Source: an uncultured Bacteriovoracaceae bacterium (GTDB lineage Bacteria; Bdellovibrionota; UBA1018). From it: a stretch of DNA of 64,000 nucleotides. A program made the translations under genes and the position numbers. The notes beneath the pieces were generated by a model. The model was not told the origin of the DNA. It saw only the letters and a list, made by a program, of their open reading frames with translations, and made no database searches. Location: contig CAYILR010000008.1 in NCBI GenBank assembly GCA_964364175.1, positions 32,001 through 96,000 on the forward strand. Reading direction: 5' to 3'. Positions 1-64,000 of the stretch are shown one piece after another. The number at the start of each line of letters is the position of its first letter. Within the stretch, counting starts at the first letter, position 1.

Positions 1-343
1 GTCAAGATGTCGGATGCCGAGAGCGAAGGCGCTTTCGTTGAGTTTGGCGGCAAGCTCAAAGAACTCATGGAGTGCGGCGTGCGCGATCGTCTCCTTGGCC
101 TTCTCCCGATAGCGGTGCATGAAGTCGGTGGCCTTCTGTGCGCCCTCCTCCTTGAGGACCGCCCGGACCTCGTTGAGGCTAGCATCCATCGCGTCGGCCA
201 TCCGATGCTCACGATCGGTGGCTGTGGGTGGGTACAGGTTCGAGGCTTTCTGTTCGGCCTCGTAGGCTGCGACGAGGGCGTCGATCTGCTCCTGGGTCGG
301 TTCCCAGGTCTCGTTCCCGATCTTGATCTTCGTTGTTTTCATG
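1..343 (-). CDS. hypothetical protein (C-terminal part cut by window edge)
   Basis: ATG at 343-341 preceded on the minus strand by GAAGGAGGG; the frame stays open to the window edge (MKTTKIKIGNETWEPTQEQIDALVAAYEAE...). Confidence 0.45.
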
Positions 344-353
344 TCACCCTCCT

Positions 354-1082
354 TCAGCCCTGGCGGCTCTTGAACTCAAGGCGCTCCTTGGCCCACGCTA
401 CGGCGATGCTCGGCCAGATACCGCCGGACGCGATCGACGCCAGGTCATCGATCATGAGATCGCTCAACATGAGTGAAAGGTCACTCACTACCTGCGCGTC
501 TGAAAGTGCACCTGCGCGGACGCGAGCCTCCAAGGCGGAGAAGCGGGGGCTACGCGCCGTGATGAGCTTCGGGTCCGGGCGCTGGCCGTCAGCGCCTTGG
601 ATGTTGAGAGCTTGAGCCAGCTTCGGGTCCATAGCCGCAATGATGTTCTTCATGCCGGCGCTCTGCTCGCGGGCCTTCTCAGCCTTGATGGCGGCCTCCG
701 CCTCCTGGGTCGCGCGCTGTTCTCCGGTGCGAGCAACGTAGGTGTTATTGGCCTCGTTGTAGGAGGCACGGAAGGCAGCGACCGCGCCCGGATCGGCCAA
801 GGCTTCCTGGGCTTCCTTCTCGTCCACGACCTCGACGGAGCCCGTGTTGAGGTACTTGCGAAAGCTCGACGACGAGCGGAGCGACTCCGGGTCGATGTGA
901 TCACAGATGTTGAACGGTGTCGCGCTGCGCGGGATGTTGAAGCTCTTTTCCCCCTCAGCCGAGGGGTAGTTGAGCACCAAGATCGACAGCGTGTTGGAGG
1001 TCTTGTGACGGCTATTGTTGCGGATGAACAGTGGCTCGCGGGCGGCCAGCTTCTTGTCGATGTCGCTGAAAGACGTGAACAC
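354..1082 (-). CDS. hypothetical protein
   Basis: 242-codon ORF with a GTG start preceded by AGGAGA; non-repetitive sequence. Confidence 0.6.
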   Translation of the reverse strand: MFTSFSDIDKKLAAREPLFIRNNSRHKTSNTLSILVLNYPSAEGEKSFNIPRSATPFNICDHIDPESLRSSSSFRKYLNTGSVEVVDEKEAQEALADPGAVAAFRASYNEANNTYVARTGEQRATQEAEAAIKAEKAREQSAGMKNIIAAMDPKLAQALNIQGADGQRPDPKLITARSPRFSALEARVRAGALSDAQVVSDLSLMLSDLMIDDLASIASGGIWPSIAVAWAKERLEFKSRQG

Positions 1083-1223
1083 GGTGGTCTCCTGGTTCGA
1101 GTGCTCTTAGGGCAGAGTCGCCCCTCTAGCACGGCCAGGAGAACTGGTCATCTGCACTTCTCGACGAAGCAGAGCAGGTCAGAATTTCAGGCGAGCATTC
1201 GCGTGCGTTCGTAGCCTACAGCC

Positions 1224-1550
1224 TCAGGAGCCGTCGTAGGAGCGATAATCCTTCACGTTCACCGCGAAGCCGCACCTTGCAAGCTCGGAGAGGAAGTCGG
1301 CGGGCTGCTCATAGGATGGGGTCTGGGCCAGGGTGATTCCCCACTTCATGCCCTTCTCGCTGTCTGCTTCCATGATGATGTTCAAGACACGGCCCATGAT
1401 CTGACCGTAGAACACGATACACAGCGAGGCTGGCTGGGATGGTGGCCACACGATGGAGAGGCAGTTCGACAGCGTCACCACGCGCGCGTCCTCGGTCATC
1501 AAAGCCTCGGGGACAGCCACGGTGGCGGTGTAATCCACGGTCTTCGACAT
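1224..1550 (-). CDS. hypothetical protein
   Basis: 108-codon ORF that abuts the upstream gene end at 1551. Confidence 0.55.
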   Translation of the reverse strand: MSKTVDYTATVAVPEALMTEDARVVTLSNCLSIVWPPSQPASLCIVFYGQIMGRVLNIIMEADSEKGMKWGITLAQTPSYEQPADFLSELARCGFAVNVKDYRSYDGS

Positions 1551-3875
1551 TCAGTCCTCCAGGTACTCGGCGACGTTCACGATGGTGTCAACGATCTTCT
1601 TCATCTTGGCTGCACGCCGGACGCGACGTTTCTTCTTGTAGTAGTTCGTCGAGGCAACTACCGGAGGTGGCGGCAACGACAGGTTTGGTGCGAGCTTAGC
1701 AAGACAGGCTTCAGCCAGCGGAACAGCCTTCCCACCGCTACGCTCGGCTAGGTCCGCCAGCTTCTCCAGGCCGCGCATCACCGTGTTCGTTGGATAACCG
1801 ACTTGAAACGCAGCCTCTTGGACGGCCGCCCGCATGGCCTCGTCCTGATGAATCTGCATGTTCAGGTTGCGTGTCTCCGTCGACAGGATCTGAAGCTGCT
1901 CCATGAGAGGGGCTTCCGGGTCCAACAGCACGTTGATGGCCTGAGCCGTGCGCAGTGCAGGAGCCGCGGGAGTCGGACCGAACGGGTCATGGGTGATGGG
2001 ATCGACGGCAGAGGACACGCGACCAAGGCGTCCAATTTTCTTTCCTTTGGAACGGCTCTCGGCGATGTTGGTCACCACGGTCCTACCCTTCAGCGTCTTC
2101 GCCAGGTTGCTTGGGTCGAGGTCACGATGGCGGATCTTGTTCGCTCTGAGGAACTTGAGCGTCGACTTGGCCCAGGCGATCTTGGCCTCCAAACCAGGAT
2201 CTTTCCATACGGCTCTACGTCGAGCCGCGATATCCGCGCGCCGATCGTTCATCATCTTGAAAGGTAGCGCCGTCTCGACCCGCCTACGGCGCGTCGTCAC
2301 CGGGTCCGTTTTCTCCGGGTCGACGATGAAGCGGAGGAAGTCCTCCAGGTCCTTCGGCTGTGCCGGCGTGAGCGCGTTCTTCTGCATCGCGCGCCAGCGG
2401 AAGAGGGTGTCGACGAACAGATCCCAATCCGGGTCGACAGGCCAGGTCACACGCTCGTGGACGATGGCCCAGAGCGGCTCCTTGACGCCGGACAGCCGAA
2501 GCTCGAACACGTCGTGGATGCGGGGCATGGCGACGTGCCGCTTGTTCTTCAGGCGGTTCCAGGACTGTCCTTCAAGCTTGTCGGTCGTGAGCGTGAGTGT
2601 TGTTTTCTTATCCGGCAATAACCAGCTTGTGAGCGGCCGGTGATGATATCTGCGCCTCCCACCCAAAACTGGCGCAAGCTGCATGACACCTTTGGCGTGG
2701 TCGATTCCTAGCCGCGCAGCGACTTTGCGCCAGGCTTTGTCGTGGCCTTCGAGGGGCTGCGGCAGTGGTTGGCGGCCTGGCTTGATCTTCTTCCAGGCGT
2801 CGAACGGACGCTTGAACTCAGCCGTGACCTCCAGATAGGAGGCAGTGGCGAGTAGTGCTCGTGCTACTGACTTGAGCCTGGCATATCTGTTTTCAGGGTC
2901 ATCGTCTGTGAAGTTTCTGAAGTCTACGGATACGGGTCCTTTGAGGGACCAGTCCCACTCCCAGTCACGTACTGTTTGCTGCTTCTCGTTGTCGAAACCA
3001 GTGCTAGTGTCAAAATACAGACCGAATTCTTGCAGCGCCTCCTGGGCACGTCGGAGAGCTTCCTTCTGTTCATCAGTAGCATCTGTCAGGTCGAAGTGTA
3101 GACCAACAGCGACGTCTCGCCCACGGTCTGGGCTATCCGCTACCTTTGCAGCAGCCTGAAGGTCATGCCATGGGCCATGGTGTCCAGAGCGGAGTCCTTT
3201 GATCATGGCTTCTTCGGCCGTGTAGCGCTTCTCCTGTGTAGGCTTGTGCTTCGTGTTGAAGGCCGCGAGGGACGACGGCTGACGCTTGAAGTGCTCAGTC
3301 TGCCAGTCGTAGACCTTGCCCTTGAACTCGACCCAAGCGTGCTCATAACGCGGTCGTTCACCAGGAGCCGGATCTGGGTTCACAACCACAGCGTGGACGA
3401 CCACGGCGTCGTCCCCAAACTCCCGTGCCTTCTGGGTCGCATATCGGAAACAGTCACCACATGGGATGACCTTGGCGACTGCCGACACCGGATTCCAGAC
3501 CTTGGCTTCACCGCCGCGCTGGCTGGCGCCCGTGCTGACTTCCACGAGGCCCTTGCGCTTGAGCTTCTGGAGCGCGTTCAAGACCATCAAGTCCTGCTGC
3601 CGCTTGGTCATCCACTTGATGTCTTCCGGGAGCCCGCCTGTTCCTTCGATGGCCAGGTCGCGCAGCAAGCTCGTAGTGAGTGACGGCTCCGGACCGCCGC
3701 GGCGCTTCCAGGCTGCGTACATGTCCTTTGCAGCTTGAAGGACAGCATCTTCCAGCCACTTCAGGTCTTCGACGCGCTTGCGCTCCTTCACCCGACCCTT
3801 GGCCGAGCCTTCAGGGCTCAGGTCCATGCGGTGACCTGCCTCGATGACATCGTTGTGAGAGGCCAGACGCTTCAT
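1551..3875 (-). CDS. large hypothetical protein (about 775 aa)
   Basis: The ORF is open to 4010, but its first 45 codons are Arg/Pro-rich and overlap other genes. The ATG at 3875 (MKRLASH...) forms an ATGA overlap with the small upstream ORF. Confidence 0.6.
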   Translation of the reverse strand: MKRLASHNDVIEAGHRMDLSPEGSAKGRVKERKRVEDLKWLEDAVLQAAKDMYAAWKRRGGPEPSLTTSLLRDLAIEGTGGLPEDIKWMTKRQQDLMVLNALQKLKRKGLVEVSTGASQRGGEAKVWNPVSAVAKVIPCGDCFRYATQKAREFGDDAVVVHAVVVNPDPAPGERPRYEHAWVEFKGKVYDWQTEHFKRQPSSLAAFNTKHKPTQEKRYTAEEAMIKGLRSGHHGPWHDLQAAAKVADSPDRGRDVAVGLHFDLTDATDEQKEALRRAQEALQEFGLYFDTSTGFDNEKQQTVRDWEWDWSLKGPVSVDFRNFTDDDPENRYARLKSVARALLATASYLEVTAEFKRPFDAWKKIKPGRQPLPQPLEGHDKAWRKVAARLGIDHAKGVMQLAPVLGGRRRYHHRPLTSWLLPDKKTTLTLTTDKLEGQSWNRLKNKRHVAMPRIHDVFELRLSGVKEPLWAIVHERVTWPVDPDWDLFVDTLFRWRAMQKNALTPAQPKDLEDFLRFIVDPEKTDPVTTRRRRVETALPFKMMNDRRADIAARRRAVWKDPGLEAKIAWAKSTLKFLRANKIRHRDLDPSNLAKTLKGRTVVTNIAESRSKGKKIGRLGRVSSAVDPITHDPFGPTPAAPALRTAQAINVLLDPEAPLMEQLQILSTETRNLNMQIHQDEAMRAAVQEAAFQVGYPTNTVMRGLEKLADLAERSGGKAVPLAEACLAKLAPNLSLPPPPVVASTNYYKKKRRVRRAAKMKKIVDTIVNVAEYLED

Positions 3876-3973
3876 TCGTCTCTGTTCCGAGATACGAGAT
3901 GGTGGAACCCTGCCAGAACCAGGGCGGCGAGGAACGCCCAGAGAACGGCCCAGGGGAGGACCGTCCGCCACAT
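3872..3973 (-). CDS. 33-aa hydrophobic (single transmembrane) peptide
   Basis: Hand translation gives MWRTVLPWAVLWAFLAALVLAGFHHLVSRNRDE. The ATG lies 2 nt after the stop of 3976-4317, and the stop overlaps the next ATG as ATGA. It is below the ORF-track size cutoff. Confidence 0.4.
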   Translation of the reverse strand: MWRTVLPWAVLWAFLAALVLAGFHHLVSRNRDE

Positions 3974-3975
3974 GG

Positions 3976-4317
3976 TCAGTCCTTGCCTTGGTCTTGGACC
4001 ACCATGGCAAGCTCCTCGATATCCTTCATGATGGAGAAAAGGCACTTCAAGCGGTCATCATGTTGCTTGCGCGCCACCTGATAGGCACCAGGCTTGAGCG
4101 TCTGGTAGTCGCGACCGTGAGGCGTAGCGTTCGTCAGAGCATTCTGCATCGCGCGCCCGGCGTGGGCCACCGCGATGAGTTGGTCCATCAACTCCTTCTT
4201 GGAGGTGCCGTTGTTGTTGACCTGGGGCGCTTGCAAGCCACTCTCACTGGCCGAGAGCTTGGCGGCAGCCAAGCGGAGGGACTTAGTGATCTGAGCGCGG
4301 GTCTTCTGGTCCATCAC
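3976..4317 (-). CDS. hypothetical protein
   Basis: 113-codon ORF whose start overlaps the stop of the upstream gene at 4314-4317. Confidence 0.55.
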   Translation of the reverse strand: MMDQKTRAQITKSLRLAAAKLSASESGLQAPQVNNNGTSKKELMDQLIAVAHAGRAMQNALTNATPHGRDYQTLKPGAYQVARKQHDDRLKCLFSIMKDIEELAMVVQDQGKD

Positions 4318-6452
4318 TTCACCCCGAGCTTGGCAGCGAGCTTCTTGGGATCGACGATGAGAGCCACGTAGCCTTCGATGTTGCTGATGACCTTGATCTC
4401 ACCGCTGGCGGCTTCCTTGGCGTCGAAGTCGGCCTTGACGGAGATGTCGCTTCCAAGGCGCGTCCCCATCATCTCGCCGACGTCCTTGAGCGTGATGTCC
4501 TTGCCGAAGGGGTTGTTGACACCTTCGCTGGCGTTGAGGAACAACTCGACGTCACCGATGCTACCGGTGCTGACGACGACGTTCTTCATGGCCCGGATGC
4601 CAGGGATGAACTTGTAGTCCCCGACGTCGTACATGGCCTTCTCGATCTCGTCACCGGAGGTGCCCGCAGCCAGAGCCTTGGAACAAACCTCGGCCACGTC
4701 CTCCAGGTACTGGCTGTTGAGGTTCTTCTCGACGAACTGCTCAACGTCGTTCCACTGGTAGGCGAACGAGTCGCCGGGGCCGTCAGGGAAGTAGTCGGAA
4801 GGATCACGCTCCTTCTCCGCGTCCACTGCTGCTTCAACGGCTGTGTTGTAGACGTCGTTCGCATTGCCCACGATCTCCTCGTAGGCGTCGGACAGAAGCT
4901 CGAAGGACGACTCCATGATGGCGTCAGCCAGGCTCTGGTGTGCGGCCTTGATCGTCGAGTCGGTGTCGAGGAGCTTGCGGAGGACTTCGACGTCGAGGAT
5001 CCCCTCCAAGTCGCCATCGTGAATGCCTACGCCGTGGCCCTCCTGCGTCATCCACATGAGGTATGGGGCGTCGGCCGCCATCGCCTCTTCGGCCCGAGCG
5101 ATCTCGAAGGTGCCTTCGAGCAGCTTCTCGGCCGCGGTCTCGTAGTCCCGCGCCGCCTCCTGTACCTTGGCGGACACATCCAGATCGCCATGCACAAGGT
5201 TGCTGAAGACGTAGACGTTGTCCCCATCGTCTGAGATGTTGGACTCGATCGCCATGCTAACAAGCTGCTGGAGCGTGTCATAGTCGAACGCGCCCTGAGA
5301 AGCCGAGATGACGCTGGCTGCGGCACTATTCTTCTCGGGCTTCACCTTGCGCGTCTTGCCTCCCTGCTTAAAGCCAAGGGCGGCTGCGGCGTCTCGGATG
5401 AAGACACGATCCTTCTCTTTCTCGTCTTCAGGAAGATCGGCGTAGGGTTTCTTGAGGTCATCCGAGGCCCAGGACTTATTGCGCTCAACCCAGGCATCAT
5501 GGATGTTGGAGGCCATAGCCTCCATGTCCTCCGCTGGGAAGGTCTTGGCGCGGTTCAAAGCCTTCGACTGCATGGTAATCAAGACGTTCTGAACGGCCGC
5601 CACTGCTGACGCAGTGTTCTCTTTCGCGATGTCCTTCGGAAGCTCTGAGTTTTTGAGCTTCGTGATGTCCACCTGGTCGGTTCCGTTCTTCTTGATCCAG
5701 TCCTCGTCCTTGGTGGTCTTCACACGAGGCTTGTCGCCATTCTTCTTCTTGTAATCGTCCTTCCACTTCTCGTGAGCGGAATCTGCAACTGCTGTCATGG
5801 CGGCTACCGTCTTCGTAAGTGCCGAGGCCAATTTGACCTTTCCGGCTTTCTCATATGAGGCCACTAGATCAAGAACGTCTTTCGGGCTGCCAACGTCCTT
5901 GAAGTTGTCGAACGCTACCTGGAAGCGCTCTTTCGGGGACAGCTTTGCAAGGTCCTGGCCTGCTTCCGCAGCGCCGTACTCGTAGGCCGAGCCATCTTTG
6001 GGCTTGACCATGAGCTTGATGCCCTTGATGGAGAGTTTGTCGCCGAACTGGACCTTGATCTGAGAGCCGGACTTCTCGCCCTTCTTCGGGCCGGTCTTCC
6101 ACTCAAAGGTCGCATTGCCCACGCCTTTCTTGTTGGGCTGCTTGTTGATCGTCAACCACTTCTTCGTGAACTTCTTATTCTTTTCAGCCTCTTTCTTCTG
6201 CTCCGATGTCATGCGCTTGCGCCTCACAGCGTCGATGACCGACGCTGTGATGTCCTGCCCGTGGACATGCTCGGTCGCCTGGACCGCTGCCGCCACGGCC
6301 TGAGCCGCGTCCTCAAGGGCACGAAGCGTCTCGGCCGGAAGCTCGACCTCTTTGGTCGTTTGCTCCACCAGATCGTCGATCTTCTGAGACAGGTTCTCAG
6401 GAATCGCGGTCGTCGGTTCTGGCTCAGGCGTGGGGATTGGCTTAATATCCAT
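4314..6452 (-). CDS. large acidic/Lys-rich protein with a GNATF-motif domain (paralog of 44608-46008)
   Basis: Long ORF. I prefer the ATG at 6452 (MDIKPIPTPEPEP) directly after a 12-bp hairpin; the track start at 6491 is a GTG inside that hairpin. Shares WxxxNxKGxxGNATFxWK...GDxLxIKGxxLxVKPKxGxxYEYGAAE with 44608-46008. Confidence 0.6.
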   Translation of the reverse strand: MDIKPIPTPEPEPTTAIPENLSQKIDDLVEQTTKEVELPAETLRALEDAAQAVAAAVQATEHVHGQDITASVIDAVRRKRMTSEQKKEAEKNKKFTKKWLTINKQPNKKGVGNATFEWKTGPKKGEKSGSQIKVQFGDKLSIKGIKLMVKPKDGSAYEYGAAEAGQDLAKLSPKERFQVAFDNFKDVGSPKDVLDLVASYEKAGKVKLASALTKTVAAMTAVADSAHEKWKDDYKKKNGDKPRVKTTKDEDWIKKNGTDQVDITKLKNSELPKDIAKENTASAVAAVQNVLITMQSKALNRAKTFPAEDMEAMASNIHDAWVERNKSWASDDLKKPYADLPEDEKEKDRVFIRDAAAALGFKQGGKTRKVKPEKNSAAASVISASQGAFDYDTLQQLVSMAIESNISDDGDNVYVFSNLVHGDLDVSAKVQEAARDYETAAEKLLEGTFEIARAEEAMAADAPYLMWMTQEGHGVGIHDGDLEGILDVEVLRKLLDTDSTIKAAHQSLADAIMESSFELLSDAYEEIVGNANDVYNTAVEAAVDAEKERDPSDYFPDGPGDSFAYQWNDVEQFVEKNLNSQYLEDVAEVCSKALAAGTSGDEIEKAMYDVGDYKFIPGIRAMKNVVVSTGSIGDVELFLNASEGVNNPFGKDITLKDVGEMMGTRLGSDISVKADFDAKEAASGEIKVISNIEGYVALIVDPKKLAAKLGVK

Positions 6453-6491
6453 GTGAGGCAACCTCGGGTCGTCAATCCAAGGTTGCCTCAC
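6453..6491 (-). promoter_or_regulatory. 12-bp perfect hairpin immediately 5' of a start codon (possible SD occlusion)
   Basis: gtgaggcaacct (6453-6464) and aggttgcctcac (6480-6491) are exact reverse complements. On the mRNA the 3' arm carries GAGG 9 nt before the ATG at 6452. Confidence 0.45.
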
Positions 6492-6844
6492 AACGGCCGA
6501 AAAAGATCGACTTCACGCCTTGCCGGCTTTGCCTCATAAGTTGCCTTACAAGACTTCGGGCATGAGGAGCTTCATCGCTTTTGGCTCTGCTCCCTTGTTT
6601 TCCAGGCACTAGCCGTACCCAAATTCACTTTGGTTTTTCGCTGTAGGACCCAGTATTTTCAACTTTGAATCCAGCGCAGTTGCCCTCTGCTTTATCTAGT
6701 TTTACTTCACACAAGACTTTGTGTGAAAACGCGATACTAGGTTGTCAAAGAACGAGAGGCCGCACCGTCAGGATGTGCTACCTTGACGGCACGACGACGC
6801 TAGGAAGACCGACTAGCCATGTCAACTGCCAATTTGAGGCAAAG

Positions 6845-7168
6845 CTACATCTTGCCCATCTCCTCCAGCCGGACCGCCGCGTAGCCGCGTTGGAGCTTGA
6901 TCGACTTCAAGGCGTCCTTGTAGGGGCCTTGCAGGTTCTTCAACTCCTCTTTCAGTTCCTTGATCTTCTCATCGGCTTCCAGCTTGTCGTCGGTCTCTTT
7001 CTCGTGTTGTGCGAGTGACACGAGGCGATCTCGAAGCTCTTGCTCGCTCATGCTCTGCATGGCTTCGACCACGGCTTCACCTGCCGCCTTGAGCAGCTTC
7101 TCTTCCAGCTTGGTGCCGGTGCTCTTGGCGCCCCAGTCACCACCGTTGTTGCCTTTGCCTTTACCCAT
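6845..7168 (-). CDS. small coiled-coil protein
   Basis: 107-codon ORF; ATG preceded by GAAGGAGA; Glu/Lys-rich heptad-like sequence. Confidence 0.6.
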   Translation of the reverse strand: MGKGKGNNGGDWGAKSTGTKLEEKLLKAAGEAVVEAMQSMSEQELRDRLVSLAQHEKETDDKLEADEKIKELKEELKNLQGPYKDALKSIKLQRGYAAVRLEEMGKM

Positions 7169-7203
7169 AGTGAATCTCCTTCGGTAGAGGTGCCTTGTAG
7201 CAG

Positions 7204-8718
7204 CTACCAGCCACCCTTGGCCTTCTTTTTCTTCTGGTTGCCGATCTTCGGCGGGATGACGGGTTCGTCCTCCTCGACAGCGGCGGTCTTGACCGGCTTG
7301 GTGGTCTTCTTCGGCGGCGGTGCCTCCGCCTCCTCAGCGGCCTCCTCCGCCTCGAAGGACTCCTCCCCCTCCTCCGATTCATCCTCGTCGTTGCCGCTCA
7401 AGGACGACGCCTTGGAGGTCTTCTGGCCTGTCAGGCCCACGTCCTCCTCGTCGGACGCCTTGGTCTTGTCCTTCGAGTTGCGGTAGCGCTTCACAGCCTC
7501 GCCGTTGGCGAGCGCCGCGTAGCAAGCATTGAAGAACGTGTTGGTGCCGTCCGCGCGTTGCTTGCGGATGATGGTCTCCAGCGCCGCGGGCGACGGGTAC
7601 TTGCCGTCGATCTTGAGCCTGGTGACGCCGAGGAACTTCATGATGAGGTCGAGGGCACCTGAGAAGTCCTTGGCGGCGACAAGCTCCTTCGCCTTCTTCG
7701 TGAAGGCGTCGACCTCTTCCTTCTTCGCCTTCGTCAGCGCCTTCTCCACGTTCTTCATCTGGATGTCGAGGTTGAATTTGTCGAGGCCGCTGATGGTCAA
7801 ACCCTTGGCGTCCTTGGTGAGATAGCCCGCCTTCTTGGCAAACGTCATCGCGTCGTTGGCCGGATCGAATCCCTGGCCGAGGTGCAGGAACACCTCAGCC
7901 TCCTGCATCGGGATGAAGTTCTTGTTCTTGTGGGTCTTGAAGCGCGTCATCTGGAAGACGCCGCCATCGTCCAACTCGATCTGCTTGCCGCGTCCGATGC
8001 GAACCAGGTTGTCTGTCGAGAACTGCCAGGCGTTGCCACCAGGGATCGACTCTGGGCTCTGGTACGGGTTGCCGACGTTCGATCGGACCTGGTTGGTCGC
8101 CACCAGCGAGACGTGCTTGCGGGTCAGCAGCCCCTTCAACATGCCCCAATACTTCGAGTGCATCGAAGCTCGGACAGCCGGGCGCTTGGACTCCTCCAGC
8201 TTGAACTCGTTGCGCTCGGCCATGGTCGCGACCGAGTCGATGAAGATGACCAACTGCGGCAAGCCGTAGTGCTTGTCCGGAAGCTGGTTGCACGCCGCGA
8301 TGATCATCTCGTAGGTGCCGTTGCCGCTCTCGGGCCGGTAGTAGGTCAGGACGGGGTCCTTGTTCGAGCGGTCCATGCCGAGCGTGTCGATGTACGCCGC
8401 ATCAGTGGTACCCTCGTGGTCGAAGAACACGGTAGGGATACCGAGCTTGTGCAGGAACGCTGCCGCTGAATATACAAGAGAAGACTTACCAACTCCGGCA
8501 GGACCATATATTTGGAAGACCTGGCCGCCGTAGTAGCCGCCTCCCATGATCAAGCTCAGGGTCAACGAACCCGCCGACAGGTAGTCAGCTTCCTCCTTCT
8601 GTCGAAGCTCGATGGCGTGAACCTTCTTCTCCTTCTCCAACTTTCCGAACAGAGACAACACATTCTTGGCGCTGAGCTTCTCGGTCTTTTGCTCAACCTC
8701 TTGCTTCTTGCTTCCCAT
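7204..8718 (-). CDS. RecA/UvsX-family recombinase
   Basis: LSAGSLTLSLIMGGGYYGGQVFQIYGPAGVGKSSLV matches the RecA-fold Walker A region, followed by a Walker B-like VIFIDSV and an acidic/basic tail. I prefer the ATG at 8718 (MGSKKQE); the ORF is open to 8832. Confidence 0.75.
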   Translation of the reverse strand: MGSKKQEVEQKTEKLSAKNVLSLFGKLEKEKKVHAIELRQKEEADYLSAGSLTLSLIMGGGYYGGQVFQIYGPAGVGKSSLVYSAAAFLHKLGIPTVFFDHEGTTDAAYIDTLGMDRSNKDPVLTYYRPESGNGTYEMIIAACNQLPDKHYGLPQLVIFIDSVATMAERNEFKLEESKRPAVRASMHSKYWGMLKGLLTRKHVSLVATNQVRSNVGNPYQSPESIPGGNAWQFSTDNLVRIGRGKQIELDDGGVFQMTRFKTHKNKNFIPMQEAEVFLHLGQGFDPANDAMTFAKKAGYLTKDAKGLTISGLDKFNLDIQMKNVEKALTKAKKEEVDAFTKKAKELVAAKDFSGALDLIMKFLGVTRLKIDGKYPSPAALETIIRKQRADGTNTFFNACYAALANGEAVKRYRNSKDKTKASDEEDVGLTGQKTSKASSLSGNDEDESEEGEESFEAEEAAEEAEAPPPKKTTKPVKTAAVEEDEPVIPPKIGNQKKKKAKGGW

Positions 8719-8728
8719 GAAGTACCTC

Positions 8729-9201
8729 TCAAGTTTTGATGATGAATCGGTCGATTTCGGCGCTAAGGGCGTCCAACAAATTGACATAGCCCGCAGGGCT
8801 GGGCGCGACACGGCGGATAAAAGACTTTCCACCGACGTCTTGCGCCAAGAACTGACCGTTATCTCCGATAGACACAGAAGACCGAAACAGGATAGTGCGC
8901 CTCTTCACGAGGCGGACTTGAGGAAGCCAGCAAGCACTGATGGTGGTCATCAGCTTCGCATCGTTCCTATCCAAGAGGAGCCGGTGATAGCTGACTCTAG
9001 GACGTTCCTTTGTCCAGTTGGTGAGACCCTCGTCGAGGGTCCCACCGGCCTCTGTGAGCTTATCGAGGACACGGTAAGCCAGAGCCGGGATGCCCGGCTT
9101 GACCTTAGGCACAGCCTTCAGGTCCTCAAGAAGGAGAAGAAGCAGAAACCGATCCCCCACAGAGGTGAATAGGTGCTCCACCTCGGCGGGAGATACGGCC
9201 A
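8729..9201 (-). CDS. hypothetical protein
   Basis: The ORF is open to 9232; the ATG at 9201 is preceded by AAGGAAAAGAGG. Confidence 0.5.
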
Positions 9202-9237
9202 TTTGCCTCTTTTCCTTCACAAGGGCCAACAAGAGGC

Positions 9238-10224
9238 TTACTCCTCGTCGGCGGCCTCATCAGGGACGTCATCGTCACCGGGAGTGGCGTAGGAGCGCTC
9301 GGAGGCACCACCTTCGTCTTCATCCCACGGGAGGTCCTTCTTGCCCTGCTTGCCCTTGCCACTCTTGGGCGAAGCGTCGTCGTCATCCATCAGGGACGCA
9401 CGACGTTCGGGTGCCTTGCCCTTGCCGGTCTTGCTGTTGCCTCCTTTAGGAGGTGCTGTCACCGGGTCGTCGTCCCCATCCGCGGGGACGTCATCATACT
9501 TGGAGTAGTCCTTCTCGGCCTTCTGAGTGCGGGCCGAGTCGGCTCCCCCCTCGATGACGCCGAGCTTGGCGAGCTTGGCGGCAATCTCAGCCTTCGGTGG
9601 CGTCGCCGCCTTAGCTAGCGCTGCGAAGCTCACTCCCTCGATGTACTCCTTGAACGCACGGACCTCGTCCTTGGTCAGTGGGATCTTGCCGCCTTCTGCG
9701 GTGTGGACCGGGTACTCGGTCTTGTTGTTGTTCTCCGACTTCGAGATCAGGATGTCGAAGCCGAACTTCGGGTCCGTCGCGTCGGGCAGGCTGTCCTCAT
9801 CGTCCCAACCATCGGGGGCGCCTTCCGAATAGGCGATGTCCGAGAGCTTCAGCAGGTCGCTCACACACTTCGGCGTCAGGCGGATCGGGCGAACTTGGAG
9901 GTTCCCCTTCTTCTGCTCGGCGCGGTTGATGGTGTAGGCATACGTGTACGAGGTGACACGCAGGCCAGCCTCACACATCGGGCAGCCGTGATCTGTGGAC
10001 TTCTCGTTCTCGTAGTCCCAATTGAGGCACAGGTCGTAGTAGCCGCTCTTCTCTTTGCGCTTCACAGAGAAGAACTCGACCCAGTGCATCGGCACTGTAG
10101 TCACGTCGTTGTAGAGGCGGTTCCGAGAGGGCTTGCCGGGGATGTCGTAGAGATCGTCCTTGAACGACTCATCCCAGCGCTGCCGATTGTTGCTGTTTTG
10201 TGCTGCTTTCTTCAGAGTACCCAT
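9238..10224 (-). CDS. gp32-like single-stranded DNA-binding protein (tentative)
   Basis: Has a Cys/His cluster (HGCPMCEAG), OB-like middle region and strongly acidic C-terminal tail (DDDVPDEAADEE), and sits next to the recombinase as in T4-type modules. Confidence 0.5.
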   Translation of the reverse strand: MGTLKKAAQNSNNRQRWDESFKDDLYDIPGKPSRNRLYNDVTTVPMHWVEFFSVKRKEKSGYYDLCLNWDYENEKSTDHGCPMCEAGLRVTSYTYAYTINRAEQKKGNLQVRPIRLTPKCVSDLLKLSDIAYSEGAPDGWDDEDSLPDATDPKFGFDILISKSENNNKTEYPVHTAEGGKIPLTKDEVRAFKEYIEGVSFAALAKAATPPKAEIAAKLAKLGVIEGGADSARTQKAEKDYSKYDDVPADGDDDPVTAPPKGGNSKTGKGKAPERRASLMDDDDASPKSGKGKQGKKDLPWDEDEGGASERSYATPGDDDVPDEAADEE

Positions 10225-11551
10225 GATTCACCGGTTTGTGGTTTTGTTGACTTGTATGACTTGTACGAGGTTGACGAAACGAGTGTTTGGTCTTCTCGAC
10301 TTGTCGATCATGCTCACTAACAAACATCGGGGAGATGATGTTGGCGAGCATGACGGCGTCGATACCAGAGTTCAGAGCCCAGAGCAAGACCGGGAATATC
10401 AGACTCGGGTCTTCTTCGCTCAAGATGGTTGTGGCTTCTTCAAGAAGCTCACGTCCAGTGGCGATTAGATCGGAGGCCACGTAGTTGTCTTCTGTCGCCT
10501 GAGATCGACTCAGAGCCTCACCTAAGACTAGCTGGGCGTCCGGACTCGTGATCAGGACGCTCTCGAATGATCCGTCATCGCCCCCTTCGTCCGTGTCCTG
10601 CGCCCGATTAGCGTTTGAGCTATGCGCGTAGAACATCTCAGCACGTTCACGCAAGTCGGAAACGCGCTCAGAGGAAAGCTCCACTTGCCCACGGTGTAAG
10701 AGCGAAAGTTGATACCACGTCGTGGTCGGCAGCGCGATGACGGAGGATTGGCGCTGACGCTGAAGGACTGCGGAGCGTACCCACCATTGGCAATGCGCAG
10801 TGAAACTCGATCCGTCCACCGGATCATAGTTGCGGGCTGCACGAATCATCCCCTCGTATCCAGCCGAGAAGTTCTCCTCGGTCGAGGTCACCCCTCGTAG
10901 GCGATGAGAGAACCGGAATAGGAGGCGCGCGTAGGCCATCGTGACGTGCTGCACCATGCGCTCGATCTGGTCATAGATCGAGCGCACGTTCACGGTCACG
11001 TACCAGGCGTCGTCTCTACTTATCCCTACTTCTACTTCAAGGACTTTTAAGAAGGAGTCGATCTTGGCGCACTCTTCGATGTCGCCGTCTGCCTTCGCGG
11101 CCATCCAGTCAGCGAGGAGGGCCGGGTAGCTGTTCATCAGCGCCGTGAAGTAGGTCGCCATGTCGTCGTAGACGAGACGTGAGACACCAAGGTCATGGAT
11201 CTCCTCCTCTGAAGGAATCGCCTTGGACGTGTCGAACTTGTGCAACAATCTTGTCGCGCTCGCCACAAAGCGAGTGTGGCGCGGCTTGATGTTCGATGCC
11301 CAGGAGGTCTGGACTTGGACCGCACTGTCGTAGTCAGACTCAGTGGACTTACGTGCGCGAGAAGTCAAGATGAGGCGATTACGATCAGTGCCCGCCAGGA
11401 GGTCACGGACCTGATCTCGAAGCCAGGTTCGGGCAAAGCGGGTATACGGGAACAGCAAGAGCCGAAAAACATGGTTGACGACTAGCTGGTCGTAGACCTG
11501 GTAGAGGTCCAAGAGATCGACCACCTTGAACTTCTTGGTGGTGGACACCAT
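10169..11551 (-). CDS. sigma-70 family-like protein (region 2 recognisable)
   Basis: EGMIRAARNYDPVDGSSFTAHCQWWVRSAVLQ resembles sigma-70 region 2.1-2.4. I prefer the ATG at 11551 because it leaves room for the divergent gene; the ORF is open to 11716. Confidence 0.55.
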   Translation of the reverse strand: MVSTTKKFKVVDLLDLYQVYDQLVVNHVFRLLLFPYTRFARTWLRDQVRDLLAGTDRNRLILTSRARKSTESDYDSAVQVQTSWASNIKPRHTRFVASATRLLHKFDTSKAIPSEEEIHDLGVSRLVYDDMATYFTALMNSYPALLADWMAAKADGDIEECAKIDSFLKVLEVEVGISRDDAWYVTVNVRSIYDQIERMVQHVTMAYARLLFRFSHRLRGVTSTEENFSAGYEGMIRAARNYDPVDGSSFTAHCQWWVRSAVLQRQRQSSVIALPTTTWYQLSLLHRGQVELSSERVSDLRERAEMFYAHSSNANRAQDTDEGGDDGSFESVLITSPDAQLVLGEALSRSQATEDNYVASDLIATGRELLEEATTILSEEDPSLIFPVLLWALNSGIDAVMLANIISPMFVSEHDRQVEKTKHSFRQPRTSHTSQQNHKPVNHGYSEESSTKQQQSAALG

Positions 11552-11650
11552 TTTCTCAAGGTAGGTATGCGACTTGTTCTTGCTGCGCTTGGCGGAGGAC
11601 TTGTTCGTCTTTGTTTGCGGCACGAGTGCTATCCTGTGTAGAGGCTCCCG

Positions 11651-12226
11651 ATGTTGACTCTGAGGCATATGCTTGAGGCGACCCCGGCCAAGATCAAAGG
11701 CCGTGCTCGCAATCAATGCTTTGCGCAGACCTACGCCCCACCACGACAGAAGGCGGCCCGTGAGTCTTTGACGAAGTCGGGAGGGTACATCGTCGAGGAC
11801 GAGTCGGGTCGCTACCGCGAGTTCAAATTCAAGACCAAATGCACGGATGGCTGGCGCAAGGTCGCCATCCGGTTCTACGGTCCCCTGAACGTGAGCACGC
11901 GCGTGTGGTGCTGGTGTTCGTGCCCATACTTCAAGTACAACTGCGAGGTTGCCTTAGCTGCGCGCGGTTCTTCCGCTGTCGTTCAGAGCAACGGACAGCG
12001 ACCACGACACACGAACCCGAAGATGGAACCTCGGATTTGTAAACACACGATTCTGGGATTTGCGTTGGCTATGCGCCGCCGCAAACCAGGCAAAGACGAG
12101 CAGATGGGATCAGTGAACCAGCCGAAGGGTCGAGTGAAGAAGGCTCAGACCATGAGAGCGGTATGGGCTGGTGATGTGCTCGGTGGCACTAACAAGGCGA
12201 TTCAAGCAGCAGTACGCAAAGAATGA
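11651..12226 (+). CDS. SWIM zinc-finger protein
   Basis: CWCSCPYFKYNCEVAL...ICKHTILG fits the SWIM CxCxnCxH pattern. The gene is divergent from the sigma-like gene. Confidence 0.6.
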   Translation: MLTLRHMLEATPAKIKGRARNQCFAQTYAPPRQKAARESLTKSGGYIVEDESGRYREFKFKTKCTDGWRKVAIRFYGPLNVSTRVWCWCSCPYFKYNCEVALAARGSSAVVQSNGQRPRHTNPKMEPRICKHTILGFALAMRRRKPGKDEQMGSVNQPKGRVKKAQTMRAVWAGDVLGGTNKAIQAAVRKE

Positions 12227-12236
12227 GCAGCGAGCA

Positions 12237-12338
12237 TCAAGCGGGCTTCTTGACCTCCTCAGCTTCCTCAGCCTTCTTCGCTTCCTCAGCCGCTTTCTTC
12301 TGGTCTTCGACCGTCGGTGATGGTGGCTCAGCCACCAT
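12237..12338 (-). CDS. 33-aa Lys/Glu-rich peptide (tentative)
   Basis: Hand translation gives MVAEPPSPTVEDQKKAAEEAKKAEEAEEVKKPA. Its ATG overlaps the TAA stop of the upstream nuclease gene as TAATG. Confidence 0.3.
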   Translation of the reverse strand: MVAEPPSPTVEDQKKAAEEAKKAEEAEEVKKPA

Positions 12339-13456
12339 TACGTCTGTCGACTCGACAACGTCTCCACGAATGATTCCACCCATCGCGCTCTCTCCTTGTT
12401 CAAAAACCCATCAAGGGTCTGTTTGGCTTCCTTATCGTACAGTGCGTCCGCCGTGAACGCCAGATGACCTTGAGGTTGTAGACACACGTCCTTGTGCGAG
12501 CAATATCTGCATGTCGGAAGCGCCGAGATTTCGGCGGGTGTCTTGGCAAAACCGATAGGCAGCATCTGGAGCTTCTTGGCCTTCTGCGCCATGGCGATAC
12601 GTGCCCGGATCTCCGCCCACCAGGAGTTGTCGGCCGGGACTTCCATAGAGATTGCGGCCATGATCTTGGGGGAGTCACGCGAGAAAATCATGTAGTCGAC
12701 GTGGGTTACGGGCGGGATCTCACGCCCATATTGCAAACGGATGAGCGAAGCGTAGGTCGACGCTTGGTGCCAGTAGCCGTAAAAGGGGGCCTCTGTTTGG
12801 AAGAGCAGAGCCAGATCTGCTGCCGGCATCTGTTGGAGCGCCCGGACCTTCTCGTCGCCGGCAGACTTGATCTCCAAGAGCGAGGAGTGCTTCTTGAAAA
12901 CCAAAACTCCATCGGTATGGCCGGCGAGATGGATCGCGTCGTCAGTCAGCCGCATCTCGTGGTACTCGAACTTCGGTGAGCCACAGGCTCGACAACGCTC
13001 GTATTCCGGGAAGAAGGTCGGCTCCTCGCTCCACTGCGCGCTACATCCAGGGCGGGCGCACTTCCAAAAGCCCCAGAGCCGACCGGTCTTGGCCAGGGCG
13101 TTCTGAGCGACGTAATGAACGGACTTGCCGATCTCGGTGTAAAAACAGGCACCGACGTCAAAGGTGCTCTCCATGACCAAGCCGAGGCGCTCCATCGCGT
13201 AGCGCCGTGGGCAAAACGGGAAAGAGGACGGCCGGACGTCTGCGGCCTTGCGCCACTGGTTCGGGTCGCCGTGGCTCACGGGCGGGTCGCTCAGGAGAGC
13301 CATCCATGTCTGCTCGATCTTCGTGTTTCGCGTGAAGACGGGGGCGGCACCGATTGGAATTAGCTCGCTTTTTCGCCCAATCTCCAGCACCTCAAGGCGA
13401 GCGGACTTTTCCTTGTCCTTGTGCGCGCTCTTGATCTGTCGTAGGGATTTGGCCAT
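12338..13456 (-). CDS. PD-(D/E)XK nuclease, Cas4/RecB-like
   Basis: GHTDGVLVF...LLEIKS gives the D...ExK core. An N-terminal Cys (FPFCPRRY) and a C-terminal CRYCSHKDVC cluster are typical of Cas4-type Fe-S nucleases. Confidence 0.65.
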   Translation of the reverse strand: MAKSLRQIKSAHKDKEKSARLEVLEIGRKSELIPIGAAPVFTRNTKIEQTWMALLSDPPVSHGDPNQWRKAADVRPSSFPFCPRRYAMERLGLVMESTFDVGACFYTEIGKSVHYVAQNALAKTGRLWGFWKCARPGCSAQWSEEPTFFPEYERCRACGSPKFEYHEMRLTDDAIHLAGHTDGVLVFKKHSSLLEIKSAGDEKVRALQQMPAADLALLFQTEAPFYGYWHQASTYASLIRLQYGREIPPVTHVDYMIFSRDSPKIMAAISMEVPADNSWWAEIRARIAMAQKAKKLQMLPIGFAKTPAEISALPTCRYCSHKDVCLQPQGHLAFTADALYDKEAKQTLDGFLNKERARWVESFVETLSSRQT

Positions 13457-13486
13457 CGCGTCGTTTCACCCGAGAGCTATCAGACC

Positions 13487-14479
13487 ATGCGCAGCCGCGT
13501 CGCAGACTTCCAAGAGCGCACGGCACCTGCTGTTCAGCAGAAAGACGAAGCTTGGTATAGACAACAGCTAGAGTCGAAGTGCCCAGAGACAATAGTAAAG
13601 GGCAAGGACTTCCTCATACGCTGTCCGTTTCACGCTGACAACAACCCTTCGTGCGGCGTGGATCGACTCACGGGGGTTTTCAAATGTTTTAGTTGTGGTG
13701 CCGGCGGAGGTTGGAACAAGCTCGCCAAGCGCTTGGACATGGAGCGTCTAGCCTGGAAGGGCGACGGCAAGAAACGCGACTTCAAGGCCGGTGAGGTGAA
13801 GGACGATCTAGCTAGGGCGCTCACGAAGGCCGGGGTAGTCGATCCGGGAAAACGGAAGGGGGAGAAGGTCCGCCCAATTGTGGAACCTTGGTCTGCCCAA
13901 GCAGATTGGCGTGGGCTACTAGGCCAATTTCTCTCTGGCCTTGGCTGCATCAAGGTCGTTGATCTCATGCACAACGTCATGCGGATCGGCCTCCCAGTTC
14001 GCACCACCGACGATGAGCTTCTCGGGTATACCTGTCGCGCTGTCGATCCAGAAGGCGCCGAGCCGAAGTACACGCCCTTGGCCGCGGATCGAATCACCTG
14101 GCGAGCGAAAGAACTGCCCGCGAACATTTCGCTATTCCTGGTGGATCGAGCGATGAACGAGGGCTGGGACCGAGTAGTCCTGGTGGAAGGCCCCTACGAC
14201 GCGCTCAAGCTCTACAGCGTCGGCATCCCGGCGCTCGCTATCCTCGGCACCAACAACTGGACCGCGCAGAAGGCGGCGATCGTACTGGGCCTTGGCCTGT
14301 CCGACGTATTCGTGATGATGGACAACGACAGATCTGGTTGGGAGGCGCAAAACCGGATCGTGCAGGAGCTTGGCCCCAGCATCAAGACGAAGGGCCTCCG
14401 TCTGCCTGACGGAGTGAAAGATCCTGGCGGGCTATCTGAGGGACAACTCAATTGGCTGAAGCGTAAGGTGGGGGCATGA
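13487..14479 (+). CDS. DnaG-type DNA primase
   Basis: CHC2 zinc finger CPFHADNNPSCGV...FKCFSCGAGG, then a Toprim domain LVEGPYDALKL...MMDNDRSG. Confidence 0.8.
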   Translation: MRSRVADFQERTAPAVQQKDEAWYRQQLESKCPETIVKGKDFLIRCPFHADNNPSCGVDRLTGVFKCFSCGAGGGWNKLAKRLDMERLAWKGDGKKRDFKAGEVKDDLARALTKAGVVDPGKRKGEKVRPIVEPWSAQADWRGLLGQFLSGLGCIKVVDLMHNVMRIGLPVRTTDDELLGYTCRAVDPEGAEPKYTPLAADRITWRAKELPANISLFLVDRAMNEGWDRVVLVEGPYDALKLYSVGIPALAILGTNNWTAQKAAIVLGLGLSDVFVMMDNDRSGWEAQNRIVQELGPSIKTKGLRLPDGVKDPGGLSEGQLNWLKRKVGA

Positions 14480-14613
14480 CGCGGCTCTGGTTTGTCTCGT
14501 TGCGTGGTTGGGTCGCTAAAGCTAATGAAATAGCTGAGCAGGTACGGCATAAGCTGTATGAAGCGGAGGTCGCCGCGCGCCAGTTGAATCTTTTTGGTGA
14601 CGACGGGACTTGA
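14476..14613 (+). CDS. 45-aa hypothetical peptide (tentative)
   Basis: ATGA overlap with the primase stop; hand translation gives MTRLWFVSLRGWVAKANEIAEQVRHKLYEAEVAARQLNLFGDDGT. Confidence 0.3.
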   Translation: MTRLWFVSLRGWVAKANEIAEQVRHKLYEAEVAARQLNLFGDDGT

Positions 14614-14638
14614 CGAGCCTACCCAAGGCGACATACAG
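14610..14638 (+). promoter_or_regulatory. sigma-70-type promoter (TTGACG, 17-nt spacer, ATACAG)
   Basis: cTTGACG at 14610-14615 and ATACAG at 14633-14638; the ATG at 14649 is about 3-4 nt from the expected transcription start. Confidence 0.4.
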
Positions 14639-14648
14639 ACGGTTCTCC

Positions 14649-15278
14649 ATGTCCCATGTCCCGCTGATCCCTTTTCAGCGTCCTGTACCGCAGGTGTTCT
14701 TGCGGCCTATTCAGTCTACCAAAACTGTCAAACCTACAAAGCAAAAGAAGGCCAAGATGGTGTCTACCTCCAAGAAGCCTAGGTTCGAGGCGACCAACAC
14801 CGACGACATCAAGCACATGCCTTCAGATGTCCGGCGTCTATGGCAGATCATGGAGAAGCAGGACCCAAACGGCGACGTCTTCGTCAATGATGTCGCCATC
14901 ATCGTCCTGGAGGGGGAAGGCCCCAAAGATCGAACCCCACAAGGATTGAAGCTGCTGTCGGATGACGTAGCACTGCTTCGTCCCTTCGGTGTGCTCGATG
15001 GCCCCAAGGCCAACGATCCTGAGACAGCCGTAGGAGTCATCTTCACGCCATTTCAGATGGTTCAACTGGCCTACGAACTTGGTCGCCAGGCCGAGCAACG
15101 CAAGGTTGCTTCCGACTTCAAGAAGGTGGTCTCGGCTCCCGTGGTCAATGACTACGGCGAGGACGAGGACGAGGACGAGAGCTTCGATGACGAGATGGCC
15201 GTCGTCGATGAAGATGAGGATGACCACGAGGTCGACGACAACGATAACGAAGAAGATGAGGACGAAGATGAAGCCTGA
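14649..15278 (+). CDS. hypothetical protein with poly-acidic C-terminus
   Basis: The ORF is open from 14610 and the first ATG is at 14649. The C-terminus is EDEDEDESFDDEMAVVDEDEDDHEVDDNDNEEDEDEDEA. Confidence 0.55.
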   Translation: MSHVPLIPFQRPVPQVFLRPIQSTKTVKPTKQKKAKMVSTSKKPRFEATNTDDIKHMPSDVRRLWQIMEKQDPNGDVFVNDVAIIVLEGEGPKDRTPQGLKLLSDDVALLRPFGVLDGPKANDPETAVGVIFTPFQMVQLAYELGRQAEQRKVASDFKKVVSAPVVNDYGEDEDEDESFDDEMAVVDEDEDDHEVDDNDNEEDEDEDEA

Positions 15279-15351
15279 TGGTCAGGTTTCGTCTTCGCCA
15301 TCTCACACCAAAGCGTTCAATCGTTGATCGATTGCGCGAGGAGCAAGAACA

Positions 15352-15894
15352 GTGTCACTAGAAGCACGTCGCAAGAACAAAGCCGCTGCCGCAGGCGATG
15401 AGAAGAAGAAGAAGAACACCAAGGCAAACCGCGTGGGAGGAACACTGCGCTCAATCGCGATCGGTCGTGCCTACCTGGAGCATGAGCCCCAGGTAGACCC
15501 CGAAGGTCGCCCTTTCTTCCGGTCCATCTTCGACGCTCAGGGCAATGGTGCCAAGCGGATCGGCAAAGACATCGCGAAGGATCGCGTGCTCCCCACGTCG
15601 GCACTGCTCAAGCATACGAATGAAACGGTTGCCAAGCAGGTGCTGGGTATGTCGCTTCGCCCGAAGGTGTGGCGCATGATCATGGAAGGCATCTGCGACC
15701 AGGTGCTTACCCTCGCTGAGGCCGGCTACAAGGTCAAGTTGCCGAACCTTGTCGTGGTCCAGGCCGTGAAGCGCGGCGCGCGTTTGGCTCGCAATCCGAA
15801 GACCGGTGCCCCCGTGCCCGTGCCGGCGCGTACCGCCCTGTCCACCAAGCCGGCGCGCTCGGCCAAGGCGTACATGGCCAACGGCGGCGTCTGA
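15352..15894 (+). CDS. HU/IHF-family DNA-binding protein with N-terminal extension
   Basis: RGARLARNPKTGAPVPVPARTALSTKPARSAK matches the HU beta-arm motif RxGRNPxTGexixIpa...FKpg. Confidence 0.65.
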   Translation: MSLEARRKNKAAAAGDEKKKKNTKANRVGGTLRSIAIGRAYLEHEPQVDPEGRPFFRSIFDAQGNGAKRIGKDIAKDRVLPTSALLKHTNETVAKQVLGMSLRPKVWRMIMEGICDQVLTLAEAGYKVKLPNLVVVQAVKRGARLARNPKTGAPVPVPARTALSTKPARSAKAYMANGGV

Positions 15895-15925
15895 GCGGAA
15901 CAGCAGAACTGACGCCCTCCCAGGG

Positions 15926-15964
15926 CGCCCTCGTCACCCTATGACGAGGGCGCTCTTTTTTTTT
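15926..15964 (+). terminator. intrinsic terminator
   Basis: cgccctcgtca / tgacgagggcg stem with a 5-nt loop, followed by a T-run ending at 15964, directly after the HU-like gene. Confidence 0.8.
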
Positions 15965-15978
15965 CGCCTGGAGGCGCC

Positions 15979-16788
15979 GTGCCATTGGTCAATTTCGATG
16001 CCGTCGCCACTTTGTTCCGCGACACAGCGTCTACCCAGGTCAAGATCGCCCCGCCAACGACACAACGGTCCAGCAACCAGGAGTTCTCTCCCAAGAGCTT
16101 CTTGAACGGCTTTGGCTCCCAAACTTCCCCACAGCCGGCGGCACCCAACAATGTCGATGCCATCAAAATGCGCCAAGCATACGCTGGTGGTCTCAAAGAC
16201 ACCCGCATCGGCTTCGTGCTCACTACGGACATGTGGCGCCTGGAGGGCAAGGCCCTGGCTCTCCACGCCGGCCCAGCGTCTGCCGACTGGAGTCTGGCTC
16301 TGCGTGCCGCTGAGGAGGAAACCAAGGCCGGTCGTGCCCGCTATGCCCAGGCCCGTCAGTTCACGCGCGCCAGCCATGATCAGGGGTCCACGTTTTTTGA
16401 CTTCCCGAGGGTCAACTTTCAGTTTCAGGGCGGCAACATCTTGCCCATCCAGGGGTTCTCAAACGAGGTCGTTCGTCCGCCTGGGCTAGAGGACTTCTAT
16501 CTGTTCTTCGAGCTACTGAATCAGCCGCCGCTGTTGCCGTCAGGGCAATACGAGGGCGCTCACAACTTCGTCTGGATCTTCTACACGAGCTTGATGTTCC
16601 CTCAAGTGACCTTGAAGGGCTACTTTGATCCAAACGGCCTCAGTTGGGAAGACACTGCCGACGAGCCGACGATGCTCCGCTGGACCTCGGAGTTCCTCGT
16701 CTACGAGATGACCCCTAACCTCTGGGACACCGACGAGCTTTACACCGCGTACTCGAACTTCATGACCACGAACGGTACGCTGCGGTAG
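15979..16788 (+). CDS. hypothetical protein
   Basis: 269-codon ORF with an alternative start codon, beginning right after the terminator. Confidence 0.5.
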   Translation: MPLVNFDAVATLFRDTASTQVKIAPPTTQRSSNQEFSPKSFLNGFGSQTSPQPAAPNNVDAIKMRQAYAGGLKDTRIGFVLTTDMWRLEGKALALHAGPASADWSLALRAAEEETKAGRARYAQARQFTRASHDQGSTFFDFPRVNFQFQGGNILPIQGFSNEVVRPPGLEDFYLFFELLNQPPLLPSGQYEGAHNFVWIFYTSLMFPQVTLKGYFDPNGLSWEDTADEPTMLRWTSEFLVYEMTPNLWDTDELYTAYSNFMTTNGTLR

Positions 16789-16795
16789 CCGCGCC

Positions 16796-17320
16796 TCATT
16801 TGATTCTGATCTTGTTAACGAACGTAAATTCACCAGAGATGCGGATGACACCTTCGCCGTCGGCCGTGAACGCATCGAAGCTCTTGCTGTTGAACCAGCA
16901 GCCCAGGTACCGGTACTGACGGTACAACTGGAGGCCCTTGAGGTAGACCTCGTCAATCGCGAACGGCGTGTTTTGGTTGAGGAGGAGCGTGTAGACGTCG
17001 GCCTCACCAAACGCCTTCTCAATCTCCTCACCCCAGACCTCAGCGCGCCCGAAGCCGACGGTGAAGGTGTTGGCCTTGCCAGGCACGGCGTCGACAGGCT
17101 GGCCCCAGGTTCGGGCGTTCAATTCGTAAAGCAGCGTGACGTCGCGGTCCATTGCCTGCGGCGTCCACTCCGTGAAGCGGCCGATCATGATGCCGCCGAC
17201 CTGGATCGAGAACCCGTGATAGGTCTGGGTCGTTGGTGCATAGGGGGAATTTACATCGATCTGCACAGCAGGCCGATTTGCCTCGATGTGGAACCTGTTG
17301 GACGCGGCAATAGGGGGCAT
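16796..17320 (-). CDS. hypothetical protein (possibly structural)
   Basis: The ORF is open to 17569, but upstream of the ATG at 17320 it overlaps the plus-strand gene and looks non-coding. The ATG is preceded by GCGAGG. Confidence 0.5.
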   Translation of the reverse strand: MPPIAASNRFHIEANRPAVQIDVNSPYAPTTQTYHGFSIQVGGIMIGRFTEWTPQAMDRDVTLLYELNARTWGQPVDAVPGKANTFTVGFGRAEVWGEEIEKAFGEADVYTLLLNQNTPFAIDEVYLKGLQLYRQYRYLGCWFNSKSFDAFTADGEGVIRISGEFTFVNKIRIK

Positions 17321-17395
17321 CGCAGACCTCGCTTGGTGCTCTCCTAGAGAGGTGCGCCGTTGGTCTGCCTCCTGTCCTCCGATTACTATGACGCC

Positions 17396-18556
17396 ATGCC
17401 TCCACGTCTGACCAAGGACGACTTCATCCGCCGCGCTACGGCAGTCCATGGAGCCAAGTTCGACTATTCGTGCGTGGCGTATGAGACACAGTTCGTACCA
17501 GTCACGATCAGGTGCTTGGAGTGCCAGACCCAGTTTCAGCAGAAACCACACACTCACTTCCAAGGCCATGGCTGTTCACGTTGCGCAAAGAGCCTCAGCC
17601 CTGAAGATTTCATGACAAAGGCCAGGGCTGTTCACGGTGATGCCTACGTTTACGGCACGTACACCTCGATGCGCGACAAGATCGACTTGGTCTGTAGAAA
17701 ATGCGAAACGAGATTCTCGCAGACAGCCAGCAACCATCTACGTGGAAAGGGAGGTTGTCCTTCGTGCTCGGTGACGCGACAGCGCCTCACCACAGCAGAT
17801 TTCGTCAACCTGGCCCGCGCCGTTCATGGTGAAGCCTTCAACTACGATTCTGTTAAGTACGTCACCAGCCACATCGATGTCATCATTCACTGCAATACCT
17901 GCTGCGAAGACTTCCCTCAAAGCCCTAATACTCACTTGACTGGTTCTGGATGCCAGACGTGTGGGTACCGCGCGATGGCTGAAGCACACAGGAGCAGCAC
18001 AGAAGACTTCATAGCAGCCGCGAAGAAAGTCCACGGCAACAAGTACGACTACTCCAAAGTCCAGTACGTCGGATCTACAATCAAAGTTGAGATTGTGTGC
18101 AAAAGGCACGGTGCGTTCTTGATGACGCCAAACGCCCATCTGGTGGGACAGGATTGCCGTCTCTGTTCCAGATCAGGTGTATCGAAGGCTGAAATCGCAT
18201 GGTTGGACTCGCTCGCCATCCCACAACAGCAACGACAGGTCCGCCTTCCGGAGTTGTCCATCCGGGTGGATGGGTATGATCCCGTGACTCGGACGGTTTA
18301 CGAGTTCCTAGGAGACTTCTGGCACGGGAATCCAGCGGTCTACGCCGCGAGTTCTGTGAACACGGTCTCGAAGAAAACGTTTGGCACCCTCTACATCAAG
18401 ACCTTGGCGCGTTTCGCAAGGCTAACCGACGCTGGTTACAAGGTGGTCTGGATCTGGGAGCGTGATTGGCGACAAAAGATGCTTCAGCCACCCTTCAACG
18501 CCCGTAGCTCCTCCACGAGCGCAGCGATCTCTTTCCGCGCTTTTGCAAGCTCTTGA
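17396..18556 (+). CDS. putative homing endonuclease: four zinc-ribbon repeats plus a Vsr/PD-(D/E)XK-like C-terminal domain
   Basis: The unit (F/Y)DYSxVxYxxxxxxVxIxCxxCxxxFxQxPxxHLxGxGCxxC occurs four times. The C-terminus VDGYDPVTRTVYEFLGDFWHGNP...GYKVVWIWERDW resembles Vsr-like nucleases. Confidence 0.5.
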   Translation: MPPRLTKDDFIRRATAVHGAKFDYSCVAYETQFVPVTIRCLECQTQFQQKPHTHFQGHGCSRCAKSLSPEDFMTKARAVHGDAYVYGTYTSMRDKIDLVCRKCETRFSQTASNHLRGKGGCPSCSVTRQRLTTADFVNLARAVHGEAFNYDSVKYVTSHIDVIIHCNTCCEDFPQSPNTHLTGSGCQTCGYRAMAEAHRSSTEDFIAAAKKVHGNKYDYSKVQYVGSTIKVEIVCKRHGAFLMTPNAHLVGQDCRLCSRSGVSKAEIAWLDSLAIPQQQRQVRLPELSIRVDGYDPVTRTVYEFLGDFWHGNPAVYAASSVNTVSKKTFGTLYIKTLARFARLTDAGYKVVWIWERDWRQKMLQPPFNARSSSTSAAISFRAFASS

Positions 18557-18705
18557 TATAGGTCCGTGCCTTCCTCGACGACACGACGTCTGAGGGCGAC
18601 ATTGTCCGCTATCACAGCTTGGATGGCTGCTACGACGTCCTGGTCTGTACAGTCCTCGGGTAGCAGCAGGGCGGCCCGAAGCAGATCTGAAAGCGTTGCT
18701 CCCAT
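18484..18705 (-). CDS. small coiled-coil protein (tentative)
   Basis: 73-codon ORF downstream of the helicase gene, overlapping the 3' end of the convergent endonuclease gene by about 70 nt. Confidence 0.35.
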   Translation of the reverse strand: MGATLSDLLRAALLLPEDCTDQDVVAAIQAVIADNVALRRRVVEEGTDLYQELAKARKEIAALVEELRALKGG

Positions 18706-18767
18706 CCATCAGAATAGCAACGGCTGAGCACGACGGCGGAAAAACCGACCGTGCGCGCAGCACGACG

Positions 18768-20267
18768 TCAGAAGACAAGGAGAAGTTGGTCAACTGCGCG
18801 TGTGGTGGCAGTGTAGCCCCAGCGGCGTCTGTCTGGCTCTTCCATCATAGAGAGCGCCCACTCGAAGAACACTGCCACCTTATCAGCTTGTGATCCTTGG
18901 AACTTGTGCGCGGTTATCGCTCCCCCAAAGTCCAGCAAAGCACCTACTGACCACCATGATGAGTGCTTGCCCGGCACCTCATCGAAGCCAGCGAACGTCT
19001 TGTCCCGCAAGAACTGATGCGTGCAGACGTCAATGTCCTCCACGAGGCCGACCGGCTCGTCGAACTCCACTGTCATCTTATAGGTGTGCTGCTGTCCAGG
19101 GGCGCAGGACTTCACGGTGCCACGAAGCCCATTAGCCATGAGGCGCCCGTCATCTAGGCGCTTGTTCTTCAAGCAGATAACGACCTCACCTGGCTGCGGG
19201 TCAATGTCATCGGTGTAGCCGAATTTGTCGTGACGAATGTCGCGATTGAGCGCAGTGCGGAGCTTGTTTGTGTAGGTGATGAGCGCGCCTGGTGGGGCGC
19301 CAAACTCGATGGCTTGCGTCCGGTTCTTGGTGTAACGCACACGAGGATCGTCGATGTCGTCGATGAAGGCTTTGAGCGCTTCGTTGGGAGCGCCGTTACG
19401 GATCAATGTCGAGAGTCGAATGATGGGGTTACCGGCCGCCTGACGATGGATCTTCTCCAACCGGAAGTCTGGGTTGGTCATCAGCCCCGTGGATTCACCT
19501 ACAGGCGGGAGTTGGCCATGATCTCCTACGGCCAAGATCGGCACCCCGAAGCTGCGAAGGGTCTTGAGCACGTCCTGCGAGACCATCGAAGCCTCGTCCA
19601 CGACGACGAGATCACAATCGAGTTCCCGACGCGGCTCCCAACGGATGACCCGCCCAGTCTTTGGGTCCTCTACCGGTTTGTAGACGAGTCCGTGGATGGT
19701 CGTCACCGGCGCATCCAAAACACCACCGCGTGCCAGAGCCTTCTTTAGCACCTGGGCTGCCTTGCCGGTGGGAGTAGCGAAGGCGACAGTCACTCCCTCT
19801 TTGATGAAGTCGTAAGCCACGCGGCCCGTAAGCGCGGTCTTCCCTGTTCCAGCCCAGCCCCCAACTGTGAGGACCTCGATGCCGTCGTTGTTCTTCTGCC
19901 AGGCCATGATGCCGTCGCGGGCCTTCACCTGGTCTGGTGAAGGTGCCCACTCAGCGGGCTCACCGAGAGAGGCGGGCTTTGGTTTCGGCCGACGTCTGAA
20001 CTCGTCATCATCCCGATTTGGGTCGTAGTCCTCTGGGATGATGCTGCGGTGTTCGAGGTACTGAAGATCGACTGGCGGCGGCTCCCAAGTAGGAGGCAAC
20101 GGGATGGTCCAACTCGGCGCCTCCATGACCGATACCTCCAGCGGGCCTCCTGGTACCTGGAACTCGCAACCACACGCACCGCACTTGGCCATAGTGCCCA
20201 TCACACCGTAGCCGGTGGTCGGTGCGCAGCCGTTCGGGCACTTCAGTGGAGGCACGTCCATGGTCAC
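18768..20267 (-). CDS. SF1 DNA helicase, Dda/RecD-like, with N-terminal zinc ribbon
   Basis: Walker A GGWAGTGKTALTG, Walker B VVVDEASMV, later motifs ITAHKFQGSQADKVAVF and TATTRAVDQLLLV, and an N-terminal CPNGC...CGACGC. Confidence 0.8.
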   Translation of the reverse strand: MTMDVPPLKCPNGCAPTTGYGVMGTMAKCGACGCEFQVPGGPLEVSVMEAPSWTIPLPPTWEPPPVDLQYLEHRSIIPEDYDPNRDDDEFRRRPKPKPASLGEPAEWAPSPDQVKARDGIMAWQKNNDGIEVLTVGGWAGTGKTALTGRVAYDFIKEGVTVAFATPTGKAAQVLKKALARGGVLDAPVTTIHGLVYKPVEDPKTGRVIRWEPRRELDCDLVVVDEASMVSQDVLKTLRSFGVPILAVGDHGQLPPVGESTGLMTNPDFRLEKIHRQAAGNPIIRLSTLIRNGAPNEALKAFIDDIDDPRVRYTKNRTQAIEFGAPPGALITYTNKLRTALNRDIRHDKFGYTDDIDPQPGEVVICLKNKRLDDGRLMANGLRGTVKSCAPGQQHTYKMTVEFDEPVGLVEDIDVCTHQFLRDKTFAGFDEVPGKHSSWWSVGALLDFGGAITAHKFQGSQADKVAVFFEWALSMMEEPDRRRWGYTATTRAVDQLLLVF

Positions 20268-20281
20268 GAACCTCTTTTAGC

Positions 20282-20518
20282 CTATTGGGCGAGACGAGCA
20301 AGCTCCTCGCGACCTGTGTCTGTGATGAAGGCCCGGTAGCCTGCCGCGTGCTCCATCGAGCGATTCACGAGCTTCACCCAACCTCGACGGCGGAGCGACT
20401 GCGCTGAAATCGCGTCACTGTGCTCAACGATCAGGCCCTCGTCGCTTGGAGTGGTAGCCGCCCGAGAGAGGATGTCGACCTGTTTTGGAGTCAAAGGATA
20501 GGAGCGAGTACGTGACAT
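20282..20518 (-). CDS. hypothetical protein
   Basis: I prefer the ATG at 20518 (MSRTRSYPL), which overlaps the upstream stop as TGATG; the ORF is open to 20557. Confidence 0.5.
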   Translation of the reverse strand: MSRTRSYPLTPKQVDILSRAATTPSDEGLIVEHSDAISAQSLRRRGWVKLVNRSMEHAAGYRAFITDTGREELARLAQ

Positions 20519-21330
20519 CACGAAGGATTGAAGATCGGCCTTAGAAGAGGCAGCCATTCAGTGGGGGCCGCCTTGAGAAGGCTCCGCCTCGCCTTCTCAA
20601 GCTGAGGGTAAGGGTCACAGGCTTCGAGGGCCTTGCGCAAGGCTTCGTTGGCTTCGGCTTCCTTGTTGAAGTCGATCAGGCTGGCCTGCCGGAAGTCCGC
20701 TCCAACGGCCTCCCTGATGGCACGTAACACCCCCAAAAGCTTGGCCAGCTTCGGGGTCTTGACGACATGGAGGCCCATCTCAAGCTCGTCGTCGTAGCGA
20801 TAACACGCTACCACTAGCGTGACGGCGTTCGGGGTCGGTTGGTTCACGGCGGCCGTAGGACAACCGTGCTTTGGGTCGTTGGGGCCGGCGTACATGACAT
20901 CCGGGGTACCACCGAACCCAGTGTCCAGGTACATGACCTGATCGCCTTTCTCGGAGGCGTAGGCTGCAAGCGTGATGTCTGTGCGACGACCGTTGTCCTC
21001 GATATGGACCGCAGGGAACGTGAACCGTTTGGTGAACTTCGCTTTGATTCTCAAAGTCCTGAGAATGAGCATGTCCACATCGCTGTCAGCGAAACGTTCA
21101 ACATTCTCAGAAAGACCTTTGGTGTAGTCCTTGGTGAGTAGTCGAGGGTCAGCATACTTGGCCTTCACGAGGGCCGAGTTGTGACCTTTCCACAACACCG
21201 CTTTGGCGGACCAAGTGCAGTAGGGCCGGGGTTCGATGAACACGAGGTCGCCGGTTGGAACTGCTGTCGTACTCGATCCGAACAGCGGCTTCATGCCTGA
21301 CGGGGGAACCGATGCCTTGGATTTTCCCAT
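20518..21330 (-). CDS. hypothetical protein
   Basis: 270-codon ORF that directly abuts the upstream gene (21331). Confidence 0.6.
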   Translation of the reverse strand: MGKSKASVPPSGMKPLFGSSTTAVPTGDLVFIEPRPYCTWSAKAVLWKGHNSALVKAKYADPRLLTKDYTKGLSENVERFADSDVDMLILRTLRIKAKFTKRFTFPAVHIEDNGRRTDITLAAYASEKGDQVMYLDTGFGGTPDVMYAGPNDPKHGCPTAAVNQPTPNAVTLVVACYRYDDELEMGLHVVKTPKLAKLLGVLRAIREAVGADFRQASLIDFNKEAEANEALRKALEACDPYPQLEKARRSLLKAAPTEWLPLLRPIFNPS

Positions 21331-21738
21331 TCAGTCCTCACCTTTGGCACGCGCGAAGGCTACAGGGTCCAACAGACGGAGCGCTTCTTCAAGGGGCTTC
21401 GCAACCCACGTCACCTCGTCATCGTTGGCCTCGGTCCAGAGGGCCAGGAGCTTGGCTACCGCTTCTGGAGGAGCACCGAGGGCGGCGTCGAGGTCTTCGA
21501 TCGCGTCGATGTCGGCGGGCGTGCTGGAGTCACTGGAGTCGACCCATTCAATCGCCTTCATGGCTGCGGCGACCTTCAGCAGCAGGGCGCCGAGTCGGTG
21601 GCGCTCCGAGCGCTGTTTCTCGTTGAGGTCCGGTTTCTCTCGCGCATAGAGCGTGCGGTCCTCCAACAGAGCCTCGGCGCACTCTTTCATCTTGATGAAG
21701 CTGTAGTCCCAGGACCCGCCGCTCATGTTGCACCCCAC
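21331..21738 (-). CDS. hypothetical protein
   Basis: 135-codon ORF in the same minus-strand operon. Confidence 0.55.
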   Translation of the reverse strand: MGCNMSGGSWDYSFIKMKECAEALLEDRTLYAREKPDLNEKQRSERHRLGALLLKVAAAMKAIEWVDSSDSSTPADIDAIEDLDAALGAPPEAVAKLLALWTEANDDEVTWVAKPLEEALRLLDPVAFARAKGED

Positions 21739-21932
21739 GTTTCAAGAACCAGGCGGCCTTTGTCGGAGACAGAGAAGACGTCGCCATCGACATCAAGCAG
21801 GCCGTGCCACAAGAGGGCTCCGGTCTCTATAGGGTCCTGGACGTCGTTCAGAGCTACACGGCCCTTGGCTCGGATGTGCCGAAGGGCTCGCTTGCAGTCT
21901 TCGTTGTCAATCTCTGGTGGAATGGTGGTCAC
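21723..21932 (-). CDS. hypothetical protein
   Basis: 69-codon ORF with short overlaps to both neighbours. Confidence 0.45.
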   Translation of the reverse strand: MTTIPPEIDNEDCKRALRHIRAKGRVALNDVQDPIETGALLWHGLLDVDGDVFSVSDKGRLVLETWGAT

Positions 21933-22639
21933 AGCCCTGCTTCTTGACGCTTTTGTTTCAACTGCGCCTCCAACCGCTCAACGTCTTGACGTGCGCGCTC
22001 TTTGATGTGCTCGGCCTCTTTGAGGCGCATTTCCTCGTCGTTCTTTTGTTTGCTCACGCGCCACGCATCACCCTCGTAGGATCGCAGGCACAGGAAGATG
22101 AAGGCCCATACTTCCTCTCGGTCACCTAGCTCTACCGAGAAGCGCATCTTGTCGCTTTCGCTGTAGTAGCCGAAGACCAAGTCGCCGGGGAAGCCCTCGA
22201 AGTAGCACGAGACGAGATGGTCGCCAGCGTATCTCGGGGCTGTAGGCGGGTCCCCGCGGAACAGGCCGATTGGATCGATGTCGATCGGCTTGTCGCTGAT
22301 GACCGAGACTTTCCAGTTGTAGAAATTGCCGCGAAGGACGAAGCGAATGCCCTTTCCAGGCGGCTCCAGCGAGTAGACCGCCAGAGGACACGATTTCGAC
22401 ATGTGCTCAGAAACGACTTTGACATGTGAGCCGTCTTTGCGATGCTCGTATTCGACACCACGGCACACGTTCGCGCCCAGTACATCGCGCACGTAGATGG
22501 CCTGGTCGAGCGCGCCCTTGAAGTAGATCAAGTCGTTCTGCTTCTCTTCGCCTTTCTCGTCAAGATACGTCTTGTTGATCCAAGCTTGCAGCGAGTCAGG
22601 GTGTAGCTCTCTTGTCACTTGATCCTCACAGTCTGTCAT
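21929..22639 (-). CDS. hypothetical protein
   Basis: 236-codon ORF with a 4-nt overlap to the next gene. Confidence 0.6.
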   Translation of the reverse strand: MTDCEDQVTRELHPDSLQAWINKTYLDEKGEEKQNDLIYFKGALDQAIYVRDVLGANVCRGVEYEHRKDGSHVKVVSEHMSKSCPLAVYSLEPPGKGIRFVLRGNFYNWKVSVISDKPIDIDPIGLFRGDPPTAPRYAGDHLVSCYFEGFPGDLVFGYYSESDKMRFSVELGDREEVWAFIFLCLRSYEGDAWRVSKQKNDEEMRLKEAEHIKERARQDVERLEAQLKQKRQEAGL

Positions 22640-23470
22640 TCACATGAACACCAATTTCGTGCCGTCGGAGGCTTCTACCTCATGGCGGACGAAGTCGGCG
22701 TCGAGCATCTCGCGCCAGCGTTCCTTGGTGGTCTTCTGGTAGCCGAAAACGGAAGCGTTGGGTTCACACCAGGCGCAAAGCTCGTCGAGGGTGGCGAACA
22801 CCGGCGACATCGGTGATCCTTCGTTTGTTGTTGTCCACAACTGGTAGCCTTCGCCTTTGGGCGGGTCCGTGCTCGTCCAGGCTTCGTGGGCCTCGTAGAT
22901 GGCCGGGTCGATGTTATGGCCCTTGCAGACCGGGCAGATGCCCCAGTTGTCGTCTTCCTTGACCCCAGCGAACTCCTTGAGGCGTTTGGCTAGGCTCCAA
23001 GCGAAGCCACCTCCCATCATCACCCTGGCCTTCTTCCCGGCCAGAGCCTCAATGAGGTGCTGAAGCTCGGGGGTCAGGGGGAGGAGCTTCGGCGGATGGG
23101 CTCTGTACGCACGCTCGAAGGCCAGGTTGCGCTGAACCTCGTCCTGCGGGTCCTTGTCCCGGATGGCTTGGATCACAGCGTCAGGGACCGACGTGCGCGG
23201 CGCCTGAGACCACTCCTCCAGGTACGGATGAGGGTAGATGCAGCCGCGTGCGCGGCGCTCCTCGGCTTGCGGCGCCTCCAGGGCCTGCTCGGCGAGCAAG
23301 CCCATCAGGCGGCAGATCGACTCCAGCCACTGCCCGGCCGCCGTGTGTCCGTTGAAGCAGGTCTTACCCTCCTCGGGGCAGGAGGCTCGATGCGGGTTGA
23401 GGTAGCCTGCCCAGATCTTATTGATCGGCCAATCGAAGTTCAATGGAACACGTTTGAGTTCACGACCCAT
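22640..23470 (-). CDS. hypothetical protein
   Basis: 276-codon ORF that abuts the downstream gene without a gap. Confidence 0.6.
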   Translation of the reverse strand: MGRELKRVPLNFDWPINKIWAGYLNPHRASCPEEGKTCFNGHTAAGQWLESICRLMGLLAEQALEAPQAEERRARGCIYPHPYLEEWSQAPRTSVPDAVIQAIRDKDPQDEVQRNLAFERAYRAHPPKLLPLTPELQHLIEALAGKKARVMMGGGFAWSLAKRLKEFAGVKEDDNWGICPVCKGHNIDPAIYEAHEAWTSTDPPKGEGYQLWTTTNEGSPMSPVFATLDELCAWCEPNASVFGYQKTTKERWREMLDADFVRHEVEASDGTKLVFM

Positions 23471-23720
23471 TAGTCACCTTCTCCTTCTGGAACGGCTTGT
23501 AGTCGCGGAGGTCTTGCATGTCGATGTGGTGGCGCCAGAGCTTGTCGACAAGCTCGACTGGCCACAAGACGTCAGTCTCGCGCCAGTCGCGGTCGTTGGC
23601 CTTGAACTTCCCGGCCTCGTCGATGTGGTTCGTGTAACCATGGCCTTCCGGGCACCACCAGGTCACGCAGTTGCCGGTGAAGACCCGGCTGTCCTGGACG
23701 TAGTAGAGAGATTCAGCCAT
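23460..23720 (-). CDS. hypothetical protein
   Basis: 86-codon ORF in the operon. Confidence 0.5.
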   Translation of the reverse strand: MAESLYYVQDSRVFTGNCVTWWCPEGHGYTNHIDEAGKFKANDRDWRETDVLWPVELVDKLWRHHIDMQDLRDYKPFQKEKVTNGS

Positions 23721-24101
23721 CGGGAGTCGGTCTCACGATCTCGACCACGCAGCCGGGCTTGTGCTTCTCGTTGGCGTCGACGACGGCGCCACAGTCGGCG
23801 CAGTAGCGATAGCCAGAGCCGTAGGTCCCGCGGAGTCGGCCTTGTAGGCGTGCTTCTTCACGAAGGCGATGAGAGCGTCGACAGGCGGCTTGTCGTCGTC
23901 CTCCAGCTTCTCGATCTTGGCTTCGAGGTCCGCGATGTACGCCTTGGCGACGCACAGGCACATCTCGTCAGTGAGCCCGCACTTCCGGCAGGGCACCTTG
24001 CGGGCGGTGACGCCTTCTAATGCCTCATCCATACACCGCTCACACGGATGATTCTGTCCATGGCGAAAGCAATGTTTGGCGTGGGCGTCCTTCTCAGTCA
24101 T
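23713..24101 (-). pseudogene. Cys-rich protein split over two frames (frameshift, sequencing indel or recoding)
   Basis: Frame A (24101 down to about 23835) reads coding-like: MTEKDAHAKHCFRHGQNHPCERCMDE...FVKKHAYKADSA. The adjacent frame then reads GTYGSGYRYCADCGAVVDANEKHKPGCVVEIVRPTPDG to 23713. The switch lies at CCGCGGG near 23830. Confidence 0.4.
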
Positions 24102-24424
24102 GGTTCCACCTGCTCTCCACGAGGGGACCAGAAATACTCGTCGTAGCTAGCGTCTTGAAACCTCTTGAGGCGCCACATGTCGAACTCCTCGCCAACGATC
24201 CAGTCGTAGGCGTCGGAGAGGTCGTCACCGCGCGTGGTGATTTTCACCCGGAACGCCTCACCGGGAACGATGACGGCGACGACCTTGCCCGCAAGCTTGG
24301 CGGCCGTGTCGCCGAACCACACGGTGACCTCGTCGTTGATGCCAATGTTGTGGTCGACGCTGGCCGAGGTCATGGACCCTCCCACCAAGAACGATCGAAC
24401 GCCGACATACCACAGACGGAGCAT
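24098..24424 (-). CDS. hypothetical protein
   Basis: 108-codon ORF; the true start may be the internal ATG (MTSASVDH). Confidence 0.5.
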   Translation of the reverse strand: MLRLWYVGVRSFLVGGSMTSASVDHNIGINDEVTVWFGDTAAKLAGKVVAVIVPGEAFRVKITTRGDDLSDAYDWIVGEEFDMWRLKRFQDASYDEYFWSPRGEQVEP

Positions 24425-24753
24425 GACGACGATGAGCCGGACTCACGTTGGCCAGTACCTTTGCACTTGGGGCAGTTGAGGACGCCGCCGTGAGGTGAGC
24501 ACGTTCCGGTCCCGCCGCACAGGCGGCATTCACTCATGATCTTGGCCTCGGGGCCTTCGTGGTCGCACTTGTGATCCGTAGGAGGCCCGCAGGCGAAGAC
24601 CGTGATTGCGCTCCTCTCAGGCTCCTCGGGGCCGTAGCGCAGCTTGCCACCGCTCTCGGCGATGAGCTTGTCGATCGTCTCAAAGGCTTTGGCAAGCTTG
24701 GACTTCGGCGGCTTCTCATCGGTCACGGGAGCAACCAAAGTGCATCGTCCCAT
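24370..24753 (-). CDS. small protein with DnaJ-type CxxCxGxG zinc knuckles
   Basis: CRLCGGTGTC...CPKCKGTGQ. I prefer the ATG at 24753 (MGRCTLV); the ORF is open to 24822. Confidence 0.5.
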   Translation of the reverse strand: MGRCTLVAPVTDEKPPKSKLAKAFETIDKLIAESGGKLRYGPEEPERSAITVFACGPPTDHKCDHEGPEAKIMSECRLCGGTGTCSPHGGVLNCPKCKGTGQRESGSSSSCSVCGMSAFDRSWWEGP

Positions 24754-25088
24754 GGGCACTCGTTCTTGCGGATCGACTCCCACTCCTGGTCGGTGGGCGC
24801 GCGAAACGCGCCTTCCAGCCACGAGTCGTACTCATTCATGTCGGGAGTGTGGTGGTGGACCGTCTTGATCGTACCTTCCCAGATGCTGATCCCTTCGGGA
24901 GCGTCGTCGAGGCCGAGGAGATCGAGGTCGCTGACACCAGCCTCGTCGATCATGGAGTCGACGTGCGGTCCAGCCGAGAACAGGACGCAGCCACGTCCCA
25001 TGCCTTGGACGACGACAGCCAGCGACGGCTTCGACCAGTCGAGCTTGGGCGGCGGCGGACCTTCGTCCATCTGGGAGAAGTCGGTCAC
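24723..25088 (-). CDS. hypothetical protein
   Basis: The GTG at 25088 overlaps the upstream stop as GTGA. The upstream part of the 268-codon track ORF is Arg/Ser-rich and looks non-coding. Confidence 0.5.
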   Translation of the reverse strand: MTDFSQMDEGPPPPKLDWSKPSLAVVVQGMGRGCVLFSAGPHVDSMIDEAGVSDLDLLGLDDAPEGISIWEGTIKTVHHHTPDMNEYDSWLEGAFRAPTDQEWESIRKNECPWDDALWLLP

Positions 25089-25351
25089 TTTCGCGCCCTC
25101 GCCTGCTCCCTCACGCGGAACATGGTCTTCACGAGCTTGGCGCCCTTGAACGGAGTCGGCACGATGATGACGAGCCGGACTCCATTCAGTTGACGCCAGA
25201 CCACGCCCTGCCCATCGGGTGTGTCGACCCCGTTGTAGAGCACCTGCTCGAAAGCGTGTTCGTTGATGTCGTCCTCCTCTGCACGAGCTTGCGCGTGCCG
25301 ACTGACGGCGACGTTGCCAACTCCGGGAACATCGGGCCAGTAGTGCTTCAT
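25085..25351 (-). CDS. hypothetical protein
   Basis: ATG at 25351 (MKHYWPDVPG); coding-like only from this point onward. Confidence 0.5.
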   Translation of the reverse strand: MKHYWPDVPGVGNVAVSRHAQARAEEDDINEHAFEQVLYNGVDTPDGQGVVWRQLNGVRLVIIVPTPFKGAKLVKTMFRVREQARARK

Positions 25352-25737
25352 GACTTGTCCTCGACGAGCTTGATGAGCGCCTGGATGGCCTGACGCTCTG
25401 GCTTTGCAGGCAAGTGCATGTAGACCGTGTGCGTGCGCTGCGAGACGTCCGGCTCCTCGCAAAGCTGTCGCAGCGCGCCAAGGGCGCGGCGGAGCTTCTT
25501 CCGGAGCGAAGCGGTGAGGACGACGTCACCTGCGCTCAGATTCTCCATGCGGAAGTCCAACACCAACGGCATCAGGGTAGGTGCGCCGTGGCCGGTCTGG
25601 ATCCGATGGTACCAGGCATTCTCAGGCAACGTCGCGCCATGGGCACAGTCCGAGCACTGCCACATCTGCCCTTGAGGCGGATCGGCCAGCGTCGGCGTCG
25701 TCGCAGGATCGAGCTTTAGTGTGGGCGGTCTGGTCAT
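25348..25737 (-). CDS. hypothetical protein
   Basis: 129-codon ORF with 4-nt overlaps on both sides. Confidence 0.55.
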   Translation of the reverse strand: MTRPPTLKLDPATTPTLADPPQGQMWQCSDCAHGATLPENAWYHRIQTGHGAPTLMPLVLDFRMENLSAGDVVLTASLRKKLRRALGALRQLCEEPDVSQRTHTVYMHLPAKPERQAIQALIKLVEDKS

Positions 25738-26261
25738 GGCTTCGACTTCACCAGATCGTTGAGCCTCTTGGCCGCGGTGTCCACGGGGCTCAGCGCGGCC
25801 AAGAGGCTGGCGGCGGCGTCACGAAGGTTCTCAGCGGCGATGTCCTGGGCCTGGGCCTTGAGGCGGGTGATGAGGGTCTCGGCCAGGACGTCGAGGTCGT
25901 GTTCTTCCTCGGCCAGCGGCTCGGCGCCCAAGGCTTCGGCCATGTGGTCGCAGAACACCTTGACCTTTTGCCGAAGCGCCGTCAGCGGGTGCTGCTCACA
26001 AGTCTGGATGTGCTCGGTCAGCGCCGCGTGCTTGGCTGCGGGCGTGCCGTCCTGGTACTGGTGGCCGCAGTAGACGCAGGTGAGAATCCTAGCTGTTGCG
26101 ACCTCCTTGACCGTCTTCTCGGCCCACTCCTGCGCCTGTTGGGTCTCGGCTCTGGCGATCGAGATGCGCCGTAGGAGGCTCCGGGCGAAGCCGTCCGCGT
26201 CCTTCCAGAGCAGCTTCTCTTCTGCGTCGAGGTGTTGGGGTGCATCGTGCATGGTCGTCAT
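25734..26261 (-). CDS. hypothetical protein
   Basis: 175-codon ORF in the operon. Confidence 0.6.
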   Translation of the reverse strand: MTTMHDAPQHLDAEEKLLWKDADGFARSLLRRISIARAETQQAQEWAEKTVKEVATARILTCVYCGHQYQDGTPAAKHAALTEHIQTCEQHPLTALRQKVKVFCDHMAEALGAEPLAEEEHDLDVLAETLITRLKAQAQDIAAENLRDAAASLLAALSPVDTAAKRLNDLVKSKP

Positions 26262-26536
26262 TTTTCGCCCCAGAAGATGCCGTGTTTGAGCCGTTCCTTC
26301 TTGATCTCGACCTCGGCCTGGAGCGCGAGAAGGTTGCGGGCGATCTCGGCGAGGCGAACCGGATCTGGTGGAGCAGGGAGAGGCTTCTTGAAGCTCTCCG
26401 GGTCGGCCATGGCGACGACGCTGACGACCTTCTGCAAGATCACCTCCGCCTTCTTCAAGCGTCGGTTCACGAGCGTCAGGCGCACCGACATCGAGATGCA
26501 GCCGAGCGTGAGGAGGGTCAAGAATGCTTCGATCAT
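26258..26536 (-). CDS. small membrane protein
   Basis: The ATG at 26536 (MIEAFLTLLTLGCISMSVRLTLV) overlaps the upstream stop as ATGA; the N-terminus is hydrophobic. Confidence 0.5.
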   Translation of the reverse strand: MIEAFLTLLTLGCISMSVRLTLVNRRLKKAEVILQKVVSVVAMADPESFKKPLPAPPDPVRLAEIARNLLALQAEVEIKKERLKHGIFWGEK

Positions 26537-27582
26537 GTGGTCTTTTTCCAGGACGGCGGTTGCCGCAGGTTGCCGGGCGGGTTGTAGCTCCTCAGCACCT
26601 GCTCTCCGGTCTGGGTCTGCCCGCCTCCTACGTTGAAAACCGCGGTCTGCCCCTTCGGGCAATGCTCGCAGGGCAGGTCGTTGTTGCCGGTCTCGATGAC
26701 GCCGGTGTCGTTGCAGTGAGGGCAGAACCGCAGCTTCTCACCAATCTCGATGGCTTTGGTGAAGACGCGGCCCGTGGCCTCAACAAATGTCTTGAGAGGA
26801 GCCAGTCCATCCTGGACGCCTTCCCGGATGGCCTGACGCAGCGCCTCCAGGTCTTCGGGGCTGATGGCGGCTGTCTCGTCGAGAGCGGCGCGGGCTTTCT
26901 TGCCGGGGCGGTGGGCACCATCGATCTCCTCGAAGTCTTCGAGGAAGGGGCCGTGTGGGGGATCGCCCATGAAGCCGATCGCGAAGTAGGTCTCCGGATC
27001 AGCATAGAAGGTCAGGGCCTGGATCATCCGCCCGATGTGGCGGCCCATGCGCTTGGTCTTGTCCTTCGTCTTGGCGAGCGCGGCGTCCTTCTCGGCCAGG
27101 GCTTCATCGCGCGCCTTCTCGGCGTAGGCCACGCGCTCTTGAAGCTCGGTGCAAAGCTCCAAGAGGTGCTTGTTGCCGAGCGACGCGACCTCACGTTCCA
27201 GGTCACCGCGCATCCTCCCGGCAACCAGCAGATCTTGTGTCATAGCCGAGCGCATCTCGGTGATCTCAGCTTCAAGCTCCTTGACCCGCATGGCCTGGCG
27301 TTCCGTGCCCAGCACGAAGCCACCAGCTTGCGGCCCTTCCGGTGTGGCTGAGACCTCTCGCAGCTTGAAATGCGAGATGACGGTCGGCGCCTTGGCTGCG
27401 CTCTCCAGGGCTTCCTCGACGACGACGAGCGCGATGCTGAGCCCCGTCTTCATGGCGCTCTCGATCGTGCCGGTGTTCTCGTCTCGGGGCAGCGGGATCG
27501 TGGCTCTGGCTTTGCGGAGTCGATCTGCCACGTCTTGCAGGGTTCGGATGGTCACTTCGTATCCTTTCTGTCTTTGCCCCAC
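26533..27582 (-). CDS. coiled-coil protein with C-terminal Cys cluster
   Basis: 349-codon ORF containing CPHCNDTGV...CEHCPKGQ. Confidence 0.6.
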   Translation of the reverse strand: MGQRQKGYEVTIRTLQDVADRLRKARATIPLPRDENTGTIESAMKTGLSIALVVVEEALESAAKAPTVISHFKLREVSATPEGPQAGGFVLGTERQAMRVKELEAEITEMRSAMTQDLLVAGRMRGDLEREVASLGNKHLLELCTELQERVAYAEKARDEALAEKDAALAKTKDKTKRMGRHIGRMIQALTFYADPETYFAIGFMGDPPHGPFLEDFEEIDGAHRPGKKARAALDETAAISPEDLEALRQAIREGVQDGLAPLKTFVEATGRVFTKAIEIGEKLRFCPHCNDTGVIETGNNDLPCEHCPKGQTAVFNVGGGQTQTGEQVLRSYNPPGNLRQPPSWKKTT

Positions 27583-27893
27583 TCTTGGTCATCGAGCACG
27601 AGACCGAACTTGGTTGCCGCGGCCTTGAGTGGAAACCAGTGATGGTGGTTGCCGGTCTCGCGCCAGAGCTTGCGGATGCGTTCGTGGATGGCCTCCAACG
27701 GCTCATCGACCTTCTCAATCGTGACCCGGTACTTCTCGACAGAAACCGTGCCATTCCAACACGAAGGTTCCTCCTGCCGCATCTGACCGAGGCGGTAGCC
27801 GTCAACGTTTTGAAAAGTCTCGACGATGATGGGGTACTGCGGCCCCGTCGGTTTGGGCGTGGCCTTCTTCCTCGACGCCTTGGCCTTGGTCAT
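27552..27893 (-). CDS. hypothetical protein
   Basis: 113-codon ORF, first gene downstream of the promoter at 27956-27983. Confidence 0.55.
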   Translation of the reverse strand: MTKAKASRKKATPKPTGPQYPIIVETFQNVDGYRLGQMRQEEPSCWNGTVSVEKYRVTIEKVDEPLEAIHERIRKLWRETGNHHHWFPLKAAATKFGLVLDDQEWGKDRKDTK

Positions 27894-27955
27894 CGCACCC
27901 TCTTGAGTGTCCCGGTGGGGTTGTGGCTCACGTCATCGTGGGCGTCCATGGACCC

Positions 27956-27983
27956 ATTTTAGACATTGTGCTTGAAGCGTCAA
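27956..27983 (-). promoter_or_regulatory. sigma-70-type promoter (TTGACG, 16-nt spacer, TAAAAT)
   Basis: The minus strand reads CGCTTGACGCTTCAAGCACAATGTCTAAAAT. Confidence 0.55.
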
Positions 27984-27995
27984 GCGACTTTGACG

Positions 27996-28550
27996 TTATT
28001 TCTTGTGGGAGGGTTCCATACCGGCTTCTTTGCTGAGGGCCTCGACGATGCCCCTGAGGAGGAAGGGCCGCAAGGCGGGCCACTTCTCGATGCACAGGAG
28101 GGCGTCCGCGGCCTGGGCCTCGACGCTGCCGTGGGTGCCAGGGTCGGCAGCGACGAAGCTCTGCTGTTGGCTCGGGGCGTTGCCGTTTGGTGTGTTGCTG
28201 CTGGTCATGTCGTCCTCTGGGTCGGGGGTTTCGGGCTCGGCTGGTGGTGGCGCGTTCGGGTCGATGATCCCAAGCCGGGTCAGGTTTTGGACGGTGCGGC
28301 TCAGATCGAATCCGGCCGTGACGAAGATGGCTCCGACGCGGTCGGCTTCTCTTTTGCCGATGTCCTGCATCCCATGGGAGGCCATCTCGACGTTGAGGAG
28401 GACGACCTTAGTGCTGGCCGGGAATCTGTCCCTGGAGGACAGGTACTCGTGAACGGCGACGAAGTTGACCCCATATCGGGCCAGCTTCTTCCGCATGACG
28501 TTCCCCCGGTTCCCCGGAGGGCCTCCAAGCCAGACCGCTTCGATGGTCAT
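27996..28550 (-). CDS. hypothetical protein
   Basis: 184-codon ORF with a Pro/acidic linker in the middle. Confidence 0.55.
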   Translation of the reverse strand: MTIEAVWLGGPPGNRGNVMRKKLARYGVNFVAVHEYLSSRDRFPASTKVVLLNVEMASHGMQDIGKREADRVGAIFVTAGFDLSRTVQNLTRLGIIDPNAPPPAEPETPDPEDDMTSSNTPNGNAPSQQQSFVAADPGTHGSVEAQAADALLCIEKWPALRPFLLRGIVEALSKEAGMEPSHKK

Positions 28551-28807
28551 TCTGACCTCTGACGGCGCATGGCTTTCCTGACGATCTTGGCGGTGCTTGG
28601 GGCTACTGTGTCAAGCCAGACCAGGGCGGCCTCAAAGGCCGGTCTGACCCGCTCCATCTCGGCGATAATCGCTTCATCAGCTACAAGCAAAGCGAAGTCC
28701 ATGACGTCACCAGAAGCCCTGGTCTTGTTACTAAGTTCGCGCTTGTGGGCGCGGTGAACGATCCCATTCTCGTAGGAGCCCATCTGTTTGAGGGAACGAC
28801 GTTTCAT
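28547..28807 (-). CDS. hypothetical protein
   Basis: 86-codon ORF with a 4-nt overlap to the next gene. Confidence 0.5.
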   Translation of the reverse strand: MKRRSLKQMGSYENGIVHRAHKRELSNKTRASGDVMDFALLVADEAIIAEMERVRPAFEAALVWLDTVAPSTAKIVRKAMRRQRSE

Positions 28808-28811
28808 TCGT

Positions 28812-29432
28812 TCACCGAGCGGCCCTCTTGTCGAGCTTGGCGAACAAGCAGGTCGGTGCGTGCGGCTTGTTCACGGTCCCACCGCAGCCTTGGGTGCAGG
28901 TCTCGTCGCCTCCGCCGCTGTACTCGTACTCGACGAGAGCCTCGGTCAGCGTCGTGATCTGGGCCGCGATGGCTTCGAGGTCCGAGAGCCAGAGGGTCAT
29001 GACCTCGAAGTCGGTGAGCGGTGCCGCCTTGACCCCCAGGCGGGCCTCCAGGGCGCTCCTGCGGGCCGCCCTGGCCTCGTAGGCGTCATCCTCGGCTCTG
29101 GTGGCGGCTGCCTGCTCCCTGTGCCTCTGGGCGGTCCTGGCTTCGTAGGCGGCCCAGGTCTCGGCGATGAGGGAGAGGGGCACGATATCGGGCTCCCACT
29201 TGGGAAGCTCACCCTTGGGCGTGTACGGCCGCTTCCTGGCGATGGCGATCCCGTGCCGTGGACCAAAACCAAAGTCTTTCACCTTGGCGCCAGGCGTCTT
29301 CAAGGCGAAGTTTCCGCGGCCGGCGTCGACCCAATCACGGGTGTCGAGGACGATCGCCTTGTAGCGGTCCTTCGACGCCGGGCCGCGCTTCACGGCCACG
29401 ACCATCCCAACTTCAAGTTCAGCGCGCTTCAT
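28812..29432 (-). CDS. hypothetical protein
   Basis: 206-codon ORF with a C-terminal Cys cluster, CTQGCGG...APTC. Confidence 0.55.
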   Translation of the reverse strand: MKRAELEVGMVVAVKRGPASKDRYKAIVLDTRDWVDAGRGNFALKTPGAKVKDFGFGPRHGIAIARKRPYTPKGELPKWEPDIVPLSLIAETWAAYEARTAQRHREQAAATRAEDDAYEARAARRSALEARLGVKAAPLTDFEVMTLWLSDLEAIAAQITTLTEALVEYEYSGGGDETCTQGCGGTVNKPHAPTCLFAKLDKRAAR

Positions 29433-29512
29433 CGGAGCTTCCCACCTTTCGCCCGCAGCATGACGGCACAGCCCCGTGTGCTTTCCGGATTTTCTTGCTC
29501 ATGACGCGCCTT

Positions 29513-30019
29513 TCAGTTGGGCAGAGTGGTTTGGGGGAACAGCGGCTCGGCCATCCGGCCGCCGTCGATGGGGTGGGACTTGAACTCGGCCAGCGTCCGG
29601 GTGTTCCTCTCGTCGTGGGAGATCACGGCCGTCCAGACCTCGACGCCACCACCTCGGAACTCCAACCTCACCATCGCAGCCTCACCTTTATCGGCGCGCT
29701 GAGAAGGCCGCACCAGGGAGTCCGAGTCAACCTCCTCTTTGGTGGCGACGGCCGTCCAGATCTCGTTGACGATGGCGATCCCGATCGTGTGGTCGTCGCT
29801 TGCGAGCGCGGACAGCACCTGCATGAGTGCGTCCTTGGCCGTATCCGAAACCATGAACCGGCCCACCGGCAGCAGGCCCACACCTTCCTTGGTGACGACG
29901 AAGGCCACCGGCGCCAGTTCTTGCCCCGCCATCGTGGCCTGGGTGAACACGCTGCGCACGGCATCGAGGATGTACGTGCGGAAAGTTTCCTGATCCATGG
30001 TGCTGGTCACTCCAAACAT
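29513..30019 (-). CDS. hypothetical protein
   Basis: 168-codon ORF directly downstream of the GHKL-like gene. Confidence 0.55.
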   Translation of the reverse strand: MFGVTSTMDQETFRTYILDAVRSVFTQATMAGQELAPVAFVVTKEGVGLLPVGRFMVSDTAKDALMQVLSALASDDHTIGIAIVNEIWTAVATKEEVDSDSLVRPSQRADKGEAAMVRLEFRGGGVEVWTAVISHDERNTRTLAEFKSHPIDGGRMAEPLFPQTTLPN

Positions 30020-30022
30020 GGC

Positions 30023-31342
30023 TCAGTTCCTCATCTGGCTGGTGATGATGCGGGCGTAGAGCTTGCCTTCCGCGCGCTCGTGGCCGACGGTGCCGTCGCC
30101 GCCCTGGGCGTGCGCGACCTCGTGGACGAGGGTGGACAGGTACTCCTCGAAGTCCGAGAGCAGGCGCTTGGCGATCTTGATCTTGCCGCCGACGAGCGTG
30201 CCGTCGAGCGCCGCGTCGCCGAAGTCCACGATGTTGAGCCGGTCCTCGATGGTGCCGTAGCCGAGGTCCTTGGCCGCGCTCTCGACGAGGTCGAGCACGG
30301 TCTTGTAGGTCGCTTGCTCGGCCTCCGTCAGATCGGCCCAGGCGTAGGACTTCTGCGCCGTCTTCTTGTATTCCTCGCGCAACTTGTCGAGGTTCAGGGT
30401 CTCCTCACCCTTGAGGACAGCCATGAGGCCAGACTGCACGACCACACCCTTGAAGCCGTAGTGCTCGGCCTCGCGCGCGCCCGCCATCGACGTCACCGGG
30501 ATCGACTTCTCACCGTGGCGCGCCCGGAACACCTTGCCAACCTTGGCCGTGGTCGCAGCATCGACGTAGCCCTCGCCCATGTTGGTGACGTCGGGGGCGT
30601 TGCTCTGGAGGAGGTCCATGACCTTCTCGATGAACTCGGGCCTGGCTTCGTGGGTCATGGCCTCTTCCCACGCCTTGGCCGCGTTGTAGCGGAGGTCCCA
30701 ACCCGAGATCATACGGCGGTCGCGGTCGGTCTCCACCTGCTTGAAGTTGTAGCCCGCGCTGAGGTCCGGGCTGTTCTGGACGAAGATGCCCTTGACGAAC
30801 ACCCGGCCCTTCATGTGCTCGTCGAGGAGCACCTGGGCGTAGGAGGTCTCCACGACGTTCTTGGGTTTGGCGAGGAACAGGAAGCGGCCCTTCATGAGAT
30901 CCCAGGCTTCCTTCGTGATCCCGCTGACCTCGATCGTGAACGCGCCGCTGTCGTTCTGGCGCTTGTGCGTGTAGATGGTCAGCACCTCGTCGCCGAACAC
31001 CTCCGAGGCTTCGAGCTTGGGTGTCCAGGACTCGTCGCCGTTGATGATTTTCACCTCATGTCCCGCGCGCACCAAGGCCAGCACGCCGAGCTTGAGCCCC
31101 TCGCCGAAGTGGCCGCGGTAGCCACCGGACGACTTCGACGTCGTCCCCATCAGCCACACCCTGGCGTCGAGCTTCACGCCCTGCGAGACCACGCGGAACG
31201 TGTCGATGTGGTGGCTCACCTTCATCTCGGCGCCATCGTCCTGGGCGTCGAGGCCGTTTTGCACCAATTCACGACAACCTTCCCACGCCCCCCAGGTGGA
31301 ACAGTAGTTGGTCGCGATGGTGAGTTGAAACTTCATGGCCAT
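30023..31342 (-). CDS. GHKL-type ATPase-like protein with C-terminal HExxH motif
   Basis: N-box-like ELVQNGLDA, glycine box GGYRGHFGEGLKLG, and C-terminal HEVAHAQGGDGTVGHE. Confidence 0.55.
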   Translation of the reverse strand: MAMKFQLTIATNYCSTWGAWEGCRELVQNGLDAQDDGAEMKVSHHIDTFRVVSQGVKLDARVWLMGTTSKSSGGYRGHFGEGLKLGVLALVRAGHEVKIINGDESWTPKLEASEVFGDEVLTIYTHKRQNDSGAFTIEVSGITKEAWDLMKGRFLFLAKPKNVVETSYAQVLLDEHMKGRVFVKGIFVQNSPDLSAGYNFKQVETDRDRRMISGWDLRYNAAKAWEEAMTHEARPEFIEKVMDLLQSNAPDVTNMGEGYVDAATTAKVGKVFRARHGEKSIPVTSMAGAREAEHYGFKGVVVQSGLMAVLKGEETLNLDKLREEYKKTAQKSYAWADLTEAEQATYKTVLDLVESAAKDLGYGTIEDRLNIVDFGDAALDGTLVGGKIKIAKRLLSDFEEYLSTLVHEVAHAQGGDGTVGHERAEGKLYARIITSQMRN

Positions 31343-31373
31343 GGTCCTATGATGGTGAGAGTGGAGGTGAACA

Positions 31374-31928
31374 GTGGCGATCGGTATCTACGTCATACGC
31401 AACACGTCAAACGGGAAAAGATACATTGGGCAGTCAATAGACATACAACGACGATTTCGCGAACATAAGAGCAAGCTCAAGCTGGGTAAGCACGGAAACA
31501 AGCATCTGCAAGCGGCTTGGAACAAGTACGGAGGAAGTAGTTTTGACTTCTCGATACTTCTTCTTTGCCCAATGTCGTCCTTGGATGAACAAGAAGCTGC
31601 GATTCTGGCCTCATCCAGTCCTGAATACAACAAGTCTTTGGAGTGTCACGCACCAATGCGTGGAAGGAGGCATACAGACGCAACAAGGGCAAAAATGAGC
31701 ATCGCAAAGAAGAAGCCGCGTGGCCCACACAGTGAGGAGCGACGAAAGAGGATCTCCGAAGCCAAGAAGGGAAAGCCAAGGTCAGACGCCGCAAAAAACA
31801 GCACCAGTGAGACGCTGCGAAAAGCATGGAAGAAACGAAAAGCGGAGGGCCTACCGTGGAAGAACAAACGCCGCGTGGACGTCTTTCGTGGGCAGGTTCC
31901 GTTATTTTCACGGCAGACTCCGGTTTGA
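31374..31928 (+). CDS. GIY-YIG homing endonuclease with NUMOD3-like repeats
   Basis: GIYVIRNTSNGKRYIGQS...RFREH...N is a GIY-YIG core, and the Lys/Arg repeats GRRHTDATRAKMS and GPHSEERRKRISEAKKGK follow. The gene is visibly more AT-rich than its flanks and is on the opposite strand to its neighbours. Confidence 0.75.
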   Translation: MAIGIYVIRNTSNGKRYIGQSIDIQRRFREHKSKLKLGKHGNKHLQAAWNKYGGSSFDFSILLLCPMSSLDEQEAAILASSSPEYNKSLECHAPMRGRRHTDATRAKMSIAKKKPRGPHSEERRKRISEAKKGKPRSDAAKNSTSETLRKAWKKRKAEGLPWKNKRRVDVFRGQVPLFSRQTPV

Positions 31929-31936
31929 CAGGTCGG

Positions 31937-32329
31937 TCAGAACGGCAGATCATCGTCGGCCTCGAAGCCCCGATCTTCGACGCTCGCCATCATCGCACGG
32001 TCGCGTTCCTGGTCGAGGAAGTAGTCGGCACGCAAGTCTTCGAGGTCATGTTCGGCCTCGCGGTCGCGCTCCTCACCGGAGCCACCGCAGGCGGAGCAGG
32101 TGGACCCGTCGTACATGCCCTCGCCAGAGCCCGCGCACTTGGAGCAGAGCGGAGCCTCGGCCGCCCACAGGATCTGCACGGAATCTCGGTAGGAATCCGG
32201 GCAATCCGGGTCGCCGTGGTACAGCGGCGCGTTCTCGACTCCGGCGTCGCGCAGCGCCTCCCTGGCCGCCTGGACTTCGTCGTCCGTGTCGGTGAGGTGG
32301 GGTTCGCCGTCGATCAAGATGTAGCTCAC
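31937..32329 (-). CDS. small acidic protein with CxxCxGxG zinc knuckles
   Basis: GTG at 32329 preceded by AGGAAGGAAGG; contains CSKCAGSGEG...CSACGGSGE. Confidence 0.5.
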   Translation of the reverse strand: MSYILIDGEPHLTDTDDEVQAAREALRDAGVENAPLYHGDPDCPDSYRDSVQILWAAEAPLCSKCAGSGEGMYDGSTCSACGGSGEERDREAEHDLEDLRADYFLDQERDRAMMASVEDRGFEADDDLPF

Positions 32330-32352
32330 GGTGCCTTCCTTCCTGTAGCTCG

Positions 32353-32399
32353 ATTGTAGACTTGTGCGTTGAAACGTCAAGCGGCTTTGACAGATCAGG
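32353..32399 (-). promoter_or_regulatory. sigma-70-type promoter with upstream CCTGATCTG element
   Basis: The minus strand reads CCTGATCTGTCAAAGCCGCTTGACGTTTCAACGCACAAGTCTACAAT. Confidence 0.6.
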
Positions 32400-32772
32400 T
32401 GCGAAACTTCCGGCCCGAGATCACGTCCACGACCTCCACATCGCGTCCGAACGCCGCCCCGGCCTCGAAGCGCTCCTCCGCGCTGACCGGGCGGTTCTTT
32501 TGTGCCTTGCGGTAGGCCGCCACGAACTTGGCCGTGTCGCGCTCCCGCGCTGCCTGCGAGGCCGCGAAGTCGAACTTGAAGCCGACGGCCTGGAAGTCGG
32601 CCAAGACGTCATCGAAGGGCACACTGCCGTTCGATCGCCACCGCACGATGTCCTTGGCGTCCACGGTCGCGTTCTCCTCCCAGGTCTTGCGGGCCTTCTC
32701 CTCATCCAGGACCCACTGGACGCGGTCGGTGCCGGGGATTTTGACCATCTTCTCGAAGCCGTGGCGTGACAT
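32395..32772 (-). CDS. hypothetical protein
   Basis: ATG at 32772 (MSRHGFEKMVKIPG). The upstream part of the 261-codon track ORF overlaps another gene and looks non-coding. Confidence 0.5.
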   Translation of the reverse strand: MSRHGFEKMVKIPGTDRVQWVLDEEKARKTWEENATVDAKDIVRWRSNGSVPFDDVLADFQAVGFKFDFAASQAARERDTAKFVAAYRKAQKNRPVSAEERFEAGAAFGRDVEVVDVISGRKFRT

Positions 32773-32816
32773 GGTGAACCTCGGTTGGTTGCAGAGCGGG
32801 TGAGAGCGGAAGCGGT

Positions 32817-33095
32817 CTACTCGGCGTGGTGCCAGCCCTTGAAGTACGAGACCTGGATCTCGGCGTTGGCCGAACCCGGATAGTAGCCGTGGTTGACCTT
32901 GAAGCCCTTGGTCGTGAGGGCAGCTTCGATCTGCTTGCGGCGCTCCGGGGTCTGGCAGCCGATGTAGATCATCGACTTGCGGCCATAGGTCTCGTTGCTG
33001 ATGCCCTTGGCCTTGAGCCCGGCCTTGAGGGCGTCCGCGAACAGGTCCGGGGCGATCTCGGCGAGGGCGGCAAAGAGCTTGGTCTTGCTGAGCAT
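32817..33095 (-). CDS. hypothetical protein
   Basis: ATG at 33095 (MLSKTKLF) preceded by GGAACGGAGGACAGG. Confidence 0.5.
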   Translation of the reverse strand: MLSKTKLFAALAEIAPDLFADALKAGLKAKGISNETYGRKSMIYIGCQTPERRKQIEAALTTKGFKVNHGYYPGSANAEIQVSYFKGWHHAE

Positions 33096-33120
33096 CCTGT
33101 CCTCCGTTCCTGACCTCTCC

Positions 33121-33148
33121 ATTGTAGTCAATACGCCTGTGGCGACAA
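33121..33148 (-). promoter_or_regulatory. sigma-70-type promoter (TTGTCG, 16-nt spacer, TACAAT)
   Basis: The minus strand reads CGCTTGTCGCCACAGGCGTATTGACTACAAT. Confidence 0.5.
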
Positions 33149-33252
33149 GCGAAGTTGACTTGATTCGTGACTTGCATCACCGGATCAGGCTAAATGGCTG
33201 AATCTAGTCATGTAGGCACTGTATGACACTGTGCGTCAATAGGCTCATTATG

Positions 33253-33299
33253 CCTGATCTGCCAACGGCACTTGACGGGTTATTCCACAGGATTAGACT
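33253..33299 (+). promoter_or_regulatory. sigma-70-type promoter with upstream CCTGATCTG element; leaderless start predicted
   Basis: CCTGATCTGCCAACGGCACTTGACGGGTTATTCCACAGGATTAGACT. The -10 ends 6 nt before the ATG at 33306. Confidence 0.6.
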
Positions 33300-33305
33300 G
33301 CTGGA

Positions 33306-33989
33306 ATGAGCAAGCGCACGACCAAGAAGACCAAATCGAAGGCGAAGAAGGCGAACAAGAAGGTTCCTCCTCGGGTGGTGGGCTCTGGTCCGGTGCCTCC
33401 TGCGGTGCTGGCGGCTCGGGCCAAGATCTTGGCCGAGCATGGCGGCGGGGGTACCTGCACTCGCTGCGATGGTGAGGGCTACTTGGAGGACAACGAGTCC
33501 TGGATCATCGCTGAGGGCAAGAAAGGCGTGGGCAAGGTCTGCTTCCGCTGCCGGGGTGACGGCATCGAGCCGGGAGACCGGCTTCCTGATCCACTCCTGG
33601 TGCGCGCCAACGTGATCAAGCGTCTGGCTCCCATCGTCGAGCGTGGTGAGGTGCTGGTCATCGCCAAGCTCGCCCACCAGTTCATGTCCGGGCCGTTCTG
33701 GCCCTGCTTGGAGGACGCCTTCCATCGCGCCCAAGTGGCCGCCAGGGCTCGTCGGCCGGTCAAGCCGGGCTCCACGGCGGTCTCGGCCCCCAAGGCCAGT
33801 CAGGGAGGCGCCCAGCGCGTGAGGGAGGTCTCGGCCTCGGAGCACCTGAGCCGGGGCCTCAACGCCCACTTCGCCGGGGTCTTGGAGAAGCACCACCCCG
33901 ACGCCAGCCCCGAGGAGTTCGCCGAGGCCATGGGCGGACACGCGACCTTCGGTGGCGACGTCGTGTTCTACGAGGACGAGGAATTCTGA
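33306..33989 (+). CDS. Lys-rich protein with CxxCxGxG zinc knuckles
   Basis: 227-codon ORF containing CTRCDGEGY...CFRCRGDGI. Confidence 0.55.
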   Translation: MSKRTTKKTKSKAKKANKKVPPRVVGSGPVPPAVLAARAKILAEHGGGGTCTRCDGEGYLEDNESWIIAEGKKGVGKVCFRCRGDGIEPGDRLPDPLLVRANVIKRLAPIVERGEVLVIAKLAHQFMSGPFWPCLEDAFHRAQVAARARRPVKPGSTAVSAPKASQGGAQRVREVSASEHLSRGLNAHFAGVLEKHHPDASPEEFAEAMGGHATFGGDVVFYEDEEF

Positions 33990-34718
33990 ATGCCGGCAAA
34001 ATATAAGCCAAGGCTTCCGATGGGGACCGTTGTCCTCACAGTCAAACCCATCGAAGATTACGAGCGGCAGGGCTATGGCTGGAGACGCCATCTGACCGAC
34101 GAACAGAAGGCCGCACAGCGATGGGGTGTGGTTGGGCGCATCATAGGCCAGAATGGCTACCACGATGACAGCCACTACATCGTTGCCCACTACGATGACC
34201 AGACCGAGGCTCTATACAAAGTCTCGGATGTGAAGACGACGCATTTGGTCGGAAACGGCCCGCACCAAGCTCTCAGTGATTGGTTGGAGCCAGCAGAAGC
34301 CGAAGGGGTTAAGACCGCTCTTCGAGCACGGGTCTTCACTCAGGCCGAATCTTTCGATGACCTTCTCGTTGCTCTTGAAGATGAGCGACGAAAGACTGTG
34401 GACAGGGAGACAAGAAAGATAATGGAAAAGTGGGGTCCTTACTTCACGGACCGCAAGGCGGCTGTCATAAAGGCAGCGCTCATGACTGCCTTACCGGGGC
34501 CTGATGAAAAGCACGCTTCCAAAGCGGAAGTGGTCCGGCGCTTGGCTGACGTCGGCATGGGAACCAGTATCACACAAGCATTGGCTCTGCTGCCACAGTT
34601 GGTCAGAGTAGGGGAGGTCGGGGCTGTTACCCTCCGAACATACGCCGCGCAATCACGCATTCGGAATTCTACTGGCCGAACGAAGATCACCGCGACAGGC
34701 TGGCGTCGCGTAGAGTAG
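33990..34718 (+). CDS. hypothetical protein
   Basis: 242-codon ORF whose ATG immediately follows the upstream stop. Confidence 0.55.
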   Translation: MPAKYKPRLPMGTVVLTVKPIEDYERQGYGWRRHLTDEQKAAQRWGVVGRIIGQNGYHDDSHYIVAHYDDQTEALYKVSDVKTTHLVGNGPHQALSDWLEPAEAEGVKTALRARVFTQAESFDDLLVALEDERRKTVDRETRKIMEKWGPYFTDRKAAVIKAALMTALPGPDEKHASKAEVVRRLADVGMGTSITQALALLPQLVRVGEVGAVTLRTYAAQSRIRNSTGRTKITATGWRRVE

Positions 34719-34728
34719 TCAATGTGCC

Positions 34729-34756
34729 TTGACAGGCAACAACACATGCGTAGGAT
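34729..34756 (+). promoter_or_regulatory. sigma-70-type promoter (TTGACA, 16-nt spacer, TAGGAT)
   Basis: CTTGACAGGCAACAACACATGCGTAGGAT; the ATG at 34766 is only about 3 nt past the expected transcription start. Confidence 0.55.
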
Positions 34757-34765
34757 CTGTTCACC

Positions 34766-34999
34766 ATGAGGCACCGTCGACCCCCACCTATCGAGACCCG
34801 GCCCGACGGCCGGATCAAGATGCGCAACGAGCATGAGCGCGAGCGCGTCTTGGCCATTGCGACCCAGATCGTGGCGAGCCAGGTGGCGAAGGGCGAGGTC
34901 GATCCCGAGGACGAGGTCACCTTGAAGAAGGCGACCCAAGAGGCCGTGAAGCTCGCCGTCGAGGCATACCGGGCGGCCGAGGAGTTCATCTGTGGCTAA
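34766..34999 (+). CDS. hypothetical protein
   Basis: 77-codon ORF downstream of the promoter. Confidence 0.5.
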   Translation: MRHRRPPPIETRPDGRIKMRNEHERERVLAIATQIVASQVAKGEVDPEDEVTLKKATQEAVKLAVEAYRAAEEFICG

Positions 35000-35033
35000 G
35001 CGCCGACAACCTGAACCCACAACGGAGACGCAA

Positions 35034-35324
35034 ATGCCCTATGTCAAAGCACTGATGCCGTCGACCATCACATTCCAGCAAGCAAAGGAGACTCTCAAAC
35101 AGAGTGGCAGCGTTCATGTCGAAGGATTCGGAACACTGGAAGTTGTCGTATCCCCAGAACGCAAGGCGCGCAACCCTGCCACCGGCGACCCCGTCACTGT
35201 GTTGGCAAGTCGTCGAGTCCGTTTCCTGCCCGACGAGCAACTGGAGAAAGACCTCCGACTCAATCCTCGTCTCGACCGCTGTCGCAGGGCTGATTCGACT
35301 CGCAACCAAAGGTCAACAACGTGA
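35034..35324 (+). CDS. short HU/IHF-like DNA-binding protein
   Basis: GFGTLEVVVSPERKARNPATGDPVTVLASRRVRFLP matches the HU beta-arm. The ATG at 35034 is preceded by ACGGAGA; the ORF is open from 34992. Confidence 0.6.
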   Translation: MPYVKALMPSTITFQQAKETLKQSGSVHVEGFGTLEVVVSPERKARNPATGDPVTVLASRRVRFLPDEQLEKDLRLNPRLDRCRRADSTRNQRSTT

Positions 35325-35536
35325 AGCTTTACGAGTGGACCCTATGGAAGTCCCACTACAGTCACTCGCGGGTCCTGGTCCTGGCGCCAGACGTCAAAAC
35401 CGCGCGCAAGCTCGCGCTCGCCGAGGTCTCTGGCACTGCCTCAGGCTGCGTATCGAGCGAGGACAAGAAGGCCATCCAGGGGAAGCCCGACGTCTACCGC
35501 GCGCCCGTCGCCATCTGTGTCATCGAGGGCGAATGA
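35321..35536 (+). CDS. hypothetical protein
   Basis: The GTG start overlaps the upstream stop as GTGA; 71 codons. Confidence 0.45.
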   Translation: MKLYEWTLWKSHYSHSRVLVLAPDVKTARKLALAEVSGTASGCVSSEDKKAIQGKPDVYRAPVAICVIEGE

Positions 35537-36378
35537 CACTCCACGACGCACCAGAGTTCAACACTCGGGTGGCCAAAGAGGTCATCACGGGGCTGGTGCG
35601 TCGTGGGGGCCAGGTCAACGCCGGGGTTTGCGGCGTCATCACCGACGAGAAGCACGCGGATTTCGGCCGCCTCGTCTACAACGTCTGGTTCTCCGTGAAC
35701 CCGCAGTACTCGGTCTACGACAACCACGCGAACTTCCGAGTCGTCGAATCGAAGGATGGCTTCGTCACCCTCGACGGAACCTTCCGCCTCAAAGGCTCGG
35801 TGAACGGCGACACCCATGTGAACCGGAGCTTCTACCTGCCATCGAACCGGAGCCGCCAAGGGCGCCAAGCCTGGGAAGGCATCGACTCGTTCCTGGCCCT
35901 GTTCCGTCGCATCGGCCAGAACCGGGACAAGAACATCATCACCCAAGACGTCTTGCAACAGACCCTCACCACCTTGTGGTGGGCCACGGACCATGCGATG
36001 AAGAACGTCGCCTGGAGCCCCGGCGACCTTGAGCCTTTGCGCAAGGCATGGGCTGAGGTCGAGGTCCTCTGGACCCCTCCGCATCCCGACGACGAGCCAC
36101 CCATCACCGACGAGGAAACCATGCGACTGTCCATCCGCCCTGCCAAATCCTCCGTCGTCGAGACCGTGAAGACTGAGCACCAGATCATCGTCACCATGAG
36201 CGCCGGGGACATCGACGTCGCGCTCATCGAGTGGGCCAAGAAGAACCTCGGCTTCGCTCCTCCTGAGGGCGCCATCATCCGGGTCGAGCTTCACGAGGAA
36301 GGCTGCGACGATCATGGCACCGAAGGCGAGCCGGCCTACGCCAGGCTGACCACCGAGATGACGACTGTGGTGAAGTGA
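35533..36378 (+). CDS. hypothetical protein
   Basis: The ATG at 35533 (MTLHDAPEFNTRV) overlaps the upstream stop as ATGA. The earlier part of the 424-codon track ORF overlaps three other genes. Confidence 0.55.
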   Translation: MTLHDAPEFNTRVAKEVITGLVRRGGQVNAGVCGVITDEKHADFGRLVYNVWFSVNPQYSVYDNHANFRVVESKDGFVTLDGTFRLKGSVNGDTHVNRSFYLPSNRSRQGRQAWEGIDSFLALFRRIGQNRDKNIITQDVLQQTLTTLWWATDHAMKNVAWSPGDLEPLRKAWAEVEVLWTPPHPDDEPPITDEETMRLSIRPAKSSVVETVKTEHQIIVTMSAGDIDVALIEWAKKNLGFAPPEGAIIRVELHEEGCDDHGTEGEPAYARLTTEMTTVVK

Positions 36379-36381
36379 AAT

Positions 36382-36606
36382 ATGGCGAAGCGTGTTGAGA
36401 TCCTCCAATCCGACGTGGACCGTGAAGCCTTCGTCAAGGCAGTGATTCAAGCTGCCAAGGACGAGCTTACGGTCTTGGAAGGCGCCTTCGACACCTGGTC
36501 TCCCGAGATCGAAGGATGGGACGCTGCGTACAAGGCCATTGAGGACCTTGTGGACGTGCACATCCCTGGTGGCGTGTTCAAGAAGAAGGGCAGGATGACC
36601 CCATGA
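36382..36606 (+). CDS. hypothetical protein
   Basis: 74-codon ORF that starts 4 nt after the upstream stop. Confidence 0.5.
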   Translation: MAKRVEILQSDVDREAFVKAVIQAAKDELTVLEGAFDTWSPEIEGWDAAYKAIEDLVDVHIPGGVFKKKGRMTP

Positions 36607-36989
36607 GCGAAGCACAGTTCAACACGATGCTGACCGAGATCGAGAAGCAGATCGACTCCATGGACGAGAACCCTCCGCACATCCGCACGCGAGTCCTGTT
36701 CTTCCAGGCCATGGCCAAGCTCCTCGACGCCGACCGCTACATCAAGCCCGTCTACTCCCCGGTGAGGCTGGCCGTGGCCTGCATGACGATCAAGGTCTCT
36801 GTTCCTTCGGGAGTGGAGGAACAGACCATCGAAAACATGGTCCGCGTCATGGCGAAGGGCGCCGCCAAGGGCGTCATCCTCTACGCCAAGCGCGTTGCCT
36901 TGGTCGCGGAGTTGGACCTCATCAGCATCGTCGACGACATCATCGCAGCGGCCTTGAAGGACGTGAACGTCAAATTGGAGCTTTCATGA
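36603..36989 (+). CDS. hypothetical protein
   Basis: 128-codon ORF with ATGA overlaps on both sides, directly upstream of rtcB. Confidence 0.5.
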   Translation: MSEAQFNTMLTEIEKQIDSMDENPPHIRTRVLFFQAMAKLLDADRYIKPVYSPVRLAVACMTIKVSVPSGVEEQTIENMVRVMAKGAAKGVILYAKRVALVAELDLISIVDDIIAAALKDVNVKLELS

Positions 36990-38212
36990 GCGGACCTGAG
37001 ATTCTCGACGAGGGCGGCGCACCCATCTACGCCTGGACCAAAGGTGTGGAGCGCGAGGCGAGCGCGATGGAGCAGGTGGCGAAGCTGTCGAGGCTCCCCA
37101 TCATCCACGATCACGTCGCAATCATGGCAGATATGCACATGGGCATCGGCGCGACGGTGGGCTCGGTCATCGCAACCAAGGGCGCGATCATTCCAAGCGC
37201 AGTCGGCGTCGACATTGGGTGCGGCGTCATAGCTACTCGCACGAGCTTGAAGGCGAGCGACCTGCCCGAGAGCCTCGGAGGTCTACGTTCTGCGATCGAG
37301 CGCGCGGTGCCCCACGGCCGCACCTCCAATGGCGTCGCCGGCCAGGACCGGGGAGCCTGGGGTTCGCTGCCTGGGCCGGTTGATGCCGCCTGGAAGGCAG
37401 GACTCCACGATCGCTGGCAGGCCGTCGTCGACAAGCACCCGAAGGCCGCCGCCAAGAACACCGTTCACCAGCTTGGAACTCTTGGAACGGGCAATCACTT
37501 CGTTGAGGTCTGCCTCGACGAGGAACAGCACGTCTGGGTGATGTTGCACTCGGGGTCGCGCGGGCTCGGCAACCGCTTCGGTGAATACTTCATCGAGCTT
37601 GCCAAGGAGGACATGGGTCACCTGATCCACAACCTCCCGGACAAGGACCTGGCGTACCTCGCCGAGGGCACCGAGCACTTCAAGGACTACGTCGAGGCCG
37701 TCTCGATGGCCCAGGACTTCGCGCGCGTGAACCGCGAGATCATGATGGACCGGACCCTCGGCGCCCTGCGCAACTCCGGTGTGCTTCCGCCGTTCCAGTG
37801 GAAGTTGGAAACCACGAACTGCCACCACAACTATGTACAGAAGGAAACTCACCTTGGTGAGGAGGTCTTCATCACCCGCAAGGGCGCCGTCCGGGCTGGC
37901 CTCGGCGACATGGGGATAATCCCCGGCGCAATGGGCCGAAAAAGTTTCATCGTGCGGGGCAAGGGCTGCGCAGAGGCGTTCCACTCGTGCTCCCACGGCG
38001 CGGGCCGGAAGATGAGCCGCACGCAGGCGAAAAAGACCTTCACGTTGGAGGACCACGTCAAAGCGACCGAGGGTGTCGAGTGCCGCAAGGACGCCGACGT
38101 CATTGACGAGACGCCGATGGCCTACAAGGACATCGACGCCGTCATGGCCGCGCAGAGCGACCTCGTCGAGATCGTCCATACCCTCCAGGCCGTCGTTTGC
38201 GTGAAGGGTTGA
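36986..38212 (+). CDS. rtcB: RtcB-family RNA 3'-phosphate/5'-OH ligase
   Basis: MADMHMGIGATVGSV, AVGVDIGCG, GTLGTGNHFVE, HSGSRGLG, CHHNY and SCSHGAGR match conserved RtcB metal and GMP-histidine motifs. Confidence 0.9.
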   Translation: MSGPEILDEGGAPIYAWTKGVEREASAMEQVAKLSRLPIIHDHVAIMADMHMGIGATVGSVIATKGAIIPSAVGVDIGCGVIATRTSLKASDLPESLGGLRSAIERAVPHGRTSNGVAGQDRGAWGSLPGPVDAAWKAGLHDRWQAVVDKHPKAAAKNTVHQLGTLGTGNHFVEVCLDEEQHVWVMLHSGSRGLGNRFGEYFIELAKEDMGHLIHNLPDKDLAYLAEGTEHFKDYVEAVSMAQDFARVNREIMMDRTLGALRNSGVLPPFQWKLETTNCHHNYVQKETHLGEEVFITRKGAVRAGLGDMGIIPGAMGRKSFIVRGKGCAEAFHSCSHGAGRKMSRTQAKKTFTLEDHVKATEGVECRKDADVIDETPMAYKDIDAVMAAQSDLVEIVHTLQAVVCVKG

Positions 38213-38214
38213 GC

Positions 38215-39078
38215 ATGTTTTGGGTGCTCAACTCAAACCTGTATCGTGAACGGGGCTACGACCGGCTGATGGAGATTCTGCCGCGTATGGGCATCCGCTT
38301 CGCCACGGTGAAGACGGTGCCCATGACCGATCGCCTCATGCCCGCCGACGCCGACACGTTCGCAATGACGGCCGAGGAGCAGGAGAATTGCCCAGAGCCG
38401 TTCATTGACACGAGCGGCGCTGTCCTCATCTGTGGCTCGTACACGCTGGCCAAGATCGCCGTGAAGCGTGGCTGGAAGCCTGGCGCGTTCATCGACAACC
38501 TCGACTACGTCACGATGGCGTCCAAGCTGCCGGCCGACTGGCTCTTGAACCCTGACGCCACCATCCTGCCGTTCAAGGACGTGCGCATCGAGACCGACAA
38601 GTTCATCCGCCCCGTCGAGGACAGCAAGGTCTTCTCCGGCCGCGTCTACAAGCCCGAGGAGTGGGCCGACTTCCATGCCGGTGCCCTCAAGGCCCTCGAC
38701 GTCGATGGGGGCGTCCCAGGCTTCACGCTCGACGTCAACACGCCCGTCATCGTCTCGGCTCCGGTGGAAATCTTCACCGAGACCCGGTTCTTCGTCGTCG
38801 ACGGCAAGGTGGTGACGCATGGGCGCTACAAGCGGGGCAACCGCGTCGTCGGTCACATCGTCAACGACCCGGCCGATCCGCACGTCATCGAACACGCCCA
38901 GCGTGTGGCGGACTTCTGGCAACCGCAGCCCGCCTTTGTCGTCGACATTGCCGAGACGCCGGAGGGCTTGAAGATCGTCGAGTACAACAGCCTGACGTGC
39001 GCCGGTTTCTATGGCGCCGACGTCCAAGCCCTGGTCATGGCGCTGGAAGACCTAGGCTCGCGCTATGAAGGGGGCTGA
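38215..39078 (+). CDS. ATP-grasp fold protein (phage R2K-like, tentative)
   Basis: FIRPVEDSKVFSG, ETRFFVVDGKVVTHGRY and FVVDIAETPEGLKIVEYNSLTCAGFYG follow the ATP-grasp pattern. The ATG lies 3 nt after the rtcB stop. Confidence 0.5.
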   Translation: MFWVLNSNLYRERGYDRLMEILPRMGIRFATVKTVPMTDRLMPADADTFAMTAEEQENCPEPFIDTSGAVLICGSYTLAKIAVKRGWKPGAFIDNLDYVTMASKLPADWLLNPDATILPFKDVRIETDKFIRPVEDSKVFSGRVYKPEEWADFHAGALKALDVDGGVPGFTLDVNTPVIVSAPVEIFTETRFFVVDGKVVTHGRYKRGNRVVGHIVNDPADPHVIEHAQRVADFWQPQPAFVVDIAETPEGLKIVEYNSLTCAGFYGADVQALVMALEDLGSRYEGG

Positions 39079-39082
39079 GACG

Positions 39083-39556
39083 ATGGCTTCCTGGTGGCCC
39101 TTCTCCAAGAAGACCGACCCGTTCGTCGAGCAAGTCATCCAGAGCTTGGCGACGAACCCGGATTTGTGGACCTTGGAAGAGACCAAGGAGGTCGAGCGCT
39201 GGGAGGAGTGCGACAAGAGCCAACCGGAAGCTCGGAAGTCGGGCCGGGAGCGCTGGAACTACAGCCTCTATGAGCCCACCTACGAGTGCCCGATCTGGCG
39301 GCCTGTCTTTCGCCTCAAGCACACGGGTGGAACCATCGTCTTGTACGACCGCGACGCTAAGAACTACGAGGGCTGGATCATCGAGGTGCCGAGGCACGCG
39401 CCGATCTCGGACCGAGACTCCACCAAGCTCTCCAGAGCCGTGAAGAAGTGGCGCGAGTTCATGCTGGCGCACGATCTGACCAAGCACCTCCCGGAACAAC
39501 GGCTGCTGGCTGCCGCGATGACGGAACTGGAAGCAGACCTCAGAGAGAAAGCATGA
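39083..39556 (+). CDS. hypothetical protein
   Basis: ATG at 39083 preceded by AAGGGGG; an in-frame alternative ATG exists at 39065. Confidence 0.5.
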   Translation: MASWWPFSKKTDPFVEQVIQSLATNPDLWTLEETKEVERWEECDKSQPEARKSGRERWNYSLYEPTYECPIWRPVFRLKHTGGTIVLYDRDAKNYEGWIIEVPRHAPISDRDSTKLSRAVKKWREFMLAHDLTKHLPEQRLLAAAMTELEADLREKA

Positions 39557-39837
39557 CCACCGAACAGCGCTACGAAGCCCTCATCCAAGCCTACCGCGAC
39601 CACAAGGCGCCGAAGCGAAGCACCCTCCCTCAGGGTCAAAACAAGGTTGCCCAACAAATCCAACGGGAGCTTTTCCTTCTGGCCGCGCAACGATTCATCG
39701 ACGACACAAGCAGCGCCAGCAAGTGGGCCTTGAACCTTTGCACCGAGACCGTCATGCGCACCGCGCTGACCAAGTTCTACGGACGAAGTCTTCGGACGAA
39801 GTCTTCGGACGAAGACGTAACTGCCAAACTCACTTGA
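39553..39837 (+). CDS. hypothetical protein
   Basis: The ATG at 39553 overlaps the upstream stop as ATGA. A 13-nt tandem repeat lies near the 3' end. Confidence 0.5.
   Translation: MTTEQRYEALIQAYRDHKAPKRSTLPQGQNKVAQQIQRELFLLAAQRFIDDTSSASKWALNLCTETVMRTALTKFYGRSLRTKSSDEDVTAKLT
39781..39814 (+). repeat. 13-nt tandem repeat (ggacgaagtcttc, about 2.6 copies)
   Basis: Read directly: ggacgaagtcttc ggacgaagtcttc ggacgaag. Confidence 0.8.
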
Positions 39838-39893
39838 CAACTCCAGCAGATTTCTGCTTTGCTGGCGTCCCCACCAACCGGAGGCAACTACCA

Positions 39894-40559
39894 ATGCCGA
39901 GTATCTTCGTTCAGTCTGACGGCCCGATCCTCATCGACGACGTGTCCTGCCCGATCATCGTCCAGAACATCGAGGCCAAGAAAGCCTGGGTTGCGAAAGA
40001 CCTTCACGACGCGGCTCAGTTCTCGGGCATCCCCCGTGAGGAGATCGTCGCCCTCGCCGACGCCGGCAAGGACAACGAGAAGGACGGCTTCCGCTTCGTC
40101 TGGCCGACGCTCAAGGAAGTGAAGAAGCACTGGACCTATCCGGTCCGCAAGCCGGGCTCAAAGGCGCAGTTCGCCATCGCGGTTCCCGTCGAAGTCACGC
40201 TGGTCCCGCGGCCGGGCACCAAGAAGCGCGACAAGCTCTACTACCGCTCCATCACGTCGATGTGCCACGGCTGGTCGATCTCGAAAGAGACCTTCGACAA
40301 GATCGCCAACCAACACCTCGGCTGGCAAGACTCCCTGCCGAAGATGATGGCTTCCATCCGCACCGGCGTGAAGATGCCGAAGAACTACCTCACCGAGGGC
40401 GAGGTGACAGATGGCGCCTTGTTCGTGGTCAAGGAGACCAAGCGAGGCATCTTCATCGACGCCACCGCCCTCAATGGCCGGCGTTTCGGCCGCATCCAAG
40501 ACGTCCCCGCCACCGTGCTCGCCTTCTCGGATTGGGCGAGTGCCCGCAAGCGCGCCTGA
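39894..40559 (+). CDS. hypothetical protein
   Basis: ATG at 39894 preceded by CCGGAGG; 221 codons. Confidence 0.55.
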   Translation: MPSIFVQSDGPILIDDVSCPIIVQNIEAKKAWVAKDLHDAAQFSGIPREEIVALADAGKDNEKDGFRFVWPTLKEVKKHWTYPVRKPGSKAQFAIAVPVEVTLVPRPGTKKRDKLYYRSITSMCHGWSISKETFDKIANQHLGWQDSLPKMMASIRTGVKMPKNYLTEGEVTDGALFVVKETKRGIFIDATALNGRRFGRIQDVPATVLAFSDWASARKRA

Positions 40560-40615
40560 GCGCTTTCAAGCGGAGTCGATCCGACGCCCGAAGCCACGAT
40601 AACAGGAGCCCCCAC

Positions 40616-41422
40616 ATGCGTCTGAAAGCACCCAAGAAGAAGAAGACTGGCCCGTACACCATCACCGACAAAGGCATTGTCTATATTGTCGATGGTACCC
40701 GCACCACACCAGTGGTGAATGGCAAAGGCGAATTCTATCCGTCCACACAATCAGCGGGGAAAGCGTACAAGGTCCATTCGACGGCCATCACATTTGTCAT
40801 TCGCCGTGGTAAAGGTACCTCGGCGGGACAGACCTGGAGGCGAGCTTCCGTGGAGGAGTGTGCGACTAACGGCTTCCCACCCAAGCGCGGCTCGAAGGGC
40901 AAGCGCTCGAAGGGACCGCAGAGCCTACCCAAGCAGGAGATCAAAGCCGGTCTTTCGGTCGTCCAGATCAAAAACGGCAAGGTGAAGTTGTCAGACCGAA
41001 GGATCCCAGTCATCAGCGACCAGGGCGAGTTCTACACCTCCGGCCGGGAGGCTTCCCACGCTTTGGGCATGAAAAGCACTGCCGCCGTCGCCAAGTCGCT
41101 GTCCGATGGACAAGCTGTAGGAGGCCGGATCTGGCGTTACGCAACCAACACCGAGGTCATGGCCCACGGCATCAAATCAGAGGTCAAAGAACAACCGACG
41201 CTGATCGAGGTTCCCTACAAGGAACCGCCGCGCAAGCACAAGCCGACCAAACAGGGGGCAGCGCAGCGCTCGAAGGTCGACGCGGCGTTTTACGGGGTAC
41301 GCTGGCCCGATGGCGCCGTGACCCTCCGCGCCAACCACGGGTCAACCTGGACGATGACCCGTATGTCCGAGACAGACATCCCGAAGGAAATACTCACAGA
41401 GACGGTCTGGGTTAGCACATGA
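40616..41422 (+). CDS. DNA-binding-like protein with two NUMOD1-like repeats (tentative)
   Basis: ATG at 40616 preceded by AACAGGAG. Contains the repeats GEFYPSTQSAGKAYKVHSTAITFVIRRGKG and GEFYTSGREASHALGMKSTAAVAKSLSDGQ. Confidence 0.45.
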   Translation: MRLKAPKKKKTGPYTITDKGIVYIVDGTRTTPVVNGKGEFYPSTQSAGKAYKVHSTAITFVIRRGKGTSAGQTWRRASVEECATNGFPPKRGSKGKRSKGPQSLPKQEIKAGLSVVQIKNGKVKLSDRRIPVISDQGEFYTSGREASHALGMKSTAAVAKSLSDGQAVGGRIWRYATNTEVMAHGIKSEVKEQPTLIEVPYKEPPRKHKPTKQGAAQRSKVDAAFYGVRWPDGAVTLRANHGSTWTMTRMSETDIPKEILTETVWVST

Positions 41423-41441
41423 GGCGACGGAGGAGATCGCG

Positions 41442-41606
41442 ATGAGTGACGAGACGAGACAAGCTCTCGGCGAATGTCTAGCCAACTCAGTCGCTTCTCA
41501 TCCTGGTTTCGAGAACTGGCTGCAACGACTCAGCGCAGCCGATGTAGATCCCAAGCTACTTGCGGCTATCGACAAGATTTCAAAGATGGGCAAGGAGAGT
41601 AAATGA
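41442..41606 (+). CDS. 54-aa hypothetical protein
   Basis: ATG preceded by GGAGGAGA, and the stop overlaps the next ATG as ATGA. Hand translation begins MSDETRQALGECLANSVASHPGFENWLQRLSAADVDPKLLAAIDKISKMGKESK. Confidence 0.4.
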   Translation: MSDETRQALGECLANSVASHPGFENWLQRLSAADVDPKLLAAIDKISKMGKESK

Positions 41607-42142
41607 CCCAACAGCAGATATTCACCAAATTCCCCGGCTACATCCTGTTCGCCATTGTCGACGATCCAGCGCAGAAGCCGGGCTGGGACATCCTCGACGT
41701 CATCATCGCGGACCGGGTGGAGGGCCACTACGAGGCTGTTGGTGTCGCGCAAGGTTGCCCGAGCCGCGACAGCGGCAGCTACTCCGGCGGCTGGGCAGCC
41801 AGCCCACATGTCCTGGACGGCAACCGCAACTTCGTCGTCCGCAAGGCCCAGTTCCTCATGGGGCAGAAGGAGACGAACCTCGTCGAGGAGACGACCACCA
41901 AGGTCAGCAACGCCGAGAAGCGCGCCTGGGCCGCAGAGGAGGCCCTCAAGCCGGTGCGGTCAGACCTCGCCAGGGTCGAAGCCCGCCTCAAATCCATGGA
42001 GGAGGACCGCACGCGCGCCGCCGAGGAGCGCAAGGTCATCGTCGCGTCCAGAGACAAGCTCGAAGCTGACATGGCGAAGCTCAAGAAGATGCTCGGCGAG
42101 AAGACCGTCAACGACGTGCTCAACCCACCCACCAATGGCTGA
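41603..42142 (+). CDS. hypothetical protein with C-terminal coiled coil
   Basis: 179-codon ORF. Confidence 0.55.
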   Translation: MTQQQIFTKFPGYILFAIVDDPAQKPGWDILDVIIADRVEGHYEAVGVAQGCPSRDSGSYSGGWAASPHVLDGNRNFVVRKAQFLMGQKETNLVEETTTKVSNAEKRAWAAEEALKPVRSDLARVEARLKSMEEDRTRAAEERKVIVASRDKLEADMAKLKKMLGEKTVNDVLNPPTNG

Positions 42143-42425
42143 GTTCAAGAGCCACAAAGAGCCGGTGACTGAGGCGCAGATCGAGGTCGCCGACGAAGCC
42201 TTCAGCGTCGAGGTCAAACGTTTCTACGTCCCCGTCGTCATCAAGGCCAAGTGCCCGAACTGCGGCGCGGAGGTCAAGCACGACCTTCAAGGGCAGCACT
42301 ACCTCTCGTATCCGGCGTTCAACGCCATCGAGAAGGTCTACATGATGCACATCGTTGACAATGAGGGGTGCTGCGAGTTCTTCGTCAACGTGAGGCTCGG
42401 TTTCTCAGCTACAGTGGTGAAGTGA
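42135..42425 (+). CDS. hypothetical protein
   Basis: ATG at 42135 (MAEFKSHKEP) overlapping the upstream 3' end; contains CPNCG. Confidence 0.5.
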   Translation: MAEFKSHKEPVTEAQIEVADEAFSVEVKRFYVPVVIKAKCPNCGAEVKHDLQGQHYLSYPAFNAIEKVYMMHIVDNEGCCEFFVNVRLGFSATVVK

Positions 42426-42661
42426 TGACGCAAGGACGAACCGACTGGAGTATCCCCATCATCATCGTGGTCGCGGTGGTGGTCTTCGGCGGCATGTACT
42501 GGTTTCACACCAACTACCGCTGCACGTCGACACACATCGAGCAGCAAACGACCTGCGACACAGACACGTCGACGACCGGGTCAACATCAACCAAGTCGCG
42601 GCGCACAACCAACTGCCGGACTCGCCCCGTCGAGGTCTGCGACAACTGGGAATCGAGGTGA
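42425..42661 (+). CDS. small membrane protein
   Basis: ATG at 42425 overlapping the upstream stop; transmembrane segment IPIIIVVAVVVFGGMYWF. Confidence 0.45.
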   Translation: MTQGRTDWSIPIIIVVAVVVFGGMYWFHTNYRCTSTHIEQQTTCDTDTSTTGSTSTKSRRTTNCRTRPVEVCDNWESR

Positions 42662-43047
42662 CCGAGATCAAGCACGACCTCCAACAACACTACCTCGTCC
42701 ACGGCTTGGTCCTCGACGGCGACCTTGATCTCGACGCCAAGCGCCAATTCCACGGCGTCATCGGCGACATGATCATCGACGCCAAAGGTATGGTATCCGT
42801 CACGCTCGGCCGCGCGAACCCAGTGCGCATCCATCTCGGACAAGAGCCCATCATCGACCTCCTGCCGGGTGACTTCGTTGAGGGCCAGTACGTCGGCGGC
42901 CGGGCGGTCTCATTCACGCATGTCGAGCGCCAGGAGACCAGAACCCGAGTCATCTTCACGACGAAAGACCGGATGGGCCTCTGCACCTGCCCGCGCGAAT
43001 GGGTAGGCCCTCACGTCGATGAGTGTCCACTGAAGGAGACCCCGTGA
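42658..43047 (+). CDS. hypothetical protein
   Basis: The GTG start overlaps the upstream stop as GTGA; 129 codons. Confidence 0.5.
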   Translation: MTEIKHDLQQHYLVHGLVLDGDLDLDAKRQFHGVIGDMIIDAKGMVSVTLGRANPVRIHLGQEPIIDLLPGDFVEGQYVGGRAVSFTHVERQETRTRVIFTTKDRMGLCTCPREWVGPHVDECPLKETP

Positions 43048-43262
43048 CTATCCAAGACGCCGTGCAAACCGCTGTCGAGAACCTCAAGGCCGCTCAGAAG
43101 GCCGAGGAAGCCGCCCAGGCCAAGGTGGAGGAGGCGCGGGCTGCGACCAAGGATGCCAAGGAAGGCATCGCCAAGGTCTTCTTGGACCTCTACAACGCGC
43201 TGCCCACCGACGCCCGCAACAAGGTCCGCCAGGTCATCAACACGTCTTGGCCGACGTGTTGA
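43044..43262 (+). CDS. small coiled-coil protein
   Basis: GTG at 43044 preceded by GAAGGAGA, in a GTGA overlap. Its 3' end lies inside an 18-bp palindrome. Confidence 0.45.
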   Translation: MTIQDAVQTAVENLKAAQKAEEAAQAKVEEARAATKDAKEGIAKVFLDLYNALPTDARNKVRQVINTSWPTC

Positions 43263-43270
43263 TGACCTGG
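43229..43270. repeat. perfect 18-bp inverted repeat with a 6-nt spacer
   Basis: ccaggtcatcaacacgtc ttggcc gacgtgttgatgacctgg, checked base by base. No T-tract follows. Confidence 0.85.
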
Positions 43271-43298
43271 TCGAAGGTCCGAAAGGGGGCCCGGTAGA

Positions 43299-43820
43299 AT
43301 GAGTTACATCGGCACGTACCTGTTCGACGTCTTAGGCATGAAGCCCGAGGCCGCGATGGCCTACCTCAAGGGCTCGCTCATCGGCGACCGGTTCCGCCGC
43401 TTCCGCATCCAGATCGACAAGATCTACGACCCGGAGATCTACGACCTCGCCCCGCTTGAGGAGCCTGAGTACGGCCGCGTCACCTTCAGCTTGAAGAATG
43501 GCGTCATCACCAAGGCCCTCTGCGAGGGCTACGGCCACGAGCTTCACCGTCCGACGCCATGGCCCCCGCCTCCATCCGGCCTCAACCCTGGCGAGGTCTT
43601 CTTCCTCGGGGCGCCCGAGGTTTTCAAAGGCAACGGCATCAACCGACGCCGTGAGCTTCAGGTGGAGCCCGCTAACCCGCCCAAGGGCGGCTGGCGCATC
43701 GAGAACATCCAATCGTACTACTTCGTGGACCGAGGTCCTGATAAGCCCCCGCTCACGAACCTGCCTCCTCGGCCGCCGCCAAAACCAAAGATCGCCCCGG
43801 ACTTCGTCTACCTGGGATGA
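43299..43820 (+). CDS. hypothetical protein
   Basis: 173-codon ORF. Confidence 0.55.
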   Translation: MSYIGTYLFDVLGMKPEAAMAYLKGSLIGDRFRRFRIQIDKIYDPEIYDLAPLEEPEYGRVTFSLKNGVITKALCEGYGHELHRPTPWPPPPSGLNPGEVFFLGAPEVFKGNGINRRRELQVEPANPPKGGWRIENIQSYYFVDRGPDKPPLTNLPPRPPPKPKIAPDFVYLG

Positions 43821-43881
43821 CCTTTACCTTTGGTACTGAAGGAGCATATAGTGCTTATCGGTTCTACTTGGGGAGCCCTTC

Positions 43882-44421
43882 ATGGCGGTAAAAATCTCTG
43901 CGATGGCCGTCCTCCTGTCGGACGTGGTGGGACACAACTGGGGGTTTTTCAGCCGCGATGACGACCGGATGCACATTCAAACGGTCGACCGAGAATCTCT
44001 CAAAAACCCCAAGCTTCAAGCCAAGGTCTGGTTGGAAGCCCGCGGTGAGCGTGTCTTCGAGATCGAGGCGAATGGGGACTTGTCTGCAAAGGCGATCAAA
44101 GCGCTCTTTCAGGAAGTGAAGGACAACGAGGAGTACATCGAGCAGGAGTGGGTCAACTGGATGGCGGAGACAGGCAGGCTGGTGGTGAAGAAGCTGGGGG
44201 AAAAGGTTGGACTTTTTGCCTATCCGAAGACGCACAACCAGTACGAAGCCTACATCGACCTGAGAAGTGAGTTCCCCGGCGTAAAGGACTTCTCGACGTG
44301 GGTGGCATCCTACGATGGGGGTTCAGGGCTCTTGGCCATCGGTCCAGCAGCAAAAGACCAAGACCGCAGAAACCACATGGATCTTGTCCCTTTCCTCTTC
44401 AAAGGAAAGAGGCGGGCCTAA
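43882..44421 (+). CDS. DUF4160-like protein (paralog of 60613-61233)
   Basis: AVLLSDVVGHNWGFFSRDDDRMHIQT...AKVWLEARGERVFEIEANGDLSAKAIKALFQEVKDNEEYIEQEW aligns along its length with the 60613-61233 product. Confidence 0.5.
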   Translation: MAVKISAMAVLLSDVVGHNWGFFSRDDDRMHIQTVDRESLKNPKLQAKVWLEARGERVFEIEANGDLSAKAIKALFQEVKDNEEYIEQEWVNWMAETGRLVVKKLGEKVGLFAYPKTHNQYEAYIDLRSEFPGVKDFSTWVASYDGGSGLLAIGPAAKDQDRRNHMDLVPFLFKGKRRA

Positions 44422-44634
44422 CTCGTCGACCACGATGAGTGCTTCGAGTGCCGGGCCACCGACATAATCACCTTGAATGGGCCGCACGTCTGCCGCTCGG
44501 TGTCACCACAATTCGGCGGGTCATCGACCTGAACGGTCTGACCCGGCGACGCTGGACCAGAGACCAGGACATCCTCGACGACCTTCCCACAAGCCTCGCA
44601 CTTCACGTCAACGAGCTTGGCCATCGAAGCTCCG
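44418..44634 (-). CDS. small zinc-ribbon protein (tentative)
   Basis: ATG at 44634 (MAKLVDVKCEACGK...). The upstream part of the track ORF overlaps the preceding gene. Confidence 0.4.
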
Positions 44635-46008
44635 CAGCAGACTATCAGGTAGTAGATACAAGAACGTATCGAAGTCGTCTTCATCCATCGAGCGTTCGAT
44701 GCTTTTGAGGAGCTTCGCGGCTTTCTCGACGCCACCCTTCTCCAGGGCGTTCGCCAACAGCCTCAGGTTCACTCCAGCCAGGTCGTTGCCTTTCACGCGG
44801 GCAAGCCCACGCAGCGTCTTGATGTCGTTCTCGATCGACTCAGGCTCGTCTGGCATCCGGTCCAGAGAGTCGATGCTTGGCATCCCGTGACGAGGCCATG
44901 TGGCCTCCACCTTCATCAGCGCAGCGTGCAGACGGCGTACAGCCGCTTCCACTACGTCCTCCTCAGCAGCCATCGGGAGGTCGTTACCGAAATCAACAGC
45001 AGCCGGGGCAGCCTTCTTCTTCGATTTTGGTGGTAGAGACTTCTTCTCTGCCGCTGGAGCTTCTGTAGAGGTTTTTGACTCTGGTGGACCCAAGAGCCAC
45101 TTGTCGTCGTCGACTGCCTTCAGATTCTTGTCGAGGACCTTGAAGTCCGCATCAATGACGTCCGACATCCCGGCCTTCTGGGCTTCACCAAGCTTCTTGC
45201 GCTCGGAGGCGATCTCGGTCTTGATGGCCGGCCCCAATTCCTTGAGGGCCTTGCCTCCGCCCTTGATGGCCCCACCAAGGAAGAACAACGTCTTCACGAA
45301 GCCCTTGAGCGCCAACTTCCCAGCCAAGCCCACGAGCTTGCCGGCCACGCTCTTGCTGGTCTGCTCGACGCCCTCGTCCTCGACCTGCTTGGTCAGGCTT
45401 TGACCCAACTCGCCACGCAGCCGATTGGCCCTGGCTACGGCCTTCCTAACGGCCTTGTCAGCCGCCAATGCCTCTTTGCGGAGCTTCAGCTTCTTTTCTT
45501 CAGCTTCGAGGGCTTCCTCCTCCTCCATCTCAGCGATTTCTTCCTCGCTGAGAGGTCCCTCCCCTTCGTCCTCCTCATCCTCCTCAGCTTCATCCTCCTC
45601 GTCCTCGTCGCGTGCCTTGGGCTTCTTCTTTTTCGGAGGTGGAGCCTCCTCCTCCTCTTCCTCCTCCTCCTCAGCTTCATCCTCCTCGACTTCTTCTTCT
45701 TCTTCGACTTCTTCTTCTTCCGCAGCACCGAACTCGTATTCCTTGCCGTGTTTTGGCTTCACCCAAAGCTGCTTGCCTTTGAGCTTCAGGGTATCCCCGT
45801 GCTTTAGTGGGATCTCCTCCCCGTGCTTCTTGTCCTCGCCCTTGAACTGGAACGTCGCGTTCCCAGCCCAACCACCTCGCTTCGTTTTGCTGCCCTTGTC
45901 GTTGACCTTGACCCAGATCTTCTCCTTGGCCGCGTGTTTCTTGCCCGCACGCTCCAGTGCCTTCTGCTCGGCAGGCGTCATCTTCTTGGCGGTCACGGAC
46001 GTCAGCAT
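44608..46008 (-). CDS. acidic/Lys-rich protein with GNATF-motif domain and poly-Glu tract (paralog of 4314-6452)
   Basis: ATG at 46008 preceded by CCAGGAG. Contains WVKVNDKGSKTKRGGWAGNATFQFKG...GDTLKLKGKQLWVKPKHGKEYEFGAAEE followed by a long Glu/Asp run. Confidence 0.6.
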   Translation of the reverse strand: MLTSVTAKKMTPAEQKALERAGKKHAAKEKIWVKVNDKGSKTKRGGWAGNATFQFKGEDKKHGEEIPLKHGDTLKLKGKQLWVKPKHGKEYEFGAAEEEEVEEEEEVEEDEAEEEEEEEEEAPPPKKKKPKARDEDEEDEAEEDEEDEGEGPLSEEEIAEMEEEEALEAEEKKLKLRKEALAADKAVRKAVARANRLRGELGQSLTKQVEDEGVEQTSKSVAGKLVGLAGKLALKGFVKTLFFLGGAIKGGGKALKELGPAIKTEIASERKKLGEAQKAGMSDVIDADFKVLDKNLKAVDDDKWLLGPPESKTSTEAPAAEKKSLPPKSKKKAAPAAVDFGNDLPMAAEEDVVEAAVRRLHAALMKVEATWPRHGMPSIDSLDRMPDEPESIENDIKTLRGLARVKGNDLAGVNLRLLANALEKGGVEKAAKLLKSIERSMDEDDFDTFLYLLPDSLLRSFDGQAR

Positions 46009-46015
46009 CGGGGCT

Positions 46016-46042
46016 CCTGGTTTGCAAGGACAACAAACCAGG
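46016..46042 (-). promoter_or_regulatory. 9-bp hairpin overlapping the Shine-Dalgarno of the downstream gene
   Basis: cctggtttg (46016-46024) and caaaccagg (46034-46042). On the mRNA the 3' arm CAAACCAGG runs into AGGAG, 6 nt before the ATG at 46008. Confidence 0.45.
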
Positions 46043-46059
46043 ATGCCAATCTCCACCTG

Positions 46060-46746
46060 CTAGGCGCGCGGGTTCTTGGCCCAAGAACCAAAGCTCTGCG
46101 GTGGTCCTTTGATACTGGCATGACCGCACTTCAGGCAAAGACAGGCTTCTGTTCCCGGCCCCAGCGCGTCGAAGGTGGAGTCGATCTGCTCACGAGAGGT
46201 CCCCAGAATCCTTGGCAGGTCTTCACGATCTCGGCTCAACACTTCCGTGCGCCCCTGACATTTTGAGCAGCGGCTCAACAACGCCTCGGCTGCTTCCTTG
46301 TGCTTGAGATGGGCTTCGTCCTCACTTTCGAGGTCCTCGTCTCCCCCGTCCTCGTCGTCATCGTCATCCAACATCTCCTCCAGCAGGAAGAGAAGTTGTT
46401 GGACAGCGTCCTGCTGGGCTGCCGGCTGTTCGCGGAGTAGAGCGACAATCTTCAAGACCAGTTTGAAGTTGGCTTCTCGCACGTTCATGTCCCTCATGGA
46501 CATGAACCCCTGGTGCTCCAGGTCTGCTGCGAACATAGCGGCCATCGCGGCCAGCGTCTCGATCTCCGAGGAGTAAAGCTCGGCTTCATGCTTGTGAAAC
46601 TCAGCTTCTGTCGGAAACTCGGCCATGATGTCGTGCCGAATGGCGCTCGCAGCCGCGTTGAGCCCCAGGAAGTAGCGGGCGATCCACTCAGGCCGAGGGA
46701 GGGGAGCTTGCGGCCCGGAGGAACTGTTTTTGGTCTTTTTGGGCAT
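46060..46746 (-). CDS. hypothetical protein with acidic tract and C-terminal Cys pairs
   Basis: I prefer the ATG at 46746 (MPKKTKNSS); the ORF is open to 46857. Contains CSKCQG...CLKCGH. Confidence 0.5.
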   Translation of the reverse strand: MPKKTKNSSSGPQAPLPRPEWIARYFLGLNAAASAIRHDIMAEFPTEAEFHKHEAELYSSEIETLAAMAAMFAADLEHQGFMSMRDMNVREANFKLVLKIVALLREQPAAQQDAVQQLLFLLEEMLDDDDDEDGGDEDLESEDEAHLKHKEAAEALLSRCSKCQGRTEVLSRDREDLPRILGTSREQIDSTFDALGPGTEACLCLKCGHASIKGPPQSFGSWAKNPRA

Positions 46747-46883
46747 GGAGAAAATCTTTCCCCGTCGCAGACGAATGTCAACCTCTTTCGGCGGCTGAGC
46801 CGCCTGCCCACAACCCAAGAGCAGCCCCTCGGGTTGACAGGAGACGGCGACCCCCATAGGGACCCTCCCACGAGGTCCAGCAC

Positions 46884-49277
46884 ATGGTCGCCAAGATCAA
46901 GTCCCGTCCCAAGCTCGACGACGACGACCACGTCTGGGAATCCAAAGTCACCCAGACGCTCGAACGCTACTACCAACACAACCACGACCACGAAACCAAG
47001 GTCATCTGCTGGACGCAGACCCAACCGGCGTTCACAGACGAACAGCCCACGATCAACCAGTACGACTACGGCCACGGCTTCTACGTCCTCCTGGCCACCC
47101 CACTCACCCTCAAGCTCAGAGATCCCACCACCAAGGTCCAACGACTAGCTCATACGATAAAAGGACTCATAGAGAACATCGATAGCCTCATCGTCCGGTT
47201 CCCACCTACCGAAGCCGGCGCCCTAGAACGAGAACACCTGGTCAACACCAACGAAGCCATCGATCTCCCGTCTGGCTCCGTTCGGTCCATCAAAGCCAGG
47301 CTCCTCAACATCAAACGACACACCAAAAAAGACATCGGCTCCAAGCTCTACCTCAGAGCTTGTAAGCGCATTATCCACGCCATCCAGTGCGGCGCACAAT
47401 ACGAGAAACACAAATTCAACCCTCACACCGGGGAGGTCACAGCGACTTTCCTCGAAACCAAGGTCTGCAAGCTCCCCTGCTGCGCCAGACCCATCTGCCA
47501 CAACCAGACGAAGTCCAGAAAAGCCAGAGCCACCAACAAGGCCATCAAGAGACTCACCGCCCTAGCCAAGGACCAGGACCTCAGGCTCGTCATGGTGACG
47601 CTCACCCAGCCCTATGCCCTCCCCACCGAGGAGCGCAGAGCGCAGCGACACGGGTACCCGCAGCTTCACCTCATCGGTAGAGGTAAGCCAATCACCAACA
47701 GGCCCACACCACCAGTACTAGCCTCAGAGCGAAACTACCTCACCAAGAACCTCGACCAACACCAACTGGCCAGGTCCAAGTTCATCGCCAACAACCAGGC
47801 GAGAGATATACTCGCCTACCAGACCCACTACGTCTCCGAGTTCGCCTTCCTCATCCCGTCCGTACCAGGACACCGGTGTTTCCCTAACCCCCACACCCAC
47901 GTTCTGTCCGCCATCCCAAACTCGGCCGACCTCCAAGAAGCACAACAACAGCTACAGAAGGTCTACCAAAAGACGACCTCTCAGCCTCTCGCGGAGGTGC
48001 TCGTCTCCCCACTGTACTCGGATGACGCTACCGACGAAGAACGAACCGCTGCGCTTGAGGACTACTTTGGTAAGACCTTCGCTGTCACTCCTGACGTGAA
48101 GGACTACCGCTTCAGGGACCTCGGCATCATGGCCTCAGACTTCGTAAACGTCGTGGACGACAGAAGCCTGGCTGAAGTCATTGACTTTTACGACTTTCAG
48201 CCCGTCAAGAAGCTCACGGCCTCGTTCAACTACACCGCCGAACAACAAGACCTCTCTTCTCGGAAGAACCGAGCCATCGAACGCTTGCATCGGCTCATGC
48301 GACCCCTCAAGAACAAGAGCAAGAGCAAGAGCGTCGAGGAGCTTGACTCGGTTCCAGGTGTCTTTGATCCCAACCCTGCGGTCATCATCATGCCGGTCGG
48401 TACGTCAGATTTGTGGCCCGCTGGCGAGGTTCTTTCTGACTCTCAGGTTCCTGGTTCTCAAGCCAGGGCAGCCGAGTCCGCTTCGGACGGGGAGGGTTGT
48501 GAGCCCGAAAATAGGGAGCGAAGCTCGTTGGAAGGACAGGGAGGAGAGGTTCGGGTTGGTTGTGAGGTGGGAGGGAGGTCCCAGGGTCCAGGCCCGGCTT
48601 CAGTTGGGGGTTTGGATGACGGCGGCAGGACCGAAACTCGCCATGTTGGCGATGTCAGCTTCGTTGCTGAGTCGCGGATGGTACCAGCGCGCGGGCTGCT
48701 GGACCAACAAGCTGGTGATGGCTGGCTGGCCAAGCGGGATCACGGGAACGACGACCGAGAACTCGTCGCCTCCTATCTCCAGGCTCACCCCAGCCAGGAT
48801 GCCGACCCAGGACTTTGGGTGGAGGAAGACGACGACGATCTCATTGCCGCCAACAAGTACATGGCTTTGGTCGAGGAGCACTTGGTCCATGACCTGCTCC
48901 GTACCTGTGAGCAGGGAGACCGAGCCCGTGAACTGAAGGGGCTGCGCGTCCTCGTTGAGCCCGATGATGACTTGGACAGCATCGACAGCATCGAGGTACT
49001 CGGCATGGATGCCGAAGGCAGCCTTGCCGGTTCCCTGGTAGCCGGGGCTGAGTGGGGGATTGGCACCGGTGGTGACGACGGAAGTGAGGCTGTTGGCGGA
49101 GAAGCTGAACAAGTCCTTGCTGTCAAAGCCACGAAGCCCGATTCCGATGTAGGAGGTCAGGACCATGTTGGCGGAGAAGGTCACCGAGAACGTGACGGCT
49201 GGGAACGTGGGCGCCCCCAAAGTCACAGCCAATGCGGTGTTGCTTGCAGCGGCATCCAAGAGCAGCGGGTCCAGTAA
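46884..49277 (+). CDS. possible HUH-type rolling-circle Rep-like protein; C-terminal third probably non-coding read-through
   Basis: RLVMVTLTQP is motif I-like (about 47587-47612), PNPHTHVLSAI is HUH-like (about 47892-47900), and EDYFGKT is YxxK-like (Tyr codon 48063-48065). C/A-rich strand bias runs from 46884 to about 48430. No in-frame stop occurs before 49277, so the ORF runs antisense into 48600-50600. Confidence 0.4.
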   Translation: MVAKIKSRPKLDDDDHVWESKVTQTLERYYQHNHDHETKVICWTQTQPAFTDEQPTINQYDYGHGFYVLLATPLTLKLRDPTTKVQRLAHTIKGLIENIDSLIVRFPPTEAGALEREHLVNTNEAIDLPSGSVRSIKARLLNIKRHTKKDIGSKLYLRACKRIIHAIQCGAQYEKHKFNPHTGEVTATFLETKVCKLPCCARPICHNQTKSRKARATNKAIKRLTALAKDQDLRLVMVTLTQPYALPTEERRAQRHGYPQLHLIGRGKPITNRPTPPVLASERNYLTKNLDQHQLARSKFIANNQARDILAYQTHYVSEFAFLIPSVPGHRCFPNPHTHVLSAIPNSADLQEAQQQLQKVYQKTTSQPLAEVLVSPLYSDDATDEERTAALEDYFGKTFAVTPDVKDYRFRDLGIMASDFVNVVDDRSLAEVIDFYDFQPVKKLTASFNYTAEQQDLSSRKNRAIERLHRLMRPLKNKSKSKSVEELDSVPGVFDPNPAVIIMPVGTSDLWPAGEVLSDSQVPGSQARAAESASDGEGCEPENRERSSLEGQGGEVRVGCEVGGRSQGPGPASVGGLDDGGRTETRHVGDVSFVAESRMVPARGLLDQQAGDGWLAKRDHGNDDRELVASYLQAHPSQDADPGLWVEEDDDDLIAANKYMALVEEHLVHDLLRTCEQGDRARELKGLRVLVEPDDDLDSIDSIEVLGMDAEGSLAGSLVAGAEWGIGTGGDDGSEAVGGEAEQVLAVKATKPDSDVGGQDHVGGEGHRERDGWERGRPQSHSQCGVACSGIQEQRVQ

Positions 49278-50600
49278 GTCTTTCGCCGGGGCACCAAGCA
49301 CCACCTCACCGTTCACCTTCACAGCGACGAATCCGTCGTAGTCGAATGTGGCGTCAAGCAACTCGAAGGTGAAGGCGACGGCTGGATTCCACGCCTTCGA
49401 GACAACCGCCAGCGTCGTGTTGCCCCGGTAGAGCTTCGCCACCGCCAAGTTGGTGCTTGTCTTTTCGATGACAACAGAAACTTGACTATTCAGTAACGTG
49501 AACGCAACAAACGGATAGACGGTCACGCTAGGGGTAAACGCGATGGCCATGGTGGTGGTGAGCCCGCGGCCCGCTCGCGCCATGGAGTCCATGCCGCCAG
49601 TAAACAGCACCTCAAAGGGAGCGCCGGCAGTCTTGTTGAGGGTCGTGGTTCCTATACCGACGGTCTCGGTTCCGGCGCCGACAGCCGATGACGCCTGGTT
49701 GAGCCAGGACGCCCCCACAGCCACGGTGCGGGGCACGGTGGCCAGACCGAAGGTCTCGGAGGCCCCGAGGGTGTGGGAGCCCTCTGGGGCCACCAGGAGC
49801 GCTGGGGAGGTGCCTTCCTCCAAGGTCGAGCCCAGCGACCCGGCGCTGAGGTTGTAGACACCGGGAAACAGAGGCCAGTGTTCCAGATCTGGGTACTTGC
49901 CAAGCGTCTGTGAGCAAGTTGCGGTCAGCTTCTCCTCAGTGATCGCCAGAGCCGTCAGCGTGGGGGCCTGGCCTTGGCCCCACGCCATCTGGCTCTCTTG
50001 CCCGGCCAAGAGAGTCACGTTGGTTGCGTTATCAACGAACACTTCGCGGTTCAAGTTGACGGCGTAGCGAGCACCAGCCGTGAAGGGAGCTTCGAGGGTG
50101 ACCCGGAGGGTGGCGCCGGATTGGGAGAGGCCGATGACGGCGGGTTGGCGGGCCAAGTCGATCGGTGAAATCTGCACAACGTCTGCATACACATCGAACT
50201 CGATGGTTGCGATGGTTGCGGAGAATACGACGTCGAACTCGGAGGGACTCACCCAGACGATGGAGGACACAATGAGATCAGCTACTGTGACCGCGAACGT
50301 CTGGGTCACGAACGCCGGGTTCATCGGCGTACCATCAGCCATCGACTGGGCTGTGCCGGCAATCGTGACCGTGTAGCCACCAGCCAACGGCGCCGGGGAG
50401 GTCAGCAGAAGCTCGAATTCCACATCCGACCGCCGGATCACGGATGTGATCGCCGGGAGCCCGCCACCAGGAGTCCAAAGTGCTGGGTTTTCAGGGTCTT
50501 CTGGGGCCGAAGTTCCGAGCTTTCGCATCGGGACATCGAACATCGCTAGGATGGATGATTGGCCTGATCCGTTTGCATAGATGAGCTTCGGTGCTGCCAT
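48600..50600 (-). CDS. large Thr/Ala/Val/Ser-rich protein, probably virion structural (fibre or baseplate-like)
   Basis: 666-codon ORF with beta-rich, low-charge composition and no enzyme motifs. Confidence 0.55.
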   Translation of the reverse strand: MAAPKLIYANGSGQSSILAMFDVPMRKLGTSAPEDPENPALWTPGGGLPAITSVIRRSDVEFELLLTSPAPLAGGYTVTIAGTAQSMADGTPMNPAFVTQTFAVTVADLIVSSIVWVSPSEFDVVFSATIATIEFDVYADVVQISPIDLARQPAVIGLSQSGATLRVTLEAPFTAGARYAVNLNREVFVDNATNVTLLAGQESQMAWGQGQAPTLTALAITEEKLTATCSQTLGKYPDLEHWPLFPGVYNLSAGSLGSTLEEGTSPALLVAPEGSHTLGASETFGLATVPRTVAVGASWLNQASSAVGAGTETVGIGTTTLNKTAGAPFEVLFTGGMDSMARAGRGLTTTMAIAFTPSVTVYPFVAFTLLNSQVSVVIEKTSTNLAVAKLYRGNTTLAVVSKAWNPAVAFTFELLDATFDYDGFVAVKVNGEVVLGAPAKDLLDPLLLDAAASNTALAVTLGAPTFPAVTFSVTFSANMVLTSYIGIGLRGFDSKDLFSFSANSLTSVVTTGANPPLSPGYQGTGKAAFGIHAEYLDAVDAVQVIIGLNEDAQPLQFTGSVSLLTGTEQVMDQVLLDQSHVLVGGNEIVVVFLHPKSWVGILAGVSLEIGGDEFSVVVPVIPLGQPAITSLLVQQPARWYHPRLSNEADIANMASFGPAAVIQTPN

Positions 50601-50714
50601 GCTTCAGAATGCTTGCCTTCTGCGATCGAGAGGAGCTAACCTCTGTTCATGGAGCCAAAGGCCAAGGGTTACCTCCAACGTAACACCCTCGACCAATCAC
50701 TTGCTCCGTTTCAT

Positions 50715-51120
50715 GGGGATGATCTGGTTTCGACACGGGAGGAAGAACGCAGAGAGCGAGCCGGGGACGTTTGCAACCTCGTCAAAAAGCGAACAAAACC
50801 AAAAAAGCCAACGACAACGTCGAGGCTGCTCCCGCTCTCATGGCGGCCTGAAAGGGTCGCTCCTGAGGAAGGAGCAAGAGACAGGGCCTCAACAGCCTGA
50901 GTCTCCGGCAGACCGCCAGAGTGCCTTCTGTAGCGGACCCTGACGAAACCACTGAAGGCTGGGCATCAAGCAGGGCCAACCTGCTCGCTTGATGAGGAGG
51001 AAAACTGGGTTGGCGCCGCCTCGGGCAGCACATCAGTCGGTGGGTATGCACCGAACACGCTCGTAGCGCTCTGTTGACGGATTCTTGTGGACGCGAGTTC
51101 GATTCTCGCCATCTCCACCA
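50715..51120 (+). ncRNA. ssrA: tmRNA (ssrA); tag reading frame ANDNVEAAPALMAA
   Basis: The 5' end GGGGATGATCTGGTTTCGACA pairs with the 3' end GGACGCGAGTTCGATTCTCGCCATCTCCACCA (acceptor stem with a G3-U70 wobble, T-arm, CCA). The resume codon GCC is at 50807 and the frame gcc aac gac aac gtc gag gct gct ccc gct ctc atg gcg gcc tga ends at 50851. Confidence 0.9.
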
Positions 51121-51188
51121 ACGAGTTTGCAGCTTCTCTCAAAAGCTGATGGTGGAGGCGCCACGGCACCGTGGTTAGCCCTAGTGGC

Positions 51189-51224
51189 GCGGGAGGCTGA
51201 AGCCTCCCGCGTTGCTTTTTTTTT
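51189..51224 (+). terminator. intrinsic terminator after the tmRNA
   Basis: gcgggaggc tgaa gcctcccgc, followed by a run of nine T. Confidence 0.8.
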
Positions 51225-51240
51225 GCGACTCTCAAAAAGC

Positions 51241-51813
51241 CTAGTCCAAACGACCTTGGCTTTTGAGCCAGCGGGCGGTCTGCGCCCTGTTGTGCAGGTC
51301 GGTGACGGCGTACTTTCCCAGATGTTGAAGTACGATCTTCTGCAAAAGCTTGGTGTTCAGTTTCACGCTCGACAAGAGGAAGTCGAGATCCGCCAAATCT
51401 TTCGGACGCGCAGCGACCATTTTCATCGCAACCAAGAACTCGGGCGTGACCACCGGGATATCAAAACCGGTGACCTTCTTTGCAGAGTCAATAGCCGCGT
51501 CATACAAGTCGCGGTACTCGTCTCCTCGGTCAATGAAGTCAAACGGTACACCGGCTATCTCGACCGAACGACCACCGACATTGAGGCGGGCGCCCTTCTT
51601 TGCGAAGGAAGGAACCTGAGACACCATGAGGTCGACATCTTTGGTGAGACGCGAGCTTCCGTAAGCTTGCATGGCAAAGCCGCCACCTAGGGCAAACTGA
51701 ACTCGTGGATGCTCAGCTTTGAGCCTTGTAACCACGTCCGCCAACGCTTCCTTCACCTCCGTGAAGGACAACGGAGGACGAGGCGGGCCAGAAGACCGGA
51801 CTTTAGCAGCCAT
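51241..51813 (-). CDS. minimal nucleotidyltransferase-fold protein (AbiEii/MNT-like, tentative)
   Basis: GGGFAMQAYGSSRLTKDVDLMV fits GGxAxxxxGxxRxTxDxDL, and VVTPEFLVAMKMVAARPKDLADLDFLL follows. Confidence 0.5.
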   Translation of the reverse strand: MAAKVRSSGPPRPPLSFTEVKEALADVVTRLKAEHPRVQFALGGGFAMQAYGSSRLTKDVDLMVSQVPSFAKKGARLNVGGRSVEIAGVPFDFIDRGDEYRDLYDAAIDSAKKVTGFDIPVVTPEFLVAMKMVAARPKDLADLDFLLSSVKLNTKLLQKIVLQHLGKYAVTDLHNRAQTARWLKSQGRLD

Positions 51814-51819
51814 ACAGCC

Positions 51820-51847
51820 AGGATAAGCCGGTTATTAGGAAAGTCAA
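51820..51847 (-). promoter_or_regulatory. sigma-70-type promoter (TTGACT, 16-nt spacer, TATCCT); leaderless start predicted
   Basis: The minus strand reads GCGTTGACTTTCCTAATAACCGGCTTATCCTGGCTGTATG. Only 6 nt separate the -10 from the ATG at 51813. Confidence 0.5.
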
Positions 51848-51918
51848 CGCCACCTGTGTTGTGACGTTCGTCGCTTTGTCCTACATTGGCAACAAGTAAC
51901 TAGATCCAGCCACTTACG

Positions 51919-51965
51919 CCTGATCTGCCAAGACAACTTGACGTTTTCAACCGAGGGACTATGAT
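51919..51965 (+). promoter_or_regulatory. sigma-70-type promoter with upstream CCTGATCTG element
   Basis: CCTGATCTGCCAAGACAACTTGACGTTTTCAACCGAGGGACTATGAT, with AAGGAG and a GTG start following at 51989. Confidence 0.6.
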
Positions 51966-51988
51966 AGAGAGGCACCAAGGAGTCCAAC

Positions 51989-52927
51989 GTGGCCATCAAG
52001 AAGAAGACCTTTTCGGCGGCGGACCGGGCGGCGTACATCGAGTCGAAGAAGAACGAGGTCAAGGGTCTCCTCGACACGCTCACCGACAACGTCAAGGCGC
52101 TCACGTCCAGCGACGACTGGAAGAAGTACCTCAAGTTCCAGACCTTCTTCCGCCGCTACAGCTTCAACAACGTCCTTCTCATCACGATCCAGTGCCCGAA
52201 CGCCACGGCGGTCGCCGGATACCGCACCTGGCAGAAGGCCGGGCGCCAGGTGAAGAAGGGCGCCAAGAGCATCAAGATCTTGGCCCCCATCGTCCGCAAG
52301 TTCAACGTCAAGGCTGAGAACGACCAGGGCCAGATGGAGGAGACCGAGAAGAAGAGCCTCTACTTCCGCGCTGTGCCGGTGTTCGACGTGAGCCAGACCG
52401 AAGGTGAGCCACTCCCGACGGCGCAGCGCTGCACGCTCCTGAGCGGCAACGAGGCCGAGGCGACCGAGGCGTTCGACACGCTCTTGAGCTTCGCCTCCGA
52501 CCTCGGCTACAAGGTCGAAGACGAGGCGCTGGCCGAGGGGTTCAACGGCTACGTGGACTTCAACGCGAAGCGCATCGTCCTTCGCGCCTCGAACCCCAAG
52601 CTCCAGAAGGCCAAGACCTTGGCCCACGAGATCGCCCACGCGCTCCTACACAGCACCCCCGAGCTTCGCAAGGACATTGCCCATGACTCGTCGGACCACC
52701 GCGAGGTCGAGGCTGAGTCGGTGGCCTTCTGCGTGATGAACGCCTTTGGCCTCGACTCCGGCAGCTACAGTTTTGGGTATGTCGCAACCTGGGCTGGCGG
52801 CGACGCGAAGAAGATCCAGCAGTCGGCGTCGCGTATCCAGAAGGCCGTGTGCCAGATCTTGGACGCGGTCCTGCCCGAGAACAGCCAGGACGAGAGCGAC
52901 GAAGACAGCGCCGCCGAAGCGGCATGA
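51989..52927 (+). CDS. ArdC-like protein (N-terminal ssDNA-binding domain plus HExxH zincin domain)
   Basis: LKFQTFFRRYSFNNVLLITIQCPNATAVAGYRTWQKAGRQVKKGAKSIKILAPI matches the ArdC N-terminal pattern, and HEIAHALLH lies in the C-terminal half. Confidence 0.65.
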   Translation: MAIKKKTFSAADRAAYIESKKNEVKGLLDTLTDNVKALTSSDDWKKYLKFQTFFRRYSFNNVLLITIQCPNATAVAGYRTWQKAGRQVKKGAKSIKILAPIVRKFNVKAENDQGQMEETEKKSLYFRAVPVFDVSQTEGEPLPTAQRCTLLSGNEAEATEAFDTLLSFASDLGYKVEDEALAEGFNGYVDFNAKRIVLRASNPKLQKAKTLAHEIAHALLHSTPELRKDIAHDSSDHREVEAESVAFCVMNAFGLDSGSYSFGYVATWAGGDAKKIQQSASRIQKAVCQILDAVLPENSQDESDEDSAAEAA

Positions 52928-52966
52928 GCACTTGAGGACCAAAGCGACATCAACTAGGAGGATTTC

Positions 52967-53527
52967 ATGACGATGAAGAAAGAGCGGATCAACCACTACG
53001 AGTTCGTTGCCGACGTGCGCAAGCGCCTCGAAGTCGGGCTCGCCAAGTACGGCAGCGCGCTGCACATCAGTGGCAACATGGGCGCCGGCAGCATCTTCGC
53101 CGAGATCGAGCCGACCTTCGGGCTCGCCGTGAAGCTGGCCGTCGATGCGGACCTGCTGCGCGACCCCGAGGGTGGCGCCGTCAAGACGACCGTCACCTGC
53201 TCGTGCTCACACCAGACGCCGGGCTTTGCGCTGCTCATGGCGTCGATGATGCAGGATGCGGCCAACCTCGCGCTCCTCATCGAGGCGGCCTACGACAGTA
53301 AGCTCGTTTTCTTCGAGGCGAAGTGCATCGTCGAGTTGACGGCCGTCGGCGACAAGAAGATCGAAGTCATCAAGCTCGTTCGCGCGATCACCGGACTGCC
53401 GCTCAAGGAGGCCAAGGACTTCGTCGACGCTGCGCCCAAGAACGTCGGCGAAGCGCTGCCCAGGATCGAAGCCGAAGCCTTCAAGGCGAGGCTCGAAGCC
53501 CAAGGCGCCATCGTCACCCTCAAGTGA
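52967..53527 (+). CDS. protein with a C-terminal ribosomal bL12 (L7/L12) C-terminal-domain homolog
   Basis: [65 protein letters not shown] aligns with the E. coli bL12 CTD ([27 protein letters not shown]...AEALKKALEEAGAEVEVK). The N-terminal 110 aa or so are unrelated. Confidence 0.7.
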
Positions 53528-53542
53528 GAGGCAGCCTGAACG

Positions 53543-53923
53543 ATGACCTCCCGCAACCCACAGAAGGACCTGTCGCTGTCCGTCCGCCTCCGGAACGTGC
53601 TCTACTTCATGGAGATCGACAGCGAAGAGAAGCTCGACGAAGCCCTCGGCTCTGGCCTGCTCCGTACCAAGCGGAACATCGGGCCGAAGTCCATCGCCGA
53701 GGCCGCCGCTTGGCTCAGGGCGCAGTCGTTCGCCGGTATGGAGGACGGAGCCGTGCTCCGGCTCGATGTCGATGAGCGCGGCTGGAAGATCTGGCGTGGT
53801 ATCTCGGCTGTCGAGGACAAGGAACTCGCGCCGATGATGCCGGGACAGGCGCTCGTGTTCATCACAGACGCTTGGCCGGTGGGCACAGTGATCGAGGTCA
53901 GCGTACCAAGAAAGGCAACCTGA
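53543..53923 (+). CDS. protein with an RNA polymerase alpha-subunit CTD-like helix-hairpin-helix domain
   Basis: LSLSVRLRNVLYFMEIDSEEKLDEALGSGLLRTKRNIGPKSIAEAAAWL follows the alpha-CTD pattern LxLSVRxxNCL...L...LL...NxGxKSLxEI. Confidence 0.5.
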   Translation: MTSRNPQKDLSLSVRLRNVLYFMEIDSEEKLDEALGSGLLRTKRNIGPKSIAEAAAWLRAQSFAGMEDGAVLRLDVDERGWKIWRGISAVEDKELAPMMPGQALVFITDAWPVGTVIEVSVPRKAT

Positions 53924-53926
53924 ACC

Positions 53927-55408
53927 ATGCCAGCCAACCTCGACGCCATCATCAAGAAGCTCGCCAAGAAGGTCAAGATCGGTGAGTACGACCCGATGGA
54001 GGTCGTCGAGGCGCTCAACCTCACCGAGCCAGGTTGGACCATCGAGCCCATCACGACGACGATGCAGGCGTCGGGCTACAGCAATCAAAAGGAACGGTTC
54101 GAGCGCTTGTGGGCTGAAGCTCTCAAGCTCGACGTCAGCAGCAAGCACCGCACGGAGTTCACCGACGTCCCACCCGACATGGAGCCCATCGCGCTCCACA
54201 CCGACCATCTGTCCATCCATTGGAAGGAAGGGAACAAGCTCACGCCGAAGCAGGCCGAAGACCAGTTGAAGGATGTCCTCGCCAAGCTGGAGAAGCCACT
54301 CATCAAGGGCAAGACGCTGCCGTCGAACCTCCAGGTCGACGGGCTCTATTTTGCCGGCTTCAAGAAGCCAGATCCCGGCTACCGGGGCGCCAGCGTTGAC
54401 CTCATCAAGCCGAGGCTCGGCGTGCCGGGCTTCCTCATCAAGAGCCCCACGGGCGCGGAGCTTGAGCTTCCGGTGCAGCCCACCGGTCGAGCCGGGCCAG
54501 GCGACCCCACCAAGCTCGCAGCGGCCATGATCTGGACGTGGCTCTACAAAGAGACCGACGCACCGGCGAAGGCAGCCGCGTACCTGGAGAACCCGGAGAC
54601 GCAGGCCCGCCACGGCGCTCAGAGTCGGACGAAGGAGATCGCCGAAGCCGGTGGTGCCGGCAACGTCGGCTCATGTCCCATCTGTGACCGTCTCCAGAAG
54701 CTTGAAAAGAAGCGGACCAGAAGCGGGCACCCCGTCATGGTCCACCACGGCTACAAGCGCCCAGGAACCGGGTACATCTACGGCGACTGCTTCGGCGTCG
54801 GGTACCCTCCCTACGAGCTTTCCGCCGAAGGTTGTGAGGCGTACCTCGTCCAACTGGCTGAGTGGATCAAGAGGCAGAAGGAGCGCGTCGCCAACATCAA
54901 GGCTCGACAGGAGATGGAGTGCTGGCTCGGGATGCCGGAGAGCAAATACCGGCCTGCTGAGGAGTACAAGCTCGTCACGATCCACAAGAACGGCCGCATG
55001 GAGGACCAGGGAGAAGCGCCGCTGACCCGAGATCAGGCCCGGAAGATGATGGGCGTCGGCAAGGATTGGAACGAGCGCCAGGTGCAGCAGAAGTTTTGGG
55101 AGGGAAAGAAGAAGGGCCGGAACTCGCGGGTCGTCAATGCGGATCCCGGTGCTGATCCCGCTGCCATCTTCAACAAGGTGCAGCAGGCTGACCTGAAGGA
55201 AGCTGAGGGCGAGCTTCGGCAGATGGAGAACGACCAAGCTCACTTCGAGAAGAAGATCCGCGATTGGACGCTCCAGCCGCTGCCAGGCACGACGACAGCC
55301 TCGACCCGCATGGACGAGGTGGCCGAGAAGCTCCTAGCCTTCACGACGCCCGAGAAGGTCCGGGCCGCGGTCGAAGAAGCCGCCGACCTCCTGGCCAAGC
55401 TGGAGTGA
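53927..55408 (+). CDS. hypothetical protein (493 aa)
   Basis: Long ORF that starts 4 nt after the upstream stop; contains a CPICD...HHGY...GDCFG cluster. Confidence 0.6.
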   Translation: MPANLDAIIKKLAKKVKIGEYDPMEVVEALNLTEPGWTIEPITTTMQASGYSNQKERFERLWAEALKLDVSSKHRTEFTDVPPDMEPIALHTDHLSIHWKEGNKLTPKQAEDQLKDVLAKLEKPLIKGKTLPSNLQVDGLYFAGFKKPDPGYRGASVDLIKPRLGVPGFLIKSPTGAELELPVQPTGRAGPGDPTKLAAAMIWTWLYKETDAPAKAAAYLENPETQARHGAQSRTKEIAEAGGAGNVGSCPICDRLQKLEKKRTRSGHPVMVHHGYKRPGTGYIYGDCFGVGYPPYELSAEGCEAYLVQLAEWIKRQKERVANIKARQEMECWLGMPESKYRPAEEYKLVTIHKNGRMEDQGEAPLTRDQARKMMGVGKDWNERQVQQKFWEGKKKGRNSRVVNADPGADPAAIFNKVQQADLKEAEGELRQMENDQAHFEKKIRDWTLQPLPGTTTASTRMDEVAEKLLAFTTPEKVRAAVEEAADLLAKLE

Positions 55409-55461
55409 CGCTCGGACAGAGGCCCTGGCCCTCGATCGCAATCCGGGGTAAAGCAGGTGCC

Positions 55462-55716
55462 GTGGACACGACTACGAAGGTGAGGCCGAAGACCAAGCCA
55501 CCGGCTGTTGGTGGTGCCTTGCACATCTGCCCTAACGATCCGCTTGACTCGCTTGACCCGTTCGAGAAGCTCACGGCCTTGTGCGGCGCTGCCTGTTACT
55601 TGTTCAAGAACGGTGACATCATGCCCACGGACTTCGACTTCTATCTTCTGGGCTCCGGCCACGAGGCTGCGACCTGTATGGAGTGCCGCAAAGCGGCCGG
55701 CTTAGGAGCCACATGA
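55462..55716 (+). CDS. hypothetical protein (tentative)
   Basis: GTG at 55462 preceded by AAAGCAGG; only this part of the 150-codon track ORF looks coding. Confidence 0.35.
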   Translation: MDTTTKVRPKTKPPAVGGALHICPNDPLDSLDPFEKLTALCGAACYLFKNGDIMPTDFDFYLLGSGHEAATCMECRKAAGLGAT

Positions 55717-55927
55717 GCGCGATCGACTCCGATGCGAACGGCATGACCAGGGAGATAACAACGTGTGGGTCATCGACGAAGCCTTGGCCAAATTCAGAGA
55801 GGTCAACCCTGGGCGCTAACCGCCCGAGGCCCTGAACGTAGCATCCGGTAAGGTGGGGCAACGGATGCACGAAATACCAGCGACGCCGGGTAGCTCCTCA
55901 CCGACCCGGCAATCATCGAAAGGGAGT

Positions 55928-56308
55928 ATGTCTCTCGGACACATTGAGTATTGTTCAAGATGCGGCAAAGACGTCAACGGCACTGGGCTTGGCTGTCGAG
56001 CCCATGGCCCGTCGATGGCAAGCGCAACAAGGAGCGCTGTGCTCGCGCAAGTCCTACGCTCTCCTGAGCTTCTGGAGGAGATGGCGGCGCTGGAACACCT
56101 CCGTTGGTCGGGCTGGGAGACGTACCGAGAGTCCATCTTGGAGAAGGGCGACCGCCGTAAGCCAGAGGACCCGGAGACGCACCTGGAGCGCTGGAAGAGG
56201 CTGCGTGAGACGCCGTACCGGGACCTCACCGAAGCCGAGAAGGAGAGCGATCGAGTCGAAGCCCGAAAGACCCGAGATCTCATCATCGTGGCTCTGGGAC
56301 TGGAATGA
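55928..56308 (+). CDS. RyR-domain-like protein (tentative)
   Basis: [17 protein letters not shown]...[31 protein letters not shown] resembles the RyR repeat pattern. ATG at 55928 is preceded by GAAAGGGAG; the ORF is open from 55853. Confidence 0.45.
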
Positions 56309-56643
56309 CACGGCCCATCCCGCCAGAGGCCATGCACTACGGGGACGCCGTGCGCCTCCTGCGGGAAGCGCAGCGTATGACCCTGCGGGCTCTCGCTAGG
56401 AAGGTCGGGCTCTCGGCCCCGTTCCTCTCGGACCTGGAACACGGCCGCCGTCGAACGGACCATCACGAAGCCCTCGCCGCCGCGCTCGACGTCGATGAGG
56501 CCGAGCTTCGAGCCCTCGACGGCCGCATCACCCAGGCCATGAAGGACTGGATGGAGAAGAACCCCAAGCTCGTCGCCTTCTTGGAGGAGTGCCGGAAGCG
56601 GCGAGTCGATCCGATGAACCTGGTGCTCAGAGAGACCACATGA
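56305..56643 (+). CDS. XRE-family helix-turn-helix regulator
   Basis: [34 protein letters not shown] is a typical Cro/C1 HTH. Confidence 0.65.
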
Positions 56644-56951
56644 ACATCTGGGACAAGCCGTACATGGAGCACGGGCCGACCATCACCACGACGGCAAACA
56701 CACAGCTTGCTGACGGCACCGATGTTCCGGTGCGGGGCGTGGACCTGGCTATGCTCCAGCGTCTGGTGGATGTGGTTGGGGTGGAACGCGCAAACGCGAT
56801 GCTGACGGGGGAGCCGCTTTCCGCTCCCCCGTCAGCACCTACGCGCATCCCGACTAGGAATGAGCTACCTCGTATCAGTGACATCCCGAAGTACCGACGC
56901 AGACCAGCGGTCGGAGGGCCGAGCACCTCGGTGGCCATCCCATGCCTATGA
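56640..56951 (+). CDS. hypothetical protein
   Basis: The ATG at 56640 overlaps the upstream stop as ATGA. Confidence 0.45.
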   Translation: MNIWDKPYMEHGPTITTTANTQLADGTDVPVRGVDLAMLQRLVDVVGVERANAMLTGEPLSAPPSAPTRIPTRNELPRISDIPKYRRRPAVGGPSTSVAIPCL

Positions 56952-57622
56952 CCAATGACGTCAAGACCCAGCGAGATGAGCGACAAGCCACCGTGGCCAA
57001 GTGGTGCGCCGAGGCATTCGGCCAGGACCACGCCTCGTCGCTGCCCCAGCGTGGTCTGAGGCTCTTGGAGGAGGCACTTGAAGCCGCGCAAGCCGCTGGT
57101 GTTCCGCTGGCTCAGGCGCATCACGTCGTCGACTACGTCTACGGACGGCCGGTTGGGGAGCTTCAACAGGAGCTTGGTGGCATCGGCGTGACGGTTCTCG
57201 CCCTCGCAGCCGCGGCCGGGCTTTCGGCCGAAGAGGCTGAGGCTCGGGAGGTGGCGCGCGTCCTATCGAAACCGATAGAGCACTTCCGCCGTCGCAACAT
57301 CGAGAAAAACGAAGCGGGCCTCGAAGCTCGCCCCGACGCAGCCACCAGGCTCAACGCCGAGGCCGAGATGCTCAACAAGCTGGTGATCACGCTGCGCGAA
57401 ACGAGGCAACGAGACGCCGCCAAGATCGCGAAGCTTAAGAAGGCGCTCGAAGCTGGTCCGGCCCGGCTTCGGGAGATGGCCGACGACTACGACCGGAAGC
57501 TGCTATTGCACGACTTTTCCAAGGCCCGGTCTTCAGAAATGGCCGCGTTGATTCGATCTGCCGACCTCATCAACGCGGCGCTCCACGTCGAGGCTGCTCA
57601 GGAAAAGGCGATGGAGCCGTGA
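56942..57622 (+). CDS. hypothetical protein (possibly MazG-like all-alpha NTP pyrophosphohydrolase)
   Basis: LRLLEEALEAAQAAG...ELQQELGGIGVTVLALAA weakly fits the EExxE pattern of MazG-type proteins. Confidence 0.4.
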   Translation: MPMTNDVKTQRDERQATVAKWCAEAFGQDHASSLPQRGLRLLEEALEAAQAAGVPLAQAHHVVDYVYGRPVGELQQELGGIGVTVLALAAAAGLSAEEAEAREVARVLSKPIEHFRRRNIEKNEAGLEARPDAATRLNAEAEMLNKLVITLRETRQRDAAKIAKLKKALEAGPARLREMADDYDRKLLLHDFSKARSSEMAALIRSADLINAALHVEAAQEKAMEP

Positions 57623-57819
57623 TGCTTCTTCACTGCTACGTCTACATGCTTCGGCGCGGTCCTCGATTTCCCGGTGGGCCGGGGCACTTCATCGACTACG
57701 TCTACGAGCGCACCTGTGGCACCGAGCAGGACGCCAAGGACCGCGTGGCTGAGCTTAGGAGCCGTGGTGAGGAGGCCCTCTACCTCATCAACCACACCAT
57801 CCGAGGCGCGTTTTACTGA
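57619..57819 (+). CDS. hypothetical protein
   Basis: 66-codon ORF overlapping the upstream stop. Confidence 0.45.
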   Translation: MMLLHCYVYMLRRGPRFPGGPGHFIDYVYERTCGTEQDAKDRVAELRSRGEEALYLINHTIRGAFY

Positions 57820-58103
57820 TGAGCACAACATTTCACTTCGTCCGCTCAGTTTCCATTCAGCAGATGGCACAAGCCGTCGATGGACGGCTAGAGCAGCAAC
57901 CTCCGGTTGGAGGCGAACCACATTGGCTGTTGTCCTGGCGTGGAAAAGAATTGGGTCGTGAGTCGTTGGCCGTCTACCTGACTGTTCGGCCAGACGGATC
58001 TGTCGATGTCGATCAGGGCTACACACCGTACTTCTCCGGTCATTGGGAATTGAGGGAGGCGTTGGTAGCCGCTGGTCTTCCAAAGGAAGACTACACTTCA
58101 TGA
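57819..58103 (+). CDS. hypothetical protein
   Basis: 94-codon ORF overlapping the upstream stop. Confidence 0.45.
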   Translation: MSTTFHFVRSVSIQQMAQAVDGRLEQQPPVGGEPHWLLSWRGKELGRESLAVYLTVRPDGSVDVDQGYTPYFSGHWELREALVAAGLPKEDYTS

Positions 58104-58387
58104 AGAAGCACTACGCGACCAGGGGCACTCGTGGATTTCCCCTTTGTGGGGCGGAGCCGTCATTGCCGTTCCTCCCGACGAAGCGGGCCAAGGACGTGAC
58201 GTGTCTGCGATGCAAGAAGCGCCTGAAGAAACAGCCTCGGGTGTTGTCGTCGTGGATGAAGGGCAAGACGCAGAGCCGGAAGGTCGGCAAGGTGCCGAGG
58301 TGGGTGGTGGCTCGGTTGCCGCATCCCAACTCGGTTGCGGCGCGGATGATCCTCATCAGAGGGAACCCATGGGCGGGGTGCCAATGA
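58100..58387 (+). CDS. basic protein with CxxC pairs
   Basis: The ATG at 58100 overlaps the upstream stop as ATGA; contains FPLCG...CLRCKK. Confidence 0.45.
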   Translation: MKKHYATRGTRGFPLCGAEPSLPFLPTKRAKDVTCLRCKKRLKKQPRVLSSWMKGKTQSRKVGKVPRWVVARLPHPNSVAARMILIRGNPWAGCQ

Positions 58388-58557
58388 GAACCTGGCTCTT
58401 GTGCTGGGACGACGTTCCTGAGGCCGTCATCGTCGCCAAAGATGATGAAGAGGCTGAGCGGCTCGTCTACAAGCACCACCTCAAGGACGTTGAGCGTGGG
58501 ACCGTCCGCCACTGGTCATGGCGCGAGCTTCCGTCCATCGAGGGACTGGATGCGTAG
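58384..58557 (+). CDS. 57-aa hypothetical protein
   Basis: The ATG at 58384 overlaps the upstream stop as ATGA. Confidence 0.4.
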   Translation: MRTWLLCWDDVPEAVIVAKDDEEAERLVYKHHLKDVERGTVRHWSWRELPSIEGLDA

Positions 58558-58822
58558 GACAGTCTCACAGGAGGTCATGGACGCCGCCCGCGGCGACCCA
58601 CGGGGCGAGGCCCGATCGGCCGCCTGGGTGGCGTACAGCGCGCGCCAGGCCGAGACCAACGCTCAGGGCTGGGACCCACCGGGGCCACCGTCGCCGTGGA
58701 CCATCGAGAGCCGACCTGTTCGGCCGGTGACGTTCCGGGTCACTGACATCCGGCCGTGGGAGCCGTCGTTCGTGGCTGTACCTGCGGATCCGGGGCCTTG
58801 GAATACGAAACGCAAAGGTTGA
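58550..58822 (+). CDS. hypothetical protein
   Basis: ATG at 58550 overlapping the upstream 3' end; 90 codons. Confidence 0.4.
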   Translation: MRRTVSQEVMDAARGDPRGEARSAAWVAYSARQAETNAQGWDPPGPPSPWTIESRPVRPVTFRVTDIRPWEPSFVAVPADPGPWNTKRKG

Positions 58823-58833
58823 TTGAGAAACAA

Positions 58834-58918
58834 CGGAGAAAGGTGGAGTCGAACCACTCACGCTTGCGCGTGTCTCGGTTTAGCAGACCGATGCCAGACC
58901 GCTCCGGCGACATTCTCC
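58834..58918 (-). tRNA. tRNA-Ser (anticodon GCT), class II
   Basis: Hand fold of the reverse complement gives anticodon arm TCGGT CTGCTAA ACCGA, a long variable arm, and T-loop TTCGACT. There are mismatches at 7:66 and 49:65, and CCA is not encoded. Confidence 0.75.
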
Positions 58919-58972
58919 CCAATGCGCCATGCTTCTTTACACGGAAGAAGCTGGCGCCCCAGATAGACCTTC

Positions 58973-59060
58973 TGGCGGGTCAGGCAGGATTTGAACCTGC
59001 GGCACCCGAAGGTGCTCTTGTTTTCAAGACAAGCGCCTTAAGCCGCTCGGCCACTGACCC
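58973..59060 (-). tRNA. tRNA-Ser (anticodon TGA), class II
   Basis: GGGTCAG acceptor, anticodon arm CTTGT CTTGAAA ACAAG, variable arm AGCACCTTCGGGTGCCG, T-arm GCAGG TTCAAAT CCTGC, G73, and CCA encoded. Confidence 0.9.
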
Positions 59061-59069
59061 AAAAACTGA

Positions 59070-59156
59070 AGGAAGACTGAGCAGTCGAAGCCCAAGCCCT
59101 TGTGAGGCTCCCATCGCGTTCGAAGCGAGTCCGGCGCCCTGTCCGGTTAGTCTTCC
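59070..59156 (-). tRNA. tRNA-Ser (anticodon CGA), class II
   Basis: GGAAGAC/GTCTTCC acceptor, anticodon loop TTCGAAC, long variable arm, T-arm TGGGC TTCGACT GCTCA. CCA is not encoded. Confidence 0.75.
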
Positions 59157-59167
59157 ATACCTATCAA

Positions 59168-59255
59168 TGGCGGACAGCGTGGGTCACGATCCCAACACCC
59201 AAAGGTGCCGCTCGATTTCCAGTCGAGGGTCAGCCCAAGCCAGACTTCACTGTCC
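59168..59255 (-). tRNA. tRNA-Ser (anticodon GGA), class II
   Basis: GGACAGT/GCTGTCC acceptor, anticodon arm CTCGA CTGGAAA TCGAG, long variable arm, G73, and CCA encoded. The T-loop ATCGTGA is unusual. Confidence 0.8.
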
Positions 59256-59276
59256 ATACCTGTGAACAGAACACGA

Positions 59277-59365
59277 TGACGGTGGCGGGAGTCGAACCCG
59301 CGAGTACCTTGCGGCTAGTCCTCGCGTTTAGGGCGAGCGCCTTGTCCACCTTGGCTTGCACCGTC
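59277..59365 (-). tRNA. tRNA-Leu (anticodon TAA), class II, C at position 33
   Basis: Perfect acceptor GACGGTG/CACCGTC, anticodon arm CTCGC CCTAAAC GCGAG, long variable arm, T-arm GCGGG TTCGACT CCCGC, A73. CCA is not encoded. Confidence 0.75.
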
Positions 59366-59373
59366 GTTGAGAA

Positions 59374-59533
59374 GCTCGAAGAACAAGTGTTGAAACCGGA
59401 TATGCCTTTCGGCTACGCCGCGTCTTCCAATTCCGCCATACCTCCGTTGGTGGAGGCACCAGGATTTGAACCAATGGACGAGCTTTCGCTCAGCGTATTT
59501 TACAGATAACCAGTTGTCGTCGGTTCTTCGAGC
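59374..59533 (-). ncRNA. permuted tRNA-Tyr-like element or YrlA-like tRNA mimic, bracketed by an 11-bp inverted repeat
   Basis: The minus strand reads, in order: GCTCGAAGAAC (59533-59523); a spacer; CTGTAAAA then TACGC; variable hairpin GAGC GAAA GCTC; T-arm with TTCAAAT; TGCCTCC A CCA; AC; GGAGGTA TG GCG GAATTGGAAGA CGC G GCGTA; hairpin GCC GAAA GGC; a spacer; GTTCTTCGAGC (59384-59374). GCGTA pairs with TACGC, and GGAGGTA pairs with TGCCTCC. Confidence 0.55.
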
Positions 59534-59546
59534 AAGAAACAGAAAC

Positions 59547-59666
59547 AGAGAGCAAGTGGCGTCAGTGGAAGTTGGCACCGCGCCTACGGCCCTTTACAGG
59601 GGCCGCACTGGGAGTCGAACCCAGCGATCTCCGTTGTGTAGATAATCCACAGAACATCGGCTCTCT
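59547..59666 (-). ncRNA. structured tRNA-like element (7-bp closing stem plus four hairpins); identity unknown
   Basis: The AGAGAGC/GCTCTCT closing stem encloses an irregular hairpin, a canonical T-arm CTGGG TTCGACT CCCAG, a 7-bp hairpin with loop CTGTAAA, and a 9-bp hairpin. It does not fold into a cloverleaf on either strand. Confidence 0.4.
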
Positions 59667-59670
59667 TGAC

Positions 59671-59755
59671 TGGTGCGCAAGGCGGGACTCGAACCCACAC
59701 GCCCGAAGGCACTCGACTCTGAATCGAGCAAGACTACCAGTTCCATCACTTGCGC
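59671..59755 (-). tRNA. tRNA-Leu (anticodon CAG), class II
   Basis: GCGCAAG/CTTGCGC acceptor, anticodon arm CTCGA TTCAGAG TCGAG, variable arm TGCCTTCGGGCGT, T-loop TTCGAGT, A73, and CCA encoded. Confidence 0.9.
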
Positions 59756-59762
59756 AAGAACA

Positions 59763-59825
59763 AGCTCGTATGAGGACTCGAACCTCGTTCCCCTTCGGGA
59801 CGCCTCCTGCGCGCTGGCTACGAGC
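59763..59825 (-). ncRNA. 62-nt tRNA-like element lacking an anticodon loop
   Basis: GCTCGTA/TACGAGC acceptor (extendable to 10 bp), D-like hairpin GCC AGCGCGCAGGA GGC, a 4-bp stem with GAAG tetraloop (TCCC GAAG GGGA) where the anticodon arm should be, and T-arm GAGG TTCGAGT CCTC. Confidence 0.45.
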
Positions 59826-59829
59826 TTGA

Positions 59830-59914
59830 TGGTGCGTGAGGCGGGAGTCGAACCCGCACGTCCGAAGACACTAGGCTCTCGACCTAGCAAGGCTACCAGT
59901 TACATCACTCACGC
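59830..59914 (-). tRNA. tRNA-Leu (anticodon GAG), class II, C at position 33
   Basis: GCGTGAG/CTCACGC acceptor, anticodon arm CTAGG TCGAGAG CCTAG, variable arm, T-arm GCGGG TTCGACT CCCGC, A73, and CCA encoded. Confidence 0.85.
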
Positions 59915-59922
59915 ACACAAAA

Positions 59923-60010
59923 TGGTGGGAGAGGCCGGACTCGAACCGGCTCAGTCACAAGGACAACAGTTTTACAGACTGCCATAGCTCGCCATCTCTA
60001 TCGCTCTCCC
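59923..60010 (-). tRNA. tRNA-Tyr (anticodon GTA), class II
   Basis: GGGAGAG/CTCTCCC acceptor, D-arm ATAG/CTAT, anticodon arm GCAGT CTGTAAA ACTGT, 15-nt variable arm, T-arm GCCGG TTCGAGT CCGGC, A73, and CCA encoded. Confidence 0.9.
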
Positions 60011-60015
60011 GAAGT

Positions 60016-60100
60016 TGGTGCAGTGTGATGGAGTCGAACCACCCGAGCCGAAGCACCTGGGTTACAACCAGGCCCGCTACCCCTACGGTGTTAACACTGC
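60016..60100 (-). tRNA. second tRNA with anticodon GTA (Tyr), class II, Leu-like body
   Basis: GCAGTGT/ACACTGC acceptor, anticodon arm CCTGG TTGTAAC CCAGG, variable arm TGCTTCGGCTCG, T-arm GGTGG TTCGACT CCATC, A73, and CCA encoded. The D-stem is weak. Confidence 0.8.
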
Positions 60101-60105
60101 ATAGT

Positions 60106-60190
60106 TGGTGCGAGCGGCGGGAATCGAACCCGCATGACTTTCGTCGCAGGAGTCTAGATCCTGGGTGTCTGCCAGTTCCACCACGCTCGC
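60106..60190 (-). tRNA. tRNA-Leu (anticodon TAG), class II, C at position 33
   Basis: GCGAGCG/CGCTCGC acceptor, D-stem GTG/CAC, anticodon arm CAGGA TCTAGAC TCCTG, variable arm, T-arm GCGGG TTCGATT CCCGC, A73, and CCA encoded. Confidence 0.85.
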
Positions 60191-60194
60191 ATGT

Positions 60195-60278
60195 TGGTGC
60201 CGTCACCGAGACTTGAACTCGGACGCCCGAAGGCCCACGATTTTGAGGCGTGGTTGTCTACCTTTCCATCATGACGGC
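60195..60278 (-). tRNA. tRNA-Leu (anticodon CAA), class II
   Basis: GCCGTCA/TGACGGC acceptor, anticodon loop CTCAAAA with a C-T mismatch at 31:39, variable arm GGCCTTCGGGCGT, T-arm TCGAG... TTCAAGT, A73, and CCA encoded. Confidence 0.85.
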
Positions 60279-60304
60279 ACACGACAGCACCTGGTGCCGT
60301 CATG
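60270..60304 (-). repeat. 11-bp inverted repeat pairing the tRNA-Leu(CAA) 5' acceptor strand with an upstream copy of its own 3' end
   Basis: catgacggcac (60270-60280) and gtgccgtcatg (60294-60304). On the minus strand the upstream arm contains TGACGGCACCA, identical to the last 11 nt of the tRNA. Confidence 0.7.
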
Positions 60305-60326
60305 CCCAACCTTTGCGTTATTCGGT

Positions 60327-60351
60327 TGTCAAAGAGCAGAGAACAGATCAG
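60327..60351 (-). promoter_or_regulatory. putative promoter of the tRNA array (CTGATCTG element plus TTGACA; -10 unclear)
   Basis: The minus strand reads CTGATCTGTTCTCTGCTCTTTGACA. It has the same upstream element as three other promoters, but no good -10 hexamer lies at 16-18 nt. Confidence 0.35.
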
Positions 60352-60386
60352 AACAGCGAACCAGAACTCGAAGGCCGCAAACGCGA

Positions 60387-60411
60387 GAAGGCCCCCTTTC
60401 GGGGGGCCTTC
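60387..60411 (-). terminator. GC-rich hairpin downstream of the 60613-61233 gene (possible terminator)
   Basis: gaaggccccc tttc gggggccttc with a 10-bp stem; the U-tract is weak on either strand. Confidence 0.4.
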
Positions 60412-60612
60412 GTCGAGCTTCGCACAGTAGGTGCTTGGCTAGGCGGAGTCCCCCTGATCGACGCAAAGGCTCAACAGGCTCGACAGCGAATAGTTGGTCG
60501 AGAGAGCGGAGGTCGATGAGAGGGACAACTGCGTCATGGCGACACCCAGGCTACGCGAGCCGGTTCGAGGAAGTCAACTCCTAAGTGAAGACGGCCAGAT
60601 CTGCCCACAGAT

Positions 60613-61233
60613 TCAGCGAGATCCGGAGAAGATGAAGGGCGCAAGTTGGAAATGCGCCCAGCCGTCTTGAGGCGTTCCCTTCGTTCCGACGGCAAGCACT
60701 CCAAGCTCTTCATCGAGCCGCGCTCGCGCCAAGGAAGGATTGGCGTCCCAGGTGCCGCCTTTCTTCCAGCGACCTGGAAGCTCTTTTCGCAGATCGATCG
60801 TGCGCTTGTACGTGTTGTGGCTGTCGGGATACACCGTCAGCGTCACCATGCTCCCATCAAGGGAAGCTAGGAGCCAGTCCTTCTCGATCAACCAGTGGAC
60901 CCAACTGTTCTCGATAAGCTCCTGGTCCTTTCTCACTTGGGCCAGGAGCTTCTTCTTGTCGGACGCCGACAAGGAACCCGCCGCGAGTTCAAAGACCCGT
61001 TCACCCCTCTTCTCCAACCAAAACTTGGCTGTGACCCCTTGTTTTAGGGACTTCGGATCAACGGTCTGGAGGTGTATCCGTTCGTCGTCATTGCTGAACC
61101 AACCCCAATTGTGGGACGCCACGTTCTTCAGCACTACAGCCATGGCCGTGATCGAACCACCGGCCTGGAGCTTCGCCAGGGCCTTCTCCACGGCTGCAAG
61201 ACGAGCTTCGATGGTCTTTCCCTTTGTCGTCAT
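60613..61233 (-). CDS. DUF4160-like protein (paralog of 43882-44421)
   Basis: I prefer the ATG at 61233 (MTTKGKTIEARL). AVVLKNVASHNWGWFSNDDERIHLQT...AKFWLEKRGERVFELAAGSLSASDKKKLLAQVRKDQELIENSW parallels the other copy. Confidence 0.5.
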   Translation of the reverse strand: MTTKGKTIEARLAAVEKALAKLQAGGSITAMAVVLKNVASHNWGWFSNDDERIHLQTVDPKSLKQGVTAKFWLEKRGERVFELAAGSLSASDKKKLLAQVRKDQELIENSWVHWLIEKDWLLASLDGSMVTLTVYPDSHNTYKRTIDLRKELPGRWKKGGTWDANPSLARARLDEELGVLAVGTKGTPQDGWAHFQLAPFIFSGSR

Positions 61234-61271
61234 ACCCACATGATGATCAAGGTTCGTTCGCTCGTCAAGAG

Positions 61272-61493
61272 CTACATCGACCTGGTCTTCCAGGCGAGCC
61301 GGACCCGATCCTGGCAATCGGCGCAGACGCAGGTCTTGCCGGCTTGCTTGAGCGCTCCCCAGAAGGGGCCAGGCTCGATGTCAAAGAGGTCTTGGTAGAC
61401 GATGTGCTCTCCGGTCTCGACCAGCCGCAGGACCCTCTTGGTCTTGTCCTTCGGGCTCTCGACCGAGGACAACGCCGAGCACGACGTGCTCAC
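61272..61493 (-). CDS. hypothetical protein
   Basis: The GTG at 61493 overlaps the phosphoesterase stop as GTGA; 73 codons; contains CVCADC. Confidence 0.45.
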   Translation of the reverse strand: MSTSCSALSSVESPKDKTKRVLRLVETGEHIVYQDLFDIEPGPFWGALKQAGKTCVCADCQDRVRLAWKTRSM

Positions 61494-62140
61494 AAGTCCA
61501 CCACCACCGGTGCTCGACAGACGTCGATCTGATTCTGCCCATCCAACTGCGAGACGTTCGCAGCCTCAACCCCGTGAAACCGTCCTCGGCCGTAGCCCTC
61601 GTGGACATGCCCAAAGACATGGAACTTCGGCTTGGCCCGAACTACCTCACGCAACAATCCAGGACACCCGTAGTGTTCGAGGGCCTTCGTCTGTTTGTTC
61701 AAGACTGCATCAAAGATCGTGTGTGGTGGCCCGTGCGTGATGAGCAGGTCCAGGCCCTCTGGGATCTGCGACCAGCGAACCTCGCCCTCACGCGCTCCGT
61801 AGCCGAACGCCCAGCCGCGGAACTCCGGCGTATAAGGGCTCCCCCAGAGCTTCTTGCCCATAACCTCGCAGCCTTGGTCCTTGAGAACGTAGTCGGCGTT
61901 CGAGAGCCAGGCTCGCGCGGTCCACCACGACTCCTGAAAGGCGAACTCGTGATTGCCTGGGATAACGACCTTGTAGGGATGGTCTTGCTCCCCCAACCAG
62001 TCATTGAAGTCCAGGATCTCTTTCTGAGTGCCTTTGAGGGTGAAGTCGCCCGCATGAACCAACACGTCCCCATCGGGCAACTTTGGCAGCCTGCGCTGTT
62101 GGTTGTGGGTGTCTGAGATACATACAACCCTGACAGTCAC
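61490..62140 (-). CDS. calcineurin-like metallophosphoesterase
   Basis: CISDTH, HAGDF, PGNHE and FGHVHEGYG are the dinuclear metallophosphoesterase motifs. The GTG at 62140 is preceded by CAGGAGC; the ORF is open to 62398. Confidence 0.7.
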   Translation of the reverse strand: MTVRVVCISDTHNQQRRLPKLPDGDVLVHAGDFTLKGTQKEILDFNDWLGEQDHPYKVVIPGNHEFAFQESWWTARAWLSNADYVLKDQGCEVMGKKLWGSPYTPEFRGWAFGYGAREGEVRWSQIPEGLDLLITHGPPHTIFDAVLNKQTKALEHYGCPGLLREVVRAKPKFHVFGHVHEGYGRGRFHGVEAANVSQLDGQNQIDVCRAPVVVDL

Positions 62141-62413
62141 AGATCCGCTCCTGTCAGCAGAGCCTAACACAAGCGTCTTGCCTGTAGAGCCGAAAAGAGC
62201 CCCAACGCCCGGCAAGGCGGTGGCCCTGCGGACAGAAGGGAGGTGATTGCTATGAAGATCGTGAGCGCTTCCCACGTCGACCACGGTCTCTCGCAGGCCC
62301 AGGTTGACTGGCTCGTGACCTAACCAGGGCCTAAGAGGTAATCTAAGGCACCGAGGGGTAGCTTGAGGCAACCTCATCAAGAGGTCATCAACGGTCATTG
62401 CTGAGAGGTCGCC

Positions 62414-62590
62414 ATGAAGAATGACAACACTGTGTTACTACTACGACTTGTCGAGGCGGCTGAACGCTTGGGCGTTTCGCCATCGACCGTTCGGCGCCTT
62501 GTCCGCACAGGAAAACTTCGCTCGGTTGTGATCGGAAAAGAGCGCCGTGTTCCGCTCGTCGCACTCAATGAATTCGTCGGTGGCAAATAG
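62414..62590 (+). CDS. 58-aa excisionase/MerR-type HTH protein
   Basis: Hand translation gives MKNDNTVLLLRLVEAAERLGVSPSTVRRLVRTGKLRSVVIGKERRVPLVALNEFVGGK. The gene ends 2 nt before tnpB. Confidence 0.55.
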   Translation: MKNDNTVLLLRLVEAAERLGVSPSTVRRLVRTGKLRSVVIGKERRVPLVALNEFVGGK

Positions 62591-62592
62591 GG

Positions 62593-63858
62593 ATGATGAA
62601 GGCGTTTCGTTTCCGTGTTTACCCAACCGCCGAACAAGAGGCGAGGCTGGAGGCATGGGAAGGCGCTTTGAGATTCCTCTGGAATCTTGCTCATGAACAA
62701 CGCTTGATGGGACTGCACACCGTGCGTGACCGACGCCGCTATTACACGGCGGTTGATCAGCAACGCGGTCTAACAGAACTCCGGGCGGAGCTACCGTGGT
62801 TGGCAGATGTTCCACGCCATGTCTGCGCCCAGGTCCTCGTAGAGTTAGATAAGGCTTGGCAGCGGACTTTCAAGAAGTTGGGCGGAGAGCCTCGTTTCAA
62901 GAAATTGGGCCGTGATGGCGTCGCTATCTGCGAGACCGATCCCAAGGTATGGAGCTTCGTCAATGACCACATCCGTTTTCCAAAACTGGGCGTGCTGAAG
63001 ACAGTGCTGCACCGACCGATCGATGGTAAGCCAAAGACATGTAGCCTAACACGAGACGTAGATGCTTGGTTCGTGTCCATCGTTTGTGAGTTACCAGGTG
63101 AGGAGCCGAAGCCCGGTACGGCAACTGGGCCTTCGGTAGCTATTGACCGAGGCGTTGCCTTGCTGCTCGCTGACAGCGATGGGCGAACTGTCGAGAACCA
63201 GGAACATCTACAGCGAGCCAGGAAACACCTAGCTCGCGCGCAACGGCGGGTTAGCAAGAAAATGAAAGGATCGAAGAACCGCGAGAAGGCGAAACGCCGG
63301 GTTGCGGTTCTTCATCGAAAGATCCGACGACAACGAGATCACCAACTGCACGTCCAAAGCTCGTACTATGCCAAGAACCACGGCGTAGTTATTGTAGAGG
63401 ACCTCAACATCCGAGGCATGACGAAGTCAGCCTCCGGTACAAAGGAGAAGCCAGGTAAGAATGTAGCTGCAAAGTCCGGCCTCAACCGCTCGATTCTCGA
63501 TGCGGGTTGGGGACGCTTTGCTCAAATGCTCGACTACAAGCTGAAGTGGCGCGGTGGAATTCTTCTGAAGGTTCCAGCGCACTATTCGTCGCAGACGTGC
63601 GCGAAGTGTGGCCATGTCGATGCTAAAAATCGGGTATCCCAAGCGCGGTTTTGGTGTACAGCGTGCGATTACGAAGCCAACGCTGATATCAATGCTGCGT
63701 GTGTACTTCTCAGCCGTGGAATCCACGGTGCAGCAGTCTGTGGAGGATCTTCCGCCCTAGGGAAGCCTGCGAAGCAGAAACTCCGCGTTGCGAGACGTGG
63801 AAATCAACCAACGATAGGAATCTCCTCGGAGAAACCTATGGTCACGGGGAATTTGTGA
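62593..63858 (+). CDS. tnpB: TnpB (OrfB_IS605 family, RuvC-like RNA-guided nuclease)
   Basis: N-terminal MKAFRFRVYPTAEQE, RuvC residues in VAIDRGV, VVIVEDLN and NADINAA, and zinc finger CAKCGH...CTACDY. Confidence 0.85.
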   Translation: MMKAFRFRVYPTAEQEARLEAWEGALRFLWNLAHEQRLMGLHTVRDRRRYYTAVDQQRGLTELRAELPWLADVPRHVCAQVLVELDKAWQRTFKKLGGEPRFKKLGRDGVAICETDPKVWSFVNDHIRFPKLGVLKTVLHRPIDGKPKTCSLTRDVDAWFVSIVCELPGEEPKPGTATGPSVAIDRGVALLLADSDGRTVENQEHLQRARKHLARAQRRVSKKMKGSKNREKAKRRVAVLHRKIRRQRDHQLHVQSSYYAKNHGVVIVEDLNIRGMTKSASGTKEKPGKNVAAKSGLNRSILDAGWGRFAQMLDYKLKWRGGILLKVPAHYSSQTCAKCGHVDAKNRVSQARFWCTACDYEANADINAACVLLSRGIHGAAVCGGSSALGKPAKQKLRVARRGNQPTIGISSEKPMVTGNL

Positions 63859-63911
63859 TTACGGGAGCACGCACTGGCCTTAGCTCAGTGACAGTCAGCC
63901 GGTCAACCTGC

Positions 63912-63937
63912 GGTGCCCCATGCCGGCATGGGGCACC
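63912..63937. repeat. 26-nt perfect palindrome downstream of tnpB
   Basis: ggtgccccatgcc ggcatggggcacc, 13-bp arms with no spacer. Confidence 0.85.
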
Positions 63938-64000
63938 CTACAAGCTGGAAGCAGCACGGTCATAGGCTCGCTCCAAATCATGGAGCAGCTTCACCGTCTT

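Follow-up and report, generated by a model that had tools for sequence, protein, structure and literature searches.

A groundwater phage protein in which a bL12 C-terminal domain is joined directly to an orphan carrier domain

In a stretch of 64,000 nucleotides that we treat as part of the genome of an uncultured groundwater phage, and which is referred to throughout as the window, a single gene (gene A) encodes a protein whose C-terminal part is a genuine C-terminal domain of the ribosomal protein bL12 (the head). The head is joined directly to an N-terminal carrier domain that belongs to an orphan family and is predicted to form a homodimer. The join is real, and the fusion is unique to this protein among the known relatives of its carrier. 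Gene A lies between a gene for an ArdC-like protein and a gene (gene B) for a small protein whose front half resembles the RNA polymerase α-subunit's C-terminal domain (alpha-CTD). The positions of these features in the window are collected in Table 1.

Table 1. Features of the gene A locus and of the contigs that cross the join, in window positions
Feature	Positions	Strand	Description
RtcB-type tRNA/RNA ligase	36986-38212	+	phrog_1075, E 3.7e-139
Sigma-70-like promoter	51938..51965	+	TTGACG, 16 nt, TATGAT; consensus match only, 10/12 positions
ArdC-like gene	51989..52927	+	312 aa; ArdC N-terminal ssDNA-binding domain and zincin protease, HEIAH motif
Gene A	52967-53527	+	186 aa
Gene A N-terminal domain	52967..53323	+	residues 1-119; orphan α+β sandwich, predicted homodimer
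Gene A bL12 C-terminal domain and stop codon	53330..53527	+	residues 122-186; PF00542
Gene B	53543..53923	+	126 aa
Gene B N-terminal alpha-CTD-like helix-hairpin-helix region	53561-53725	+	residues ~7-61
Gene C	53927..55408	+	493 aa, from the ORF list; function-less PHROG matches only
Contig across the join, run X2	52593-54036		study P1 (likely the study of the source sample; different sample)
Contig across the join, run X4	53166-54023		study P2
Contig across the join, run X7	53169-53406		study P4

Results and discussion

Genomic context

The window corresponds to positions 32001-96000 of contig C8 (102,440 bp), one of the 104 contigs of a 4.1 Mb assembly. The contig encodes a UvsX-like recombinase, a Dda-like helicase and an RtcB ligase, as identified by PHROG matches, and these bear out the earlier assignment of gene A to a phage. 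Its G+C content is 59.2%, compared with 49.3% for the whole bin, and the stretch is present in groundwater metagenomes from four studies. On the basis of the phage-type gene content, the G+C mismatch and the occurrence in groundwater, C8 is taken here as a phage contig that was mis-binned into the metagenome-assembled genome. The difference in G+C content also makes it unlikely that the bin represents the host, so it is unsafe to infer the host from the genes of the bin, and the ribosomal genes of the bin need not be those of the host.

The phage genome is much concerned with the translation apparatus, since it carries one tmRNA gene and nine class II tRNA genes together with the RtcB-type ligase and an AbiEii-type nucleotidyltransferase, the latter identified by Pfam. 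No relative of the locus at the DNA level was found in the phage record collection, and scans of viral contigs and of metagenome contigs returned no relatives.

Several other genes of the window were recorded in passing. An ORF of 421 residues on the plus strand (62593-63858) matches phage 'transposase' families (phrog_506, E 1.9e-95) and is possibly an IS element within the phage genome. A plus-strand gene for 226 residues (56942-57622) has a strong match to PHROGs with no function assigned (phrog_8593, E 5.9e-37), and a gene for a helix-turn-helix regulator lies upstream of it at 56305-56643. Two long ORFs, at 46884-49277 on the plus strand and at 48600-50600 on the minus strand, overlap by about 680 nt, and neither has a PHROG match.

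The bL12-type head of gene A

Residues 122-186 of gene A correspond to positions 3-67 of the 67 positions of the Pfam family Ribosomal_L12 (PF00542), with an E value of 1.3e-23 and a score of 83.5 bits (cut-off 25.9), and in a sequence search the same segment matches solved bL12 chains at E values of about 1e-11. The head aligns with the product of the rplL gene of the bin without gaps and with 62% identity; its identity to the bL12 proteins of many phyla is 55-74%, the upper value of about 74% being reached in a large protein collection. In the AlphaFold model of gene A, which was obtained with an alignment of five rows and has a pLDDT of 80, the head superimposes on the C-terminal domain of Escherichia coli bL12 (PDB entry 1ctf) with a TM score of 0.93 and an rmsd of 1.1 Å, and comparison of the model with bL12 from Mycobacterium tuberculosis (8yeq_A) gives a VIA Z score of 13.7. 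These results confirm the identity of the domain, for which the earlier note on this DNA, made from the sequence alone, had recommended such a superposition. The reading frames and boundaries that it gave for genes A and B are likewise correct, and so is its view that gene A is something other than an ordinary rplL: the bin has a separate, full-length rplL, which is paired with rplJ on another contig (C42).

The surface by which bL12 meets translational GTPases is largely retained. Residues 122-186 of gene A are equivalent to residues 10-74 of 1ctf, and the E. coli residue number is obtained by subtracting 66 from that of gene A. Contacts with the EF-G G′ subdomain have been reported for the bL12 residues V66-V68, K70, L80 and E82 (PMC5887453); the corresponding residues of gene A are I132-E133-V134, K136, L146 and E148, and all of them are kept or conservatively changed. 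Comparison with the 118 closest bL12 sequences showed that the helix 4-helix 5 block, comprising residues 130-153, is the best conserved part of the head, and also that four near-invariant bL12 positions are altered (E137L, G145P, L152F and K161G). The substitution G145P is located in the loop between helix 4 and helix 5, beside the contact residues.

The GC3 of the head-coding part is 0.86, within the range of 0.82-0.91 of the neighbouring phage genes. This phage-like GC3, together with an identity to cellular bL12 of no more than about 74%, indicates that the capture of the head is not brand new and that the frame has stayed intact since then.

When the head was searched with tblastn, most matches were rplL genes of bacteria within records labelled as phage. 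Reads of bacterial rplL likewise raise the metagenome depth over the head-coding region. One contig in run X6, from a different organism, aligns with the head-coding part at window positions 53347-53382 and then diverges, continuing with rplL-type sequence.

The carrier domain and the join

Residues 1-119 of gene A match no Pfam family, and a search of gene A for the N-terminal domain of bL12 (Ribosomal_L12_N, PF16320) gave no match at E values up to 1, in agreement with the earlier description of an unrelated N-terminal region in place of the dimerization and bL10-binding domain. In the AF2 model, which has a pLDDT of about 85 over these residues, the region consists of a helix, a four-stranded sheet and a long helix arranged as an α+β sandwich. 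The Ala/Gly-rich hinge of bL12 was not found in gene A; in the model only about six residues lie between the strand formed by residues 112-115 and the strand formed by residues 122-127.

The structural neighbours of the carrier are middling, with VIA Z scores of 6.2 or less. Candidate assignments to KA1/AMPK, Crl or START-type domains (Z 5-6.2), as well as to RWD domains or UBC-like clusters, were set aside, the strength of all of these matches being typical of common arrangements, and no function was drawn from them.

When 1.84 billion representative proteins were searched in full with HMMER, only four relatives of the carrier domain emerged (P0127, P0002, P0128 and P0129). They are 43-57% identical to gene A, have lengths of 128, 113, 124 and 118 residues and stand alone, each ending where the carrier domain ends; PF00542 is found in none of the four. 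Because all four are without the head, the fusion is read as a capture in a single lineage. A further weak match (E 3.6e-4) to P0130, an RHS-repeat protein of 1923 residues, looks spurious.

The join itself lies near position 53325, where Logan contigs span it with 0 differences. Independent assemblies from three groundwater studies cross it identically (Table 1), which excludes an assembly chimera as the origin of gene A.

When two copies of residues 1-119 were modelled together, an ipSAE of 0.68 was obtained in three runs, compared with at best 0.00 among three controls, and the runs showed a contact agreement of at least 95% and a partner pLDDT of at least 87. The predicted interface is formed by the strand of residues 74-79 and the helix of residues 85-106. 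Of 30 proteins whose solved structures are same-chain pairs, 20 attained an ipSAE of 0.68, as did one of 23 solved as single chains, counts that hold only roughly as a reference here because the dimer run used its own alignment of five rows. The modelling thus supports homodimerization of the carrier, by which two heads would be displayed off the ribosome.

The operon and its other genes

The gene directly upstream of gene A had been described in the earlier note as ArdC-like, and it matches PF08401 (E 5.1e-14), PF06114 (Peptidase_M78, E 3.1e-9) and the anti-restriction protein family phrog_7245 (E 2.2e-21). The gaps between this gene and genes A, B and C, all on the plus strand, are 39, 15 and 3 nt, and an AGGAGG ribosome-binding site is located 5 nt 5′ of the ATG of gene A. 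Four sigma-70-like sites were found in the region, compared with 1.0 expected in shuffled sequences. Consensus motifs of this kind suggest that the four genes may form one tight, promoter-led operon, and both the structure and the timing of this putative operon are read from them. The public runs listed as containing the stretch include no RNA run.

Gene C has no Pfam family, and its PHROG matches are weak (phrog_28271, E 2e-8). A short Cys/His-rich stretch at about residues 248-327 of its product likewise matches only function-less PHROGs.

Gene B had been proposed to begin with a helix-hairpin-helix of the alpha-CTD pattern. The resemblance behind this proposal is there but weak, and it includes the alignment of the residues of the alpha 265 determinant; the sole Pfam match of gene B, to RNA_pol_A_CTD (PF03118), has an E value of 0.015 and a score of 15.4 bits, below the cut-off of 23.8. 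A total of six members, gene B and P0122-P0126, make up its family among 5.8 billion clusters, and three of the six match PF03118 weakly, the best of them with an E value of 0.005. In a profile search of the PDB with a profile of three family members, all 19 matches, although weak, were to RNA polymerase α (best E 0.03), and comparison of gene B with an alignment of thirteen alpha-CTDs using hhalign gave an E value of 0.003 and a probability of 10%. Searches of the ESM Atlas led to PF03118 and NusA-type clusters, with a structural lead to a PF03118 cluster at a TM score of 0.49.

The AF2 model of gene B has a pLDDT of 64, too low to judge the fold from it; Foldseek returned nothing for it at an E value of 0.001 or better and VIA nothing above a Z score of 2.5. 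The C-terminal half is β-rich. When the bin was searched in all six frames with an HMM built from the first 66 alignment columns of gene B, rpoA was not picked out, nor was it by a genome search with the gene B family alignment, and a scan of genome contigs with the family gave no relatives. We consider it probable that the front half of gene B has a fold of the alpha-CTD type.

With the α-subunit numbering taken from the alignment ranges of 1lb2_B, residues R15, N18, N45, G47, K49, S50 and E53 of gene B align on α residues 265, 268, 294, 296, 298, 299 and 302, respectively, and R15, N45, G47 and E53 are invariant across the six members of the family. Residue 265 of the α-subunit and its neighbours constitute the DNA-binding determinant, with N268, C269 and S299 in or near it (PMC1874639). 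The positions of gene B that align with the 261 and 287 determinants are, by our own reading of the alignments, not conserved. Since the residues of the 265 determinant align and those of the 261 and 287 determinants do not persist, the conservation pattern suggests DNA binding rather than mimicry of the α-subunit as a decoy for activators. The broader proposal of the earlier note, that genes A and B might together make up a host-takeover or decoy cassette, is a hypothesis drawn from their neighbourhood; a decoy or takeover function would be plausible.

Possible roles of gene A

Without the uL10-binding N-terminal domain, gene A cannot take the place that bL12 occupies in the ribosomal stalk, and because its head keeps the docking surface for translational GTPases while having no seat in the stalk, action off the ribosome is the most likely. 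We therefore tentatively favour a role for gene A as an off-ribosome, two-headed binder of stalk clients. A bL12 head would have been captured from a bacterium and welded directly, with no hinge, to the C-terminus of a phage-specific α+β domain. Made from a promoter-led operon that opens with the ArdC-like anti-restriction gene, the soluble two-headed protein would bind stalk clients such as EF-Tu, EF-G, IF2 and RF3, or any other protein that takes hold of the stalk, and the bound clients might be withheld or brought to whatever the carrier domain binds. Gene B would then supply a small protein, the front half of which is probably a helix-hairpin-helix DNA-binding module of the alpha-CTD type. 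We infer that gene A may dimerize, bind factors and be expressed early, and that it may in some way affect the host. Isolated bL12 heads bind factors weakly, as is known from the NMR literature, so a decoy would need either high expression or avidity.

The restriction of the head to one lineage means that it could be a passenger. According to this alternative, which we find the less likely of the two but which carries real weight, the head was acquired by chance and is idle or has been re-purposed as a generic binding or solubility module, with the real function residing in the carrier. The carrier works alone in all four of its relatives, several near-invariant bL12 positions of the head have been altered, and the same fold serves quite different binding in ClpS, the chains of which match the gene A model with Z scores of 9-10 (VIA). 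However, the EF-G contact residues and the helix 4-helix 5 block have been retained, the frame is intact with phage-like codon usage, and the identical sequence recurs in groundwater sampled by several studies in different years, all of which argues against a passenger.

Replacement of the stalk, in which gene A would join host ribosomes and supply them with phage-specific heads, has been proposed for other viral bL12-domain proteins, and a peptide of the 418-residue bL12-domain protein of phage FSL SP-076 was indeed detected in purified 70S ribosomes (PMC6375957). For gene A we regard such a role as improbable: it has neither the Ribosomal_L12_N domain nor the hinge, and its carrier is a sandwich of about 115 residues rather than a uL10-binding helical hairpin. 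In addition, a tagged viral bL12 protein was not usable for ribosome purification (PMC6375957).

Slimmer still is the prospect that free heads would sequester host defence effectors or toxins which seize the stalk, such as the type III CRISPR effector Cami1. The suggestion is circumstantial, being prompted by the ArdC-like anti-restriction gene at the head of the putative operon and by the complex of Cami1 with the 70S ribosome (8phj), which has a resolved bL12 C-terminal domain chain that matches the gene A model; no decoy of this kind is known to have been described, however, and by its G+C content the bin is unlikely to be the host. In the fuller version of this idea, which would be just as far from our expectation, the two-headed decoy would catch host immune effectors or toxins, for instance Cami1-type CARF-RelE nucleases, that must attach to the bL12 stalk on their way to the A site, and it would share an operon devoted to anti-defence with the ArdC-like protein and the alpha-CTD-like DNA binder.

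Significance

Of the ribosomal-protein fragments that occur in phages, captured bL12 heads rank second in frequency. Among these heads, gene A offers a clean case for experiment, with only 186 residues, a near-cellular head that has kept the contact residues and a carrier that is predicted to be dimeric, and the natural head-less relatives of the carrier can serve as controls. If gene A binds translational GTPases or stalk-dependent defence proteins, phages can tap factor recruitment without touching the ribosome; if it binds no such factor, many similar fusions are more likely to be structural passengers.

Comparison with known systems

The ArdC-like gene upstream of gene A shares with ArdC of conjugative plasmids both the ArdC N-terminal domain and the zincin protease domain, but is here borne by a phage. 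Compared with the alpha-CTD of RpoA (PF03118; 1lb2 and 1z3e), residues ~7-61 of gene B align over the whole two-hairpin core, whereas gene B is without the N-terminal domain of the α-subunit, has an additional β-rich C-terminal half and stays below the Pfam cut-off.

With bacterial bL12 (RplL), gene A shares the sequence, the fold and the factor-contact residues of the C-terminal domain. It differs in the absence of the N-terminal domain for dimerization and uL10 binding and of the flexible hinge, as well as in its location, since it is flanked by the ArdC-like gene and gene B in a phage operon and does not follow rplJ. In its predicted two-headed form, gene A would mirror the bL12 dimer as a soluble protein.

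Proteins of phages in which a bL12 domain is embedded were described earlier by Mizuno et al. (2019, Nat Commun 10:752; PMC6375957), examples being the 418-residue proteins of Salmonella phage FSL SP-058/076, the 724-residue protein of Erwinia phage Ea9-2 and the 98-residue protein of Ralstonia phage RSB3. Homologues of these viral carriers without the bL12 domain exist (PMC6375957). Fusions of this type are thus already known, and gene A adds another member. In both cases a PF00542 domain is found in a phage protein whose remaining parts bear no relation to bL12, the factor-contact residues are kept, homologues of the flanking part occur without the domain, and the capture was independent and lineage-specific. 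The head of gene A is, however, closer to cellular bL12, with 62-74% identity compared with 30-40% for the proteins of Mizuno et al.; it is terminal and joined without a tether, and its carrier belongs to a different, orphan family and is predicted to dimerize. Particular to gene A are a head so similar to cellular bL12, its terminal attachment without a hinge and the predicted dimeric carrier, as well as the position behind an ArdC-like gene and the occurrence in a phage with many RNAs and enzymes related to translation.

Follow-up and report, generated by a model that had tools for sequence, protein, structure and literature searches.

The DNA analysed here, a stretch of 64 kb (the window), belongs to a large, lytic-looking, uncultured groundwater phage. 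On its minus strand, at 58834-60278, ARAGORN at default settings identifies nine tRNAs, all of class II; Ser-GGA and Ser-CGA surface once the threshold is set to 90%, which adds no further call (Table 1). A long variable arm was present in all eleven folds, and under standard wobble rules the anticodons read all six Leu, all six Ser and both Tyr codons. The discriminator base is A73 in the Leu and Tyr tRNAs and G73 in the Ser tRNAs other than Ser-CGA, which has U73, and CCA is encoded by eight of the eleven genes, three being without it; most members have kept an intact acceptor stem, T arm, discriminator base and CCA. The original prediction of eleven canonical minus-strand tRNAs, every one of class II and jointly covering the Ser, Leu and Tyr codons completely, is upheld except for the word canonical, which does not fully apply to two members. 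Ser-GGA has an atypical T-loop (ATCGTGA), and Ser-CGA (25.5 bits, Rfam) combines U73 and the lack of CCA with a C/T mismatch in the anticodon stem.

Table 1. Features of the tRNA array and of related genes and sites in the window
Feature	Coordinates	Strand	Properties	Evidence
tRNA-Leu(CAA)	60195..60278	-	class II, A73, CCA encoded	ARAGORN default, structure; Rfam tRNA 35.1 bits
tRNA-Leu(TAG)	60106..60190	-	class II, A73, CCA encoded	ARAGORN default, structure; Rfam 48 bits
tRNA-Tyr(GTA) copy 1	60016..60100	-	class II, A73, CCA encoded	ARAGORN default, structure; Rfam 38.8 bits
tRNA-Tyr(GTA) copy 2	59923..60010	-	class II, A73, CCA encoded	ARAGORN default, structure; Rfam tRNA-Sec model 36 bits
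tRNA-Leu(GAG)	59830..59914	-	class II	ARAGORN default, structure
tl74, tRNA-like element	59756..59829	-	fold -30.2 kcal/mol	read from sequence
tRNA-Leu(CAG)	59671..59755	-	class II, A73, CCA encoded	ARAGORN default, structure; Rfam 41.1 bits
Element A, conserved structured RNA	59545..59666	-		folds; nhmmer match to relative
Element B, circularly permuted class II tRNA-Tyr-like gene	59374..59533	-		sequence, inverted repeat, in silico un-permutation
tRNA-Leu(TAA)	59277..59365	-	class II, A73, no encoded CCA	ARAGORN default, structure
tRNA-Ser(GGA)	59168..59255	-	class II, G73, CCA encoded	below ARAGORN default, called at 90%
tRNA-Ser(CGA)	59070..59156	-	class II, U73, no CCA	below ARAGORN default, called at 90%
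tRNA-Ser(TGA)	58973..59060	-	class II, G73, CCA encoded	ARAGORN default, structure; Rfam 62.6 bits
tRNA-Ser(GCT)	58834..58918	-	class II, G73, no encoded CCA	ARAGORN default, structure; Rfam tRNA-Sec model 47.5 bits
G+C-rich hairpin GAAGGCCCCCCGAAAGGGGGCCTTC	60387..60411	-	between upstream protein genes and first tRNA	read from sequence
206-aa protein	60613..61233	-	directly upstream of array, same strand	
Calcineurin-like metallophosphoesterase	61490..62140	-		Pfam PF00149; PADLOC PDC-S10 1.3e-71; PHROG 1649
MenT1-like nucleotidyltransferase (NTase), AbiEii/DUF1814 family	51241..51813	-	190 aa	Pfam, PDB, motifs, fold
tmRNA	50715..51120	+	tag ANDNVEAAPALMAA	ARAGORN; Rfam 130.6 bits
Paralogue of 206-aa protein	43882..44421	+	50% identity	
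RtcB RNA ligase	36986..38212	+		Pfam PF01139 at 1e-122

Most pairs within the array are 50-65% identical, which indicates that it was not recently amplified; even the two tRNA-Tyr copies share just 59% identity. The sole pair at 81%, Leu-GAG and Leu-CAG, points to a recent duplicate with a switched anticodon.

The gaps of the array contain further tRNA-derived elements. The first, tl74, combines a canonical T arm (GAGGTTCGAGTCCTC) with an acceptor-like stem of 9 bp and two hairpins, one D-like and the other variable-arm-like (TCCC GAAG GGGA), and is devoid of anticodon arm and CCA; it was seen in this phage alone, no second copy being found in 1.77 Mb of loci. Element A is closed by the helix AGAGAGC/GCTCTCT and contains a second one (GTGGA/TCCAC) and a T-arm-like hairpin, after which a closed 7-bp hairpin takes the place of the acceptor 3' strand and is followed by a GGCG/TGCC hairpin. 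To judge from these pairings, it is shaped like a tRNA whose acceptor end is closed. The element recurs at the same position within the array of a diverged relative (locus L080, 2088-2224), with a reciprocal full-length nhmmer match (E ~0.002) and hairpins of kept shape and changed sequence; outside these two, nhmmer found no match in 1.77 Mb of loci, and an Rfam scan at E<=10 assigned no family. YrlA is a bacterial Y RNA-like tRNA mimic encoded beside rtcB/rsr. Element A resembles YrlA in its tRNA-like body, T arm, closed acceptor-like helix and termini at the 'anticodon' end, and its genome also encodes RtcB; it differs in sitting within a tRNA array and in its lack of an Rfam match. No Ro/TROVE gene was present among the gene calls inspected.

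Element B is bounded by a perfect 11-bp inverted repeat (GCTCGAAGAAC/GTTCTTCGAGC). Its first part comprises the anticodon loop CTGTAAAA, the 3' anticodon-stem strand, variable arm, T arm, acceptor 3' strand and ACCA; after a linker, AC, the second part supplies the acceptor 5' strand, D arm and 5' anticodon-stem strand. Un-permuted in silico, it is called as tRNA-Tyr(GTA) by ARAGORN at the default threshold. Circularly permuted tRNA genes occur in Cyanidioschyzon merolae, and two-piece permuted tmRNA genes in alpha- and beta-proteobacteria. Element B shares with them a CCA-bearing 3' half that comes first, a 2-nt linker and flanks that pair; unlike them it has a weak T stem, is a single instance (no homologue was found in 1.77 Mb of loci), and its maturation into a tRNA is hypothetical.

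Upstream of the first tRNA lie the hairpin of Table 1 and, about 40 nt 5' of this tRNA (60318-60327), the motif AACCGAATAA, which is also present 5' of the relative's array and occurs once in the window, as expected by chance; a terminator or promoter role for these sites is purely an inference from their sequence. The 206-aa protein gave no Pfam, PHROG, PADLOC or fold match. A homologue (41% identity) ends 1 nt 5' of the NTase start in locus L085, a link seen on this one contig. The metallophosphoesterase, which corresponds to a PADLOC defence candidate (PDC-S10), belongs to the same gene string 5' of the array, and its tie to the array is only positional. RtcB, 21 kb from the array, might take part in tRNA repair or in the joining of permuted pieces, and the tmRNA and NTase genes are arranged tail to tail. 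Pfam, ARAGORN/Rfam and PADLOC thus bear out the earlier assignments of RtcB, tmRNA and metallophosphoesterase, and Pfam that of a nucleotidyltransferase-fold gene, now further typed.

ARAGORN and an Rfam scan at E<=1 agree that the window contains no class I tRNA, as had been claimed, and over all 64 kb the latter gave no tRNA-clan match beyond the array. ARAGORN also found no tRNA in the 9.75 kb past the right end of the window (locus L001) or in the 3.2-5.6 kb past its left end (syntenic relatives), so that the search covered the window and ~15 kb of flanks, ~80 kb of a probable 100-160 kb genome. Among 23 non-redundant unrelated viral loci, Leu, Ser and Tyr account for 26 of 130 tRNAs (20%), with a maximum share of 29% in arrays of at least four tRNAs; the naive chance of eleven in eleven is ~2e-8. 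The restriction to these amino acids is real and non-random and, as had been proposed, unusual for a phage, and it is kept in a diverged relative.

This relative (L080), with proteins 39-51% identical and a rearranged genome, carries at a different genomic position a nine-gene Leu/Ser/Tyr array of similar order, whose four Ser tRNAs have the window's anticodons and sequence of genes. Its Ser-GGA is 83% identical, unusual T-loop included, and Ser-CGA has a counterpart at the matching position; both were again called solely at the ARAGORN 90% threshold, and their recurrence in the same order indicates conserved genes rather than noise. The array's flanks of 6.8 kb and 18 kb contain a solitary atypical tRNA-like gene and are otherwise free of tRNAs. 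In relatives a single tRNA-like gene of class I shape lies apart from the array, and a 5'-half tRNA fragment was observed inside the array of L080. The variable arm is short in two of the four Leu tRNAs of L080 (76-77 nt), and the conserved feature is therefore the Leu/Ser/Tyr decoding set, not strictly class II architecture; the suggested selection by architecture is partly supported. Loss of the long arm of tRNA-Leu is tolerated by E. coli LeuRS, and the short-armed Leu tRNAs would escape an arm-reading enzyme.

The NTase matches Pfam PF08843 (1.6e-12, 48.3 bits, cutoff 22.5) and, by sequence, PDB 8AN4. All its invariant catalytic motifs are intact, and its AF2 model (pLDDT 90) has MenT1 (8AN5/8AN4) as best Foldseek matches, with probability 1.0. 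It thus shares Pfam family, motifs and fold with the MenAT/AbiE enzymes (MenT1, MenT3, AbiEii; DUF1814), whose two-gene toxin-antitoxin layout is shown by its cellular homologues, located 56 nt 3' of a small ORF. In contrast to these systems, its gene belongs to a large, lytic-looking phage with a class II array. No antitoxin gene was found near it in the gene calls, and the phage loci yielded neither the 56-nt arrangement nor a homologue of the cellular small ORF. A further difference is a basic N-terminal tail, confined to NTases of the phage clade and absent from cellular homologues; MenT3 requires a basic N-terminus for variable-loop recognition (PMC11162799) and the long variable loop of class II tRNAs as substrate feature (PMC11162799, PMC11541572). 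A preference for class II tRNAs via the variable arm is described for MenT3 and is probable for AbiEii (PMC11162799, PMC11541572, bioRxiv 10.64898/2026.01.19.700257). MenT1, the closest solved relative of the phage enzyme, did not favour any tRNA in vitro (PMC11541572). The phage NTase would act on tRNA with a preference for class II and, given its family and the antitoxin gene not found nearby, the phage itself may be the source of class II-directed activity. The array-bearing relative also encodes the NTase (51% identical, at another genomic position); as both phages belong to one clade, the co-occurrence counts as a single evolutionary observation. For the NTase, no tblastn match at E<=1e-3 was obtained in 50,697 deposited phages, and no class II array lies within 10 kb of the NTase in six other viral lineages (L081, L085, L137-L140).

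Several other explanations of the array can be considered. It might be just the class II part of a larger tRNA set with class I genes elsewhere, grouped by duplication history and not by selection. Contigs of relatives are up to 163 kb long, and the window's proteins also occur on a 102 kb contig, well above the ~80 kb scanned; Leu and Ser genes are often adjacent in unrelated mixed arrays (Leu-Leu-Leu-Ser-Ser in locus L005, 8804-9486), the Leu-GAG/Leu-CAG pair shows local duplication, and the relatives' class I-shaped gene lies outside the array. Mixed arrays, however, have class I and class II genes contiguous, whereas this one is bounded by protein genes and surrounded by sequence without further tRNAs, 58 kb in one direction and ~13 kb in the other, and the relative's array is about as isolated. 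Members of the window's array mostly differ from one another at a third of positions or more, and completeness for three amino acids, kept despite protein divergence and relocation, is not expected from drift. This explanation is unlikely, though it deserves to be kept in mind. The idea that the array is captured cargo, made of tRNA genes and pieces that now do little, would account for the two members under default thresholds, the truncated and permuted pieces in the gaps and the 5'-half fragment in the relative; the mostly intact tRNA features, and the conservation of the set, the Ser gene order and the atypical Ser-GGA between such diverged phages, make decay very improbable.

Codon compensation, the classical account of phage tRNAs (PMC10264068), would have the array boost Leu, Ser and Tyr decoding that is limiting in the host, these residues forming 15.6% of those encoded by 42 phage genes. 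That share is unremarkable, and other amino acids get no tRNA. In the same genes GC3 is 0.78, TTA makes up 4 of 694 Leu codons (1%) and CTA 4%, and TCA and AGT 6% and 5% of Ser codons. The array nevertheless decodes these scarcely used codons as well as the commonest ones, including G/C-ending codons that a G+C-rich host should serve well; the set is complete rather than tuned to the phage. Codon supply, already considered less likely in the original prediction, hence fits poorly and has a rather small chance of being correct. A 3'-end repair kit, in which the NTase (then not a toxin), metallophosphoesterase and RtcB rebuild or protect ends that host nucleases have damaged and the array provides spare class II substrates, would draw on the presence of all three genes and the tmRNA in the window, the phosphoesterase lying by the array, and on the three tRNAs without encoded CCA. 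MenT enzymes accept CC and CCA ends (PMC11541572), and defence nucleases cutting tRNA tails exist (PMC12851939). Against this, all characterised members of the NTase family block tRNA charging and none restores CCA (PMC11162799, PMC11541572), RtcB is distant, and the class II-only content is left unexplained; repair is accordingly improbable, if somewhat less so than codon supply.

Known conflicts over tRNAs provide closer parallels. Phage tRNA-Tyr counters variable-loop cleavage by PtuAB/Septu (PMC13096335), T5 through a resistant tRNA-Tyr and T6 through SegB-driven tRNA-Tyr amplification against retron-Eco7/Septu PtuAB (PMC11555353, PMC13096335). In both settings a phage class II tRNA would replace or outnumber the host tRNA hit at the variable loop, and the gene dosage and partial duplicates in the tRNA regions of those phages are reminiscent of the two Tyr genes and permuted third reported here. 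Those cases differ in involving one tRNA species, a mixed tRNA region and a known host nuclease, whereas the window has every Leu, Ser and Tyr isoacceptor family and nothing else, and the attackers proposed for it are candidates. Large mixed phage tRNA arrays have been proposed to serve in anticodon-nuclease evasion (PMC10264068), and T5 tRNA-Lys acts against PARIS (PMC11464382). The shared element is phage tRNAs as insurance against tRNA-targeting immunity; unlike the window, mixed arrays serve many or most amino acids, and their escape is proposed in the anticodon loop, while the array described here is of one structural class.

The reading we favour, with somewhat better than even confidence, is that the array is a full phage-supplied substitute for the cell's class II (Leu, Ser, Tyr) tRNAs when these are disabled via the variable arm. 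An enzyme reading the shared long arm would take the cell's class II tRNAs out of service, and the array would keep phage translation going after their loss. The best candidate activity would be 3'-end nucleotide addition by a MenT/AbiEii-type nucleotidyltransferase, blocking aminoacylation. As to the agent, we lean slightly towards the phage's own NTase, which would disable host class II tRNAs early, the phage then depending on the tRNAs of its array, a few or more of them perhaps poor NTase substrates; array and NTase would in that case work together. The alternative agent would be a host defence of AbiE/MenT or Septu/PtuAB type. In either version the phage tRNAs are presumably expressed, charged and resistant. 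Two points weigh against substitution. A block imposed by the phage would not obviously favour its own mRNAs, since those of the host could also be translated with the phage tRNAs; and as the latter retain long arms and CCA ends, resistance is not evident from their sequence. The MenT1-like identity of the NTase gene is new relative to the original prediction, and the array together with this MenT/AbiEii-family enzyme points to a conflict over one structural class of tRNA.

Nine tRNA genes and a tmRNA gene were found in the window with ARAGORN at its default threshold, all of the tRNA genes on the minus strand and within one array. The original prediction had placed eleven canonical tRNAs there. 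The two others, Ser-GGA and Ser-CGA, are precisely the genes gained when the threshold is lowered to 90%, so that the number holds, but these two are non-canonical: Ser-GGA has an unusual T-loop, and Ser-CGA has a mismatch in a stem, U73 and no encoded CCA. At gathering score, Rfam lists six of the array's tRNAs. At a still lower threshold of 80%, all that ARAGORN adds is poor calls overlapping other features. Two of these, 'Ile-TAT' and 'Arg-CCG', were not accepted as class I tRNAs; Leu-CAG is overlapped by one of them, and both are better read as parts of elements A and B, tRNA-like sequences lying between tRNA genes of the array. The coordinates of these and other features are collected in the table.

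Features of the tRNA array, its surroundings and related viral loci (window positions unless a locus is named; L080, the diverged relative; L001, a locus reaching beyond the right end of the window; other L-numbers, other viral loci)
Feature	Position	Strand	Remarks
Ser-GCT, Ser-TGA, Leu-TAA, Leu-CAG, Leu-GAG, Tyr-GTA (two), Leu-TAG, Leu-CAA	58834-60278	minus	ARAGORN, default threshold
Ser-GGA	59168-59255	minus	ARAGORN at 90% threshold, not default
Ser-CGA	59070-59156	minus	ARAGORN at 90% threshold, not default; Rfam 25.5 bits
tl74 (74 nt)	59756-59829	minus	Acceptor-like stem, D-like and variable-arm-like hairpins, canonical T arm
Element B	59374-59533	minus	Bounded by an 11-bp perfect inverted repeat
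Element A (~125 nt)	59545-59666; L080 2088-2224	minus (window)	Structured RNA inside both arrays
206-aa protein	60613-61233	minus	Same strand as the array, directly upstream of it
Paralogue of 206-aa protein	43882-44421		
Metallophosphoesterase	61490-62140	minus	In gene string upstream of the array; PADLOC candidate PDC-S10, 1.3e-71
tmRNA, one-piece	50715-51120	plus	Tag ANDNVEAAPALMAA; tail to tail with NTase gene, 120-nt gap
MenT1-like nucleotidyltransferase (NTase)	51241-51813	minus	
ArdC-N + M78-peptidase fusion	51989-52927	plus	Adjoins NTase
L7/L12 C-terminal domain protein (186 aa)	52967-53527	plus	Pfam PF00542, 1.3e-23
TnpB / IS605 OrfB-type gene	62593-63858	plus	HTH_OrfB_IS605, OrfB_IS605, Cas12f1-like_TNB; 2.3 kb from the array
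ArdA (two genes)	L001 18814-19919		Right flank, past the window
Short Leu-GAG and Leu-TAG	L080 1478-1553 and 1790-1866		76-77 nt
Lone tRNA-like gene, 'Ile-AAT'	L080 7976-8052	minus	Class I-shaped
Lone tRNA-like gene	L101 15464-15537; L102 11383-11457; L103 8651-8724		Class I-shaped
Intein-splicing + LAGLIDADG gene (613 aa)	L102 7162-9003		
Paired suppressor-type tRNAs	L020 281-970; L024 566-722		Unrelated RtcB-bearing viral contigs

Class II tRNAs were recognized here by a variable region forming an extra stem-loop, a total length of about 84-90 nt, and Leu, Ser or Tyr anticodons only (Sec aside), with A73 in Leu and Tyr and G73 in Ser. The predicted long variable arm is present throughout, all eleven ARAGORN structures forming the extra stem-loop within 84-89 nt. 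Anticodons are confined to Leu, Ser and Tyr; A73 occurs in every Leu and Tyr gene and G73 in three of the four Ser genes, and CCA is encoded in eight of the eleven. By wobble rules the set covers all Leu, Ser and Tyr codons, and Rfam matches to the tRNA clan (E<=1, whole window) are confined to the array and the tmRNA, both as had been predicted. In 23 non-redundant unrelated phage loci, Leu, Ser and Tyr account for 26 of 130 tRNAs (20%), and the highest share in any of their arrays of at least four tRNAs is 29%. The restriction of the array to Leu, Ser and Tyr is thus confirmed as real and far from chance. Pairwise identity within the array is mostly 50-65% (59% for the two Tyr-GTA genes); only Leu-GAG and Leu-CAG, 81% identical in sequence, look like a recent duplication with an anticodon switch. 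The sequence AACCGAATAA was discarded as a phage promoter motif, its single occurrence in the window being at chance level, and a generic scan for promoters and terminators gave nothing informative.

Among viral homologues of the window NTase, the nearest (51% identity) comes from IMGVR_UViG_3300028571_000031 (58 kb); this phage is also represented by the 163 kb ENA contig k141_221317. In this relative the array runs Leu-GAG, Leu-CAA, Leu-TAG, Tyr-GTA, Leu-CAG, a conserved non-tRNA element, Ser-GGA, Ser-CGA, Ser-TGA and Ser-GCT, that is, nine Leu, Ser and Tyr genes, with the four Ser genes ordered as in the window. It is a genuine relative, with UvsX 39%, primase 50% and other proteins 33-50% identical. 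The array adjoins UvsX in the relative whereas it lies 50 kb from UvsX in the window, and the position of the NTase also differs; both features have therefore survived substantial divergence and rearrangement. The weak genes Ser-GGA and Ser-CGA are both kept, Ser-GGA being 83% identical with its odd T-loop retained, against 58-67% for the remaining counterparts. In the relative, Leu-GAG and Leu-TAG have short variable loops and are class I-shaped. It is the Leu/Ser/Tyr decoding set that is conserved, rather than the long arm as such. The arm is dispensable for E. coli LeuRS and is required by SerRS and bacterial TyrRS, and the relative's short-arm Leu tRNAs suggest arm loss as a simple escape route. 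Short Leu tRNAs (74-79 nt) also occur in two unrelated phage arrays (L005 and L017).

The window, about 60% G+C, derives from a large uncultured phage, and among its products are a UvsX-like recombinase, a Dda-like helicase, a sigma-70-like protein and RtcB. Identical contigs were found in Hainich groundwater metagenomes (ENA ERZ1292616-18). Exact matches to window proteins retrieved nothing but ENA fragments, none above 45 kb. Among 50,697 deposited phages, megablast detected no close DNA relative of the window, and a sensitive blastn search with the whole array matched single tRNAs only, with coverage of at most 12%. No deposited phage protein exceeds 30% identity to UvsX, and tblastn gave no match to the NTase in the 50,697 records. 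UvsX searches yielded five more syntenic lineages (L093, L094, L101-L105, L106), whose contigs stop short of any array. A search of IMG/VR for further array-bearing relatives with a Ser-GGA pattern returned only the one already known.

The NTase (190 aa) matches Pfam AbiEii PF08843 with 48.3 bits (cutoff 22.5, E = 1.6e-12) and the PADLOC AbiEii models weakly. The 190-aa reading was preferred because the deposited 143-aa gene call removes the glycine motif; homologues measure 184-216 aa. By sequence the NTase matches a single PDB entry, 8AN4, in an alignment that includes the GGxA...DVD motif. Across 16 homologues, G44 G45, S53 R55, D59 V60 D61, D92 I94 R96 D98 and K131 A134 R136 K138 D139 D142 are invariant, residues that we take to be the family catalytic motifs GG/GS...D.D and K..A..R..KD..D. 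The AF2 model (pLDDT 90) has as its best Foldseek match the Mycobacterium tuberculosis MenT1 toxin (8AN5/8AN4; probability 1.0, TM 0.57-0.60, full length). Profile, motifs and predicted fold assign the gene to the MenT/AbiEii (DUF1814) family, its toxin activity being only predicted.

Cellular homologues lie 56 nt downstream of a 114-aa ORF, a toxin-antitoxin layout. No cognate antitoxin gene was found beside the window NTase; no gene at all is called between it and its neighbours, and the phage loci yielded nothing homologous to the 114-aa ORF. A basic N-terminal tail, with a net charge of +3 or +4 over the first 15 residues, occurs in the window NTase, in P0002 from the NTase-bearing viral lineage L085 and in P0004; in the cellular homologues checked this stretch is neutral to acidic. 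MenT3 adds CMP to tRNA 3' ends, strongly preferring tRNA-Ser over the weakly used Leu and Tyr tRNAs, and its activity depends on the long variable loop (PMC11162799; PMC11541572). Reading of this loop requires a basic N-terminus (PMC11162799), to which the phage tail offers a parallel that is suggestive only. MenT1 lacks tRNA preference (PMC11541572), and the variable arm is read by some members of the toxin family.

In L085, whose NTase is 66% identical, the upstream gene ends 1 nt before the NTase and encodes a 220-aa protein that is unrelated to the 114-aa ORF of cellular homologues and is a 41% homologue of the 206-aa protein adjoining the window's array. The 206-aa family has only seven known homologues. 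The window protein has no Pfam, PHROG or PADLOC match, and a fold search of the PDB with its AF2 model (pLDDT 75) gave no match (best E 0.11). An AbiEi/MenA-like antitoxin role was weighed and could not be supported. In another locus, L088, the protein upstream of the NTase is unrelated to this family.

Several other genes lie in this region. Homologues of the metallophosphoesterase have tRNA or tmRNA genes within 10 kb in 13 of 30 scanned viral loci. Anti-restriction genes, namely the ArdC-N fusion and the two ArdA genes, cluster around it, and the 186-aa protein carries a ribosomal L7/L12 C-terminal domain. The nearest homologues of the TnpB-type protein in 185,579 genomes are 28-29% identical, and no host was identified from them.

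Three tRNA-like elements occupy gaps in the array, none matching an Rfam family (to E<=10 for element A). The smallest, tl74, is without an anticodon arm. In element B, the 3' half of a tRNA, with ACCA at its end, precedes the matching 5' half, and two linker bases separate them; un-permuted in silico, it is called by ARAGORN at default as a class II tRNA-Tyr(GTA) of 89 nt. By its sequence, element B is a circularly permuted class II tRNA-Tyr-like gene, the mature tRNA being only predicted. RtcB is encoded in the same genome. Element A shares the overall topology of element B, with a T-arm-like hairpin followed by a closed 'acceptor' hairpin and the RNA termini at the opposite end. It is the only gap element kept in the relative, with a reciprocal full-length match (E ~0.002), conserved termini GAGAGCC...GGTGCCAAC.TCCA...CCACTTGCTCTCTG, and hairpins that differ in sequence and keep the same shape; these comparisons involve the two sequences that exist, in which MAFFT misaligns the variable hairpins. 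No further copy was found in 1.77 Mb of loci, and a pattern search of JGI metagenomes returned only the known relative. An assignment to YrlA or Y RNA-like RNAs was not supported, with no Rfam match at E<=10 and no TROVE domain in the gene calls inspected. The gap elements may be segmental-duplication debris, split or ligated tRNA precursors, or closed-acceptor mimics; phage T6 provides a comparison for debris of this kind in a tRNA region (PMC13096335).

A solitary tRNA-like gene of class I shape, 'Ile-AAT', is also present in the relative, at a distance of 5.3 kb from its array; it is homologous to a lone 'Leu-AAG' of a more distant clade. These genes have A at anticodon position 34 (AAT or AAG) and an atypical anticodon loop, with a mismatch at the anticodon-stem base and a pyrimidine at position 37. 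They always lie directly downstream of a large ART-PolyVal gene and are absent from the window, L093 and L094. In L102, a distant relative, the UvsX neighbourhood and the ART-PolyVal gene are separated by the gene carrying intein-splicing and LAGLIDADG domains. One UvsX homologue (P0069, 835 aa) contains intein domains itself. Two unrelated RtcB-bearing contigs encode paired suppressor-type tRNAs, with TCA anticodons and an adjoining tmRNA in L020 and with CTA anticodons in L024.

On balance, the array is somewhat more probably than otherwise a complete replacement set for class II tRNAs that would be disabled through the variable arm during infection. Supply of codons was weighed against this in a sample of 42 phage genes (8,419 codons; GC3 = 0.78). 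Decoders for the commonest codons are in the array, and alongside them stand those for rare ones (TTA 1% and CTA 4% of Leu; TCA 6% and AGT 5% of Ser). The set is complete, not a supplement tuned to need; supplementation had already been judged the less likely reading, and the decoding even of TTA agrees with that judgement. Codon supply fits less well than a replacement set and is quite improbable. Decaying cargo, to which the two non-canonical Ser genes might point, also fits less well and is the least probable reading of all, both genes being kept in the relative. The main rival reading, which we regard as unlikely, places class I tRNAs in the half of the genome that was not seen. The window represents roughly half a genome, because its proteins are recorded on a 102 kb contig and the relative occupies a 163 kb contig. 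ARAGORN found no tRNA in 9.75 kb past the right end, nor in 3.2-5.6 kb past the left end as scanned in two syntenic relatives.

If the array is a replacement set, the disabling enzyme could be a host system of the AbiE/MenT or Septu/PtuAB type, all published, or the phage's own MenT1-like NTase, which comes without an antitoxin gene. Bacterial Schlafens were dropped as class II-specific candidates on their known cleavage targets, the two characterised ones cleaving tRNAs for Lys, Met and Ala or acting broadly on the T-loop (PMC13056530; PMC13462974). We lean slightly towards the phage enzyme, because two very rare features co-occur and are co-retained in the clade and because the partner gene of the NTase abuts the array. 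Against this, the co-occurrence counts as one evolutionary observation, MenT1 shows no class specificity, and six more viral NTase lineages found by NTase scans of IMG/VR show no class II array within 10 kb of the NTase. It is also hard to see the benefit of a self-inflicted block, as the phage tRNAs would be available to host mRNAs as well. A fuller, self-contained 'break and replace' scheme is doubtful, a little more so than the presence of class I tRNAs elsewhere in the genome. In it, the long variable arm would let the NTase recognise the Leu, Ser and Tyr tRNAs of the host, whose 3' ends it would cap, and the array would supply a full set of capping-resistant copies. Element A, element B and tl74 would be non-modifiable mimics that bind the NTase and time or restrain it, much like an RNA antitoxin or decoy; alternatively, RtcB might mature the embedded elements into working tRNAs. 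A repair-kit role for the NTase fits less well than a replacement set and is improbable, ranking below this scheme and above codon supply.

Why phages carry tRNAs is an old question, and recent answers have come case by case, with one host nuclease and one rescuing phage tRNA. Phage tRNAs that replace attacked host tRNAs are already known, as are MenT and AbiE toxins. Three points are new. The array is conserved, covers one structural tRNA class in full and contains no other tRNA; the same phage encodes a MenT-type enzyme; and tRNA-like RNAs that are permuted or have a closed acceptor end are embedded among the tRNA genes. AbiE/MenT-type enzymes belong to one of the commonest defence families. 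The array makes it testable whether they act on class II tRNAs during infection, whether phages use them offensively, and whether closed-acceptor tRNA mimics regulate them. A phage lineage with all decoders of one structural class, no other tRNA and, in addition, an enzyme of this toxin family would give the earliest indication that conflict can be fought over an entire tRNA class.
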